DNA of 63,979 nt, counting the filler, from Thermoplasmatota archaeon (GTDB taxonomy: Archaea > Thermoplasmatota > E2 > JACPAO01 > JAHFTW01), in assembly GCA_041623215.1 (NCBI GenBank). It is 12 parts of 12 records of this genome, joined end to end, with 100 filler letters (N's around TTAATTAATTAA, not from the genome) between each part and the next. Parts side by side here need not be neighbours in the genome. Positions count along the whole stretch, not along the records: positions 48,713 to 53,925 come from JBFJXH010000131.1; 11 more parts are not named here. The stretch is one strand, 5' to 3'. Below are positions 1-63,979 of this stretch, in pieces. A model generated the notes under the pieces. That model searched no databases and had not been told where the DNA came from. It was given only the letters and a program-made list of their open reading frames with translations. Position 1 is the first letter of the stretch. Every line of letters starts with the position of its first letter. The translations under genes were made by a program, and so were the position numbers.

Positions 1-2
1 GC

Positions 3-875
3 TATGCGTTTCATCATCTCAAGGTCTTGGTCGCCGACGATGTGGTTGCGGTCCAATCGGAAAACTGGGTGCAACGCGGTGTGCCGCCGGCTGGCAGGGC
101 AGGTAATCGCGGCTGGGGCTTGGCCGTCCATGACAGTGCTATGGCCGACTGGTTTGCGGGTTGGATGGCGGACGACCGCGTCGCGTGGGACATCGAAGCG
201 CCCGAGGGCTCCAGCCCTGCACCTAGGCCCGTCCAGGCGCAAGCGGCGAGTGATTATCGGAGCCAACCGGGCACTTGGTTGACGGGGGACTTTCACGTGA
301 CGCCGGTCATTTGCCCGGAGCATTGCTTCGACGGCGCGTACCTGGAGCCCCTTCGCGCGGCGCAGTCGCGAGCATGGAGTCAGCAGATGGACACAGAGGT
401 CGTAGCGTCCAACCGCCTGGGCTGGAGCGGCCCCGACGTGCTCCTGGATGCCTTCCGGCAAGCGGTCCGGGGTGGCGCAGAGGTGCGGGTTCAGGTCAGT
501 GCTTATGGCGAAGAGGCAGTGAACGAACTTGTCGCTGCGGGCGTAAATGTCCAGCTTTGGAATCATCCATTTCTTGGCACCTTGCACAACAAGGGCATCA
601 TTGCCGATGACGCTGTCTTGGTGGGCAGCATGAATGGCAACCAACACAGCCGCAGCGCCAATCGCGAAGTTGCGCTGTGGGTGAGCGGGCCTGGCGCCGC
701 CGACCACCATGCCCGACTCTTTGCCAGCGATTGGCATCAAGGTCGTGATTGGACTATTGTGGCGGATGACCTGGGGGCCTTGGCTCCGGCCGCGCCCTTG
801 GCAGCCTTGGCGGGAGTCCTCCTGGCTCTGGCTGGAACATCCAGGCGCCGAGCGGCGGAATGCACTAGCAGTTAG
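3..875 (+). CDS. Phospholipase D-family protein (two HKD motifs) with C-terminal membrane anchor; 5' partial
   Basis: Frame open from position 3 reads HHLKVLVADD..QSENW and later LHNKGIIADD..VGSMN (two HxKxxxxD motifs); ends APAAP-hydrophobic-RRR. Confidence 0.85.
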   Translation, partial: YAFHHLKVLVADDVVAVQSENWVQRGVPPAGRAGNRGWGLAVHDSAMADWFAGWMADDRVAWDIEAPEGSSPAPRPVQAQAASDYRSQPGTWLTGDFHVTPVICPEHCFDGAYLEPLRAAQSRAWSQQMDTEVVASNRLGWSGPDVLLDAFRQAVRGGAEVRVQVSAYGEEAVNELVAAGVNVQLWNHPFLGTLHNKGIIADDAVLVGSMNGNQHSRSANREVALWVSGPGAADHHARLFASDWHQGRDWTIVADDLGALAPAAPLAALAGVLLALAGTSRRRAAECTSS

Positions 876-3654
876 TGGGTGTGCCGGCGCTCGTGAAGGT
901 GGTGCACTCGCCGCTTGCTTCGGCAGCCGTCGTCCAGAAATGTAGCGCTTTGTCCTGGAAGTCGACGTACATGGTCAATTGATCGTCCAGGTGTTCAGGG
1001 TGAAGTGGCGTGTCCGCAGGCCAACCGTAACCTTCGCCGATGATTTGCATCATTTCAAGGGTATTCATGTGGCCACTGGTGCCAGGGGGGAGCACATTGC
1101 GGCTGGCGGCGTCGGGGTCTACGTCCATGAGGCCCCAGTCGTAGAATGTTTGGAAGCTAGGGCGGTTGGTCATGGGGATTTCGTACGCGGGGGCCGCGCC
1201 GAGAGCGGCAAATTGGCTGATGCGGTTGGGCATCTGTTGCCATTCTGCATCGGGGTCGGCGAGCACAGCCTGCATGGCCGCCAGCGCCAAGTCCTGGCAA
1301 GTTTCCACGCTGCCGGTGCCTTGGTCATCGCACCAAGCATGACCGCTCTTGTTGCGCATGGCATCAAAGAGCACGCTGTGCTTGTTGCCCTCCGTTCCAT
1401 GGTCTGCGGCGTGCGGGTCGTTGCCCGTCGGGGGGTGCCATGTGAAGGTCCGCGTCGCTGCGGCCAGCTCATCACGGAACACCAGTTCCTGTAATTCATC
1501 TCGCCACAATTCAAACAACGCCATTCCATCTGGCATGGTCGTGGCGAAGTCGCCTGTGCCGTCGTTGTCGAAGTCGAAGATGACCTCGCCATTGTTGTCG
1601 ACCCCGTAGCCGCCGTAGAAGTAGCCCGTTGCGTGCCATTGGTCCACTGCCGCTACAGCGATGGCGTCGCCGGCTGCAATGGCGGCGCCGCGCATGAGGC
1701 TGTAGAACTCATCCCCGTACGGGTCGCTGACGCTGGCCCAGAAATGAACGTCTCTAAGGTCCGCCATCGTGAGGGCGTTGCCCGTGGCGCTCATCCTGGC
1801 CGTGAGCAATTCGTCCATCAACTCGGCTCGTTGCATGCTACCCCACTTCTCCATGTTGTCGCCGGTGTGGAAGCCCTGGGACGGGTTGTTGTTCCAGTTG
1901 ACCGTGTACCCCTTGGTGCTATTGATCATGTTGGGAAGCTCGCTGCCCATCAGCAAGTCAGCCGGGTCTTGGTGGTCCCATGCCAAGCCGGGCACCCAGC
2001 CCGGTGTTGGCAACCGGCCATCCAAGGCCAGGTGCCGCAGCGGCTGCGCGCCCACGTGCAGGTAGCCTGTGGCGCCTTCTTCGCCGTCCTCGGCGATGTT
2101 GAAGTTGAAGCTGAACTTGAACGACTCCAGTAGGTGTTGCATGTCTGCGATGTCGCGGGTGCGTCCGGCTTGCAGCCACAGAATGCCGCTTCGCGCCTCG
2201 TCGCCGCGGAAGCTTCGGTGGCTGGCAAACGCGTAATCGTCCTCGCCATCGCCATTTGCGTCGGCGCGCTTCAGAACCGGTCCGTGCACGGTGCGGCAGA
2301 CGCGTTGTTCCACGACGTCTACGTCAGGCGGCGTCGGGTTGGTGCTGCCAAGGCCCAAGAAATCAACCGGGCCGGGACGAACGTAGTGCGTTTCGTCGCG
2401 ACAATCCATCTGGGCGATGGTGCCGTTGGCGAAGTCCGTGTAGTATTGTTCAGGCTCACCCGGAACCAGTTTTTCGACCACCATATCCACTTGGTCACTG
2501 CTGCCACTGGTCACCGTCCACGCATGGGTTGGGCCGCGCCCGATAATGACGCCGGGGGCTCCAGCAACGCCCATGCCTGCCGCTTCGAACCCGGCGCCGT
2601 GCAAGGCTAACTCGTACGGAATCATGGGGGCATAGTAGGCCATTTGCGGCCCGCCGTACAGCAGGTTCTCCCCGTTAGCCGAGAATGCTTTGTCAATGAC
2701 CTGGGCGTTGCTGCCAAACTTGAACGAAGCGCCAAGCGCAGCAAGCGTATCTTGGATGCCCCGTGCGTCGTCCACGTTGCTTGCGTTGCGGCTGGCCCAA
2801 ACCGCTTCCTGCTGCGACGGCAGCAAGACGGACAGGTCGCTTAGGTCGTCGTAGAAGTTGATGACGCCGGCGTGTTCCCAGCGCTTGGCACCCTCGGCCT
2901 TTGGCTCGCCCTTGCCACCACCTTGGCCGCCGGCTTCGTTGATGTCTGCCTGGGCGATTGTCGTGTACGTCTCCTCGTTCTGAACACCTGGAACAAAATC
3001 CGTGAATGCCGCAGCGCCCGCCGATGGGCCGAGTGTGTCTTGCAGATGCAGTAAGAGGCGAGCGCGGGCATCCTCGTTGCCGCCCGAGCCCCGACCAAAG
3101 ATGTCGAGCAAGTATTCGGCGATGGCAACGGTGTCACTGATGAGCCAGTCGCGGGGGGTGGTGCCAAAGGCCACGTATTCGCCAGGCAGAATGCTGGGGT
3201 CTTGGCGCGTTTCCTCGATGAATTGATTGACGCCGTCAGCGAACGCGTCGAAGGCGTTGTACCAAAGCGTCCCATCGATGCCGTGCGACGCCTCGGTCAT
3301 GTTGTCACGGATGTGGGCGATGGTTGCTTGGCGCTCTTCTTCGGTGTAAAGTTCCCGCCGCGTCACCAAATCCATTTCCAGCGACCCTTGGCCACCCGTC
3401 AAGCTCGCCAACTCGCCCTTGCCAACGTGGCGAAGAATCTCCATCTGGACGAGGCGGTCTTGCGCCTGCGCATACCCGTTGGCATAGAACAGACCATAGA
3501 CATCGCCAGCGTAGATGTGGGGGACGCCGTAGGCGTCGCGCATGATGGTGGCGTTGACAGCAGGCCCCGCAGGCTCGTTGCCCACTGGCAAGAAGGCTAC
3601 GCCAACGGGAATCATCAACAGTCCGGCTACGGCTAGGGGAATCAAACGGTTCAT
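865..3654 (-). CDS. Secreted penicillin/AHL acylase family Ntn-hydrolase (peptidase S45)
   Basis: Signal peptide, RDAYGVPHIYA, GYAQAQDRL, beta-chain start GSNAQV, NWNN; GGAGG upstream; alternative GTG start at 3660. Confidence 0.9.
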   Translation of the reverse strand: MNRLIPLAVAGLLMIPVGVAFLPVGNEPAGPAVNATIMRDAYGVPHIYAGDVYGLFYANGYAQAQDRLVQMEILRHVGKGELASLTGGQGSLEMDLVTRRELYTEEERQATIAHIRDNMTEASHGIDGTLWYNAFDAFADGVNQFIEETRQDPSILPGEYVAFGTTPRDWLISDTVAIAEYLLDIFGRGSGGNEDARARLLLHLQDTLGPSAGAAAFTDFVPGVQNEETYTTIAQADINEAGGQGGGKGEPKAEGAKRWEHAGVINFYDDLSDLSVLLPSQQEAVWASRNASNVDDARGIQDTLAALGASFKFGSNAQVIDKAFSANGENLLYGGPQMAYYAPMIPYELALHGAGFEAAGMGVAGAPGVIIGRGPTHAWTVTSGSSDQVDMVVEKLVPGEPEQYYTDFANGTIAQMDCRDETHYVRPGPVDFLGLGSTNPTPPDVDVVEQRVCRTVHGPVLKRADANGDGEDDYAFASHRSFRGDEARSGILWLQAGRTRDIADMQHLLESFKFSFNFNIAEDGEEGATGYLHVGAQPLRHLALDGRLPTPGWVPGLAWDHQDPADLLMGSELPNMINSTKGYTVNWNNNPSQGFHTGDNMEKWGSMQRAELMDELLTARMSATGNALTMADLRDVHFWASVSDPYGDEFYSLMRGAAIAAGDAIAVAAVDQWHATGYFYGGYGVDNNGEVIFDFDNDGTGDFATTMPDGMALFELWRDELQELVFRDELAAATRTFTWHPPTGNDPHAADHGTEGNKHSVLFDAMRNKSGHAWCDDQGTGSVETCQDLALAAMQAVLADPDAEWQQMPNRISQFAALGAAPAYEIPMTNRPSFQTFYDWGLMDVDPDAASRNVLPPGTSGHMNTLEMMQIIGEGYGWPADTPLHPEHLDDQLTMYVDFQDKALHFWTTAAEASGECTTFTSAGTPTNC

Positions 3655-3844
3655 GACCACTACCGACCCTCCATGCCACGGCCATCATTTAGTCTCGAAC
3701 CGTGCACATGCCGCCGAACCGGAGACGCCGTCGGCCCACCGCGGCCCCCTAGTTCCCTGCTTTGGCCCCCGCGCCCAAGCGGCCTATTATGGTCCCAAAG
3801 GGCCCGCACCTTCACCAACCCTTTTCCTTCTAGCAGGCTGACCA

Positions 3845-4957
3845 ATGGTTGTGGAACTCGTCAGCCTCGTTGCGCTCAGCATCATCCTTGCGGCGTTAGC
3901 CGTAGGATGGTCCCGGCGCTTCCTGGCCGTTGGCGCTCTCGCGGTGGCCAACATTGTCGTGTTCTTGCTGACCATTCTAGGGCCCCGAATTCAGGTCATG
4001 ACAAGCTCAGGCCCAGCGCTTCGCAGTGCCATCCACCACGAGTTAGGGCTGCATGGTGATCAGCTTGTGGCCTACGAACCCATTGCCTTCCTGAACGTGC
4101 TAACCAGCATGTTCGTTCACGCCGATATCTGGCACATCTTCGGCAACCTGCTGACCCTGCTGGCCTTTGCGTTGCCCTTCGAGGAGCGTATTGGCCCCCG
4201 TCGCTTCTTGCTACTGTACCTAGCAAGTGGCGTAGTTGGTGCCGTCGTGCAGGTGTGGTTTACGGGCGGAGCGCCCATTCTCATGATGGGCGCAAGCGCC
4301 GCCGTATTCGGCATCTTGGGAGCCTTCGCGGCGCGCTTCCCGCACCAAGTCATCAGCGTGCCTTTGCCGCTACCCATCATCATTTTCCTGCGCATGCGCG
4401 TCATCGTAGCGGCCCTCATCTTTGCAGCGATTCAAGTCGTGTACCTCGTGTTGCCCGCCAACCCGTTCGACAACACCGCCTACCAGGCCCACCTGGGTGG
4501 GCTGGCGGCGGGAATCCTGCTGGTGTTTGTGGTTGTGGGGCGCCAATTTGGCACCAGTCATGAGGCGGGCAACGGGAGCGTGATGGCAGGGGCCCGGCGA
4601 CTCGGCGCAAGTCGGACACAGGAGGCAGGGGGCGGCCGAGGCCGCAGGTCCAAGCATGTCCACATTGACATCCATGCGCTGATGCCGTTTGCCCAGGATA
4701 GTGGCACAAAGCGCGCCTTGGACAATCTCAAGGACAACCAAGACGAACCGGACCTTTGGCACGCCTGGCTTGACCGGTTCTTCCAAACGGCCAAGTGCCC
4801 CGATTGCGACTCGCAAGTCCAGCCAGAACCGGGCGGCTTCATTGCTTGCAGCTTGGGGCACCGCTACGATGTGCGCGAGGGTCAACCCGACCGCGAAGCG
4901 GGCCGGGGCAAGCGTGGCGGCAATGGTGGCAACGGCGCGCCGCACCTGCAGGCTTAG
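3845..4957 (+). CDS. Rhomboid intramembrane serine protease with C-terminal Zn-ribbon-like domain
   Basis: SMFVHADIWHIFGN, GASAA (catalytic Ser), AHLGG (catalytic His); tail CPDC...CSLGH. Confidence 0.9.
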   Translation: MVVELVSLVALSIILAALAVGWSRRFLAVGALAVANIVVFLLTILGPRIQVMTSSGPALRSAIHHELGLHGDQLVAYEPIAFLNVLTSMFVHADIWHIFGNLLTLLAFALPFEERIGPRRFLLLYLASGVVGAVVQVWFTGGAPILMMGASAAVFGILGAFAARFPHQVISVPLPLPIIIFLRMRVIVAALIFAAIQVVYLVLPANPFDNTAYQAHLGGLAAGILLVFVVVGRQFGTSHEAGNGSVMAGARRLGASRTQEAGGGRGRRSKHVHIDIHALMPFAQDSGTKRALDNLKDNQDEPDLWHAWLDRFFQTAKCPDCDSQVQPEPGGFIACSLGHRYDVREGQPDREAGRGKRGGNGGNGAPHLQA

Positions 4958-4996
4958 CAAACTCGGCGCGCGCCGCCAAGGAAGACTGTGCCGAGC

Positions 4997-5458
4997 CTAG
5001 ACGGTGCTACTGCGGTCATAGATGGACACAAGTGTCACGTTGCCCGTGCTGCCGCCGGCAGGGTCGGCAGCCCCACCCGTGCGGCGAACAATCCAATCGC
5101 CAGCCGCGTAGGGCACTTCCACCAGCGCCTCCAACGGCCCGTCGTTACTGGTCAAGGTGGCTTGGTACATGGTGGTGCCATTGGGCGCGAGCACCTGCAG
5201 ATCAGCAGCGCCCGGCGTCGTGACGCTAAACGCGACGGCAATGCCGATGGTGTCGTACGGGCCATCGCGGCCGTCGGCCCGGTTTACCGTATGTTCCTCG
5301 AAGGGCGGGCCGGCCACGGGCGTGAGGGCAAGGCTCACCATCTCGTCTTTTTGGCCGCGAAGGAAGAATGCCTCTCCCGTGTATCCAGTATCCAGGGCGG
5401 TCAGGTCCATGTTGACGGTGCCGCCGTCGGCTCGCTGCAAGTCAATGCGCGTGAACCA
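4997..5458 (-). CDS. Hypothetical protein, C-terminal part (5' partial)
   Basis: Open frame to contig end; beta-rich, extracellular-like composition. Confidence 0.5.
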   Translation of the reverse strand, partial: WFTRIDLQRADGGTVNMDLTALDTGYTGEAFFLRGQKDEMVSLALTPVAGPPFEEHTVNRADGRDGPYDTIGIAVAFSVTTPGAADLQVLAPNGTTMYQATLTSNDGPLEALVEVPYAAGDWIVRRTGGAADPAGGSTGNVTLVSIYDRSSTV

Positions 5459-5558
5459 NNNNNNNNNNNNNNNNNNNNNNNNNNNNNNNNNNNNNNNNNN
5501 NNTTAATTAATTAANNNNNNNNNNNNNNNNNNNNNNNNNNNNNNNNNNNNNNNNNNNN
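5459..5558. other. Artificial contig linker (also at 10961-11060, 16456-16555, 21916-22015, 27272-27371, 32625-32724, 37966-38065, 43294-43393, 48613-48712, 53926-54025, 59227-59326)
   Basis: Identical 100-nt N-TTAATTAATTAA-N blocks with stops in all frames; internal contigs fall in length from 5402 to 5201 nt. Confidence 0.98.
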
Positions 5559-8500
5559 AGACGGTAGTCGCATCCTGGGCGTAGCGACCTTGGTGTTCAG
5601 GCGGCGCTTGGCCCGTGTCTGCAAGCCCGTCTGCGGGCGTGCCACCAGACGCTTCGGCAGGCCGTTCGCCAACGTGCATGGTGGTGAAATCCTTGGGTAT
5701 GAACGTGTTGGGGCCATGCAAATCAGGGGCGTTCTGCAGCGATTCGAAGCGCGCTGCCCGACCTTCGTCGCCAGCCACAGTCTCGTCGATGATGTGGAGC
5801 CATCGGGCTTCCGACACGCTGGTTCGAATGGCGTTGCTGGAATCCCGACCTTCCACGGTCGCCAGGACCTTGTAGATGCCTGCTGGCATCTGGCGGGCTC
5901 CGGGGTCAAAGGAGAAGTGTGCGACACTCGTGCCATCGCGAGCCACGAGGGGCGTCACGTGACCGAGTGGCAACGGCTGCACCGGCTGATTAGTGCCTGG
6001 GTAACAGGCAGTCACTTGCTGGCCACCATTGGCTCGGCACGAAATGGGCCGGGCCGCCGTCACCTCCAGCGCTACTACGGCACGCTGTGCTTGGGTGCCA
6101 CGGTTTTCCACCTCAATGGCCACATTGACCTCCCCCACCCCTTCCTGGTCCTGTAGGGCCGGCGATACACGGAACGACTTGACACGTACATCGACGACTT
6201 CCTTGCCGATGGCAAGGGCAGATGCTTGGTCATTGAACGTCCAGCCTTCGTCCTGCTGGGACAACACGGCCGTGAACAGGTAGCGTGCTTCGTCGTCTCG
6301 ACCTTGGCCGGCCGGGTTGGGGAAGAAGCCACTGTAGAACGGGTCCTGTCCGACAGCGTCGCCCACGCGAAGGATGGCTTGCTCGCCGCCAGCTAGGGCC
6401 GGCACATGGAGGACGCGGGGCGGTTCATCCTTAATTGGACAGCGACCGCCGCAAGCCGTTACTTGTTCAACATCAACTGTTAGCGAGGCAGCATCCGCCT
6501 GTTGCAAACCACGGTTGGTCACCTCGATTACCGTATCAACTTGGGCGCCGGGCGCGTAGGTTTCCAAGTGGCGTGGCGTAACCAGTCGAATGCCAAGGTC
6601 TTGCGCCGCGGGCGAGCCCAGCAGTTGCAATTTGGTGATGGAGACGGCATCGTGGCCCTGCTGCTCCGAGTCGGCAACGACGCGCACCCTAACCTGGAAT
6701 GGCGCACCGTTGAACAGAATCTCACCGGATTCAAGATTGGACATGGAGCCCCCAATGGGCACACTTACGGCGGCAGGCGCCGGCGACCACGTGACCGGCT
6801 GCGCGGGCAGCTGCGGTTCAACGGCCGCCAATGCGTCGTCGATGGTGTCAAGCCACATGGCGACGGTGTCGGCATCGGCATCGGGCGCGGTAACGAGCGT
6901 CACGCCGCGGTTGGCCGAGACCACCAGGGAAGCCGGTTCAATGGTCGGAAGGCCGCCACCAACCACAACAGAACGGGCAACAAAGTGGGCCCCACCTTTT
7001 TGCACAATCTCCTGCAAGGCCAGAGATTGAGCGACGGAGGGTTTCCACAGTTTGTAGTTGTTCAGATTGTCGCGGTTGACAATGAGGCTGTCGCCTTCTT
7101 GTTTCCAGCAAGGTTCCTTGGGTTGCGTGGCTACATTGGAATTTGTGAGCACGCTCTTCTCCTTGCCGTTGTTGTCAATTTCCAACATGTCGGTGCAGGC
7201 GTAATCGGGACCCACGAGGGACGGAGTCTTGGGCGATTGCCACATGGTGACCGATTCGCCTTGAGCAATGCCGCTGCGGGCAACGGTTCCCGTCGCCGGA
7301 CCGATTGCCGCCACAACGGAGACCCCGCTGCTGGAAGCGGCGCGCAGAATTGCCTCAACCTGCCGGTGATGTTCAACGATGACCGGATCGGGGTCATAGT
7401 ACACCGCACTGTGCTTGACGCGGCTATTCATGCCGGAAACGCTGCTTTCCCATTGGTCCTGGGTCGGCTCATGGGCCGCATTGAGAAGTAGGCTTGATTC
7501 GCGAGCGAAGGTGCTCGTCACGTTGTCACCAAACAGCAGCAGCGCCCCGTACGTGTCAAGGCGTTCGCCCAGCATTTGCACCGACCGAATCGGCAGCGAG
7601 TAGCTGGAGAGCTCGGTAGTGAAATCCAGGCGCCGCAAGCCATCCACATCCGTGCCGACCTGCAGGTCGTCGTTGATGGTCGAGTAGAGACCAACGTTTT
7701 CGGCGCCATAGCGGTCTGCCAGGGCACCTAGCGTCTCATCAAGGGCCTCGCGCCAATGGTCGTCACCGGCGTCTTCGAAGTACGGGAAGGCGGTCCATGC
7801 GCACAGGTTGCCATCGGCGGTCTGGCACTCCACCGGTTTCCACAGGCCAGCCTGCAATTCATAGAACGGCGGCATGGGGTGGTCGGCGATGCCATAGGTC
7901 AGGAAGTCAGGCGCCTTGTTGCTTTCCACGCGGGGGAAGTCGGGTGCTAAGATGACGGCTACGCGTTCGCGCCGCTGATCGCCGGCCCCCTCCCATTCCG
8001 TCCATTCCCCGCCGATGAGTTGGCGGGTTTCAACGATGACGTCTCCGCGCGGGCCGGTCCGATTGTATTCCAGCGATAGAATGCCCCGCGAGTCGGGGGC
8101 AATCACATGGGCCGGAAGGACAGGCGATTCCAGAATTTGCTCCACGTCGTCTACGCCTGTGTAGCTAGGCACGTGCCAGGCGGGGCCCGTTGTTGGCGTG
8201 CCACCCACCGTGCGGGCGGGGTCGGTCAGCTCCCATCCCACGTTGGAGGGCGTCTCCTCACCTTCAAACATGGCCGTAACGCGCCAGGAGTCATGGGGAT
8301 TGGCGGCCGGGTCAATCAAATGCGGGGCTTGGCTGGTGGTATTGCGCGCCGAGAAATCCGTTCCGTAGAGGAGGTTCTCAACCTGGAATGGCACCGTAAT
8401 GTCCCCGTGTTCGACTGTGATCAGGGCCGCCAAATCGTGGTCCGCAATGGGTAGCGACGAGCGTGGGGAGTCGAGGCTGGCCAGCACGGCGTAGGCACCG

Positions 8501-10960
8501 CCAACGGCCAGCTTGTCGGCCAAGAAGTCGGAGTCGAGTGTCCAGCCCAGCGACTGAGTCGCGCCATGCGACGGCACTTCCAACTCGGACCATGACCGCG
8601 TGACGGGGGGGTCGTAGGAAGCGTATTGTTCAGGGCCCAGCACCTGCACGAGTTCCGCGTGAACCGCGAGGTTGTCCTCTGGCAAGTTGCCGTCGTTGGT
8701 GACAACCAAGGTCACCCGTCGGTCTCCCTCCACCGGGCCCACGAAAGGCGCCACGAGCGAAGTGGCGGCATCTAGCCGGACGTTGCGGTACGGGACCGAG
8801 GACGCCTTGAGCTCCAGGACATTGTTTTCCGGCTTGGTATCCACGGCCGCGAGGGTGTTAATGAGGGCCGTAATGACGAAGTCCCCACTGCTAACGCGGC
8901 TGGCATCCATCTTGAAGCGGACCGTCGTAGGGGGGTCGCCAGGTAGCAATTCGACGCGGGCGGACGAACGAGGGGTCAGGCGCTCGCCGTCTTCCGTTGC
9001 CTCGATGGCGCGGACACTTGGGCGTGCAGCGCCCGTTGTAGCCGGCGCCACATCGAGGGCCACCTCGGCCTTGAATGGCAAAGTGCCCGCGTTGACAACG
9101 TCGACTTCCACGTCAACGGTCCCGGCCGCGAACACCGCGGCCGCTTCGCCGGGTTGGAAGTCAGCGACGTTGAGGAGAATCGATGCTAGATCATCGGGGA
9201 CAACACGAACGTCTTGCACCGCCGCTTCAATGGCGTGCTTCGCTTCGGTAATGACCATGCTGTGAATGGTCCAATCGATGAGCCGCTTGCAGTCGTGCGC
9301 TGCCAAAGGCGCGCCCGCGGGTTGTTGAGGCCACGCGGCAAGGCGCAGGCGAATTTCGTCGCCTGCCAGGCTCGACAAGTCAAATTCGTTCTGCCAGTGG
9401 TCTAAGTGCACGTGGTGACGGAATTTGCCCTGGGACGACGGTTGAGCCGGTTCGCGTTTGGCCGCCTCCGGCACAACAACTGTATCGAATGGGAAGCCGG
9501 GCAGTTCGCCATTTGGCTGACGAAGGTCCGTGCTGCGAACATCGTAGCCCACGGTTACCGGGTCACGATGCTGGCGAATCCACGTCAAGGGCCATTCGCC
9601 ATTTTCGAGGCGGACTTGGTATTCGAGCCCCACCACAGCTCGCTGGGTGACCGGCTGGTCATCCGGTTGAGCACCACCGTAGTAGCCAAGCTTGCCGCTG
9701 TGCGCAAGCGTGAGAATGGGGCGGCTAGCGGATGACAGGTCAATTGGGTCGGTGACAATCATGGCCGCGTCAGCGTAGGCATCGGAGCGGCGCGGTGAAT
9801 TGTCAAGGCAGGTCCGCAAGCGGAACTCGGGAATCCTTGGTTCGGGGTTGTCCGCCGTGGGAAGGTTTTCCCACGGCTTGAAGTCCTGGGTGAGGACCTC
9901 TGGCTCAACACTGCCACCCTGCAGAATCGCATCGGTAAAGCCAGGCTGTGCCTCGTAAAGCGCAGCCGGCCCGGTCGGCGTCAGAGCGACGAGGCGGACC
10001 TCTTCGACCATCCATCCGTACGGAGTCCGCGAAGTGTCGTGGCCGGCGCGCACATCCGATCCATCGGCGTGCGCGTAGCTGCCGGGGGCATGATGAAGTA
10101 GGAACCGGACCTTGATGTCACGGCCGACGTAGTCATCCAGTGGGACGGAAACGGGCGTCGTGGCTTTACCGGGGCTCGTGCCGTGGTACACAACGAGATC
10201 GGTCCAGGATCGTGCCTCGTCCGGCGGGGAAACGCTCACGCCCGCGGTCGGCTCGTCCACAACGGCGACTTGGACGCGGGCAATCGCATGGCCACCCGTG
10301 TCAACCCAGTGGCGGAATTCTAGGCGCGGCGCAGCACCGGCTACAGTGATGTCGCCGGGAACCTGTAGGATTGCGTCGGTGGCCACGCGGCCAATAGGAG
10401 CGTCAAGACGCGCCGGGCCAGGAAGCACATTGTTGCCTGCTACGTCGTCCTGTTTGGCGTAGGTGCGCAGGCTTCCATCCTGAATGTAAGCACCGAATTG
10501 GCCGCTTCGCGCCTGGGGCACACTTACGTCGGGCACAAAGCCGTCGTCGCCGTTGAGCCATGCCAATTGCGTCGTACCGGTCGCTAGCACGCGCGGCCAA
10601 TCGGGGCCGACGCCCACGTCGAAGGTGGTCCAAAGACGGGGCACGCCGTCTACGTCGATGCGCCCTTCGTCAAGCACAAAGCGACCATCGGGGGCCGCCT
10701 CGACCAGTAGCCGGTACCACCCGGAGGCTTGGCCGGCCAGGACTTTTTGCGTGACGGCAGTCTTGACAGTTTTCTCTGTAAGCACCAAGGGATTACCGAC
10801 GGTTGTCCAGCCTGCGTCGGCGTGTTCCGGCGGGTCGCCCTCCACGTTGTCCGTGGCCCAGTGTTGCAACGAGACATTGAATGGGCCACCCAGGTACGTC
10901 ACCGAGGCCAGGAAGTCCTTCACTTCGGCATCCCCGTTTTCGTCTCGGAACGCCAAGGCC
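5559..10960 (-). CDS. Fragment of a giant (>1800 aa) cell-surface protein with CARDB/Ig-like and jelly-roll modules and an embedded DJ-1/PfpI-like domain; partial at both ends
   Basis: One open frame across the contig; CARDB-like VxNxG and DTKPENN motifs; DJ-1-like segments RVAVILAPDF, YGALLLFG, VVAAIGPA, GAHFV, LVTA. Confidence 0.75.
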
Positions 10961-11060
10961 NNNNNNNNNNNNNNNNNNNNNNNNNNNNNNNNNNNNNNNN
11001 NNNNTTAATTAATTAANNNNNNNNNNNNNNNNNNNNNNNNNNNNNNNNNNNNNNNNNNNN

Positions 11061-11278
11061 CGTCCGCCTCTGCCGCCACGGTCGTCTCGGTCGCCCCAGG
11101 TTCCGCCGCGTCCGCCTCGGCCTCCGCGTCCGCCTCTGCCGCCACGGTCGTCTCGGTCGCCCCAGGTTCCGCCGCGTCCGCCTCGGCCTCCGCGTCCGCC
11201 TCTGCCGCCACGGTCGTCTCGGTCGCCCCAGGTTCCGCCGCGTCCTCCTCGGCCTCCGCGTCCGCCTCGGTCGCCCCA
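11061..11278 (-). repeat. 66-nt coding tandem repeat (about 3 copies; GGRGGRGGRGGRGGTWGDRDDR)
   Basis: Unit cgtccgcctctgccgccacggtcgtctcggtcgccccaggttccgccgcgtccgcctcggcctccg recurs with period 66; the contig breaks inside the array. Confidence 0.95.
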
Positions 11279-12223
11279 TGGGCCGGCAGCGGGCTCGCGG
11301 CGACGCGGTGGGCTCGTTCGGGTCGCCAGAATGCGCTTCAGGTCGGCATCAAAACCGGCTTGGAGTTGTGCCCGTAGGTCGTTCTGGGTGAAGGCGTCGG
11401 CGCGCGCCGCAATGACGAGGTGATTCGCCATCGCTCGAGCAATCGGACCTCTCTGCCAGGCCTTGGCCCGATGAATGTGCGGGTGCTGGAACAAAACACC
11501 GTGCTTGGGCGGCTTGGTGCCCTCCTTCAAGTGGCGAAAGAGCGCCGTCTCGGCGCCCAGGGTTTGCATGGTTCCCGAGGGGAACAACGCCAACCGTTGC
11601 AAGCCGCCGGCCTGCGCAATGAGCCGGGCACCCAGCACAGGGCCGGCAATGGCCGCGACGTTCGGTGCCACTTGCTCCATGAGCGTGGCGACGCGCGATT
11701 CAATTGCCCGCCAGGAGGCTTGTACGCCTTGGATAGCGCCTGCATAGCCTTGCACGAGTGCCATGTCTGCAGGGTCCAAGTCGCTGCCAATGCTCGCGGC
11801 GCCAGTTGCCGCCTGTTCCAAGGATGCCATCGCCTTGTCGCGGCCGCCTTCCTCCGCGACGACCCGTGCGAGGTCTTCCGCATCGGGGATTAGGCGCACC
11901 ACTTCTGGAGCGTGCAGTCCGTACCAGTCACGCAAACGCTCCGTGAGCAGGTTGGCCGCCTTGACGAGGTCATCAATGGCTCGCACCTCCTGCGCCAAGA
12001 CCCGGTCGGCTTCGCCGTGGCTGGCGGTGAGGCGCTTGCGAAGCAGCGTCATCGCCGCCACACGCAGCACCTGGGGGTCGGCGTCAGGTGGCAGCGGTTC
12101 AGGTGTCCAGCGCTCCAAGCTCGTTGCACTGCCTGATTGCCCTGCGGCAGTCGCTGCGCCATCCAGGATGCCGACGACTGCTTCGACATCATTGCCGCCT
12201 TGGAACCACACGGGACGTGCCAC
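11061..12223 (-). CDS. nop5: Nop5 (Nop56/58) box C/D sRNP protein with RGG-repeat tail; 3' partial
   Basis: NLLTERLRDWYGLHAPE, APNVAAIAGPVLGARLIAQAGGL, QTLGAETALFRHL, PPKHGVLFQHP. Confidence 0.93.
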
Positions 12224-12288
12224 GAGTCGTCCACATTGGTTGGTGGGATAAGCGCTGGGTTCAACACCGGGTCCGGGGTGCCGGCGGC

Positions 12289-13377
12289 GTGGTCCTGTAT
12301 GGTGTGGCCCGAAGCGTCCTGTTTCGACTGCCGCCAGCCGCCGCCCAGCGCCTCGCTGACAAGTACCTAGCCGCAGCTGGGGCTACCGCGATTGGGCGAG
12401 CCTCACTGGCCGTCCACGCCGGCGGCTGCTACGACCAGCGCCTTGCCGTCTCGGCTGCAGGAATCCACTTTGCCAACCCCCTCGGGGTGGCTGGCGGTGT
12501 AGACAAGAATGCCAAGCTCTACCAGGCGTTAGGCGCCCTAGGCTTTGGCCATGTCGAGTTGGGAACCGTCACCCCCCGGCCCCAAGAGCCCAACCCCGGT
12601 CGGATTCTTTGGCGTGCGCCCTCGGATGAAGGGTTGGTCAATGCGATGGGCTTTCCCAATGAAGGCATGGATGCCGTTGCGAGCCGCCTACAGGCGACGC
12701 TGCCCGTCGCGCCGGGAAAGGACGAGGGTCGCCGGCTCGTCCTGGGGCTCAATGTCGGTCCGAATCGAGACCGCCTGGAGCATCTCGATGAAGAATTAGC
12801 GATGCTTGTTCCCAAGCTTTCGCCGCTTGGCGACTACCTAGCGCTCAACCTGTCAAGCCCCAACACTAGTGGCTTGCGGGCCCTATTGGAACCATCCAAC
12901 GTTGCTCGAAGCGTCGGCCACGCCGCGTCGCTACTGGATGACCACGCACCGGGCCGGCCACTACTTGTCAAAGCGAGCCCCGACTGCACCGACGAGCAAC
13001 TAACTGGCCTAGCGAAGGCCGCAGTTGATGCGGGCGCGGCCGGCATCATTGCAACTAACACAACGGTGGACCGTCCACCGCACCTAGCACACTTGGACAA
13101 GGGTGGCTTGTCCGGCAAGCCGCTGGCGAAGAGGGCGCTTCACTGTACGGGCGTGGTCCGACAAGCGATTGGCAGCAACGGTGTCGTGGTGGGCGTCGGG
13201 GGCATCTTCACCGGTGCAGACGTGGCAGCACGCATGGCGGCCGGAGCCGACCTCGTGCAAGCCTACACGGGTTTTGTGTATCGAGGACCGGGCTTTGCCG
13301 GCCTCGTCTGCCGCGAACTCCTCGACGAATTGAACCGGCGGGGCTTGGACCGCGCCGAGGAATTGCGGGCTACCTAG
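12289..13377 (+). CDS. pyrD: Dihydroorotate dehydrogenase (quinone-dependent, class 2)
   Basis: NPLGVAGGVDKN, ELGTVTPRPQ, NAMGFPNEG, NLSSPNT, GGLSGKPL, VQAYTGFVYRGP; GTG start inferred. Confidence 0.93.
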   Translation: MVLYGVARSVLFRLPPAAAQRLADKYLAAAGATAIGRASLAVHAGGCYDQRLAVSAAGIHFANPLGVAGGVDKNAKLYQALGALGFGHVELGTVTPRPQEPNPGRILWRAPSDEGLVNAMGFPNEGMDAVASRLQATLPVAPGKDEGRRLVLGLNVGPNRDRLEHLDEELAMLVPKLSPLGDYLALNLSSPNTSGLRALLEPSNVARSVGHAASLLDDHAPGRPLLVKASPDCTDEQLTGLAKAAVDAGAAGIIATNTTVDRPPHLAHLDKGGLSGKPLAKRALHCTGVVRQAIGSNGVVVGVGGIFTGADVAARMAAGADLVQAYTGFVYRGPGFAGLVCRELLDELNRRGLDRAEELRAT

Positions 13378-14146
13378 TGGCCGCCTTTTCCAGGCTCCGG
13401 GACGCGTGGGGCTGCGATGGCAGGCGCCCCTTGGCCAGGCCTTGGAGCCATGCCTCGGCTTCTTGCCAGCGCGGATAGCGGCGCTCCGCCTGCCGGAAGG
13501 CGCGCGTGTGCACGCGCCGCCGGCCCGATTGGCCGCTGCCCGCTTCGGGCGGGTACACGATGTGCAGAATCTCGTGGTAAACGACGAAGTCCAGCACCCA
13601 TTCTGGTACGTTGGCGTCGTCAAGAACGCGGCTAATCACAATGGCGTCGTGGGATGGATCGTGATGCCCAAATCGCCGCCGGCTGGCCGTTGGACTCCAG
13701 CCAAGATTAGGTGGCCGGTGGCGAGGCAGGTTCATGTCCAAACAAACGCGCAGGTACGATTCCCGGAGACTTCGATGGGCGCCTTCGGCCTCCATCACTT
13801 TGCGGCCCCGGCTGCGCTTGCTGGCCCTCCGGGTCTGGGTTAACGGCTCGCTGTGTAGGTGGTCGCGGTAGGCGGCGATGTCGGCTGCGGCGCAGGCGGG
13901 CTCCGGTTTCCTGTGCAGTCTCGCCACCAAGACGACCATCAACCCTCGCATCACCTCGTCGGGGGCTTGTCGAAGGTGGTCGCTGACCCTAATCTTGGTG
14001 GCTCCATCCCTGATGCGGATGGTGCTTTTGGTGCTCACATAGGGGTAGTGTGAGACGTGCACATCGCGTTGCGGCACGTGGCCTAGCACCACGCGGTGTG
14101 CCGCCATGGCAAAGGGTGTGAGGTGCGGTGCTGCCTGCTCGCCCAC
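13370..14146 (-). CDS. YgjP/SprT-like zinc metallopeptidase (DUF45-like)
   Basis: VVYHEILH HExxH motif, downstream HTRAFR, ISRVLD; start uncertain (14146 GTG or 14107 ATG). Confidence 0.75.
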   Translation of the reverse strand: MGEQAAPHLTPFAMAAHRVVLGHVPQRDVHVSHYPYVSTKSTIRIRDGATKIRVSDHLRQAPDEVMRGLMVVLVARLHRKPEPACAAADIAAYRDHLHSEPLTQTRRASKRSRGRKVMEAEGAHRSLRESYLRVCLDMNLPRHRPPNLGWSPTASRRRFGHHDPSHDAIVISRVLDDANVPEWVLDFVVYHEILHIVYPPEAGSGQSGRRRVHTRAFRQAERRYPRWQEAEAWLQGLAKGRLPSQPHASRSLEKAATR

Positions 14147-14286
14147 ACGCTTGACGCCGGCCGACCTTACTTGACTTGGTCGAAACGCAACGGCCGAGTG
14201 CGGCGGTAACGCAACCCGGTTGGCGATGCAGCAGCCCCGGGGCGTTGGGTGCCGCAGGGCCATCTGGAGGATGCGGAGGGCAGGCG

Positions 14287-15297
14287 TCAGGAGGAGACGA
14301 AGCAATCGATGACGGCGGCTTCTGCCTCCCCCCACGCGATGGGGATTTGCTTCCAGGAGTCGGACCGCAGGTCGCCGATGGCGTAGGCCCCCTTGATGAC
14401 GTTCCCCTCGCCGGTAAGGAGGCGCCCATCCCGGTCTGTCTTGACGAATCCATCAGCGTCCAGGGCAGCGCCCAGTTGCAGTGCCTGTTCGTTGTTGACT
14501 TTGTACCAACCCATGCTAATCCATGCCTTGTCGAATCGTTCCTCGCTGCCGTCACTAAACCGGATGCCAAACTGGCCGTCGCGGATGCCTGTGAACTCGG
14601 CAATGTCGCCGCGGAGTACGGGAATATCCCGCTTGGCTAATCGCGCGGCAATGTCATCCCAATGCTCGTTGGAGTGTTCGGCCCCGTCAGGGTGGCCGAG
14701 ATTGCAGGCCGCCACGACCGCGGTGTCGGCGCCAAAGTTTCGCTTGAGACTGGAGGCGATGCCGGCCGCCCCGGCCCCGCAGCCGAGTACGGCCACGCGC
14801 TTGTTCTCCACTGTGTGGCCGTCGCACAGTAGACAATAGTCGGCCAGACCCTTGTTGGCGTATGGCAGCACGGCCTCAATGTCGCGCTTGCGAAAGTCCC
14901 TCAGCCGTGGTTGGCCATCGACGCAACCCGTCGCCAGGATGACGTGCTTCGCGTGGGCTTGCACAGTGGCGTCATTTTTCGCCGTGGCGGCCACGATGAA
15001 TCCCCCCTCCGGACTACGAGTCACTGATGTGACCGCTGTGTCTTCGTGGATGGTTACGAAATCCCGTCCGACGTCGGCATGGACTTGCGTGATGAAGTCG
15101 TAGCCTGATGCCACCAGGTCGCGGCCCGCGACGCCATGGCGGCCTGGCACGTTGTCCACCTTGGGTGACCAATAGATGCGGCTGAACCGCCGGCCTTTGT
15201 CAAACAACACTGCCGTGCGAAAAAGGAGGGCGGCTTTTGCGGCCGCGTGCAGGCCGGCGGGTCCACCCCCAACAATCGCTACGTCGTAGGAGTCCAC
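14287..15297 (-). CDS. Thioredoxin-reductase-like NAD(P)/FAD oxidoreductase
   Basis: GGGPAG FAD motif, ILATG, YCLLCDG CxxC, VLGCGAGA, YAIGD. Confidence 0.88.
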   Translation of the reverse strand: MDSYDVAIVGGGPAGLHAAAKAALLFRTAVLFDKGRRFSRIYWSPKVDNVPGRHGVAGRDLVASGYDFITQVHADVGRDFVTIHEDTAVTSVTRSPEGGFIVAATAKNDATVQAHAKHVILATGCVDGQPRLRDFRKRDIEAVLPYANKGLADYCLLCDGHTVENKRVAVLGCGAGAAGIASSLKRNFGADTAVVAACNLGHPDGAEHSNEHWDDIAARLAKRDIPVLRGDIAEFTGIRDGQFGIRFSDGSEERFDKAWISMGWYKVNNEQALQLGAALDADGFVKTDRDGRLLTGEGNVIKGAYAIGDLRSDSWKQIPIAWGEAEAAVIDCFVSS

Positions 15298-15341
15298 GCA
15301 CTACGTAGGCCATCGCCACACTTGGGTTTGTGCAACCGTGA

Positions 15342-16455
15342 CTAGAGCAAGGCACGCAGGAATCGCATGGTGCTGGATGCGACCTCTTTGATGGTGTGGC
15401 CTGCTCCCGTCAGCGAGTCTTGAATGGGCCGAAGCAGGCGGCCAACAGGGTCTGCCGTGACCGGTGGGTCGTGGGGTGCAGGTGCTTCGATGAGCACTGG
15501 CTGCGCCCCGGTGGCTGGCTCCAGCAGATGGGGCGCTGCGGCCGGGTCTGCCTTGGGCGCTGCGGTTGTTCGGTCGAAGCTGGCGTCGCTTAGGTCCGCC
15601 GAAGGCAGTTCGCCTTGGCCGCTGCTCGCTTGACCGGTCGCGTGGTGGTCTAGGGCCATGGGTGGATGCCATGATGATGTGGACATGCCCGGAGCGTGGC
15701 GCCAGGCGTCGAGCGAGGGCCCCATCGGGAGCCGCGGGGGTGCCAAGAAATCGGCCTTAGGCTCCGGGTGTTCAAAGGGGTCTTCACTGCTGTCCCACTG
15801 CATGCCGGTTGCGCCCTTGGGGAAAATGGAGTCGTCGGTGACGTTGTACAATGAGCCCTCGCGATAGCGATCGGTCCCCTGGCGGTCCCATAGGAGGCCG
15901 CCGAAGCCCAACTGGGTGCTGAAGGTGCACTCAAACGTTGCCTGTACGCCAACGCGGTCGCAATACGGGCGCGCGTCAGCGGCTCCATTGGTGCCGATGA
16001 GGCCGGTGGCCACGTATTCATCGTTCCCCGCTTCGTCCAGCAGAAATCCAGCGCCCATCGCAAAGCCGCCGCCGTTAACGCCCCAGCGGTTGGCTTCGTA
16101 ATAGTCGTGGCCGGCCAGGTCGATGAGATGGCCCAAACCGCCGGCCGCTCCGCCGCCATTGCCGCCTTCGTCGGCGTCCAAGTAGCGGTCGTTGCCGGAT
16201 GTGTCCAACAGCAGGCCGACGGCATGCGTTCGTGCGCCACCGTTGCTGCCATGGCCCTGAGCTTCGTACAGGTCATCGCCGCCACCGTCGTACAGGAAGC
16301 CCGTGGCGAACCGGTACCCGCCGCCGTTGACGCCACTGGAACCCGCCCGGTAGGTGTCATCGCCTTCCAAATCCATGAGGAAGCCGCGGGATTGCGCATC
16401 GCCGCCGCCGATGGCTCCTAGACCGAAGGCTTCGTAGCGGTCGTTGCCCCAAGAG
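15342..16455 (-). CDS. Repeat-rich extracellular protein (Gly-rich LxDxxGxDxY repeats); 5' partial
   Basis: At least 6 repeats of G.NGG...G.G.L.D..G.D.Y. Confidence 0.7.
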
Positions 16456-16555
16456 NNNNNNNNNNNNNNNNNNNNNNNNNNNNNNNNNNNNNNNNNNNNT
16501 TAATTAATTAANNNNNNNNNNNNNNNNNNNNNNNNNNNNNNNNNNNNNNNNNNNN

Positions 16556-16608
16556 CCCGGTCCGCGCTTCTTGCCCGGCTTGATTTTTCGACGCCTTCGA
16601 CGTGCCAC
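16556..16608 (-). CDS. N-terminus of a basic protein (MARRRRRKIKPGKKRGP), truncated by contig end
   Basis: GTG at 16608 with an AT-rich CTTAATA box about 22 nt upstream; not in the ORF track. Confidence 0.4.
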
Positions 16609-16746
16609 TAAGCGGGCCAAGGGGCCTCGTATTAAGAGGCCAGGGGTCGCGGCCACTTACGGGAAGGCTTCGCCGGATGGCGTTAGGACAGCGTTTCCGG
16701 CCCCCGCAGCACCACCCTTACAAGAGATGCCCAAGTGGCCCGCCTC

Positions 16747-18012
16747 ATGCAGGCCCTGCAAGGCACTCCCGAATCCACTCCTGAACTACTCGAGGAAGGC
16801 ATTCGCCGCATCGAATGGGCCCGCGCGCACATGGGCGTGGTTGGCGCAATTCGCACGCGGTTCGAGGACGAACAACCGTTCGCAGGACTTCGCATCAGCA
16901 TGGCGCTGCATGTGGAAGCCAAAACCTGCAACCTGGCCTTGGCATTGCAGGCCGGTGGTGCTGATGTGCGTCTCGTCGGGTGCAACCCCGACTCCACCGA
17001 TGACCGCGTGGTTGTCGCCATGAATGAGCACTACAACCTGCCCACGCAGGCCCGCAAGGGCCAGAACCGCGACGAATACTACGCTGCGCTGCATTGGGCC
17101 CTCGACCACAAGCCGCACCTCGTCATTGACGACGGAGGCGACCTGGGATTCCTTGCCCACACCGAGCGCACGGATGCCCTAGAACACATCAAGGGCGGTG
17201 CAGAAGAAACCACCACGGGCGTCATCCGGTTCGAGGCGATGCACGAGGAAGGCAAGCTACGCTTCCCCGTGCTCAACGTCAACGACGCACTGATGAAGCA
17301 CCTGTTCGACAATCGCTACGGCACCGGCCAATCGACGTTTGACGGCATCATGCACGCCACCAACCTCGTCATTGCCGGCAAGAACATCACCGTCGCCGGA
17401 TATGGCTGGTGTGGTCGCGGCATCGCCATGCGGGCCAAGGGTCTGGGGGCCACCGTCACCGTCACCGAAATCGACCCCGTTCGCGCCATTGAGGCGCGCA
17501 TGGACGGCCACCACGTTGCGCCCATGGCCCAAGCGTGCAAGGACGCAGACTTCATCATCACGTCCACGGGATGCCTCGACATCATTGACGACCGGCACGT
17601 GGCGCTTCTCAAGGACCAGGTGGTCCTGGCCAACGCCGGCCACTTTGACAACGAAATCAACAAACCGGCACTCGAGGCCAACGCGGCCAACATCGAAACC
17701 GTGCGCGAAGGCGTCAAGGCCTACACGCAAAAGGACGGCCGCGTCCTCTACCTCATCTCGGATGGTCGTCTTGTCAACCTCGCATCGGGGCAAGGGCATC
17801 CCGTCGAGATCATGGACACCAGCTTTGCCGTACAGGCGCTCGGCCTGGAATGGGTGCACAAGAACGACGGTTTAGCGCCCGGCGTGTACAACTTGCCAGA
17901 TGAGCTGGACCAAGAGATTGCCCGAGTCAAGCTGGCGACGTTGGGGATTGGGCTCGATGAGTTGACGCCGGAGCAGAGGGCCTACCTGGAAACGTGGGAA
18001 CACGGCACCTAG
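16747..18012 (+). CDS. ahcY: S-adenosylhomocysteine hydrolase
   Basis: ALHVEAKT, DDGGD, EETTTG, KHLFDNRYGTGQS, GYGWCGRG, NAGHFD, GRLVNL, GHP. Confidence 0.97.
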   Translation: MQALQGTPESTPELLEEGIRRIEWARAHMGVVGAIRTRFEDEQPFAGLRISMALHVEAKTCNLALALQAGGADVRLVGCNPDSTDDRVVVAMNEHYNLPTQARKGQNRDEYYAALHWALDHKPHLVIDDGGDLGFLAHTERTDALEHIKGGAEETTTGVIRFEAMHEEGKLRFPVLNVNDALMKHLFDNRYGTGQSTFDGIMHATNLVIAGKNITVAGYGWCGRGIAMRAKGLGATVTVTEIDPVRAIEARMDGHHVAPMAQACKDADFIITSTGCLDIIDDRHVALLKDQVVLANAGHFDNEINKPALEANAANIETVREGVKAYTQKDGRVLYLISDGRLVNLASGQGHPVEIMDTSFAVQALGLEWVHKNDGLAPGVYNLPDELDQEIARVKLATLGIGLDELTPEQRAYLETWEHGT

Positions 18013-18305
18013 GTGCTCGCCTTAGCCACCCATTCCCGCAACTCGTCCTCCTCGGCAACCAATTCTTGCGCGACGGTCACCCAACCCTTCATGCCTTTGC
18101 CGCCACCGGGAGCAAAGCGCTCCACGCCGTCCTCCGCAAGCGCCGCGTCCGTGCCGTCGCCCGTCTTGACCATGAGGCGGTCGCCGCTGACCCCGGCGAC
18201 CATGACATCATCTAGGTAGAACCCGTAGCCGCCAAACATCTTCCTGCCCCTGCCCTCCGGGAACGCGTCGTGGAGGCGTTGCGCGAGCACTTCGTCGTAG
18301 GCCAC
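18009..18305 (-). CDS. TfoX/Sxy N-terminal domain protein
   Basis: MAYDEVLAQRL, RKMFGGYGF, MKGWVTV, LREWV. Confidence 0.85.
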   Translation of the reverse strand: MAYDEVLAQRLHDAFPEGRGRKMFGGYGFYLDDVMVAGVSGDRLMVKTGDGTDAALAEDGVERFAPGGGKGMKGWVTVAQELVAEEDELREWVAKAST

Positions 18306-18399
18306 AGCCGGGCATTGCGATGAATGGCTTTCAGACCGCTGGTGCGACTTGGGCGCAGGGGCTTCGGGGCCTCGGGGGGTGGGCCCCCCATCCCTGGCC

Positions 18400-18405
18400 T
18401 TTTAA
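18400..18405 (+). promoter_or_regulatory. Putative TATA box for lonB (leaderless)
   Basis: TTTTAA in GC-rich context about 26 nt before ATG 18432. Confidence 0.5.
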
Positions 18406-18431
18406 CAAAGAGGTGCGTCGCAAGGCCATTC

Positions 18432-20570
18432 ATGAGTGACGGGGCCGCCGGAACCGACGACTCATCCGCCCTTCCTGGGTCTAGCAAGGGTGCGCAGCCT
18501 GATGTCCCTGATGCGATGGCCCATGGTGGCGACGACGCGCCTCCCTCGGAGTCCGCTAAGGAATCAATCCCGGCCGGGACAAACGGGTCGTCCAAGAAAC
18601 CGGCAGCTGCGGCTGTCGAACCCAGCGGGCCGTTAGCGCCACCCCAGGAGTGGATTGACTCACAGCCGTTCGAAACAACGGCCGACATTCACGTTCCCGA
18701 CAAGCTCCTTGAACAGGTAATTGGCCAGGACCACGCGGTCACGGTCGTACGCAAGGCTGCCGAGCAAAAACGCCACGTGATGATGGTGGGCGACCCCGGC
18801 ACCGGGAAATCCATGCTCGCTCGTGCCATGACGGAATTCCTTCCCAAGGAGGAGTTGGAAGACGTCATTGCTTACCCCAACAATGAGGATCAGAACGTTC
18901 CGCGCGTCCGGGTCGTTCCGGCCGGTAAGGGCAAGGAGATTGTGGACGCCCAGAAGTTCGAGGCGCGAAAGCGCCAGGAGCAGCGTGGCTTCCTGATGAT
19001 GGCGCTTGCGCTGTCGGTCATTGGCCTAGCCGTCATCATTGCGCTTCGCACCGGCGACATGCGCCTCATCTTCTACGGCATCATCGGCGGGCTGCTGTTC
19101 TTCCTACTGTTTCGCAACATGGGCATGCAGCGACCCACGCAACTCGTTCCCAAACTGCTCGTGGGCCATGACCCCGATGAAAATCCCCCGTTTACCGATG
19201 CCACGGCAGCACACAGCGGCGCTTTGCTTGGCGATGTCCGTCACGACCCCTTCCAAGCTGGCGGCCTTGAGACCCCGGCACATGACCGCGTCGAAGCGGG
19301 TGCCATTCACAAGGCGCATCGTGGCGTGCTCTACATTGACGAAATCAACACGCTTCACATCACCAGCCAGCAGCACTTGCTGACGGCCATCCAGGAGAAG
19401 AAGTTCCAGATTACGGGCCAGTCGGAGCGCTCCAGCGGCGCCATGGTCAAAACCGAACCCGTGCCGTGCGACTTCATTCTCATTGCAGCAGGCAACCTCG
19501 ATGCCTTGCAAGGAATGCACCCGGCCCTGCGCAGCCGTATTCGTGGCTATGGGTACGAAGTGTACGTTCGCGACCAGATGAACGACACGCACGAGAATCG
19601 CGTCAAGCTATGCCGCTTCGTCGCGCAAGAAGTATCCAAGGAGCGGGAAAAGATTCCCCACTTTGACCGCGCGGGAGTGGCGCAGATTATCCACGAGGCC
19701 CAGCGGCGTGCGGGCCGCAAGGGCAAGCTAACGCTGCGCTTGCGGGAACTGGGTGGCCTGGTCCGCGTCGCGGGTGACCTAGCGCATGAAGAGGGTGCCC
19801 CCGTTGCCTCCTCCGACCACGTGCTACGGGCCAAGAGTATCGCCCGCAGCTTGGAGCAACAAATCGCCGATCGTGGCATTGAGCACAAGCAGCAGTACAA
19901 TCTCATCCGCACCACCGGCGAACTGGTCGGGGTTGTCAACGGCCTGGCCGTTTTCAGCGCCGATCCCAGCATGTCTGAATTCTCCGGCTTGGTGATGGAA
20001 ATTGATGCCAACGTTACGCCCGCCAGCAGCCGCGGCGAAGGCCGCGTCATTGCAACCGGGAAGCTTGGTGAAATCGCCAAGGAGGCGGTGCAAAACATCT
20101 CCGCCATCATCAAGAAGTTCGTCGGCGAAGACGTTGCTAACCACGATGTGCACGTACAATTCATCCTTACGCATGAGGGCGTGGAGGGCGACTCGGCCAG
20201 CGTTTCCATTGCCACAGCGGTCATGAGCGCCTTGACTGGCGTGCCCATCCGGCAAGACGTTGCCATGACTGGCAGCCTGAGCGTGCATGGCCTGGTGCTG
20301 CCCGTGGGCGGCGTTACCGCGAAGATTGAGGCGGCGGCCAAGACCGGCATCAAGAAGGTCCTGGTGCCCAAGGCAAACATCATTGATGTGCTCATTGAGG
20401 ACGAGTACCTTGACCGCATCGAAGTTGTTCCTTGCGATACGTTGCACGATGTCATTGCGCATGCACTGGTTGACAGCCCTGCCAAGGACGAGCTCCTTCG
20501 CAAGCTGAGCGACTTAGAGAAGCGACTTGCAGGCGGGCCCACCGCCCCGAAGCCGTTGCAGCGGTCCTGA
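18432..20570 (+). CDS. lonB: Archaeal membrane-anchored Lon protease
   Basis: Walker A GDPGTGKS, two TM helices in the AAA domain, LYIDEI, VEGDSAS catalytic Ser, VGGVTAK catalytic Lys. Confidence 0.97.
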
Positions 20571-21109
20571 TGCAGGCCGGCGCTCCCTCGCCCAAGGCTC
20601 CAACTGACCGCGTCACCCGAATTCTCGTCGTGGGGCGCTTTCAGCCGCTGCACCACGGCCATGCGTCCCTCCTGTCGGCGGCCCAAGCGGCCTGCGACCA
20701 ACTGGTGGTCGCGCTTGGCTCCAGTAACGCCCCCTCCGGGCCCCGCCACCCATTCGACGACGCGGAGCGGACGCACATGCTTCGACGCATCGTCCCCCAC
20801 GCGGTCATTGTCCCGGTCACGGACCTGAATGACCCTCCGCGATGGGCCAAGCACTGCCTGGACGCTACGGGGCCAGTGGACGCAGTGTGGGGCCATGACG
20901 CCTCGCCCCTGGAGCTGTTTCGAGAAGTGGGCATGGCCGTCCACCGGGTCCCCGAGATTGAGCGGCACCGATACCAAGGCAGCATCATTCGCCACCAAAT
21001 GGCTGCGGGGGACAATTCCTGGCGAGAGGCCGTGCCTGCTGAGGTGGCTCATTACCTGGATTCCATCGAAGCACCCAAGCGCCTGGAGCGCCTGTTAGGT
21101 TCGGGGTAG
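20570..21109 (+). CDS. nadM: Nicotinamide-mononucleotide adenylyltransferase (archaeal NMNAT)
   Basis: VGRFQPLHHGH, GSS, PF..ER..M, IR..M..G..W..VP; TGATG overlap with lonB. Confidence 0.85.
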   Translation: MQAGAPSPKAPTDRVTRILVVGRFQPLHHGHASLLSAAQAACDQLVVALGSSNAPSGPRHPFDDAERTHMLRRIVPHAVIVPVTDLNDPPRWAKHCLDATGPVDAVWGHDASPLELFREVGMAVHRVPEIERHRYQGSIIRHQMAAGDNSWREAVPAEVAHYLDSIEAPKRLERLLGSG

Positions 21110-21113
21110 TGTC

Positions 21114-21596
21114 TTGGTTGAAATTGCATGGCGCGTCGTTGAGACGCTTCGCAAGGAAGGAAAACGAATGGCGGTGGCAGAGTCCTGCACCGGGGGGGCG
21201 CTGGGGGCGGCCCTTGTGGATGTGCCGGGTGCTAGCCATGCCTTTGTGGGGGGCGTCATTGCTTACTCCAACAAGATGAAGCAGGACCTGCTGGACGTTC
21301 CAGCCGAGGTATTGGCGCCTGGTGGGCCGGGCGCAGTGAGCCAGGCCTGCGTGGTGCATATGGCGCGTGGGGCTCGCCTTCGCTGCGGGGCGGACCTAGC
21401 TGTCGCGGTAAGCGGCATTGCCGGGCCCGGCCGGGCGGGAACCAGCAAACCGGTGGGTGAGGTTTGGTTGGCCCTCAGCCGAGGCGATGGGCATCCTTTG
21501 ACCCAATGCCTGCAATTGGAAGGCAATCGTGCACAGGTGAGGGCCGAAGCGGTCCGCCGCGCACTCGATATGGTGTACCTGGCGCTGCGCGAGTAA
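21114..21596 (+). CDS. pncC: CinA C-terminal domain / NMN deamidase
   Basis: AVAESCTGG, PGAS, YSN..K, GAVS, SGIAGP, KPVG. Confidence 0.9.
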   Translation: MVEIAWRVVETLRKEGKRMAVAESCTGGALGAALVDVPGASHAFVGGVIAYSNKMKQDLLDVPAEVLAPGGPGAVSQACVVHMARGARLRCGADLAVAVSGIAGPGRAGTSKPVGEVWLALSRGDGHPLTQCLQLEGNRAQVRAEAVRRALDMVYLALRE

Positions 21597-21630
21597 TCCC
21601 GGCTCGTCGACGCGGCCCCTGGTCGATTCC

Positions 21631-21915
21631 TTACGCCTGTTCGTCGGGAACATCCGGCTCGGGACCGGCTGCTCGCAGCTTCATTTCGGGAACATCCCAA
21701 TACATGCCATTGGTGGCCGAGGTGCTTTGGGCCACCACCTCGCCCGATACGCCGCCTGTAATGGTGACGGGGCCGGCACTGTAGACGGGGATGCCGGCCA
21801 ACACGGACCGCGTTTCGTCCTGGATGTTGAGCCAGGTGGCGTTGCCGTCGTGACGGTGCAACCGGTATTCGAGTCCGATTCCGATGGCGTTGTCCTGTTC
21901 GGCAATGCCGGGCGC
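21631..21915 (-). CDS. Hypothetical protein C-terminus (5' partial)
   Basis: Frame open to contig end (APGIAEQDNAIGIGLEYRLH...). Confidence 0.5.
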   Translation of the reverse strand, partial: APGIAEQDNAIGIGLEYRLHRHDGNATWLNIQDETRSVLAGIPVYSAGPVTITGGVSGEVVAQSTSATNGMYWDVPEMKLRAAGPEPDVPDEQA

Positions 21916-22015
21916 NNNNNNNNNNNNNNNNNNNNNNNNNNNNNNNNNNNNNNNNNNNNTTAATTAATTAANNNNNNNNNNNNNNNNNNNNNNNNNNNNN
22001 NNNNNNNNNNNNNNN

Positions 22016-22581
22016 AGCACATCCAAGTATTGCTGGAACCAAGCATGCTGTGGCAGCAGGTAGCCAATGGTCGGCCAGCCCTTCTCGCGGCAGCCGCGCA
22101 CAATGGCGGCGTGCTCCCCGCTGCACGTGTGATACCACCGTCGGGGCCGACGGACTTGGCGGCCAAATTGCACCAACGGCACATCTAGCGGCGTCTGCAT
22201 GAGCCCCCATTCCGATTCATCCAGTAGCGACTGCGCCGCAGCCACGTGCTCAACGGCACCGTTGTGACTAGCAACGCTAATCGCCTGCTGTTCGGACGAC
22301 AGGTTTGCCAATTCGTCGGTGAACACCTTGAGCATCAGGGGCTTCATCATGGACCGGCCGTAGCAGAGGACATTGCCGCCAAACGAATGAATCACGCCCG
22401 TGGGCGTCGCCCAGGCAACCGCTCCGTGAATGGTGGTCTCCGATACGCCGTGGCGCCGATAGTCCACCAAGGGCATCCACTCCACGTCCCGCCCGGTGGG
22501 AATGTCCGCTTCGCGTTCTCCTAGCGGGCTTGTGGGGTACTGCTCGGAGCCGGGGCCGCGAAGTCGACCATGCGTCGCCAC
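22016..22581 (-). CDS. Class-3 (Rhizobium etli-type, Asparaginase_II) asparaginase-like amidohydrolase; 3' partial
   Basis: RSMMKP (SxxK), ASHNG..EH, HTCSGEHA (family motif NCSGKH), YL.P.H. Confidence 0.85.
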
Positions 22582-22628
22582 GGGTGCCGGAACATGGCGC
22601 CCCTCAAAGGCCGTCCGCCCAGGTCCTC

Positions 22629-23453
22629 CTAGTCAACGTCCCAAACCCGCACAATGCCATCAGCGCACGCCACGGCGATGCGCGCGTCATGCGGACTCCA
22701 ACCCACACCATAGGCGCCCTTTACGGGGACGTCGGCGCTCCACAGGGGGCTTGCATCAGGAAACGAGTAGGTGGCAACGGCGTTGTCGCTGGTGACCGCC
22801 ACCGCCGTGTCGGCGTGATTCCACGCCAGTCCGATGCCGGTGGGCACGTTGGCGCTGCCAAGCGTGTTTCCGTGCAGGTCCCAGAAGCGAAGCGAACCGT
22901 CGTGTCCCGTTGATGCCAGCCTAGTACCCCCCGGCGAAACGCGGATGTTCGTGACGGAGCCGCCGTGGCCCTCCCACGACCCTGTGACGGTCCGGTCTCG
23001 AACCACGTGGATGTCGGTGGTGCCGCCTAGGAATGCCATGTCGCCAACGACTGCCGAGGAAAAGATACGCTTCTCTGGCATGGGCAATACATGCGTCTCC
23101 GCGCCCCCCGAGTCCATCAATACCACTTGCTTCGATTTCTTGTGCGCAATGATTTGGTCTCCCGTCGGGCTCCAGGAGCCATGGTCGACGGCGGGGACGC
23201 ACCAGCGCTGGTGGCGCTCTGTCAGGTCCCAGCAGCGCAGGGTATGGTCGCTACCCCCGGAGAGCAACAGGTCGCCGCAAAGGCTCAGTCCATACGACGT
23301 GGCGGTATGGCCCCGCAATTCCCAGGCCACTTGTGGTCCGTCCCAGGCCTTGATGACTTGATCTTGGCCACACGTCAGCAAGAGGTCTTTCCACCACAGG
23401 GCAGATTGGCTGTGTTTTGCATCGGCGCGAAGGGACCAAGTTGGCTGTGACAC
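22629..23453 (-). CDS. WD40-repeat beta-propeller protein
   Basis: Repeated GH...S.G.D.TLR.WD units. Confidence 0.88.
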   Translation of the reverse strand: MSQPTWSLRADAKHSQSALWWKDLLLTCGQDQVIKAWDGPQVAWELRGHTATSYGLSLCGDLLLSGGSDHTLRCWDLTERHQRWCVPAVDHGSWSPTGDQIIAHKKSKQVVLMDSGGAETHVLPMPEKRIFSSAVVGDMAFLGGTTDIHVVRDRTVTGSWEGHGGSVTNIRVSPGGTRLASTGHDGSLRFWDLHGNTLGSANVPTGIGLAWNHADTAVAVTSDNAVATYSFPDASPLWSADVPVKGAYGVGWSPHDARIAVACADGIVRVWDVD

Positions 23454-23532
23454 ACGAAATCATGGAACCGTGGCGCCTTAGGGTTGTTGGCGTTGCACCT
23501 GAGCCGCCAAGGCCGAGCCGTCCGCAGTGGCA

Positions 23533-24786
23533 CTACGCTGCGACCGTGCCCGCTAACTGGGGTGCGACTTTGGCCATGAAAGCTTCCATGTTGCGGATGA
23601 CGCGGCCCGAGTCATGGTTGAAGAAGTCAAACCATAGCATGAGTCGGTCTTGGGGATGGTACCGTTCGGCTAGTTGCTTTGCCACATCATGGGCATTGCC
23701 GATGACTGCGTTGTCTGCGGCGCCCTCAATCTTCTGCGAGTCAATCGTTCCTGTGAGCGCATTCCAATACGCCGTCAGGGCTGCTTTGGCCTCCGCTTGG
23801 GCTGCCTCAGTTTGTTGTTGCGGCGTCAGGCCCGCTTCATCGTTCAGAAACACCATGACGGTCCGGGGCATCATGTCACGAGTCCAGGGACCCCCATCCT
23901 CGTGATAGATGGCCGCCATGCGTTCATGCGTGGCTTCAATGACATGCGGGGGCGTGATGGATAGGTTGGCCACTTGACAGGGCAGGAACCGATTGGCAAG
24001 CGTCGCAATGGCCGGGTCATGGCTGCCAGCAACGAGTTGCACCAGGTCGCGACGCCACTCCTGTGGCACCACTTTGATGTGTTCGAAGACAAAGCGCTTG
24101 GGCAAGACCACGTGCTCGGTCCCGTCACGTTTCTCGAGGGCATCACACGCCTCGGCGGCGCTACGGATGCGAGTCCAGTCTTCCGGGGTGCGGCACTCCG
24201 CTTCCGTGATGGTGCGAACCGGGATGTCGTTGCTACACAGTGTTTCTCCAGCAAGGAGGCGACAGAAGATTTCCGTCGCTTCGTGGAACCACTTTCCCTT
24301 GAGGAACGGATAGGGAATCGCGCGTTCCAAGTCGTCGCGGGGGACGTAGCCGTGGGCTCGGTTCATGTAGTCGAATCGCCCGGCGCTGAAGCCGACGTGG
24401 ATACGCCGCGCCTCCTGGGCATCGAGCCCGTGTAGCGACGCGAAGAAGGCGATTCGCTCGGCGGCGGCGATGGGGCCTCCGCCCTGTAGGATGTTCATGA
24501 CGGCCGAACCCACCTCGATGTGGTTGGTCCGGCGGAAGATGGCGTGCGCCGATTGCAACATGTCGCAGTTGAGGCCAACTTCCCCCTCCCAATGGGGGAT
24601 GACGGGGTGTTCGTTTTGCTTCTGCACTTCGCTACTCAAGTGGCTCTCGGCCAACCAGGCAACGCCGTAGCCGAGTCGGTCGGCGGCAGCCACTTGTTCG
24701 AGCCAGTTGCTGAACATGGTGGCCTCGTCCGGGGTGTAGCCATCAACGGGCGTTTGGCTGATCGAGAAGAAGACGTCGAAGTCCAA
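23533..24786 (-). CDS. Luciferase-like (LLM class) flavin-dependent monooxygenase
   Basis: AADRLGYGVAWLAESH, T..IEVGSAV, AERIA, GFSAG, EAT.IF..LL.GE, FMAKVAP; TTG start. Confidence 0.88.
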   Translation of the reverse strand: MDFDVFFSISQTPVDGYTPDEATMFSNWLEQVAAADRLGYGVAWLAESHLSSEVQKQNEHPVIPHWEGEVGLNCDMLQSAHAIFRRTNHIEVGSAVMNILQGGGPIAAAERIAFFASLHGLDAQEARRIHVGFSAGRFDYMNRAHGYVPRDDLERAIPYPFLKGKWFHEATEIFCRLLAGETLCSNDIPVRTITEAECRTPEDWTRIRSAAEACDALEKRDGTEHVVLPKRFVFEHIKVVPQEWRRDLVQLVAGSHDPAIATLANRFLPCQVANLSITPPHVIEATHERMAAIYHEDGGPWTRDMMPRTVMVFLNDEAGLTPQQQTEAAQAEAKAALTAYWNALTGTIDSQKIEGAADNAVIGNAHDVAKQLAERYHPQDRLMLWFDFFNHDSGRVIRNMEAFMAKVAPQLAGTVAA

Positions 24787-24843
24787 CGGGCCTTGGAACG
24801 GGGGCCGGTTGTCAAGCGTTTGGACCGGCAGTTGCCGGCCTAC

Positions 24844-25587
24844 CTACGCCGGACTGGTGCCTTCAATGTCCGTGATGCGCTCGCGGACCTTCCACAGTTC
24901 GGGCCACCGCATAATCTGGATGTCTTGCTCCAGCTGGTGGACGGCGTAACCCTTGAGGCTCTTCACGTCGCGACCAATGATACGCTTGACGACGGCCAGG
25001 TGGACTTCCCGCCATTGGTAGATTTCCTGGTCTAGGTCCGTCATGGCTTCCAGGAGCAGGAACAGGTCGGGGCGGTGGCCTTGCTGCATGTAGATGGATT
25101 CCAAATCTTCGCCTTCGCGTTCGAGAAGCGCCTCCAGCCGTGGCCAGATGAGCGGCGCCTCGGATTGGATGCGGCGGAACCCGGGGGATTCGGCTCCAGA
25201 GCCCGCCCCCAGTTGGCGCCTGACTTCGTGGAAGTCGCGCGGCGTCATGGTGTCAAAGACGGCGAGCGCGGCGCTGTTGGCGTGGATGGCCTTGCGGCAG
25301 CGGCGCAGGAGGCGCACGGCGGTGGCCCAGCGGTCTTCGTCCAGGAGGTCGCCGACGCGGTGCAGCTCGAAGCAGACCATGTTGCACCAGAGTTCCCAAG
25401 CTTGGTGGATGGTTTGGAAGAGCACTTCGTCCGGGTGGGCGCGCTCTTCAGGCTTTTTCTGGAGTGCGAGAAGGTCATCGACGCGCATGTAGCGTTCGTA
25501 GTCGGTGGCGCCTTCACCAGGAAGGACCGGGCCAGTGGCAGGGTCGGCGGCGCCGTGGTGGATTGGGCAGGCTGCTGCTTCGGTCAT
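24844..25587 (-). CDS. kynA: Tryptophan 2,3-dioxygenase family heme enzyme
   Basis: Y..Y...D.LL.LQ, DE.LF..IHQ..ELW, MTP..F...R..LG..SG..S..FR, WR..H...V.RIIG, PELW..R. Confidence 0.85.
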   Translation of the reverse strand: MTEAAACPIHHGAADPATGPVLPGEGATDYERYMRVDDLLALQKKPEERAHPDEVLFQTIHQAWELWCNMVCFELHRVGDLLDEDRWATAVRLLRRCRKAIHANSAALAVFDTMTPRDFHEVRRQLGAGSGAESPGFRRIQSEAPLIWPRLEALLEREGEDLESIYMQQGHRPDLFLLLEAMTDLDQEIYQWREVHLAVVKRIIGRDVKSLKGYAVHQLEQDIQIMRWPELWKVRERITDIEGTSPA

Positions 25588-25653
25588 TGGACAAGTTTGG
25601 GCATTCGTCCCTGCGTTTAGGCATTGGGACGCGTGCTTTGACTCGGCGAATGC

Positions 25654-25665
25654 GAATCTTAATAT
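25654..25665 (+). promoter_or_regulatory. Putative BRE/TATA element between kynA and the divergent small ORF
   Basis: GAATCTTAATAT in an AT-rich patch about 25 nt upstream of ATG 25690. Confidence 0.5.
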
Positions 25666-25689
25666 CATACCCGATACCAAATGGATTGT

Positions 25690-25782
25690 ATGTCGCTTCA
25701 CGAGGACATTCCAACTTGGGCTTGGTGGCTGATTGGGCTCGCAGTATTCCTCATCATCTGGCTCATCCTCTGGTTGCTCTAG
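25690..25782 (+). CDS. Unannotated 30-aa Trp-rich single-pass membrane peptide (MSLHEDIPTWAWWLIGLAVFLIIWLILWLL)
   Basis: ATG..TAG frame (alternative ATG 25681), clean hydrophobic helix, TATA-like box at leaderless spacing. Confidence 0.6.
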   Translation: MSLHEDIPTWAWWLIGLAVFLIIWLILWLL

Positions 25783-25929
25783 CGCCGGACAAGAAAAGGC
25801 TACGAACAGGGCGCTCCCCTTGCAAGGAGCAGCAGCCAGGGGCTAGCGCCAAATCACCGACAACAGGAAGTCGCCGACGGCCAAGCTAGCGGTCAGGCAC
25901 CGGGCAGGCTGGCGGCGTCACCGCGCCGG

Positions 25930-27036
25930 TCAAGCCACGATGGTTCGAACGTCCCTCACAAGTTGCTCATGGCGGTTGGAATCGATGCCCAACTGCTCTG
26001 CCAGGCGACCTAACACCGCGTGCTCTCGGTCACTAATGTCCCCGTCCTCCAGGGCTCCCTCCAGGGCCGCGCGGTAGATTCGCGTCGGCTCGTCGTCGCC
26101 AGATGCGGGCGAAACGCGGTGGGCCACGGCGTCGGCCATGCCACGAATGGGCCGCGACGCGTAGGTAATCAAGAGCGCAGCGGCCAAACCAATCCCCTGA
26201 CCAAGCCGCGCCTCAACCGCGTTTTCCAACAATTCGCTAGCCACCACGAACACCGTGGCCGCCAGAGTCGCCAAAGCAGTGTGCCGCACGGCAAATCGAA
26301 TCTTTACATCAATGCCGAACAACTGATGCCGAAGGATTCCGTAGCCAACGAGGAGAGGGTAGAGAATCCAGGTCGCCGGAAACGCCATGAACCACCAAAG
26401 GAAGGTCGGGCTGGTTGGAGGCACGACGCTTAGTGCGACGGTGACGGCAAAGAACGCGACGTCCCGCATACCGAATGCAATCAGGTAAGCTCGGGCTTGT
26501 TGGCGACTCGTCGCCGTCTTGGCGTGACGGAGGGCACTGATGCTAAACGACAGCCCAACCAACCACATGACGCCCCACGCTTGCATCATGGGGAGAAACA
26601 TGGTCCCCGCTAGGACCGTCGTGCCGCCATCGGGATGAGCAACGGTGCCACCAACGTAGGCCTCAGGCCAAATGAACACGGTGGCCGAGCATGCGAGCGT
26701 TACGGCCAGAAACGCGAAACGACGCCCTTGCGGGCGAACCAAGCGTGCAAGCGGCGTCGGCAACGTGGCAAGGAAATTGTAGTAGGTCCAGAGCTTCGGC
26801 CAGACGAACGCGTACATCGTCAGGGTGAGGGCAACGGACGCTCGCGGGTCACGAATGAACCACGTAAGGCCCGCCAATGAAGCCACGACGAACGCTTCGA
26901 TGAATAGCTGCAGGGCTAATCGGCGGTTCTGCGTTGCATCCGGGCGGGCCCAAAAAATGAAAGCGGCCATGGTGCCGCAGACGGCAAGGACCAGGAGGGC
27001 AGGAATGCCCCACGGCGTCCACACCAACCATTGCAT
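25930..27036 (-). CDS. Multi-pass membrane protein (7TM sensor-like N-terminus, small helical C-terminal domain)
   Basis: Many TM segments, YGILRHQLFGID motif typical of 7TM kinase input regions, tail YRAALEGALEDGDISDRE. Confidence 0.7.
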   Translation of the reverse strand: MQWLVWTPWGIPALLVLAVCGTMAAFIFWARPDATQNRRLALQLFIEAFVVASLAGLTWFIRDPRASVALTLTMYAFVWPKLWTYYNFLATLPTPLARLVRPQGRRFAFLAVTLACSATVFIWPEAYVGGTVAHPDGGTTVLAGTMFLPMMQAWGVMWLVGLSFSISALRHAKTATSRQQARAYLIAFGMRDVAFFAVTVALSVVPPTSPTFLWWFMAFPATWILYPLLVGYGILRHQLFGIDVKIRFAVRHTALATLAATVFVVASELLENAVEARLGQGIGLAAALLITYASRPIRGMADAVAHRVSPASGDDEPTRIYRAALEGALEDGDISDREHAVLGRLAEQLGIDSNRHEQLVRDVRTIVA

Positions 27037-27099
27037 GGCCAAGGCAGGTGGTTACTGGTTTGAAAGCTGCGCCCAGGCATCACGCGGGCCCAGGGCGAC

Positions 27100-27270
27100 C
27101 TAGGCTTGGCGGGGCAAAGAGACCAAGTCCGCCAGTATCGCCGCCGCGGTTTCCGTTGCACCTGCCCCTGCACCCACGTGGGTCACGGGCCCCCCCAGTT
27201 CGCGGTGGAAGCGAACGGCATTGAGGGCGCCGCCAACATCCAGCGTGTCGCCGATGGGAACGAGTCGGGG
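27100..27270 (-). CDS. hom: Homoserine dehydrogenase C-terminus (5' partial)
   Basis: Manual translation LDVGGALNAVRFHRELGGPVTHVGAGAGATETAAAILADL matches the HSD C-terminal GxGAG..ETA..il.D motif. Confidence 0.75.
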   Translation of the reverse strand, partial: PRLVPIGDTLDVGGALNAVRFHRELGGPVTHVGAGAGATETAAAILADLVSLPRQA

Positions 27271-27391
27271 ANNNNNNNNNNNNNNNNNNNNNNNNNNNNN
27301 NNNNNNNNNNNNNNNTTAATTAATTAANNNNNNNNNNNNNNNNNNNNNNNNNNNNNNNNNNNNNNNNNNNNGCACCTAGTCTCGCCGCCCC

Positions 27392-28729
27392 ATGGACTCC
27401 CTGCGGACTCTTCTCACGCTGGCACTCGTCGCCACCGCCCTAGCCGGGTGCATCGACGACGACGCCGACAGCCCCGACGGCGGCGACGCCGACGTTCCTG
27501 CCTGGCAACCCGCCAATGACGCTCACCCCGCCTACGGCTTTGCCACCAGTGCTAGCCTTCCGTACGCTGGCGAAGAAATGAGTGGCATCCCCAGCGACTG
27601 GTACCAAATTGACCCCGCCGCACTGCCGGAGACCATCACAGCCTTCACCCACATCAACAGCGCGCCCGAAGCCACCACCGGAAGTGGCATCGCAACCTTC
27701 GGCCACTACGCCTACGTTGGCGACTGGCAAAGCGACGACTTGTGGATCATCGACATCGCCGACCCGTCCGAGCCCTTCGTGGCCGGCACCGCTAGTGGCC
27801 TGTCCGGGGACATTGACACCATCGCTTACCCCGATGGCCGCCTCGTAATCGTAGTCTCCACTCGTGGCAACGACATGCTCGTCTTCGATGTCACCGACCC
27901 CCAGAACGCCGAGCTCATCGCCACCATCAACACCGAGAATGGCAATCACAACCACCAAACCATTCCCGGCACGCCCATCGTGTACAACAACCCCAGCGAC
28001 GGCCAAGGTGGCGGCAACGAAATCTATGACCTCAGCGACCCGGAAAATCCGGTGCTGGTCCAAGATTGGCAAAACGGCTTCGGCTGCCACGCCGCCAGCT
28101 TCTACATTGATGCCAGCCGCGACATGTACCGTGGCTACTGCGCCGGCGTGGAAGAGTCGCAAATCTGGGACATCACCGACCCCCTGAACCCGACCGTCAT
28201 CACCAGCATCCCGTTCCCGACGCTCGGCATCGAGGGCGGACCCGGCGGTGTGGCGCCAGCCAGCTTCAGCCACCTCGCCATGCCCAACTACGATGGCAGC
28301 ATCCTCATCATCGGTGACGAAACCGGTGGCGGCGCCGCACCTGGCTGCGACCTCTACATCCCCGGCGCACCCGCTGCCACGCACGGCCCAGCCGGCAACC
28401 TGTGGTTCTACGACATCAGCGACGAAACCAACCCCGTCCTGAAGGGCCACATCAGCCCCGGCGCCGAAATGTCCCGTGGCTCCTGCACCGCCCACTTCGG
28501 CGACATCATCGGCGACCGCGACCAACTCATCATGGCCTTCTACACGGCCGGCGTCGTGCTCATTGACTTCAGCAACCCCGACGAGCCTTACATCGTGGAC
28601 CAATTTGCGCCCCGCGACGAAAACCAACCTGCCTGCACCCTGTGTGGCACCTGGGATGCCCAAGAGTACAATGGCTACGTTTTCACCGGCGATGTCAGCC
28701 GTGGCATGGACATCCTAGGCTTCGAGTAA
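27392..28729 (+). CDS. LVIVD-repeat lipoprotein
   Basis: Lipobox LAGC, repeated I.DI.DP..P, His pairs (NHNH, GCH, FSH, CTAH). Confidence 0.85.
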   Translation: MDSLRTLLTLALVATALAGCIDDDADSPDGGDADVPAWQPANDAHPAYGFATSASLPYAGEEMSGIPSDWYQIDPAALPETITAFTHINSAPEATTGSGIATFGHYAYVGDWQSDDLWIIDIADPSEPFVAGTASGLSGDIDTIAYPDGRLVIVVSTRGNDMLVFDVTDPQNAELIATINTENGNHNHQTIPGTPIVYNNPSDGQGGGNEIYDLSDPENPVLVQDWQNGFGCHAASFYIDASRDMYRGYCAGVEESQIWDITDPLNPTVITSIPFPTLGIEGGPGGVAPASFSHLAMPNYDGSILIIGDETGGGAAPGCDLYIPGAPAATHGPAGNLWFYDISDETNPVLKGHISPGAEMSRGSCTAHFGDIIGDRDQLIMAFYTAGVVLIDFSNPDEPYIVDQFAPRDENQPACTLCGTWDAQEYNGYVFTGDVSRGMDILGFE

Positions 28730-28782
28730 GCCTACCTGCCCGGGTCCATCCGCCTAAATAGTGCCACGGGGCTGGAAGGGTC

Positions 28783-29811
28783 ATGCGACAACTGCTTGTG
28801 GGCCTGGCCCTCGGCATCCTCCTGACCGCCTCCTTCGCCAGCAGTACGCACGACCCGAACGATCCGCAGCCGGTCGTGGCACCGCCCGGCGTGGGCCCCC
28901 AAGACCCGTGGGTAGATGCGCGCGGCGACAGCATGTACGGCGACTTGTACCTGCGCGGCCACACCCTCTGGTTCGACGACGTAGCCCTCCAATTGAATCA
29001 AGATGGCCGCCTGACACTGGACGGCAACCTGATTTGCTTCGTGGGTGAGTCTGCTTGCCTGGGCATCAAAGGCGACCGCGGCCTGGCTGGTCCCCGCGGC
29101 GTACAAGGCGCCATGGGCCCCGTTGGCCCCATGGGCCCCACCGGCCCGCAAGGCCCGCCCGGTGACACCGTCACCGGCAACTGCCCCACCGGCCACTTCG
29201 TCGTCAGCATCCAATCCAGCACCATTAGTTGCGACAGCAGCGCGGGCCTACTCGATGGCATTGACAGCAACCAATTCCTGCGAAGCGACGCCGACGACGC
29301 TACCAGTGGCAGCCTGACGGTCGGCCAAAACCTCCACATCGACGGCGACGTAACCGTCTCACCCAGGGTCCGCCATTACAGCATCAGCCCCGTGGACATC
29401 GTCATGAGCCACGACGGCCAAGACTACGAGCGCACCCAAGAACACCTGCGACAAGGCAGCCCCGGCACCGACGTGACCGGCTTTGCCCCCGTCCACCTAC
29501 CCGACGGCGCCACCGTCACCAACGTACGCTTGTACTTCCAAGACAACGTACCCGACGGCGAAGTCACCGTCACCCTGTACCGGAACCTCTTCTACGGCAC
29601 CAGCAACACCATGGCCACCCTCACCAGTGGCATGACGCAAACCCCCGGTATCAACGACGTCGCAACCAGTGCCATCAACTTCGCCACCATTGACAACGGC
29701 GCCTACGGCTACGCGCTACAAGTGGGGCTCCTTGGCAACGGCGATGGACAGGATCCAACCGACGTCCAGCTCGGCGGCGTCGTGATTGACTACGTCATCA
29801 CCAACCTGTAA
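28783..29811 (+). CDS. Secreted collagen-like triple-helix protein
   Basis: Signal peptide; (Gly-X-Y) run GIKGDRGLAGPRGVQGAMGPVGPMGPTGPQGPPGD; LDGIDS..FLRSD; C-terminal APVHLPDGA domain. Confidence 0.8.
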   Translation: MRQLLVGLALGILLTASFASSTHDPNDPQPVVAPPGVGPQDPWVDARGDSMYGDLYLRGHTLWFDDVALQLNQDGRLTLDGNLICFVGESACLGIKGDRGLAGPRGVQGAMGPVGPMGPTGPQGPPGDTVTGNCPTGHFVVSIQSSTISCDSSAGLLDGIDSNQFLRSDADDATSGSLTVGQNLHIDGDVTVSPRVRHYSISPVDIVMSHDGQDYERTQEHLRQGSPGTDVTGFAPVHLPDGATVTNVRLYFQDNVPDGEVTVTLYRNLFYGTSNTMATLTSGMTQTPGINDVATSAINFATIDNGAYGYALQVGLLGNGDGQDPTDVQLGGVVIDYVITNL

Positions 29812-29895
29812 CTGGACGCCGTGCGCCTGGTCCCAGGCGCTTCGCGCCGATTCGAACGGCGCCGTCACTTCGTGGCACTTGCGTGCCACTCGTTA

Positions 29896-29968
29896 TGGCC
29901 CCGCCCGAATTTGAATCGGAGTCTGTGCGTCCCGAACGCACAAGGATACCAAGCTACCCCACGGGGCC
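29896..29968 (-). tRNA. tRNA-Pro(CGG), intronless, CCA not encoded
   Basis: GGCCCCG/CGGGGCC acceptor stem, D-loop AGCTTGGTA, anticodon arm TGTGCG-TTCGGGA-CGCACA, T-loop TTCAAAT. Confidence 0.95.
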
Positions 29969-30057
29969 GGGGGTAGCCCCGCGACAAAGGGGCCCTATAT
30001 CAGGGCTGCGAGGCAGCAATGGCAAGTATCGGCCCCGCACCCTAGGTTCGTTCCGGG

Positions 30058-30260
30058 CTAGCCTTCAGCTCCGTCTACGAATCGCTTCATTGCTTCGAGG
30101 TAGGCGCGGAAGGCGGATTTGCCTTCGTTTGTGATGCGGTAACGGACTTGGAACCCATCCGTTGTGAGTGCGTCGCGCTGGGTCATGAGGTGCGCGGCTT
30201 CCAGGCGTTTCGCGTGGGTGGCAAGGTTGCCGTTGGTGGGCCAGAGGTGGTCGCGGGCGG
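30058..30260 (-). pseudogene. Truncated winged-helix transcriptional regulator (C-terminal half only)
   Basis: TNGNLATHAKRLEAA...YRITNEGKSAF matches a wHTH recognition helix and wing; there is no start or room for the N-terminal helices before the upstream stop at 30264. Confidence 0.55.
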
Positions 30261-30263
30261 GGG

Positions 30264-31385
30264 CTAGCTGCGCCGGCGAATCACGGCCACCGCCATTAGG
30301 AGGCCAGCCAGGAGCACGGCGAGGCCGGGGCCAGGCACGCCCACTTCGGGCGCGGTGGTGCTTTGGGGTTCGACCAGGCGCTGGGTGCAGCGGTCGCCGG
30401 GGCCGAGTTCGTAGTCCACGGTCAAATTGAACGGGCCGTTGTGGCGAATGACGCCTCCAGGAACGAAGTGGGGTCCAACGAAGGCGTGGGTGGCTTCGGC
30501 AACGATGGCAAATGAGTGCTCGCCTTTGGGTAGGCCACACGCCTTGGGTCCGACGGCCCACGCGTCGATATCTTCGTCGTAGGTGAGGTTCACGTCGGGC
30601 CCGCCGTCAATCGGGTCGAGGTAAACGCGGTGGAGTCCCACGCTGGCGGGGGTTTCCACGCTCAAGCGGTCGGTGGGGCTTTGCATGACATCGTCGCGGG
30701 GCCCCGTATAACGGAGGGCACGGCTGGAGACATCCACTTGTCCGGTGCTGACGCCGGTGCGGCCCGCTTCGTCGGTCACGGTGAACGTGTAGGTGTAGGA
30801 GCCGGCGGCCAATTCGTCGCGAAACAGCAAACGATGGGGTCCTTCTGGCACCAAGGCGTCTTTCGTCGCAACCGTATTGCTGCCCCGCTGCAGGATGAAG
30901 TCGTAGCTTTCCACGCCGGAATTATCCAGCGTGAACAAGTGCATCTCGGTGACGGCGCCCGCTTGTTGTACGTCGGGCGACGTGATGACAACCGCTTGCG
31001 GGTCGGCGTAATCGCTAATCGGCGGGTTGACGACGAGGATGAAGAACGCCAGCCACGTGAAGAAGAACAGGAAGCCCGTCCCCATCCATTCGCGGCGGCC
31101 AAAGTGACTGATGTCAATCTTCAGCGCGGGGTAGATGAAGCGAAGCAAGTAGCCGGTGGCGCCACACACGAGGAGGCCCGCAAACCAACCGGTTTGTGCG
31201 CCGTCCATGGCGGCAAAAATGGCCCATGAAATCAGGGCTGCCACAACGCCCCATGCAAACAGGATGATGGTGGTGCGGAAACTCACCATTTCCTTGTGAA
31301 TGAAGGCATCTTCGTCAAAGTCCGGGGGGATGAATTCGTATCCCTCTTCACCGGTGTCCTCATCCGGCTTGTTCCGCTTGGCCAC
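30264..31385 (-). CDS. Membrane protein (N-terminal 3 TM, Ig-like ectodomain, PGF-CTERM-like tail)
   Basis: YEFIPPDFDEDAFIHKE then 3 TM; tail VPGPGLAVLLAGLLMAVAVIRRRS; GTG start. Confidence 0.75.
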   Translation of the reverse strand: MAKRNKPDEDTGEEGYEFIPPDFDEDAFIHKEMVSFRTTIILFAWGVVAALISWAIFAAMDGAQTGWFAGLLVCGATGYLLRFIYPALKIDISHFGRREWMGTGFLFFFTWLAFFILVVNPPISDYADPQAVVITSPDVQQAGAVTEMHLFTLDNSGVESYDFILQRGSNTVATKDALVPEGPHRLLFRDELAAGSYTYTFTVTDEAGRTGVSTGQVDVSSRALRYTGPRDDVMQSPTDRLSVETPASVGLHRVYLDPIDGGPDVNLTYDEDIDAWAVGPKACGLPKGEHSFAIVAEATHAFVGPHFVPGGVIRHNGPFNLTVDYELGPGDRCTQRLVEPQSTTAPEVGVPGPGLAVLLAGLLMAVAVIRRRS

Positions 31386-31406
31386 GGCGCGGCGAGCCCA
31401 CCTCCG

Positions 31407-31412
31407 TTTAAA
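31407..31412. promoter_or_regulatory. Putative TATA box between divergent genes
   Basis: Palindromic TTTAAA about 22 nt from GTG 31385 and 37 nt from GTG 31450. Confidence 0.45.
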
Positions 31413-31449
31413 GGGGTGCAGGGGTCGGCCTCCTGAAGAGGACCAAACG

Positions 31450-32624
31450 GTGGGCGCAAAACCCAGGCCCAAGCAGGGCATGACCAACGTGGACGTTGCG
31501 GCCTTGGCAGCGGAGCTTGGGCCCATGTTGGTTGGTGCGCGGGTGGACAAGGCGTACCAGCCTGCCAAGGAGCAGGTGTTGCTGCGCCTGCGCCAGCGGG
31601 GTCTGGGTCGCTTGGACCTCCTCATTGAACTGGGCCGCTTCATTACGTTGGTTCGCCGCCCACCAGAGAATCCCGGCCAACCGAGCATGGTGGCCAAGAT
31701 TCTTCGGAAGGATCTAGGCAATGCTCGCATCACGGCGGTTCGGCAAGTCGGGTTCGACCGCTTGCTCCGCTTTGACTTGGAGCGCGGCGACGGGCGGCGA
31801 AGTCTCATTCTTGAGATGTTCGGCGACGGGAACTTGCTCCTCCTGGACCCCGATGACGACGACCGCATCTTACTGCCCATGCGCGGCATGGAGCACGGCG
31901 TGCGGCGTCTCAAACGAGGCGAACCGTATCAGGCCCCGCCGGGTGGTGCTTTGCCCTTCGCACTTGACCAAGCCGCCATGCAGGCGGCTGCATCCGAAGC
32001 CAGCCACGATGTCATCCGGTTCCTCGCCTTGGACCTTGGCTTTGGTCCGCAATGGGCCGAAGAACTTTGCCTGCGAGCCGGTGTGGACAAGAAAGTCGAG
32101 GCCAGCCAAGCCCCGGACGAAGTTTGGCACGCCCTGCACGCAGCCATCGATGCGCTTGGCAACGAATTGGCCCGCAACGACCTAGCCCCGCAAGTCGTCC
32201 ACCACGGCGAAGTCATCGTGGACGCAGTGCCGTTCCCACTCCAATCCTATCCTTCACCCCAGTTCACCGCCACCGACACTGCCACGTTTGCCGAAGCACT
32301 CGATACGTGCTTTCGCGGCGAACAAGGCGACGACGATGAGGATGCGGACGACCCGCGCCGCCGCCGCTTCGACGAAGAGCGTGGCAAAATGGTTCGTCGC
32401 CTGCGGCAAATGGAATCGGCCCTTGATGACTTTGCTAAGGAGGAAGCCGACCGGCGCGCCGATGGCGACACCCTATACGCCTGCTTCCAAGAAGTGCAGG
32501 CTACCCTCGACGCCCTAACTAAGGCGCGCGAGGAGCATGGCCTCCACGCAGTCGCCGCACGCATCCGGCAAGCACGCGAAGCCAACGACCCTGCGGCAGG
32601 AGACGTGCTGGAGGTGCGGCCGGA
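31450..32624 (+). CDS. rqcH: Ribosome quality-control NFACT protein (Rqc2/RqcH); 3' partial
   Basis: MTNVDV..L..EL, GARVDKAYQ, LRK.L.NA.I..V.Q..FDR, LILEMFGDGNLLL, GP.WAEELC. Confidence 0.88.
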
Positions 32625-32737
32625 NNNNNNNNNNNNNNNNNNNNNNNNNNNNNNNNNNNNNNNNNNNNTTAATTAATTAANNNNNNNNNNNNNNNNNNNN
32701 NNNNNNNNNNNNNNNNNNNNNNNNCAAGGGGTGTGCG

Positions 32738-33946
32738 TCAACGTGAATCGTCGCGTCGGCGCGCCGCCATTACCATGGCCAAAGCAGCCCCCGCGCCCAG
32801 TAGCGTTACGAGCGCTGAGGGCCCGGGCGCGCCGGCATCTTCCTCCACCGTGAACGTCCAGCGAGCAACGCCTTCTCCGCCCGCTTCGTTGGTGACCTCT
32901 ACGGCGACGGCATGGAGTCCCGGCTTCAAGCCGCCGAAGGCCGCCGAAACGAGCCCCCATTGCACGGTGAAGCCGTCCGGAATTTCCTGCTTGTCCAAGA
33001 ATAGGCGAACGCGGTCATGGGGAACCAACGATTCCGGACTGACGATCCGTGCCTGCACTTCGACATCCGGCCCCAAAACCGTGCTGCCGGGGGCCGGGCG
33101 AAGATCCACTAACCGGGGCTCAGGAGCGGCGGGCGCGGACAGCGTTCGAAGCGAGAAATTGTCCGAACGAGCGACCTGCCCCGCCCAATCAGTGAAGGTG
33201 TACCACACAGTGTACTCCGTGTCGCTTTGCATGCCTTGGACCGGGAAGTACTGCACCGTATCATAGGCCGTTGTGGGAAGCGGCACAGGTTCGTCGCCGG
33301 CACCAGCCTCCAATCGGTACACCGTCGCAAGGGTCGGTTCTTCGGTGGTGCTGCTCGCGTGGAAGGAGAAATGCGTGAGCTCGGTGACCTCCCCAACCTC
33401 GAAGGCAGGAGGGCTAATATCGCGCCGCAGGAGCAATGTCGCCGGGCCCGGCCCCGGAAGTCCAAGCCGGTAGGTGAATTGGTCCAGGGTGCCTGTGATG
33501 TTGATGACCGGCGTTCGCTTGTGGCCAGCCTCAGGGGCCGGGAACTCAATCACATCGACGTCAACGCGGTCGAGAACCTGGAATGCGTGCGGGTGAGTGT
33601 GCGGTGCATCGGGGTGCTGGGCCGAGTCATTGAACTCGGGGACGACCTGGCGAATCCATTCCACGTCGAATGCACCCCCGGCAATGTTGATTTCTGCGAT
33701 GGTGGTATTCTTGTTGAGGTTGAGTTTCCACTCATACCATTCGCCGGCTTCCCATCGACTCGACACAATCAATCCTGGTGGCGCCTGGGTCACGGGCACC
33801 CCACCCGTTCCTGTGAACCGTATGTCGAAATCGGACGAGGTGCCGCTCGACTCGTTTGGCGCGGCGGCCGTGGACAAGGCGACGAGCGGGGACGCCATGA
33901 GGACAACCGCAAGGAGCGAAACGGTGAGTGACTGCATCTCGGCCAT
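32738..33946 (-). CDS. Secreted surface protein with FN3/Ig-like domains and PGF-CTERM-like tail
   Basis: Signal peptide; tail APGPSALVTLLGAGAALAMVMAARRR. Confidence 0.7.
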   Translation of the reverse strand: MAEMQSLTVSLLAVVLMASPLVALSTAAAPNESSGTSSDFDIRFTGTGGVPVTQAPPGLIVSSRWEAGEWYEWKLNLNKNTTIAEINIAGGAFDVEWIRQVVPEFNDSAQHPDAPHTHPHAFQVLDRVDVDVIEFPAPEAGHKRTPVINITGTLDQFTYRLGLPGPGPATLLLRRDISPPAFEVGEVTELTHFSFHASSTTEEPTLATVYRLEAGAGDEPVPLPTTAYDTVQYFPVQGMQSDTEYTVWYTFTDWAGQVARSDNFSLRTLSAPAAPEPRLVDLRPAPGSTVLGPDVEVQARIVSPESLVPHDRVRLFLDKQEIPDGFTVQWGLVSAAFGGLKPGLHAVAVEVTNEAGGEGVARWTFTVEEDAGAPGPSALVTLLGAGAALAMVMAARRRDDSR

Positions 33947-34048
33947 CCACCGGGGGCCTGGATGAAAACGGTTCGCTGGCGCGCTGAAGGCCAGCGGGCA
34001 TCGTTCGAAGAATAAGGGGGGAAGAAGGGGAAAAGGGAGCGTCTTGAC

Positions 34049-35833
34049 CTAGACGCCTTCGGTGTGGCAACTGCCACTGGAGGCGTGGTCTGCCGCGCTG
34101 TCCCAGGCTAGGACGGCGTGGCTGAGTCCGGTTACGCAGGTGGTGTAGGTGCCACTGCCAACGCCCGACCATTCGAACGTCACGGTGCCATCTGCGGCGG
34201 TGTCGGCACAACCGGAAGCACTGCTGCCGCCGGCCTTGTCGACTTGCACGCAGACATTCGCCGCCGCGACGCCAAGCTCATTGCTGTCATAGATGACGAC
34301 ATCGATGAGCAGATTGCCGTTCTTGGGGCCACCTTGGCGACGGTGGTCGAGGCTGTGCACGTGCATGGTGCTTGCAGCATCGGTCTCGTCGTCGTCGTTG
34401 GCATCCGTGCACCCGGAGTCCGCGGGGAAGTCCGTGAAGCCGTCGCCGTCATTGTCGATGCCATCGCTGCACGCCGGGGCGGGCGGGTCGGTTTCGTCAT
34501 TGTCGTTGGCGTCGGTGCAGCCAGGGTCGTTCGGGAAGTCCGTCAGGCCGTCGCCATCGTTGTCGATGCCGTCGCTGCATTGGGCAACCGGCGGCTCACC
34601 ACCGGCGGCGATGACGGCTGCGGCCGCATCAATGCGGCCAAAGCCGAACGTGTTGTCGTGGCCAGCGGGGCCTAGGTCCACGGCGGTATCCTTGAGAATT
34701 TGGTCGGCTTGGCTGAAGGTCAGCGTGCCATCAACCGCCTTCATGAGGGCAACGGTACCGGCGACATGGGGCGTGGCCATGGAGGTGCCCGAGTAGGCAG
34801 AGTATCCATTACCCACCGAGGAAAGGATGCCGACAGCAGGGGCGGAGACGTCGGCCTCGGGGCCCTTGCTGTTGCTCGTGTAGCCGTTGTCATTGCTGTC
34901 CGTGCCCGTCACGATGGTGACGATGGATGCAGCGGGCGCCCAGGGGTTGCCGATGCAGTTGCTGCATCCGCCGTTACCTGCTGCCGCGACGTGGTGGACA
35001 CCAAGGCCATGGCTGTAGGCGATGGCATCGTTGATGGCGGTCGAGAAGGCGCCGCCACCCCACGAGTTGCTGCTGACATGACCGCCCTGGTCGCCGACGT
35101 ATTTCAGCGCGTCCGCGATTCCTGTGTCGCCCGCGGATTTACAGGAGTACGGTCCGCCGCCGACCTTGTGGAAAATCTTGGCGACCAGCACGCTGTGCTG
35201 GCTCATGCCGGCGATGCCGACACCGTTGTTGATGTTGGCTCCGGCCGTGCCGGTTGTGTGGGTGCCGTGGAAGCTGCAGCTGCCACCGGTGTCCTGGGGA
35301 TTGTTGTCGCCCTCGTAGAAGTCCCAACCACCGAGGTAGCGCGCGCCTTGGTGGTCTTCGTGATTGGCAACGAGGCCAGAGTCCACCATGCCGACCTTAA
35401 CGGCCGTGCTGCCGGTGGTGATGTCCCACGCGGCTTCGCCGTTGATCTTCTTGGAACCATAGTGGCCAGGATCGCTGTACAAGGCATCGTTGGGGGTCAG
35501 GTGCAGGACGCGGTCGCCGGGGTTGTTGATTTCGACGTACCGTACCTCGTTGTCAAGGAGCGTGACCGCATCAAGTGCGACCCGCGCTTCCGCGTGCACG
35601 AGGAAATAGCGCAGGTCTTCATCCACCTTGAGGACGGGGAAGCCGGCGTAGGAGACCTTGTCCAGCGGGAGCTCGTAGAAACCCACGATGTATTCTCCCT
35701 TGGGATCCGTTGTGAGCGGACCCTGGTCGATGCGTTCTACCAACGGATGGATGGTTACTTGCTCGTCTGCTTCGGCAACCGGCATGAATGCAAGGAGCAT
35801 CATCGCGGTCAGTGTCAGGAGTCGTTTCTGCAT
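34049..35833 (-). CDS. Secreted S8 subtilisin-like protease with two CSDGIDNDGDG Ca-binding repeats
   Basis: VDSG, HGTHTTG, AAAGN, GTSMATPHVAG; duplicated CSDGIDNDGDG.TDFP.D.GC. Confidence 0.95.
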   Translation of the reverse strand: MQKRLLTLTAMMLLAFMPVAEADEQVTIHPLVERIDQGPLTTDPKGEYIVGFYELPLDKVSYAGFPVLKVDEDLRYFLVHAEARVALDAVTLLDNEVRYVEINNPGDRVLHLTPNDALYSDPGHYGSKKINGEAAWDITTGSTAVKVGMVDSGLVANHEDHQGARYLGGWDFYEGDNNPQDTGGSCSFHGTHTTGTAGANINNGVGIAGMSQHSVLVAKIFHKVGGGPYSCKSAGDTGIADALKYVGDQGGHVSSNSWGGGAFSTAINDAIAYSHGLGVHHVAAAGNGGCSNCIGNPWAPAASIVTIVTGTDSNDNGYTSNSKGPEADVSAPAVGILSSVGNGYSAYSGTSMATPHVAGTVALMKAVDGTLTFSQADQILKDTAVDLGPAGHDNTFGFGRIDAAAAVIAAGGEPPVAQCSDGIDNDGDGLTDFPNDPGCTDANDNDETDPPAPACSDGIDNDGDGFTDFPADSGCTDANDDDETDAASTMHVHSLDHRRQGGPKNGNLLIDVVIYDSNELGVAAANVCVQVDKAGGSSASGCADTAADGTVTFEWSGVGSGTYTTCVTGLSHAVLAWDSAADHASSGSCHTEGV

Positions 35834-35954
35834 TGGTTCACCTAGGTCAGTGGGCTGAGCTGCGCAAGCGCATGCCTACCCCCACTTCTGCGCGGCATCA
35901 CAAGGTCAACTTAAGGGACTTCCTTCCGCCGACAAGAAGCCGCGACACGGTTAC

Positions 35955-37094
35955 TCATCTGGCGCATTGGTCGCCCTGGCCGACCGCGAGAGCCGCTAGG
36001 AGCCGTTCGCCGTTTCGCGCGTTCATATGGGATGTATCCACGAAGTCCACTGCCGTGCCCCCAAAGGCATCGATGCGCATGTAGTCGAACACGCGCGCGG
36101 CGGGACTGCAATGCGCCCGCGCGAGGTCCACAACCGCTTCATGGGCTGCTGCGAAGGGCTCGCCAAGCTCCGCAACGCGGACCGGGTGCAACGGCATGAT
36201 GACCAGCGACACGTTGGTCCCGTTGGCTGCCGCAGCGACCATCAATGCATGCACCGCAGCGGCTTGGTGCGGGTGAAGTCCATCGAAGGAACCGCTCCAG
36301 GCAACGAAGTCCTCCCGGGCCAGCCGGTTAGGGTTCTCGGCATCGAACTGCGGCGGCCCGTCGGCCCCGCGTTCAAGGTCCAGGTAAGTCACAGTGCCAT
36401 CTGAGTCGAATGCAACCTGTGCCGGATAGGCTCCCCCCGCCAGATGCCAGGCACGAGCAATCGTGGTCTGTAGGTAGCCGATGTTGAGGGAGCGGCGGGC
36501 TCCTTCGGCCAAGTCCCAGGCCGACGGTTGATCGTGCAACGGTGACAGGATGTAACGCGTCGGATCGTCCTGGGGCGTCTGCGTGACGAGCCGACCCACA
36601 TCCAGGCCAACGATGATGTGTTGCGGCGTCCGCCCTTCAGCCACGGCATGTTGATACAGGGCCAAGCTGCTGGCGGCAGCTGCACCGGGCAAAGCGAAGT
36701 TGAACGCCGTGTCACCCGTGGCCTGGTGCCAAGACGCCGCCGGGAGCACCATGGCGGTGCTGCTTCCCAGGATGAGTGTGGATGGCGGCGGCTCGCTAGC
36801 AAGAAACAGGCTGCGCTTATGCCCGGGTGCGTCCCAGGGAGCCGGGGGAAATGCTTGCGTGGGGAACTCGTCGAAGGGGTCCACAATGACATTGGCCATC
36901 GCGGCTGTACCTAATCCCACGACCACCAACGCCAGCACTGCGGCGGCGCTCCGGCGCCAACGCGGGTCGTCGGCTGGTTGAAGCGGTTCGGCCAGCATCG
37001 GGAGGTATGGTCCACGCCTCGCCACAGCGGCATCCGGGGTCTGGGCCGCCGGGCCAGCTTGTTGCGAGTTGGATTCGTTGCGCGTCCGAGTCAT
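35955..37094 (-). CDS. Membrane-anchored SGNH-like protein (AlgJ/DltD-type MBOAT partner)
   Basis: N-terminal TM then N..VDP, LILGSS, FNFAL.G, P.H, C-terminal F.D.SH.N..G. Confidence 0.7.
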   Translation of the reverse strand: MTRTRNESNSQQAGPAAQTPDAAVARRGPYLPMLAEPLQPADDPRWRRSAAAVLALVVVGLGTAAMANVIVDPFDEFPTQAFPPAPWDAPGHKRSLFLASEPPPSTLILGSSTAMVLPAASWHQATGDTAFNFALPGAAAASSLALYQHAVAEGRTPQHIIVGLDVGRLVTQTPQDDPTRYILSPLHDQPSAWDLAEGARRSLNIGYLQTTIARAWHLAGGAYPAQVAFDSDGTVTYLDLERGADGPPQFDAENPNRLAREDFVAWSGSFDGLHPHQAAAVHALMVAAAANGTNVSLVIMPLHPVRVAELGEPFAAAHEAVVDLARAHCSPAARVFDYMRIDAFGGTAVDFVDTSHMNARNGERLLAALAVGQGDQCAR

Positions 37095-37115
37095 AGTCAG
37101 TTGGGGGGTGGGGAA

Positions 37116-37965
37116 TCAGAATTGGTAGTACAGGAAGGGGCTGTGGATCGAGTTGGCGACAATGGTAGCCGCAAGCAACAAGGCGGCGGTGGCTACGGTC
37201 CACGGCAGCGTCGGCTTGGGTCGCAGGCGACTGGTCGGCTTGGCCAGCCAGGTGAAGAGGACCAGCACAAGTAGGAGCCAGGTCCACGGGTTCGTGAGTG
37301 GCGCCATCGAGCCGGCTTGCCACGTGAAGAGCGTCGCGTAGATTTCGGTGGCGGTCGCTAAGTCAGGTGCCCGGAAGACGACCCATCCGAGAACCACCAG
37401 AAGGAACATGGCGCCGCGCTGGGCCACCACAGGGAGGCGACTCCACTGCGGTGCCACGGCGCGGTGGCCCGCCAACAGCAGCCCATGGTAGGCACCCCAC
37501 ACGACGAAGGTCCACGCGGCCCCGTGCCACAATCCACCAAGGAGCATGACGATCGCAAGATTCGCCATGCGTCGCCGTTCGCCCAGGCGGTTTCCTCCCA
37601 ACGGGATGTAAAGGTAGTCGCGAAGAAACGTTGACAGGCTGATGTGCCAGCGCCGCCAGAAATCGCTTGGATCTCGCGCTTGGTACGGGGCGTCAAAATT
37701 GACGGGGAAACGCAGCCCCAGCATGGCGCCGAGGCCGATGGCCATGTCGGAATATCCACTGAAGTCGAAGTAGAGTTGCATGGCGTAGCCTAGCGCCGCC
37801 AGCCATGCGGTCAGGGTGGTCAGCGCTGCGGGGTCCGCCCACAAGGCATCGACGCGGGCGGCCAATAAGTCCGCCACGAGGACTTTCTTCGCAAGACCCA
37901 TGGCAAACAGCGACAAGCCGGATGCGAGCAGGCTGTAATTGACCCTCGATGGAATCTCATCCAGC
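37116..37965 (-). CDS. MBOAT O-acyltransferase (AlgI/DltB/PatA type); 5' partial
   Basis: GLAKKVLVAD, QLYFDFSGYSDMAIG, NFDAPY, FWRRWHISLS..LRDYLYIPLGG, GLWHGA, FLYYQF. Confidence 0.95.
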
Positions 37966-38065
37966 NNNNNNNNNNNNNNNNNNNNNNNNNNNNNNNNNNN
38001 NNNNNNNNNTTAATTAATTAANNNNNNNNNNNNNNNNNNNNNNNNNNNNNNNNNNNNNNNNNNNN

Positions 38066-41000
38066 GTCTTGGGCCGTTGTCGTGCTCATCGCGGCGATGG
38101 CTTGGCTTGCCGCAGGCACCGCGGCGCAGGAAGCACCTGCCCCCGGCGCATGGGTCGAAGGGCCCCTGTCCGACGTCGGTGTGCCGGAAGGAGACGGTCG
38201 CCACATGCGTGTTCCGCTGACCGTGACCGTTCCCGCCAAGCTAGCTGCAGCGGCCGACCTGGTCGCCAGTGTTGACCTGGATTTGCCGGCGTTGTTGGCT
38301 GCGGCCGGGCATCCGGAGCCGGAAGATATCCCTGGTTTTGCCATTGATGCCGGTTCGTTCGTGGTTATCGAGACGGATGAGGCTGGGGTCCCACTGCAAA
38401 ATGGGGCTCGCGTGCCGAGTGCTTCGCATGAACTCAGCCGCCAAGCGGAGGGGGTTTACACGCTCCGCTGGACGATGGGAGCACCTCTCGTCTTCGGCGG
38501 TGTTGCCAGTGAACCTGAAGCCGCCAAGCAACGCTGGTTCCACCTGTACTTCGATGCCAATTACAACGGCGAACGCACGCCGGCAAGCTTTGACCCAATG
38601 GCGCTTGACCCGCTGCGCTCGGACGTAGGCAATACCCGCGGCACGCGCCATTATGTCCCTCTCTACTCCTTGCCCGGCCAGCAGGCTACCGAGGAACCTC
38701 GCAGTGTCCGCATTGTCAATGTCGGGCCCTACCCGACAGAAGCCAGAGTCTACGAGTATGGGCCGCGGGGCGATTTGCCCCGCTCCGAACCGGCCGTGAC
38801 CTTACAACTGCCAGCTTTTGGTGGTGTGGGCACCTATGTGCTGGGCAAAAATGGGGCGCTAGCATCCTCTGGGGGCGTCCTGATTGAAGCCGACGGACAC
38901 ATTTGGGCTGAGGCCATTTCGGGCAACGCAGGTGCCTCGGCCACGACCCTGTCGCCGCAGTTCTTGCCAGCCGTAGGTGGCGGCCACGTGGGCCGCATGT
39001 TCGTTTACACGACGCAGGTGGGCCAGGCTCACTACATCTATTGTCCGGCAGACCGCCTCCCGGCCGGGGCATCGTCGTGTTCGATTCGGATTGCCATCAA
39101 TCAACCGTTGGACCAGCAACAGCCGGTCAACATTGACCCCAACCACTTCCGCATCAATCAGGTGGCGGCCAATTCTGTGGTTGTGGTGGAAGCGCTCCGG
39201 GGCCACATTGCGATTCAGCGGGTCGGCGCCGTCAACGAAGGAGGGGGAAGTCTGGGATTCTCCAACTGGCCACCACTAGACCGGGCCGGCACAGGGTCCG
39301 TCCTCATGGGCTACGCGGCCCCCGCCGACTTCATTGCCTTTGGTGCCAAGCAGACCGCAACGGCACGCGTGCAGGCCTTGACCGGTGGTGACCCCGTGCT
39401 TGAGACGGCACTGCGCCTTCGACCCGGGCTATTGGAAGACCAAGCGGGTTGGGGCACGTCGTGGATTCGCGACTGGTCCCGCGGCGAACTACCCGGCAAC
39501 GGCCCAGTCATCATCCGGGAAACCAGCGGCGTCGGCGGCCTTTCTGTAGTCCCAGGTCCCGTAACGTCGCAGTCAGCTTTCAGCGCCCTTGTCCCCTTGT
39601 ATTCGCCCGACGGTGGATACACCTACGACTTCGTGGTTCCTCAGACCGAGGAGCAGGAATTGGGTGGCCTCGTCGTCTTCATCACACGCGACGACACAAG
39701 GTTGGACTCCTCGGTGGACGGCCGCCCGTCCCCCGTTGGAACCGGGGTGTTTCGCACGCATGAACGTCTCAACTTAGACGGCGCCGGTGCCTGGCATCTG
39801 GAGGCAGACCGGCCGGTTGTCGCTGCTTGGCTCAAGCGCGGCACAGCGCCGTTCTCCGGTCCAACGCTTGGCGCAATGGCCCCGCTTGATGTCCAGGCGG
39901 GCCAAGTCGAGTTTAGCGGCTACCTGTTCACAGTCGAAGGCGAAGACTTCGTGACGGCCAAGCCGGGCGCGCAGGTGCGCTTCGACATCGACATTGTCAA
40001 CCTTGCTCGCGCGGTTACGGGCGAAGGCCTGCCTGACCAAGTTCGACTCGCCATTTCCTCCGATGATTTGCCCGGGGCACAATTGTTGCCTGCCACCGTG
40101 GAGCTTCAGGGCCGCGGCAAAGGCAAGATTGGCCATACCCAGGTATTGGTCACGGTCCCGGACGATGTGGATACGTCCGCCGGCAGCGCTTCGTTGCAAC
40201 TGGTTGCGACGAGCGTCAATAACCCCGACTTCGAAGTGCGCCAGCCCCTCACGGTTCGGTTCGAGACGGTCCGCAAAGTCGAGGTCACAGCGGATGGCGT
40301 GCCCGTCAAGGTTCGTCGAGAAATCGTTGCGGGCGGCCAAGCTGCCTACAACATCACAATCACCAACCGCGGCACTGTCGCGGATACCTACGATGTGGAG
40401 TTCTCCGCACCGCCCAACGACGATTGGTCCATGGACGTTAGGCCCGCGTTCAACACAGACGTGTTGAACCGCACGCCGCGCCTGGAACCGGGTGGCTCCG
40501 CTCATTACCTCGTCAGCGTAGCACCGAGCGAGCCAGGCGGTTCACCGGGTGACCTACGCACGGTTGTCCAGGCCATCAGTACGTCCAATAGCTTCGTGCG
40601 TGGAAAGGTGGAACTACGCACGGTCATTGACGTGGATCGAGGCTTTGCAGTCAGCGTGACAGATCCGGTGCGGTCCGTTCCTCCGGGTGGAAATACTACC
40701 TTCAATGTCGTACTCCACAATAACGCGGATGTCAACGAAGAAATCATTGTTGATCAGGTAGTTGGGTCCTTGCCGGCGTCGTGGCCGGCGGCCCGCATTG
40801 AGTGGGTTGGCGTGGCGGACCTTGCCGACATCAACAATACAGTGCGAATTGATCCGCGCTCCAACATTACGCTGGCCGTCCATCGCAGCGTGCCCGACAA
40901 TGCCCCGCCGTTCCAATTAGGCATTGACCGGTTGCGGCTGCGAAGCACATTCGTGCAAGACTCCGCGGGCGCTGACGTGGAGCTCAGCACCGTCGTCAAG

Positions 41001-42047
41001 CCGCTCACTGGTTTCCAAGTGGTCGCACCAATCGACCCGATTGCCGTGACCCCCGGGACCACCGAAAGCGTTGATATCAATCTGGTTGCGCAGGGAACTG
41101 TCACCCAGGCCATCAAAGTCCACGCATCGTTGCTCCCTGCCACCCAGCAGTGGAAGCTGCTCGTGGACGGGGTCGAGGCGCCCTGGAATGTAACCCTGTC
41201 ACCCAACACCACGCGCTCCCTAACGTTGGACATTCAAGTGGCCGGCAGCACACCGGCAGGCCCGGCGGAGTTACCCCTCACATTCTCGGTAAGCGGGTCG
41301 CCCGCCAGCGTCACCACGCTGCGCTTCCAAGTCGCCTCGAAGGCCGCCGCCAGCATCAGCAGCGGCGAATTGACCGTCGCCTCAGGTCGGCCGACGCAAT
41401 TGCCCGCAGTCGTGGCCAATGCGGGTAATGTCCCGCTTGATCTTGTCGTCACGCCAACCGGCCTGCCGGCGGGTTGGCAAGCAACGTCGGCGGACGTGGC
41501 CTTAGCGCCAGGAGAAACCGGACCTGCTCGCGTCACCGTGAGTGCGCCGCCGGGTCTGCGCGGTTCCAGCGCCCAGGTTACCTTGCGGGTGGCCGACGAG
41601 GGTGGCAATTTCCTAACCTCGTCGGTGTGGAGCGTGCGGGTCGGGTCGCCCATGTTGGAGGTCGATGTTGAACGCGCCATCCGCTTGGATTCCGGCGCGC
41701 TCAATTACCAAGTGCGCATGAAGAATGCTGGGGATGCACCAGTGTATGACGTGGCGGCTGAGCTCGTGAGTGGAACCTCCGTTACAGAGCGCGTCGAACT
41801 TCAGCAACTTCTGCCTGAGGGCCAAGCCACGGCGTCGCTCGTCGGGGACACCAAGCGCCAGGCAATCCTGCGCGTCACCGCAAGCCACCTCGAGGAACCC
41901 ATCGTGATTGACTTGTCGGGCGTGCCGGTTGACGGCAGCAAGGATACGCCCGGGCTCGGAATGGCAGCTAGCGTGGCAGCCCTTGGCCTCCTTTCGCTGG
42001 CGGGGCGGCACCGCGCGTCTACCAGCGGCCGGAGGGAGGCACCATGA
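38066..42047 (+). CDS. Large surface protein with tandem Ig-like (NEW3/CARDB-like) repeats and PGF-CTERM-like tail; extreme 5' end missing
   Basis: Signal peptide remnant, repeated V.PG.....I.N.G, LPAGW; tail TPGLGMAASVAALGLLSLAGRHR. Confidence 0.8.
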
Positions 42048-43293
42048 ACCCGCTCGCCCGCCTGGCTGCCCTGATTGGCCCCCAGCGCGTCGGACGGACC
42101 GTCATTGCTACCGCCGCGGCACTCCTCTTCATTGGCGTCGGCCTCGTGGGCCTAGCCTTGGCACCAGCCACCAACGAATGGCTACCGGGCTTCCAGGAAG
42201 CAACGCCGCGAGTGGTCGTGGCCGACGATTCCGACCTCGATGGGCTTCCGGATGCCGTCGAACTTCGTATTGGCAGCGACCCTGGCTCTCCGTCCACACT
42301 AGGTGAAGGCGTTCCAGATGGGTGGCTCTACCATTGGTATCTGGATGAAATTGATTGGAGCTCTCCGTTGATTTTGCAGGGCCGGGTACTGGTCCCGCCC
42401 CCCGACCGCTTACCAGTCCCCTTGCAACGGCCAGACGCCATTGCCTTGCCGACTCTGAAGGAGCTCTACTTCATTGAGGCGGAACAGTTTGACCCGGAAG
42501 GCAACCGCGGCGCTTGGTGGCTCGTCGAGGAGGGCCTCATGAACCCGCGTGAGTGGGACAACGATGGTGACGACATCGCCGACGGATGGCTCGTCGCAGC
42601 AGGGCTACGGCCCGGCATGCATGCCGTCACCGATGCGGCCCCCGGCGACCCCAGCATGACGCTGCGGGAAAAGTACGACGCCGGCCTGAATCCAAGTACC
42701 CCGGACTCAGATGGCGACGGCCTGTACGACTTGGAGGAATTCCAAGGCGCCGCTCGCCTCGGTGGACGCGCTCGGTCCTTCACACCAACTGACCCTCTGG
42801 CATTCAGCAGTCGAGGTGACGACATCGCCGACGGCTTCCTAGTCCGATTTGGGCTGGATGTGCAAGACGCCAGCATGGCGGGTCGTGCCCCGGCGGGCGA
42901 TGGTGTCACGGTCGAGGAAGCGTTCATTGTGACGCGGGACCACTGCGGTGTCGATTGTGATTGGCGCATCCGGCTCGACAACGGCCCTGTCCTTGACCCG
43001 ACCTACTGGGACAGCATCGGCGACGGCGTTGCCGATGCATGGGCGCTTCGTGACCCCGCAGGCATTGCCCACCCGCTGATCGATGGGCGAACCGTCTTCC
43101 CGTACTCGACCGCGACCTGGGACGCAGCAGCGTGGACGGGTCAGACTTCGACCTTGGTTGGTGTGGTTGTGGATGCCGCCAATCCCCGGCCGGCAAGCCC
43201 CTACCAGTTGAGTGTTCGCGACCTGTACAGTTTCCATCGCCCGCAAGACTGGGATGAAGTGCGGCAAGGCCCGTGGTGGGGAGGATTACCAAC
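42044..43293 (+). CDS. Membrane-anchored protein with DxDxDG (TSP3-like) Ca-binding repeats; 3' partial
   Basis: N-terminal TM; DSDLDGLPD, DNDGDDIADGW, DSDGDGLYD; ATGA overlap with upstream gene. Confidence 0.75.
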
Positions 43294-43393
43294 NNNNNNN
43301 NNNNNNNNNNNNNNNNNNNNNNNNNNNNNNNNNNNNNTTAATTAATTAANNNNNNNNNNNNNNNNNNNNNNNNNNNNNNNNNNNNNNNNNNNN

Positions 43394-45638
<2,245 letters not shown>

Positions 45639-46253
45639 CTAGCCAAAGTATTGCGATATGCCCTGCAAGACCTGGGTCGCTGCAATGGACGCCAACATGA
45701 GGCCCATGACGCGACTGATGAGGCTGGCGCCGGCATTGCCAATGAGCCTGGAAATGCGCGGGGCACCCAGCATCAGAACATACGCCGCTGCCACGACTAC
45801 GAGCATAATCGCCGTGGTCACCGCTTGCTCCCAGATGGAATGTCGGCTATTCTCCGTTAGCACCACCACCGCCATCATGGCGCCGGGCGACGCAATAGAT
45901 GGCGTGGCCAGCGGAAAAATGGCCGTTTCATTTGCGTCCTCGGCCGCGCGCACCTCTGCCTCGGGCTTGCTTTCACCGAAAATCATGGTCAAGGCAAAAA
46001 TGAACAAGATGAGGCCGCCGGCAATTTGGAATGCGATGAGGGGGACACCCATGGCCAGCAACAAAACCTCGCCAACAACGATGAAGAATAGCAGGATGCC
46101 CGCCGCCGTTATGGCCGCCATCAAGGCAATGCGCCGGCTCCTTGCTTCGTCCATGCCTCGTGTCACGCTCATGAACACTGGCACGGTTCCAATGGGATCG
46201 ATTACGGCCCACAGCAAAACGAACGCTGTGATCATTTGGTCCGGCGACAACAT
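45639..46253 (-). CDS. MarC family inner-membrane protein
   Basis: IDPIG.VPVF, FQIAGG, FPLATP.IASPGA, RVMGL.LA.IA. Confidence 0.92.
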   Translation of the reverse strand: MLSPDQMITAFVLLWAVIDPIGTVPVFMSVTRGMDEARSRRIALMAAITAAGILLFFIVVGEVLLLAMGVPLIAFQIAGGLILFIFALTMIFGESKPEAEVRAAEDANETAIFPLATPSIASPGAMMAVVVLTENSRHSIWEQAVTTAIMLVVVAAAYVLMLGAPRISRLIGNAGASLISRVMGLMLASIAATQVLQGISQYFG

Positions 46254-46520
46254 GGCCTATCCTCGTCTACAATGCGGGCACGTGGCCGGTGGACCTTAAC
46301 CATGCCAGCTTGATGGAATCGGGCCGGGTCGCATGTCCTGCCAAACTTGGATTCGCTTGCCCGTTGATGGCCCAAGGATGCGCGGCGTCACGACCAAAAT
46401 GGGTCCCAACAAGCAATTCTTCCGAGCCGTTTGGCCGCCGTCCGATGGTCGATTTTGTATCGAATTTGCGCGGATGCAGGCCGCTTCGCGTCAGGCGTCT
46501 CTGGGCCCCGCGCGGGGCGG

Positions 46521-46602
46521 TTTACACTGGGTCAACTAACCCGTCGCTCGCGAAGCGAGTCTGTGAGTGGAGCGAGCGGTCGGGTCGCGTGCCTTGTAAG
46601 CC
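46521..46602 (-). mobile_element. Degenerate integron attC-like site
   Basis: Homologous to 48081-48161 (CCG.CGCTCGCGAAGCGAG...GAGCG.TCGGGTCG.GTG.CTTGT.A), 38 nt after the ABM stop; core triplets mutated. Confidence 0.6.
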
Positions 46603-46640
46603 GTCGCGCCGACCGCCCGCATCATGCCCATCTCGTCGAT

Positions 46641-47027
46641 CTACAAGGTCACGGTGACGCCGATGCGGTGGAATCCGCCGATTCGACGGTGGATGCCCTT
46701 CGGGCTCCAATTGGCGAGCCCGGCAAGCATTTCCTCATTGAAGTCGCCAAACGCATGCAATTCAGCCAACTCCGAAGCCTCCAGCAGCTTCGGCATGAAC
46801 TTCGAGACCGCGAGGCCGTTCATGTGGGCTTTGGCGCCATCATTTCCGACGAACCACTCATGGATCGTCGCCGTCTTTCCAGCATCATCCATGAACCATT
46901 CATAGACGACGGTGCCGGGCTCGGTCGCCTCGATGGCCTGGCTCGTCTCAGCACAGGCCTGGCGGAAGTCGTCTGCGTCCTTGATGTTCCAGATCGTTGT
47001 CCAGCCGGTCAATTCTGCTTGTGTCAT
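46641..47027 (-). CDS. ABM/Dabb-fold protein (putative quinol monooxygenase family)
   Basis: EPGTVVYEWF, IHEWF....A.AH, GGF.R. Confidence 0.8.
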   Translation of the reverse strand: MTQAELTGWTTIWNIKDADDFRQACAETSQAIEATEPGTVVYEWFMDDAGKTATIHEWFVGNDGAKAHMNGLAVSKFMPKLLEASELAELHAFGDFNEEMLAGLANWSPKGIHRRIGGFHRIGVTVTL

Positions 47028-47136
47028 GTTTGTTGTCTCCTTGGGTGTCCCGGGGCGTTTTTGCCACGGAGCTAGGCACCACGTAATGGTGGGCGGACTA
47101 AAGGAGGCAGGTCAACAATGTGTGAGTAGCGTGCAG

Positions 47137-48027
47137 TCACGACGCCCGACGGGCGAGATGAGGCCGGTCCTCGTAACGTCCCTGTTCTTCCCACATGCGC
47201 GCGACCAATGCGGGCACTGGGCAGCCCAAGGACAGATCGAAGAACCCCCAAGGAGTCAATCGGTAGGCGCCGTCGGCATCCTTCTGGATCGAACGGATCT
47301 CGACCAGTCCGTCGAGGGTCCGGGATAACGGCGCGTCGCCGATCCCCATGTGCTGCCGCAGTTCTGAGTACGTCAGGCCGCCGCTGAATCCGAGTGCCGT
47401 GATGACCGGACCGTGGTGGCGCCGCACACATGCCGCCGTGAACCGCTTGGCGGTCGTCAACGGGTGTTCGCCGGCTGCATCTCGATGCAATTTTGCAAAG
47501 TGCTTGGCCAATTCGGAGAACGATTCGACTGCATCGTGGTAGTCAGATGGATCCGGCGGTCGCTCCGGCACGAACGAGCCAGCTACAAGAGGAAGATCTG
47601 CACCAGAATGGCTGCCGTGGTAACGGTCTGCTTTTCCGATGGTCAACACAAAGATTGCTGCTCCGACGGCGTGCGCGGCGGGCTCGATTGTATACGTGAC
47701 CTTCTCGCCATCATCTCGGGACATGAAGCCATTGTCGACCAGCATCGCAACCTTTGGTGCCAACGATCCGCTTGCCAAGCCCCCTAGGCCGCGCTGAATC
47801 TCGTTGAAGGACATGGTTCCATGATAGCTCATCAACACTAAGATATCCAAAATCCAACGGCGGAATACCAATCCCCGGGCCTCCATGAACCGTTGCCCCG
47901 CCTCCGTTGAAGGATCGAGGTTCAATCCGATGCGTTGCCCGATGATGGCCGCTTTTTGCAACAACTTGCGCCGCTCAGAGTCAAGCTCTGCAACGTCGCG
48001 GATGGACAGCAAACAACTGGCAGCCAT
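47137..48027 (-). CDS. Transcriptional regulator with two HxlR-like winged-helix domains
   Basis: RRWILDIL...SFNEIQRGL and LTYSELRQHM...LSRTLDGL...YRLTPWG. Confidence 0.75.
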   Translation of the reverse strand: MAASCLLSIRDVAELDSERRKLLQKAAIIGQRIGLNLDPSTEAGQRFMEARGLVFRRWILDILVLMSYHGTMSFNEIQRGLGGLASGSLAPKVAMLVDNGFMSRDDGEKVTYTIEPAAHAVGAAIFVLTIGKADRYHGSHSGADLPLVAGSFVPERPPDPSDYHDAVESFSELAKHFAKLHRDAAGEHPLTTAKRFTAACVRRHHGPVITALGFSGGLTYSELRQHMGIGDAPLSRTLDGLVEIRSIQKDADGAYRLTPWGFFDLSLGCPVPALVARMWEEQGRYEDRPHLARRAS

Positions 48028-48080
48028 GTCAAGGCATTTTCCGCCGTCTACTCAAGTTCTTCCGAAGGCGGACTGAGGGT

Positions 48081-48161
48081 GGATAAGGGTCGAAGTGACC
48101 CGACGCTCGCGAAGCGAGCCGGCGAGCGCAGCGAGCGGTCGGGTCGAGTGACTTGTTATGC
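48081..48161 (-). mobile_element. Integron attC site (R' triplet mutated GTT->CTT)
   Basis: Minus strand: GCATAAC-AAGTC-ACTCGAC...GTCACT-TCGACC-CTTATCC; palindromic core with extrahelical G and T on the + (bottom) strand. Confidence 0.75.
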
Positions 48162-48213
48162 AGCCGACGATACAGGACTCGATGGTTAGGAGTGTTTACA
48201 CTGACGGCAGTCC

Positions 48214-48504
48214 TTATAGCCCGGCCCCACCCAAAGGAATGGTTTCGGTGCGATTGCTCATGCCCGCAATCATGTGGCGGCCTTCCGCGATTGCGCGTTG
48301 AACGGCTGGCAAGGAAAGCGATGCTTCGTGCTGTTCCTGGGATTCCCAGACTTCGGTAATCCACAGGTCTTCCTCGTTTGATGGGTCCTCGGCAATGATG
48401 TAGCTCAAGCAACCTGGCATATCCTTGGTGCCCTCGAGAAGTATCTTTGCAAGGGCCGCGCGATTGCCCGGCGTCGCAGTCATTTTTCCAATCAATCCGA
48501 ACAT
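48214..48504 (-). CDS. ABM-family (putative quinol monooxygenase) protein, cassette-borne
   Basis: MFGLIGKM.A.PG.R, MPGCLSY, ITEVWES...H.ASL. Confidence 0.88.
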   Translation of the reverse strand: MFGLIGKMTATPGNRAALAKILLEGTKDMPGCLSYIIAEDPSNEEDLWITEVWESQEQHEASLSLPAVQRAIAEGRHMIAGMSNRTETIPLGGAGL

Positions 48505-48560
48505 CCAAAACGCTCCACGGCCAAACCCGCACATAACCTCCTCGGCTCGCCAGTCCAGCC

Positions 48561-48604
48561 GCTGCATAACAAGTTACTCAACGGACCCATTGATTTCGTT
48601 AGGC
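48561..48604. mobile_element. Upstream recombination site of the ABM cassette (core GTTATGC on minus strand; short attC-like remnant facing +)
   Basis: GCTGCATAAC (48561-48570) is the exact reverse complement of GTTATGCAGC (48155-48164); followed by AAGTT-ACTCAAC and GTTAGGC. Confidence 0.6.
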
Positions 48605-48712
48605 TCGTCGAANNNNNNNNNNNNNNNNNNNNNNNNNNNNNNNNNNNNNNNNNNNNTTAATTAATTAANNNNNNNNNNNNNNNNNNNNNNNNNNNNNNNN
48701 NNNNNNNNNNNN

Positions 48713-48798
48713 AGCGGAGCCGACGCACCCTGGACAGAGCCCCAAGATGCGGCAAACAATACAAGCACAACAGTTGCGGCGCGCCACTGACCAACCAT
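48713..48798 (-). CDS. N-terminus (signal peptide) of a secreted protein, truncated by contig end
   Basis: MVGQWRAATVVLVLFAASWGSVQGASAP, divergent from amnB. Confidence 0.4.
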
Positions 48799-48910
48799 GC
48801 CATAGCATCCCGCTCGCAGTTTTTATCGCTTGTGTGGCGGCGCGGCGGCGCGGTCGCTTCGCAGGATGCGCGACCATGACGCCTTAATCGGCGACGGAAG
48901 TGGCGACGCC

Positions 48911-49834
48911 GTGTCTCAGGAACGCATCGTCGCTGGCTGCCTCGCCCCTCACCCCCCGCATCTGGTGTATGCCGATAATCCGGATGCCAACGAGCCGCAG
49001 TCGCAGGGCGGCTGGGAACCCATCCGATGGGGCTACGAACGCCTCCGCCACAGCTTGGCCAGGGCGGGTCGCGAATTCGACGTGATTATCGTCCATTCAC
49101 CCCACTGGCGCACCCGCGTCGGACACCATTTGCTTGGCGTTTCCCATTTCTCCAACATCAGTGTTGATCCCATTTTCCCCAACCTGTTTCGCTACCAATG
49201 CGACATCGACGTTGACGTGGAACTTGCCGAGGACATCGCGGCGCGCGGCGCGGAGGCCGGCCTGGTGACGAAGATGATGCGCAACCCGGACTTTCGGGTC
49301 GATTACGGCACCATCGCCGCCTGCCACATGGTACGGCCGGAATGGGACAAACCCATCGTCGGCATCAGTAGTTGCAATGTGTACAACGACTACTCCAACG
49401 AAGTGGGTCAAGCACAGCAACGAGCCCTTGGCGAAGCAACCCGTGCCGCCGTTGAGGCATCGGGCAAACGGGCCTTGCTGCTGGCATCCAACAGCATCAG
49501 CCACCGCCATTTCACGCGCGAAGGCGCCTTGCCGGAGGACATGAGCCGAGAGCACATCTACCATCACGGGCAATACCAGTGGGATATGCACGCCATCCGA
49601 CTCATGCGTGACGGCTTGGGCCGCCAACTCTTCGACGAGATGCCTGACCTCATCGACCAGGCGACGTCCGAAGCGGATGCCGGCTGCCTGTCTTGGCTGC
49701 TGGCGGCACTCGGCTTCCCCGATTACCCCGCCGAATTGCACGGCTACGGGACCGTCATCGGGACCGGCAACGCCGTCGTCGAATGGGACCCCGACGAAGC
49801 GACGCGCGTGGTGACGCCGAGGTTGATGACATGA
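48911..49834 (+). CDS. amnB: 2-aminophenol 1,6-dioxygenase beta (catalytic) subunit, LigB family
   Basis: LAPHPPHLVY..NP..NEP.SQGGWE, HSPHW, SVDPIFPN.FRY, MMRNP.FRVDYGTI, LASN..SH, YGTVIGTGNAV closely match AmnB/CnbCb as I recall them; Fe-ligand His/His/Glu present. Confidence 0.93.
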   Translation: MSQERIVAGCLAPHPPHLVYADNPDANEPQSQGGWEPIRWGYERLRHSLARAGREFDVIIVHSPHWRTRVGHHLLGVSHFSNISVDPIFPNLFRYQCDIDVDVELAEDIAARGAEAGLVTKMMRNPDFRVDYGTIAACHMVRPEWDKPIVGISSCNVYNDYSNEVGQAQQRALGEATRAAVEASGKRALLLASNSISHRHFTREGALPEDMSREHIYHHGQYQWDMHAIRLMRDGLGRQLFDEMPDLIDQATSEADAGCLSWLLAALGFPDYPAELHGYGTVIGTGNAVVEWDPDEATRVVTPRLMT

Positions 49835-51258
49835 CCGCCGCATTGGTAGGCTCCTTTGTGGTGCCCCCCTACCCGCACCCGCTGTTGGTCCCTGACGCCA
49901 ACCCGGCCTACCAGCGCCTCCGCGACGCCTACGACGACGTGCGGGCGCGCATTGAAGAACTGGACCCGGACGTCATCCTGCTCTATTCGACGCAGTGGCT
50001 CTCCGTCATCGGCCACCAAGTGCAGGCCCGGCCGGAGCCCGAATGGGTCCACGTTGACCAAGAATGGCATGAACTAGGATCGATTCCCTACAAGTTCCGT
50101 ATGGACGCCGAATTTGGTGCCCACTACGTTGCCGCCGGGCAGGCACGCGGTTTGGAGATGCGCGGCGTCGACTACCACGGCTTTCCCATCGACACCGGCA
50201 GCGTCGTGGCGTTGAAGTTGCTCAATCCCGACAACCGATATGCCGCGTCAGTCGTCAGTTGCAACATGTACGCCGACCGCGCCGAAACCATTGTGCTTGG
50301 CAAGGCGGCCCGCGACGCCGTGGCGGCCTCCGGCAAGCGCGTGGTCGCCGTCGCGGTTACGGCCCTGTCCAACCGAGTTCACACCGATGCCCGCGCGTTT
50401 ACCGATGACTGCATTCACAGCCTCAAGGACGACGAATGGAACCGCAAATACCTAGAGTTCCTAGAGCGGGGCCGGCTCGAAGACGCCAGCCAATTGGCCC
50501 GCGAGTTTTCGCGCCAGGCCAACGGCGACCAGCGCATGAAGGCAATCTGGTGGCTGAATGCCGTCATGGGCCAGTCGAACCACTTCGACGGTGAACTATT
50601 CGCGTATGAGCCGGTGTACGGAGCCGGCTGCGCCCTTGTTGGCCTCACCCCCACGGCCAAAGCGGCCGACGAGGCGGAATACGACGAAGATGACGCCGAA
50701 GTCTACACCGGCGACCGCAACGTCCTGGGTGGTGTCAATGCCTTCGAGGCCGCAGATGGCACACCCGATGGCGACGAGGACACGTCCCCTGCGGCGCCTG
50801 CCGGCGCCCGGGCAAACGCGGCAAGCCCCGGGGGCATCATACAAGCAACGGCCGCCCCCAAACCGGTTGGCGCTTACCCGCATGCCAGGCGCGTCGGCGA
50901 CCTACTGTACCTATCAGGACTAGGTCCTCGAGACCCCGAAACCAATGCGGTGCCGGGCGGCCCCGTGCGCGATGCCCAAGGCAAGCCGCTCGACTACGAC
51001 GTGGCAGCGCAAACGGAGGCCGTTGTGGCCAACATGAAGCGCGTGCTAGCTGCAAGCGGCTGCACCATTAACGACGTGGTGGATGTGACGTGTTTCTTGA
51101 TTGACATGGACCGAGACTTTGCCGCCTTCAACGCGGTCTACGGCAAGCACTTTGGCGATGTGCAGGCAACGCGGACGACGCTGGCGATTCAGGCGCTTCC
51201 GACGCCGATTGCCGTCGAGTTCAAGGTGATTGCCAGGGCTTCGCAGCAAACGAAATGA
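49831..51258 (+). CDS. amnA: 2-aminophenol 1,6-dioxygenase alpha subunit fused to a RidA-family (2-aminomuconate deaminase-like) domain
   Basis: YSTQW, HVD.EW.E.G, Y.GFPIDTG, DD.WNR; acidic linker; then APKPVGAYPHARRVGDLLYLSG...FNAVY...TRTT..LPTPIAVEFK; ATGA overlap with amnB. Confidence 0.9.
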   Translation: MTAALVGSFVVPPYPHPLLVPDANPAYQRLRDAYDDVRARIEELDPDVILLYSTQWLSVIGHQVQARPEPEWVHVDQEWHELGSIPYKFRMDAEFGAHYVAAGQARGLEMRGVDYHGFPIDTGSVVALKLLNPDNRYAASVVSCNMYADRAETIVLGKAARDAVAASGKRVVAVAVTALSNRVHTDARAFTDDCIHSLKDDEWNRKYLEFLERGRLEDASQLAREFSRQANGDQRMKAIWWLNAVMGQSNHFDGELFAYEPVYGAGCALVGLTPTAKAADEAEYDEDDAEVYTGDRNVLGGVNAFEAADGTPDGDEDTSPAAPAGARANAASPGGIIQATAAPKPVGAYPHARRVGDLLYLSGLGPRDPETNAVPGGPVRDAQGKPLDYDVAAQTEAVVANMKRVLAASGCTINDVVDVTCFLIDMDRDFAAFNAVYGKHFGDVQATRTTLAIQALPTPIAVEFKVIARASQQTK

Positions 51259-51407
51259 CCTACGAGGCCACGCCACTCCATCCGTGGATGCGGGAATTGG
51301 TGCCCTACTGGCGAGTAGAATCTGAACGGACTGCCGGACATCCCGCAATCATCACATCTCCTTGCAGTTCATCCCCGTCGCTTCCTGCACGCTTCACGCA
51401 GCACCCA

Positions 51408-51962
51408 TCATGCGTTTACCAAGCGCTCGCTACCGGCGACATCGGCAGATTCCAACACGCGCGCCCGACGAGCACGCGGTTTGCGGCGAATCATCACGTA
51501 CACGACAACCATCAAAATCGTAAGAATCAGATTGAGTTGGTAATGAGCAATAACATTCGGTAGCCAATACCCAATGATGCCCGGCGGGTGGGCAACCTTG
51601 GACGGGCCCCAATGCTGAATCCCTTGCGCCACGTGCTCAATTGCGTGGTACGTTTGGAAGAGCACTAGCCCCAACCACCAGTTATCCGCCCCGATTGGAA
51701 GGGGCTTCCAAGCAGACCGCCACAGAAGATAACAAATCAGCAAACTCAGCCAGATGCCCACGTTGAACGCCACGTGGACGAATACTGTGTCAAAGTATTG
51801 GCCGAAGAGACCGAGGGCAGGCCGGATGCCAAGGACGTGTTGGTTCAATTGGATGCTGTGCTCCGCGAAGTGCACCGCTTGCACAACCAACAGCACGCGA
51901 AACATCAATAGTGCCCTGGCGGGAACCGTGCGCACGGACGGGGTGGGCGTTCGCGATACCAT
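51408..51962 (-). CDS. His-rich 4-TM membrane protein (DUF6008-like)
   Basis: QAVHFAEH..Q, HVAFN, QTYHAIEH.AQ, HYQLN (internally duplicated). Confidence 0.65.
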   Translation of the reverse strand: MVSRTPTPSVRTVPARALLMFRVLLVVQAVHFAEHSIQLNQHVLGIRPALGLFGQYFDTVFVHVAFNVGIWLSLLICYLLWRSAWKPLPIGADNWWLGLVLFQTYHAIEHVAQGIQHWGPSKVAHPPGIIGYWLPNVIAHYQLNLILTILMVVVYVMIRRKPRARRARVLESADVAGSERLVNA

Positions 51963-52063
51963 GCTCGGGGCAGGCGCCGAGCTCTGGTGGTTCACTAGCC
52001 ACAACTGCCCCGTCGCCTCAAAAACACAATTGATGCTGTCACAAGGGGCATTTGGGCCGGGGG

Positions 52064-52138
52064 GTTGGACGGTTTGACTTCAGCCGTCGCGAGCCGCCGG
52101 GTCAGAGGCGCGCGAAGGGGTTGAGTGATTTGTTAGAC
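52064..52138 (-). mobile_element. Integron attC site, partly degenerate
   Basis: Minus strand GTCTAAC-AAATC-ACTCAAC 10 nt after the stop of the upstream gene, imperfect stem, right end GTCCAAC instead of GTTRRRY. Confidence 0.7.
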
Positions 52139-52148
52139 TACCGTGAAT

Positions 52149-53501
52149 CTATGTCGTCCTTGCGCTTGCCCACCACAGCCGAGGGCCTTCCGACGTACTC
52201 ATTGTCCAAGCGGTGTGAACAGTGGCATCCGGTGCAATGTCCACCATCAAGTAGTCGCCGAGTGACCGACTAGGAGCATCCGGCCCTGTGCAGCTCAGGC
52301 CCACCACGCACATCGGCCCCCGAAGCACAGGGTCACTTGACAGCAGCAAATTGGATTGACGCGGATTGGTCGTGTGGGCATCCACAATGTCGACCACGTA
52401 CGGATACCACTCCACGTCTTTGGCGACCTCGTCAGGGTTCCCGTGCCCGCCCGGGGCCCCATAGTAGGCAATCGCAACGTGGCCCGGGCGCCCTGCCGCA
52501 ATCCATGGCATGGCCGTCGTGCCTTCGGGGTTGCCAACGAGCACCGGCGGATTCCAGGTGACCCCCTTGTCGATAGACGAAGCATAGAACACCTGTAGCC
52601 GGTCCCCATTTGTTTCGGCCCATACAACGTACACATTACCTGCAGAATCAACGGCAGGAACAACGAAAACCCAACCCGTTCGATTGGCAGTAGAATGGAC
52701 GACATGCGATGAAAGCGTCTCCCCCCCGTCGGTGCTGCGATAGAGGGTTGGGCCCCAGGCACTTTCGTCGTCCGTCACAAAAGGATCAACCAAGCGTGCA
52801 GCGTAGATGGTTCCATCTGGCGCCACGCGGGGCACGCCGGCAAAGCTCCCGCCGTCGTCTACTATGCCTGACCCTTCCAAGTTCGTTTGCGTTGGGAACG
52901 ACTGGCCACCATCCTTGCTCACTGCAATCCAATAGCCAGTCTCCCGCTGGTTCCATGCCGCCACCACCATGCCCTCGTCTCCAGCGGCCAACCAGGGACG
53001 GTCGCCTTCAGGAATCTGGAAGATGGCGGGGGTCTGCATCATCCAGGTTTTGCCTCGGTCCTCGCTGCTCGATAGTTGTGCGTTCGCACCAGAAAGGTCC
53101 GTGAAGTAGACGTTTCCTGCGTCATCGATGGCAACATCACCTTCAAGGCCAAACGGCAGGTTCGAGATTCCCGCGCCCGCATTCAACCATTCGACGTAAT
53201 CAAACGTTGCTCCATTGTCATGACTCACCCACAGCCGAGCCGCGTTTGCAGGAAAGGTCGTTCCACCGGGCCCGGTGATGTAGATTGTACCACCCGGCCC
53301 GACTGCTACACTAGGCTCCCCTGCGAAACTGTCTGGTGTGACAAGCTTGGTGCCCGTAAGCGCGAAGGTTGCCTCCACCCCCACGGAGCCTTCGGGTGGA
53401 ATTGAAGGGCTGCCATTCTCCGCCAAGCAGCCTGCGAGGATTGAGGCGATGGCCAGAGATGCTAAGGTTAGGCCCCGGGCGGTAATCAATACAGTGCCCA
53501 T
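52149..53501 (-). CDS. BNR/Asp-box (sialidase-fold) lipoprotein, cassette-borne
   Basis: Lipobox LAGC; Asp-boxes SHDNGATF, SEDRGKTW, SKDGGQSF, STDGGET, SIDKGVTW; R.LGDY. Confidence 0.85.
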   Translation of the reverse strand: MGTVLITARGLTLASLAIASILAGCLAENGSPSIPPEGSVGVEATFALTGTKLVTPDSFAGEPSVAVGPGGTIYITGPGGTTFPANAARLWVSHDNGATFDYVEWLNAGAGISNLPFGLEGDVAIDDAGNVYFTDLSGANAQLSSSEDRGKTWMMQTPAIFQIPEGDRPWLAAGDEGMVVAAWNQRETGYWIAVSKDGGQSFPTQTNLEGSGIVDDGGSFAGVPRVAPDGTIYAARLVDPFVTDDESAWGPTLYRSTDGGETLSSHVVHSTANRTGWVFVVPAVDSAGNVYVVWAETNGDRLQVFYASSIDKGVTWNPPVLVGNPEGTTAMPWIAAGRPGHVAIAYYGAPGGHGNPDEVAKDVEWYPYVVDIVDAHTTNPRQSNLLLSSDPVLRGPMCVVGLSCTGPDAPSRSLGDYLMVDIAPDATVHTAWTMSTSEGPRLWWASARTT

Positions 53502-53562
53502 TAGAAGAAACGCTCCATTGCTCCAAAAAGCCGCCCGTGGTACATGAAGGCACGCGTGGGGA

Positions 53563-53628
53563 GTCTAACGGTTGAGCTAACGCGCCCGGAGCCGTAGGCG
53601 TAGGGTCGCGTTGAGCGATTTGTTATCT
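53563..53628 (-). mobile_element. Canonical integron attC site (66 nt)
   Basis: + (bottom) strand gtctaac-ggttga-gctaac-gcgccc-loop-ggg[t]cgc-gtt[g]agc-gattt-gttatct: R/L boxes, 6/5-nt spacers, extrahelical T and G. Confidence 0.88.
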
Positions 53629-53633
53629 CGCGT

Positions 53634-53924
53634 TCACGCCCGCGCGAGGCGGCTGAGGTTCTCATCGATTGCGTTGGCCCATTCACCGTGCGTGACCTCG
53701 ACGACGGGTCGTTGCCCGGCAGAGCATGCACTGGAGATGACCACATCGGGCCGTAGCGTGCGGTATAGTCGAAGGCTTTGCGCCAGGTCTTCGGGTCCAC
53801 CACCCGCATGTTCAAACGTCAGCGTGGCCCAATCGCCGTTCGACTGAAACAGGGTGTCTCCCGTGAAGAGGTATGTTCTCCCGCTTCGAGGCGCTAATAG
53901 AAACGAGATGCTCCCGCCAGCGGG
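53634..53924 (-). CDS. MBL-fold metallo-hydrolase C-terminus (5' partial), cassette-borne
   Basis: Manual translation GSISFL...TYLFTGDTLF...SLRLYRTLRPDVVISS; TGA 5 nt before the attC R'' box. Confidence 0.7.
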   Translation of the reverse strand, partial: PAGGSISFLLAPRSGRTYLFTGDTLFQSNGDWATLTFEHAGGGPEDLAQSLRLYRTLRPDVVISSACSAGQRPVVEVTHGEWANAIDENLSRLARA

Positions 53925-54025
53925 CNNNNNNNNNNNNNNNNNNNNNNNNNNNNNNNNNNNNNNNNNNNNTTAATTAATTAANNNNNNNNNNNNNNNNNNN
54001 NNNNNNNNNNNNNNNNNNNNNNNNN

Positions 54026-54508
54026 GACTACACCGAGGATCTCGTGGACACGATGGACCTCGTGGTCGTGGGTGCCTTCCACGGGCGCGGCCGCCGCGCT
54101 GGCTGGTACGGGGCACTTCTCATGGCGGCGCGCGATGGCGATGCCGATACGTTCCCAACCGTGTGCAAACTTGGCACCGGCTTTGACGATGCGGCGCTTG
54201 CTGCCTTGCCCGAGCGTCTCGATGCCCACAAGTCCCAGGAGCGGCCGGCCGAGGTGCGAACAGCCATGGAGCCAGACGTCTGGTTTACGCCTGCGGTCGT
54301 CGCGGAGGTGCAAGCTGCGGAGATGACCATGAGCCCGGTCCATCACGCCGGCCTGGGTCGCATCCGGCCCGGCGCCGGCATCGCCGCCCGCTTCCCACGC
54401 TTCACTGGGTGGCGAGACGACAAGGGGCCGGACCAGGCAACCACCGTCGACGAATTGGTATACATGTTTGAGTCCCAGGGGGAGCGCGCGCCCCGTGCGG
54501 ATGCGTGA
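54026..54508 (+). CDS. lig: ATP-dependent DNA ligase C-terminal OB domain (5' partial)
   Basis: DTMDLVVVGAFHGRGRR.G.YG..L.A, CKLGTGF.D, RFPRF..WR.DK. Confidence 0.93.
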   Translation, partial: DYTEDLVDTMDLVVVGAFHGRGRRAGWYGALLMAARDGDADTFPTVCKLGTGFDDAALAALPERLDAHKSQERPAEVRTAMEPDVWFTPAVVAEVQAAEMTMSPVHHAGLGRIRPGAGIAARFPRFTGWRDDKGPDQATTVDELVYMFESQGERAPRADA

Positions 54509-54580
54509 GCCATGCCCACGCGGTTGGCGCGACCACGCCCGGACCATCGTCTGGGAGCTTAGCGCGAATGAGCGGCCGGG

Positions 54581-54973
54581 CTACTCCGACGTCGCCGGCG
54601 CCCGCCGCGTCATGGCAACCGCAAGGATGATTCCAATGCCCAGTACCAGGCTGACGAGAATCTTGACCTCTCGACTAAGGACATCGATGGCTAGGAACCG
54701 AATCTCCGCCGTGACACCAGCGATAATGGCCAGTAAAACCATGACACCGGGGGGGTGGAGCCAGGGAAGCGCATCAAAGAACGGCCCACCAATGACCGTC
54801 TGCTTGAGAAACGCCGCGAGGAAGCCAAAGCAACCGGCGAGCAGCACGAGCGCGGCCAGCTGACTCCAATCTCCAACGCGTGGGATGAATTCAATGGCGA
54901 AGTAGAAGACCGCTAGGACGCTGATGATGAAGCCAAGGAACGTAAGCGCTCCTTGCAGGGTTTCGTCCTTCAT
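54581..54973 (-). CDS. Small 4-TM membrane protein
   Basis: Four hydrophobic segments; ATGA coupling to upstream gene. Confidence 0.7.
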   Translation of the reverse strand: MKDETLQGALTFLGFIISVLAVFYFAIEFIPRVGDWSQLAALVLLAGCFGFLAAFLKQTVIGGPFFDALPWLHPPGVMVLLAIIAGVTAEIRFLAIDVLSREVKILVSLVLGIGIILAVAMTRRAPATSE

Positions 54974-55494
54974 GCCTGCACCTCCGTGAATGAGGTTTCA
55001 TTTCCTTCCGCGGGGGGCGGCGACGGGGGTGTTTCGTGCCGCACAGGCGAAGGCGCACAGGCGCTGGCATAGAGCCAATCATCCCCGACCCGAGCATTCA
55101 GGTCGCCATGCCATCGTGTCTCGTTTTCCGTACTCATTTGAGGAACCTCAAGCGCAATCGTGATTTCTTTGCCGGCTGGGATGCGCACCGTCCCCCTGTA
55201 CAAGGTCGGGTCCGACGTTTGGCCGTGGTACCAAACTTCCACGTGCCGCTTGACAGCAAAGGGAGCATCGTTGTCAAGGACGAGCCGCGCCTCCAGCAGG
55301 GGACAACTGTGGCCGTAGCGATAGAAGCGCTCGAATTGGCCGTCGTAGGGTGCACGCGCCAAGGTTACCCAGCCCTCATCTTCGTAACGCCCCTCAAGGC
55401 TTGACTCGAGGGTCCAGGCAATATCCACCCCAACCAGGAGGACTGCCATGCTGCCGGTCACGAGGGCCAAGGTAAGGGACGTGCGGGCACGCAT
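54970..55494 (-). CDS. Hypothetical membrane-anchored protein
   Basis: N-terminal TM from ATG 55494; GGAGG before the downstream start. Confidence 0.6.
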   Translation of the reverse strand: MRARTSLTLALVTGSMAVLLVGVDIAWTLESSLEGRYEDEGWVTLARAPYDGQFERFYRYGHSCPLLEARLVLDNDAPFAVKRHVEVWYHGQTSDPTLYRGTVRIPAGKEITIALEVPQMSTENETRWHGDLNARVGDDWLYASACAPSPVRHETPPSPPPAEGNETSFTEVQA

Positions 55495-55669
55495 ACACTG
55501 CACTGCACTGGTCGAGGCTTGAACGTGTCGGCACCAGCCTAGCCAAGTGCCGACGCCAATCGAGGTGCCGCGTCGGCGGGTGCCGTTTGCGATGCCACGA
55601 GGCGGGCACTGCCACCGTGGGTCGCCGCAGTTACGACGGCCTCTTATCGCGCCGGCGGTTGACCCCCCC

Positions 55670-56509
55670 ATGGGCTTGGCAGTTAAGGTGGTAGCGCGCG
55701 TGCTTTGGATCTACTCGTTCGCCACGCTAAGTATCGTGCTTGGCGTTGCCGCAGTACCGGGAGTCCTCCTGGCGCGTTGGGCCTGGTCAACCCATGCCTG
55801 GGGGAGTTGGATTTTGCCCGACTTGGTACATGTTGTGCAGGCCACCGTCTTCACGGTCGCAGCCTACTTTGTGACCGGCCTCGTTTTGATGCTCATGCTG
55901 CCCATTTTGCGCTTTGCCATGGGGGCATCCACCGGCGAAGGCACGGTCCCGATTCGGTCGTTCAAGGTGTGGTCGTGGTACAACTACAACGGCCTCATCC
56001 TGGCTTGGCAAACCCTGTTTGGAAAGTTCTGGCGCTCTTCGGCGCTCTACGTACTGTTTCTTCGCGCCATGGGTGCCAAGATTGGGCACAATGTCATCGT
56101 CAACAGTAACGTGGTCTACGATCACGACATGCTTGACATTGGAGACAACACGGTCATTGGCGGCGACGCCGCCATTATTGGGCACGTCGGCGAGAAAGGC
56201 CACCTCGTGCGCGCGCCCATCCGCATTGGTCGCGGGTGCACCATTGGACAATACACGACCGTGTTTCCAGGCGCCACGCTCGGCGACAATTGCCACGTCG
56301 GCGCCATGAGTCTGGTACCCAAGGGGGCCACGCTCGAAGCCAACGCCGTCTACGGCGGGGTCCCGGTTCGCAAGCTGAAGAGTCTGCGGCCCGGCGAGCG
56401 CAGTAGCGCCATTCAGGACGCCGAACCGGAGGCCCTCGCCATGGAATTGGATAAGGCGGACGAGGCCGAGGACGAAGCCAATCGCGCCCGCAAGCAGGTC
56501 ATGGCATAG
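55670..56509 (+). CDS. Membrane-anchored hexapeptide-repeat (left-handed beta-helix) acyltransferase
   Basis: Two TMs then LRAMGAKIG, IGDNTVIG, IRIGRGCTIG, VGAMSLV, GGVP. Confidence 0.85.
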   Translation: MGLAVKVVARVLWIYSFATLSIVLGVAAVPGVLLARWAWSTHAWGSWILPDLVHVVQATVFTVAAYFVTGLVLMLMLPILRFAMGASTGEGTVPIRSFKVWSWYNYNGLILAWQTLFGKFWRSSALYVLFLRAMGAKIGHNVIVNSNVVYDHDMLDIGDNTVIGGDAAIIGHVGEKGHLVRAPIRIGRGCTIGQYTTVFPGATLGDNCHVGAMSLVPKGATLEANAVYGGVPVRKLKSLRPGERSSAIQDAEPEALAMELDKADEAEDEANRARKQVMA

Positions 56510-56666
56510 GGGCATCGTCTGGGGCGGCATCGCTGGACCGCGCGCGGACTTCCCAAGCCCACCAGGGCGACCACCGGCCCAGCAGCCAGTACCAGAGTGC
56601 CCACAGTCAAAGCGTCTCACCAAGCCGCTTGTAAAGCCTGGACCGGCACTAACGTGAGGTCCGACA

Positions 56667-57326
56667 ATGCAGCCGACGCACCAAGATCGCTTCCTAACAG
56701 CCATGAAATTCAGCATCTGGGCCTGGGCCCTGTACTGGCCGGGCGGAGGGCTCCTGCTCGCTGGCGGCGGGCTCGGGTGGGCCGCGGTCCTGATCACGCT
56801 GGGCACCGCCGGCGTATTCGTGGGCCTCCTTGCTACCGGCGCGTTGCAACCGTCTCGAAGCCACCGCGTAAAGCAATTCATCACGGAACGACCGCTGTAT
56901 TTACTGGTCCTGCTACTGGCGATGGTGGTTGCATCCAACCTAGCCAGCGCCTTCGAAAATCCGGGTCTGTTCCTGTTTGCCAGCATCTACCTGGCCGGCC
57001 TTAGCCTAACCTTGACGCGGCTCGTCCAATGGATGCGGGCCACGGGGGAGAATCCATTCCAAGCCCGCACGGACCAGACGTTCATCGTGGTCGGCATGGC
57101 CCTGCTTGGCGCCTTCTTCATCTGGCTTGATGCGACGTTGCCTCTGCTGGGCGGCTCGGCCGTCGGAGGAACCAGCACTACGGTCATCCTAGTGAATTGG
57201 GTTAGTCTCCTGTACCCGCCCTTGCTCATGGTTGCCACGCGGCCGTTCCGAGACCGCCTGGTTTTGCCTCGCGTCCGAGTCGGCGTGCCCGAGCGCGTTG
57301 ACCAGGGACCCATCGTGGCCTCGTAA
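56667..57326 (+). CDS. Multi-pass membrane protein
   Basis: About 6 hydrophobic segments. Confidence 0.65.
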   Translation: MQPTHQDRFLTAMKFSIWAWALYWPGGGLLLAGGGLGWAAVLITLGTAGVFVGLLATGALQPSRSHRVKQFITERPLYLLVLLLAMVVASNLASAFENPGLFLFASIYLAGLSLTLTRLVQWMRATGENPFQARTDQTFIVVGMALLGAFFIWLDATLPLLGGSAVGGTSTTVILVNWVSLLYPPLLMVATRPFRDRLVLPRVRVGVPERVDQGPIVAS

Positions 57327-57400
57327 GGGCTCAAATCCCCAATGTCCAATTCCCAAGGCCCCATCAGGTTTGAGCGTGCATTCATACCCGGGGCAATTGC

Positions 57401-59226
57401 GTGCGGCAAGAAAAAGCGAGCGCGGTTCAACCGGCCACGCTCACCCAGGTCTACGAGACCTTAGCGCAACGCGACGCAGGCGGCGTCGCGTCCGCCATTG
57501 ATGAATTGGAGGGGGCCATCGTTGCGCCCCACGAATGGCGCGCTATTCTGCTCGAGCGCGTGGACCGGCCTGAAGTCATTGACAATGGTCTTGACCCAGA
57601 CGAGGAGGAGGCGCTGGCGGCGCTGCTCGGTTTGTCCGTCCGCACGCTGCGCAACGTCATCGATGATTTAGTGCAGGACGGATTGTTGCCGATTGGTGTA
57701 GCCTCGCCAGAACGCCAAGACGCGATGGAGCGACGCGCGGCGTTGGAGCGGCAACGATTACGGGACGCGGAAGCAGGAACGACGGAAATCATTCCGCCCG
57801 ATTCGTTGGGAGGCCCCAGCATCGTCAAGCGCCATGTGCAGGAGCCTTGGCTGGACGACCCAAACCAGGAAGGCCTGACAGCCGAGGAAGAAGAAATCAT
57901 TGCCAAACGCCTAGGAATTGACCGGGACGTTTTGCGCGAAATTATCGACGACTTGCGAGCCAGCGGGGCCCTTGATTGGCATGCGTGGCGACCCAAGAGC
58001 GGCAAGGAAAAGGGCGAAGTCATCCATGCCGGCCGGCGCGAGGCCCTCCGGGACCGCGAAACCATGCGGCGCGCCCACCAAACGGTCCATGAAGCGCTGC
58101 GCATCGACCGCAAGCCGCTGGAGGTGGAGACTCGCCAAGCGCTGGCTGGCACCATGGCAGTGGTCTTCGTCGCGAGCTTCCTGCTGGGTGCGGTCGGCAC
58201 GCCAGCTCTTGCCACTGCCGTCGTAGCCGAAACCGTGGTCCCCACGCTCGTTGCCACCGGGGGGTCCTTGGCGCCGGCAGGCGGGGCCGGTGGAGGCGGC
58301 GCCGCAGCCATTCTGTTCACAGGAGGCGGAGGAGGCAATGGTAGTGGGGGCGGCCAAGGTGGGGGGCATAGTGGTGGGCACGGGCAACACGGCAACGATA
58401 CGGATGAGGATGGCATACCTGACCGTACGGAGGAGTTGGGCGGCAGCAATGCCACAGACCCGGAGGACCCACGCCAGGTGGATGGCAGGGTTCTGATTTG
58501 CCATACTCCCCCCGATCCCAATCATACTCTATGGGTTGCAATCGCAGCTGCGCCGGGACACATGCACCACGGCGATTGGTTTGGTCTCTGCGATGAGCCC
58601 GGCGACGACGGCAACGAAACCGACGACGACGGAGGCGACGGCAACGAAACCGACGACGACGGAGGCGACGGCAACGAGACCGGCAATGATGGCCCGCCCC
58701 CCGGCGACGGCGGCCATGGACAACACGGCAATGATACCGACGGCGATGGCATCCCGGACACGACCGAAATAGCAGGTGGCAGCGACCCGCTCAATGGGAC
58801 TGACCCACCTCAGGTTAACGGCACGGTCCAGGTTTGCCACGTCCCGCCCGAGCCCAACGAGACCATCTGGATTGATGTCCCCGCGGCCCCGGCTCACATT
58901 GACCATGGCGACCACTTCGGCGCTTGTGCACACGACATCGATTCGGACGGCGACGGCTTGTCGGACGAACTGGAGGAAGAATTGGGCACCGACCCCAACA
59001 ACCCCGACACCGACGGCGACGGCTACACCGACGGCGAAGAAGTCGACGCCGGCAGCGACCCCCTTGACCCCAACAGCATCCCCGGCGACACCGACGGCGA
59101 CGGATTACCCGACGACTGGGAACAAGACAACTTCGGCAACATCACCGACCAAAACGGCACCGGCGACCCCGACAACGACGGCCTCAACAACACCGCCGAA
59201 CACAACGCCGGCACCGACCCCAACAA
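57401..59226 (+). CDS. Single-pass membrane protein: duplicated HTH-like N-terminal region, Gly linker, Cys/His repeats and DxDxDG repeats; 3' partial
   Basis: Two GL..EEEE..A..LG.....LR..IDDL...G.L units, one TM, two CH.PP.PN.T.W....AAP.H..HGD.FG.C units, DTDGDG repeats. Confidence 0.75.
58607..58682 (+). repeat. 30-nt coding tandem repeat ([10 protein letters not shown], about 2.5 copies)
   Basis: gacggcaacgaaaccgacgacgacggaggc repeated; each copy has an N-E-T sequon. Confidence 0.9.
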
Positions 59227-59326
59227 NNNNNNNNNNNNNNNNNNNNNNNNNNNNNNNNNNNNNNNNNNNNTTAATTAATTAANNNNNNNNNNNNNNNNNN
59301 NNNNNNNNNNNNNNNNNNNNNNNNNN

Positions 59327-59468
59327 ACAGTCACAGTCACTGGCGCGACTGCTTCGCCCACGCCACTTTCCTCGCTTCGCTCGTCAAATGACCTGGACAG
59401 TCACAGTCACTGGCGCGACTGCTTCGTCCACGCCACTTTCCTCGCTTCGCTCGTCAAATGACCTGGAC
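59327..59468. repeat. 70-nt tandem duplication including the nusA 3' end
   Basis: 59327-59396 and 59397-59466 are identical except for one C/T. Confidence 0.92.
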
Positions 59469-60008
59469 TTCATCAATCGCGTGGTGTCGCTTCGCGATGC
59501 GGCGAATGCTGGCGATGTTGTGTCCGCCCTTGCCAATGGCCTTGCCCTTGTCGTCAGGGGTGACTTCCACAATGGCGCGAATCCACAGCCGCTTGGCCTC
59601 GGCTTCACCCAGTTGCACGTTGGCGTCGGCGTCCCTGTCTCCGTCCGCGACAGCTTCGTCGTCACCCTCGGGCTCCGCAGCGGCTTGGGGTCGGACCACT
59701 TTGCCGTCGGCGCCGACCAATTGCGTTTCCATGCGGACCGACACAAGATCGAATGGCTTGAACAGATTACGGATGAAGAGCTGTTGGTCCTCGTCCCATT
59801 CAACGAACTTGACGTCTTTCTTCAGCAAATCGCGCATCAAGGCGAGGTTCTTGGCTTCCTTGCCAAGAGCCTGGCCCAAATGGCCGTGCTCCGTAATGAA
59901 GACAATGCGGTCGCCCTCGTCCACGGCGTCCCGGATGCGGGCACGCAGGCGCTTCTCGGCCTCGGTGATGAGGCCAATGGCTTCCATGGAGAGCTCGATG
60001 TCAGCCAT
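59454..60008 (-). CDS. nusA: Archaeal NusA (KH domains)
   Basis: G.ALGK, FIRNLF.P, DKGKAIGKGG.NI; position after rpl30e. Confidence 0.92.
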   Translation of the reverse strand: MADIELSMEAIGLITEAEKRLRARIRDAVDEGDRIVFITEHGHLGQALGKEAKNLALMRDLLKKDVKFVEWDEDQQLFIRNLFKPFDLVSVRMETQLVGADGKVVRPQAAAEPEGDDEAVADGDRDADANVQLGEAEAKRLWIRAIVEVTPDDKGKAIGKGGHNIASIRRIAKRHHAIDEVQVI

Positions 60009-60010
60009 GG

Positions 60011-60304
60011 TTACGCCTTGGCAAGTTGCAGGACATCGGACTGGCCGGCGTCCAAGACAGCGAGGGCAGAGATGGCAAATGGCTTACCGCAGGCAGGTCC
60101 CAGGTCGGTGCCCATGCCTTTGAAGCCGTACACCGGGACACGTTTCGTGTCCGCAGCTGCGCGAATGGCGTCGCCATGCGGGCAATTGTCGGCCAATACC
60201 ACGAGCTTTGCCTCGCCGGCATCAATCTTCTTTTGGGTCTGATCGGCGCCGATGACGACGGTGCCGGTCGCGATCACGGTTCTCAGGCTTCGTTGGACGT
60301 CCAT
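60011..60304 (-). CDS. rpl30e: 50S ribosomal protein L30e
   Basis: TG.VVIG, AKLVVLA.NCP, LG.ACGKPF.IS.LAV.D.G.S. Confidence 0.96.
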   Translation of the reverse strand: MDVQRSLRTVIATGTVVIGADQTQKKIDAGEAKLVVLADNCPHGDAIRAAADTKRVPVYGFKGMGTDLGPACGKPFAISALAVLDAGQSDVLQLAKA

Positions 60305-60307
60305 GTC

Positions 60308-61906
60308 TTAGGCCTCCTCGTTGGATGGTTCAGGTCCCGGCTCTTCTGCCGGCGCTTCCTCCCCCGGGGCCTCGAAGGCCGCGGGGTCGAAGGCGAGTTC
60401 GGGTTCAGGTTCGGGGACAGTGTTAATGACCGGCGGCATGGTCTTCTTGAGCTCCATGAGCCGCGCTTGGTCCATGGCCAGCCGGACGGCGCCGGTGCCA
60501 AGGTTGACGGGTTGGCCAACAATGATGTTCTCGGCCACACCGCTAAGGGTGTCGCGCTCGCCGGTCATCCCGGCTTGCAGCAGGTGGTCAACGGTAATCT
60601 CGAACGCGGCGCGAGCCAAGATGCTGGACTTCTGCCCGGACACACCTTGGCGACCAATGGCTTTCACTTCGCCGTCGCTGGTCATGACGTCCGACACAAG
60701 CATCAAGTGACGCTGGTCGACGGACAGACCTTGGCCGGCGAGTGTTGCATAGGCCTCGTTCATGATGGAGGCCCGCGCAGCCTCGATGCCGAGTTCGTTT
60801 TGGATTTGCACGATGTCATTGGTGCCGATGCGGGAGTGGTCGATGCCCTCCACCTCAAGCACTTCACGGAGGTTGCTGCCCTCCGTGTACATCACGTAGC
60901 CGCCTTCCTTCTCGTCGCGGGACAAGACCACGCGCGTGATGCCATCAATGCCCTTGACCTTGACTTTCTTCAAGTCGTCAACGGCCTTCTGCAGGTTGCG
61001 GAAGTTAGGGTCGCCGAGGGTTACCTTGAACGGCTGACCGCTCTTCTCCGGCTCTTCAACCTTAATGCGGCGCACGCGACGAATCGCCTCGTACACTTCT
61101 TCGGTCGAGATGTCCTTGTCTGCCAATTGTTGCTTGCGAGGCGTGACCAGCACTTCGAGGTTCGAGAGGTCCGATTGGATGTCTGCAATCTGCCCGAGGG
61201 TGCTGGTTTCAATCCGGTTAGCCACGGCGGTCGCCGCCTTGCGGTCCTTGCGCGAGTCCGCTGCCAAGGGCAGGGTCATGGTGGGCGTACTCGGGGTGCG
61301 GCGAGCGTCAACAATCTCAATGAGCCGGGGCAAACCGAGGGTGACGTTAATTTCCGCCACACCGGCGAAGTGGAACGTACGCATGGTCATCTGCGTGCCA
61401 GGCTCACCAATGGATTGGGCGCCGACGATGCCGCACGCTTCCGTTGGGTCGACGCTGCTGCGCAGGTAGTCGGCCAGCGCGAGGTCGGCCGCCATCTTCA
61501 GTTGGGCGTCCGTGAACTTGCGTTCTAGGCAGGCATCCACCACGGTGCGAATCAACGATTGGGGAAGGCCGCTACCGGCCTCTCCCAAGTGCTTCATGAC
61601 AAGCTCGTCCTTCTTCAGGAGGGCAGGGTCACGGGTTTCCACCTTGGCGATGTAATCGGTGTAGGTGACGTTCTCGTCGAAGCGAGCACGGCGGGCGCGG
61701 CGGGCGGCCGCTTCACGCTTGCCGCGGTTGAGCTTGAGCTGGATGTCTTCAGCTTCGTTGCCAGCAAAACCAGCCTCCATGAGGTCCTTCTTGGTGGCCG
61801 CCTTGGCCTTGGTGACCGTGAAGCCAGCCTCAACGAGGCGCTCGGCGGTTTCCTTGTCGAAGGAGTACGTGGTAATGTACGACTTGAGCGTCTGCGCGTT
61901 GGCCAT
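60308..61906 (-). CDS. rpoA2: RNA polymerase subunit A'' (Rpo1C)
   Basis: [50 protein letters not shown]. Confidence 0.97.
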
Positions 61907-63979
61907 TAGTTCTTACCTCCCTTAGTGGCCTTCTTGCTCGTGGCGCGTTCCACCTGGCCAAGGATGTGCTCAAGGTCCACTGGGCTACCAGCGGCCGACC
62001 GCGTCGGGTCGACGCCGTCTTCACCATACTGGAATTGGATGATGGTGCCCTGCGTGTTGCGCACGGTCCGGTCCTGCTCGACCTTCAAGTCTTCCAGCGC
62101 ATTGATGAGACGGCGCTGCATGTAACCGGAACGGCTGGTACGAACGGCCGTGTCCACAAGACCTTCACGGCCACCCATGGAGTGGAAGAAGTACTCCGTC
62201 GGGGATAGGCCGGTCTTGTAGCTGGAGGCCACGAAGCCCTTAGCGTCGGCACCCAAGTCGCCCCAGGCGAAGTGGGGCAACGTGCGGTCCTTGTAGCCTC
62301 GGTGGATACGTTCGCCGCGCACAGCCTGCTGGCCGACCATGCCGGCCATCTGCGACAAGTTCAGCATGGAACCACGCGCACCGCAGCGGGCCATCAGGAC
62401 CGCGCTGTTGCTCATACCTACTTGGCTGGCAACCACTTCACCAGCGGCGTCACGGGCTTGACCCGTTTCCCGCATGATTTCCATTTCCAGGGTTTCCTCG
62501 GGGGTCCGGCCGGGTAGGGGCTGGAGAGTGCCTTTGTCGTACTGGGCAACGAGGGCAGCGACGCGCTTCTTGGTGGCCACGACACGCTCGTCGATGGTCT
62601 TCCGGGCGTCGGCGGGAATGTCTTCGTCGTCGATGCTGGTGGAAAAGCCACGCAGCGTCAGGAAACCGTTGCCGAGTTTGGTGACCTTGTCAAGGAATTC
62701 ACGCGCCCGGGCGTTGCCGTATTCGCGGCTGATGTGGTCCAGGATACGTCCCTTGAAACTGGCAATCGCTTTCTCGTCAATGCCGCCTGATTCGAGGCGT
62801 CCATTGCGGATGACGACCCAGTAGTCGTTGGCCGGATCCATCGCTTCCTCCTTGGTCATGCCAGGGGGGCAAGCGGCGCAGCGGAATTCCATGTTCAGGT
62901 CGTCCGGCAGGAGCGTCGAAAACAGGTCCTTGCCCCAGACGTACTTACGAATCTCGCCGTTGGCATCGGTTTCTTCGTGAATCGGGGGGGTCTTGCCCTT
63001 GAAGCCGACACGGGCCAGCACCTGGGTGGCGTCTTCGAGGGCCATTTTGGGGCCATGTTCGCCAGCGCCACGGTTGTTCCAGGTCAGGAGGAAGTTGCCG
63101 GAGATGTGGTCGTGGATGGCGCCGATGATGGGGCCACCAAAGCGCGGCGAACGAATGTTCTCCTGCACCTTCATGAGAATCTCGGCTTCGGCACGCGCCT
63201 CTTCACCTTGGATGACGTGCATGTTCATTTCGTCACCGTCGAAGTCCGCGTTGTAGGGCGGGCAGCACGGGAGGTTGAACCGGAACGTCTTGCCGGGCAT
63301 GACGCGCACCTTGTGGGCCATCATGCTCATCCGGTGCAAGGTGGGCTGCCGGTTGAAGAGAACCACGTCGCCGTCGTTCAATTGGCGCTCGACGATGCTT
63401 CCTACTTCGAGGCGGTTTGCCACTTCTTCGGCGTTCTTGTCGGTTACCTTGATGCGTCGCTTGTCGGCGCGGATGACGTAGTTGACGCCGGGAATGTACA
63501 GCTTACCTTCGGGGGCTTCGGGCGCGGGGCCACGCAGAATGAGTTCGCGGCAGTAGGCGAAGTTCTGGGCCGTGACGCGCACCGGATTGGTCAACTCGCG
63601 GGCGCACTGAATCGGGCATCCCACTTCGTTGATGCTGAGATTCGGGTCGGGGCTGATGACCGTACGAGCCGAGAAGTTGACACGCTTACCGGACAGGTTG
63701 CTGCGGAAACGGCCCTCCTTGCCCTTCAACCGTTGGCTGATGGTCTTGAGGGGCCGACCGGAGCGGTGACGGGCCGGGGGAATACCCGCGGTTTGGTTGT
63801 CGAAGTAGGTGGTGATGTGGTACTGCAACAGTTCCCACAAGTCCTCGACAATGAGCTGGGGTGCACCCGCGTCGCGGTTCTCCTGGAGCCGCTGGTTGAT
63901 ACGAATGACATCCACGAGCTTGTGCGTCAGGTCGTCTTCGGAGCGTTCACCAGAGTCAAGCGTAATGCTCGGGCGCATG
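61906..63979 (-). CDS. rpoA1: RNA polymerase subunit A' (Rpo1N); 5' partial
   Basis: [53 protein letters not shown]. Confidence 0.98.

Follow-up and report, generated by a model that had tools for sequence, protein, structure and literature searches.

The array at the end of contig C131 is, in our judgement, probably the tail of a chromosomal integron that is likely headed by its own attI site without an integrase gene and likely served in trans by one distant IntI. More generally, a pattern of one integrase accompanied by many attI-headed satellite arrays is well supported in this archaeal family by the sequences compared. The window (the whole stretch of DNA that was analysed, 63,979 nucleotides) consists of 12 contig pieces joined by N spacers; C131 of genome G000 occupies positions 48713-53925, and the array of interest is the last 1.9 kb of this contig. 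The features on C131 are as follows:

53634..53925, minus strand: MBL-fold hydrolase cassette gene, 3' part (96 aa), cut by the contig end
53563..53628, minus strand: attC1, intact 66-nt site with its boxes (70.6 bits)
52149..53501, minus strand: BNR-repeat (sialidase-like) protein cassette gene, 450 aa
52064..52138, minus strand: attC2, decayed terminal site with R'' intact and R' GTCCAAC (14.4 bits)
51408..52004, minus strand: membrane-protein gene within the same insertion, with no attC detected after the gene
51255..51260, plus strand: stranded cyclase-gene start ATG ACC at one edge of the insertion, overlapping with the stop of LigB-RidA
48830..51258, plus strand: resident LigB and LigB-RidA genes, the family-wide chromosomal flank

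The first-pass annotation had described a textbook 66-nt attC at 53563-53628, beginning 5 nt past the MBL stop codon, and its boxes, spacers, extrahelical bases and coordinates are all present in the sequence. R'' AGATAAC (53628-53622) is followed by a 5-nt spacer, R' GTTAGAC (53569-53563) comes after a 6-nt spacer, L'' and L' are paired with extrahelical G and T on the bottom strand, and the G|TT crossover falls at 53569/53568. The covariance-model check suggested there was run with a model built from 16 attCs, all from other genomes, and it recovered attC1 with an E-value of 2.8e-17; the model pairs covary across these 16 sites (96.7% paired, 6 pairs with two-sided changes). Moreover, attC1 is identical at 62 of 66 positions to an attC of the relative G007. 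A strict attC pattern, which was composed after the site had been seen, matched once in the genome (1.94 Mb) and had no match in any of 3 simulated genomes. Compared with shuffled sequences, folding energies were not significant (z of -1.3 for attC1 and -0.55 for attC2). The second site claimed at the time stands only in part: its R'' GTCTAAC (52138-52132), 10 nt past the BNR stop, does complement the R' of attC1 exactly, but its R' lacks GTT and its model E-value is 0.2. From these motifs, attC2 is likely no longer recombinogenic.

The start heptamer of the BNR cassette, GTTAGAC, complements the cassette's own R'' GTCTAAC, as expected of an integron cassette, and the same complementarity between start heptamer and R'' occurs in 7 of 9 consecutive pairs in the main array of G007. 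With two sites 1.4 kb apart, the second of them weak, the array agrees with the definition of a CALIN (at least two attC within 4 kb, intI not nearby) and differs from a complete integron in that intI is not adjacent, the sole IntI match being on contig C96. The MBL gene is accessory, being found in 1 of 32 family genomes (none of the 31 others), which is expected because it is cassette-borne. Its hydrolase label holds loosely: the Pfam match is weak (E 8.6e-4, below cut-off), while its Atlas neighbours include MBL-fold clusters. The best named homologues of the BNR protein are archaeal (47%), and the membrane-protein gene has weak homologues in 2 of the 31 other family genomes. The AT-richness ascribed to the region turned out to be slight (GC 0.598 against 0.626 +/- 0.017 across genome windows, the 5.8th percentile); GC3 is 0.64-0.65 in the array genes against 0.76 in the flanking genes.

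The host bin is archaeal, with an rpoB_arch score of 924.8 bits against a cut-off of 811, and its RpoB is 83-88% identical to proteins named Thermoplasmatota or Thermoplasmata archaeon; the host is, by these named RpoB relatives, an uncultured archaeon of the Thermoplasmatota. The bin is 88% complete with 0.04% contamination and a size of 1.94 Mb. Because the LigB-RidA gene is matched in 28 of the 31 other family genomes, C131 is native to its archaeal host. The earlier reading of an integron gene-cassette array on an archaeal contig is therefore borne out on both counts, though it was incomplete, and at the level of sequence the array consists of genuine integron gene cassettes, carried by an uncultured archaeon on its chromosome.

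The first-pass annotation had noted that intI is absent from the window and advised a search for IntI. While intI is indeed not beside the array, the bin does encode an IntI with the integron-specific insert, on C96 and outside C131. It matches TIGR02249 at 375.7 bits (cut-off 265), the only such match in G000, and tblastn across the genome found no IntI piece beyond C96. The 5' end (model positions 1-48) is unassembled at the contig end; the remaining 277 aa are open without stops and conserve R, K, H, R, H, Y and the insert. The closest solved structure is IntI4 (PDB 2A3V, E 8.5e-69). At C96:4536-6759, the end of intI overlaps with the beginning of a polB-like gene, here the N-terminal half of a split one; this polB gene is matched in 23 of 31 relatives, and the intI-polB order is the same in G010.

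IntI was found above cut-off in 9 of 61 relatives, all of them inside the family (9 of 32 family genomes), and in a phylum sample it occurred in 6 of 18 other family genomes and in 3 of 382 genomes outside the family. In trees made by FastTree, with SH-like support, 12 distinct Thermoplasmatota IntIs form one clade among named rows (SH 96), nested in bacterial IntIs beside MAGs of Nitrospirota, Planctomycetota and Riflebacteria, among the matches listed; when unnamed homologues are included, the nine family IntIs fall within a 44-row clade (SH 85). The branching departs from strictly vertical descent: G021 clusters with G010 and G018, and the clade also takes in G106 and G121, which belong to other families. 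The IntI of G079 sits apart on a long branch and lacks the shared attI. This divergent protein (L297) is possibly a second acquisition in the phylum. In G121, two IntIs (L295, L298) each have the same attI beside them. The genes next to intI differ among genera: polB adjoins it in G000 and G010, G013, G017 and G021 have a flank in common, and there are four other arrangements. G007 carries a complete integron with at least 10 attCs on one contig; attC sites were found in 13 of the 32 genomes of the family, G007 having 54 and G011 having 50. No IntI was found in the 88%-complete assembly of G006 despite three attI-headed clusters. The intI match of G018 (L010) is in two pieces and that of G025 (L198) is internally deleted, and both still lie beside attI and arrays.

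These data also bear on whether the contig or the integrase entered the bin as bacterial contamination, a reading that is effectively refuted. In its favour, the nearest named outside relatives of the IntI are bacterial (61-67%, among the matches listed), and so are the Atlas clusters neighbouring the MBL fragment. Nevertheless, the low bin contamination, the family-wide LigB-RidA flank, the overlap of intI with a polB gene shared by most relatives and kept in the same order in G010, the single clade of Thermoplasmatota IntIs and the archaeal matches of the BNR protein all speak against it.

The attI site was defined by comparing the nine family IntI loci. A common sequence lies upstream of intI in 8 of 8 relatives, with the consensus GGAAAACCGGTGAATAACAAG|TT and divergence right after GTT, and 12 intI-adjacent attIs align. 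By analogy with attI1, as the available text of PMC12901181 presents it, we infer an L box, a 5-nt spacer and an R box, plus a GTT-like heptamer near -27. Of 4 held-out IntI loci in other families, a matrix from the intI-adjacent sites recovers attI beside 3, and in G000 it ranks copies on C101, C133 and C193 on top (26.5 bits; next 17.0; reversed-genome maximum 21.3). These three copies adjoin housekeeping genes and none is beside intI. They share an identical 22-nt core in a module of 85-90 nt and are 73-86% alike upstream, a comparison biased in that the core served as the anchor; in the per-genome attI model they are weak (E 0.04-0.05). With a loose attI pattern, counts in the reversed control were as high as the real counts, and its matches at G025:C7, G009:C41 and G006:C43, which look like coding DNA, were rejected. 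Exact attI patterns had no match in JGI metagenomes or IMG/VR. Just past attI, C133:4287-5036 and C193:2438-2549 each hold the end of an opposite-strand ORF and are possibly inverted-gene cassettes. TATA-like boxes, seen by eye about 50 nt before the crossover at L022, L195, L198 and L233 in G007, G025 and G020, are possibly an archaeal cassette promoter upstream of attI.

The association of attI with integrase-free clusters extends across the family. Among 33 intI-less attC clusters (39 picked by hand, less 6 with under 1 kb of upstream sequence), 18 have a same-strand attI within 3 kb upstream, against an expectation of 0.07 and none on the opposite strand; two of these positives had been fetched for their attI, which leaves 16 of 31 without them, and the genomes are kin rather than independent. 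No attI is detectable in the other 15. Compared by eye in the 18 clusters, the attI junction complements the first R'' at 7 of 7 positions in nine and at 6 of 7 in seven, and does not complement it in two.

The array on C131 can be placed in this pattern by synteny. The LigB-RidA gene abuts a cyclase gene in G001, G002 and G007 (other genes are found there in G004 and G006), while in G000 LigB-RidA is on C131 and the remainder of the cyclase gene on C193, with the split at cyclase codon 2-3. This remainder lies just upstream of the C193 attI copy, which faces in the direction of the cassettes 95 nt from the end of C193. Because the cyclase start is split between the two contigs and the orientation of attI matches, a single insertion most likely has its ends on C193 and C131, and its order as read from the sequence is most likely attI, unassembled cassettes, MBL, BNR and the membrane gene. 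C193, like C133, had first been read as an empty satellite; for C193 that reading was replaced after the cyclase-gene synteny. The side of the module that faces intI elsewhere now faces the cyclase gene severed from its operon (C193:2290-2400), for which it might supply a promoter. The contig extension proposed in the first-pass annotation did not succeed, as no contig was found over the open end of the array; none bridges C131 and C193 or the gap in the main locus either.

This synteny weighs on two other readings of the array. That it is the distal end of the main integron beside intI, broken in assembly, would suit the C96 intI and the array both reaching contig ends in compatible orientations. 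However, in G000 it is C54 that holds the genes found before polB in G002 and G006, so that the main integron locus is placed at C96-C54, perhaps with C130 between (in G004, katG occupies that place); the partner of C131 is most likely C193, which contradicts C131 as the tail of the C96 integron and makes this reading highly improbable. The other holds that the array is an ordinary CALIN that arose by cassette insertion at attG and lacks an attI of its own, the C193 copy belonging elsewhere. This route was shown experimentally in bacteria, as far as the available text of 10.1101/2022.09.11.507474 goes; the gap between C131 and C193 is unbridged, 15 of the 33 clusters have no detectable attI, and the last attC of C101 interrupts the reading frame of a conserved gene at GTT, an intact paralogue of this gene being present on C54. 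We nevertheless consider it quite improbable for C131, where the cyclase gene is split at its start with a correctly oriented attI on the other contig and where the terminal R' begins with GTC and not GWT, so that an attI head is likely. The C101 tail junction itself looks like an attG-type insertion at the sequence level. C101:1430-2760 (L237) is a closed attI-cassette-attC unit after a methylmalonyl-CoA mutase gene, and its junction match is exact.

Two attCs on the neighbouring contig C130, given here with an attI-like junction, were absent from the first-pass annotation:

48564..48592, minus strand: degenerate attI-like junction on C130, with GTTATGC complementing the next R'' (matrix score 11.1)
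48081..48161, minus strand: attC after an ABM monooxygenase gene on C130, a separate cluster (37.5 bits, E 6e-8)
46519..46602, minus strand: decayed attC on C130 (17.3 bits)

The end of C130 was considered as the main attI and rejected, since its matrix score is within background, leaving only a degenerate attI-like junction. Together, positions 46519-48612 form a decayed cluster of the attI-like junction, ABM, attC, an HxlR-like regulator, a small gene, the decayed attC, marC and katG; immediately before the junction, GCCTAAC resembles an R'' and points to a hybrid of the delta-attI type. On C54, positions 8546-11004 hold half attC sites, below the covariance-model threshold, and accessory genes, and are likely the tail of the main array.

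G007 has seven satellites, of about 27-167 nt, and the copy on its contig C1 shares 96% identity with the main platform across 167 nt before it ends sharply at a palindrome. Longer satellite modules end at this palindrome, TATGCCG-N3-CGGCATA, with arms that look like IntI heptamers, and in G007 such an arm, followed by 5 nt and GTT, stands at the head of three other clusters. A uniform G|WT scar was not seen at the left edges of satellites. In a tblastn search near satellites at 20 loci, only the G025 remnant and an intact control scored, with no IntI fragment elsewhere. Several loci of G007 have peculiarities of their own. Upstream of the first cassette of L182 (G007:C1), six to seven tandem 19-mers that are half-site-like end at the junction, and at L192 (G007:C2) the predicted junction of a lone cassette falls, by eye, just after the apparent end of a tRNA gene. 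The G007 cassette at L180:3-341 has DNA matches of 72-74% beside attC sites in G019 and G011, which suggests cassette sharing between genera.

An alternative is that satellites are relics of duplicated or moved integron platforms that have since lost intI, with arrays changing mainly through decay or homologous recombination. Such a history would account for the varying intI neighbours across the family, for the internally deleted intI beside attI in G025 and the split intI match in G018, and for some G011 satellites that are alike for about 30 nt past the palindrome. We regard it as unlikely, in view of the lack of IntI fragments near satellites at the loci searched (the G025 remnant aside), the shortness of the seven G007 satellites, the sharp stop of the C1 copy at the palindrome, the core identity of the G000 copies against their lower upstream identity (with the anchor bias given above) and variant cassette junctions at G|TT in metagenomes.

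These junctions come from near-identical DNA in marine metagenome runs X1-X3, all of one study and available as contigs only, in which the short variant contigs can be assigned to this host only tentatively. A contig of run X1 carries MBL and attC1 over 287 nt with 0 differences and then continues into other sequence from 53567, and a second X1 contig carries the 5' end of BNR over 119 nt with 3 differences and has a different attC-like sequence ahead of it from 53573; run X2 shows a third neighbour (10 nt). The variants break at the G|TT crossover or at the spacer end. The two X1 contigs overlap by 7 nt only, which we take to be insufficient to have produced a chimera in assembly. Among the pieces listed, none bridges the MBL-BNR junction of the window itself. 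The end formed by BNR, attC2 and the flank is conserved in X1 and X2 pieces, which is consistent with a dead terminal attC.

Returning to an attI-headed array served in trans, the proposed mechanism may be outlined as follows. Two steps are seen in the sequences themselves: the genome encodes one IntI with the insert and catalytic residues, and the intI-adjacent attI of the family recurs elsewhere in the chromosome, away from intI, ahead of cassettes with a first junction complementary to the next R''. On synteny, the C193 attI copy and the C131 cassettes would be the ends of one insertion at the cyclase start. Following established integron biochemistry, IntI would act on the folded bottom strand of attC, excising cassettes by attC x attC and inserting them by attC x attI recombination, satellite attIs included, so that cassettes could enter, leave and reorder at any attI copy in trans; the BNR cassette would stay because its attC lost GTT. 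Least certain is the birth of satellites, in which IntI might cut an accessory GTT heptamer upstream of attI and re-insert the attI-bearing piece elsewhere; secondary-site activity is documented for IntI1 in the available parts of PMC10127599 and 10.1101/2022.09.11.507474. Conceivably, though we hold this tentatively and with some doubt, a domesticated IntI copies its own attI around the chromosome, creating a network of landing pads (up to eight per genome) that actively exchange cassettes including archaeal-type genes.

Archaeal integrons previously rested, as far as the available text of PMC9668308 goes, on six integrases and two guessed attI sites. Here, a family with IntI in about a quarter of its genomes has a defined attI and signs of cassette turnover in a natural population, and therefore a native archaeal IntI-attI-attC set can now be assayed. 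The findings also address the origin of integrase-free cassette clusters, over half of which, among those examined here (18/33), carry their own attI, invisible to current software; if true, many CALINs elsewhere may be unrecognised attI-headed satellites. Such heads would have gone unseen because the attI search of IntegronFinder is confined to exact class 1-3 sites close to an integrase. The literature searched, which covered few subscription journals, yielded no report of an IntI clade in Thermoplasmatota, of its attI or of attI-headed CALINs. The cassettes are a known kind of element, and what appears to be new is the architecture of an integrase with attI-headed satellites.

Among known systems, the closest are the archaeal integrons of Ghaly et al. 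(2022; PMC9668308), whose available text describes archaeal attC arrays, six IntIs in 6,718 genomes, for which monophyly is claimed, and two putative attIs. According to its data S1, none of the six IntIs is in its 5 Thermoplasmatota MAGs, and by its table S1 a Thermoplasmatota attC recombined with attI1 in the assay. Our arrays resemble those in attC structure, co-oriented tandem cassettes, mostly intI-less MAG clusters and insertion at G|TT, and differ from what is described there in that 9 of 32 genomes of one family have IntI, 12 attIs align and attI occurs away from intI. CALINs as introduced by Cury et al. (2016; PMC4889954) have at least two attC with intI not nearby, often in genomes that encode IntI, and excision in trans was suggested for them; the C131 array is alike in having attC sites without a nearby intI in an IntI-encoding genome, whereas the four origins proposed in the available text include no attI-headed satellite. 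With attG and SALINs (Loot et al., 10.1101/2022.09.11.507474) the proposed system would share IntI-driven chromosomal spread of cassettes at GWT, the C101 terminal junction being similar; however, in the text available, attG sites share about 3 nt, whereas the heads here are 27-180-nt copies of the platform attI region. Cassettes with delta-attI in class 1 and 2 integrons (PMC12901181; PMC10127599) likewise show misplaced attI pieces and IntI acting at secondary GTT heptamers, but delta-attI, as the available parts of these sources describe it, replaces attC in plasmid arrays, while here attI heads chromosomal arrays between housekeeping genes. Finally, like sedentary chromosomal integrons (VchIntIA/IntI4, PDB 2A3V), the system is chromosomal, with a lineage-associated IntI, homogeneous attCs and up to 54 sites per genome; unlike them, its platform locus shifts between genera and its cassettes are spread over many loci.
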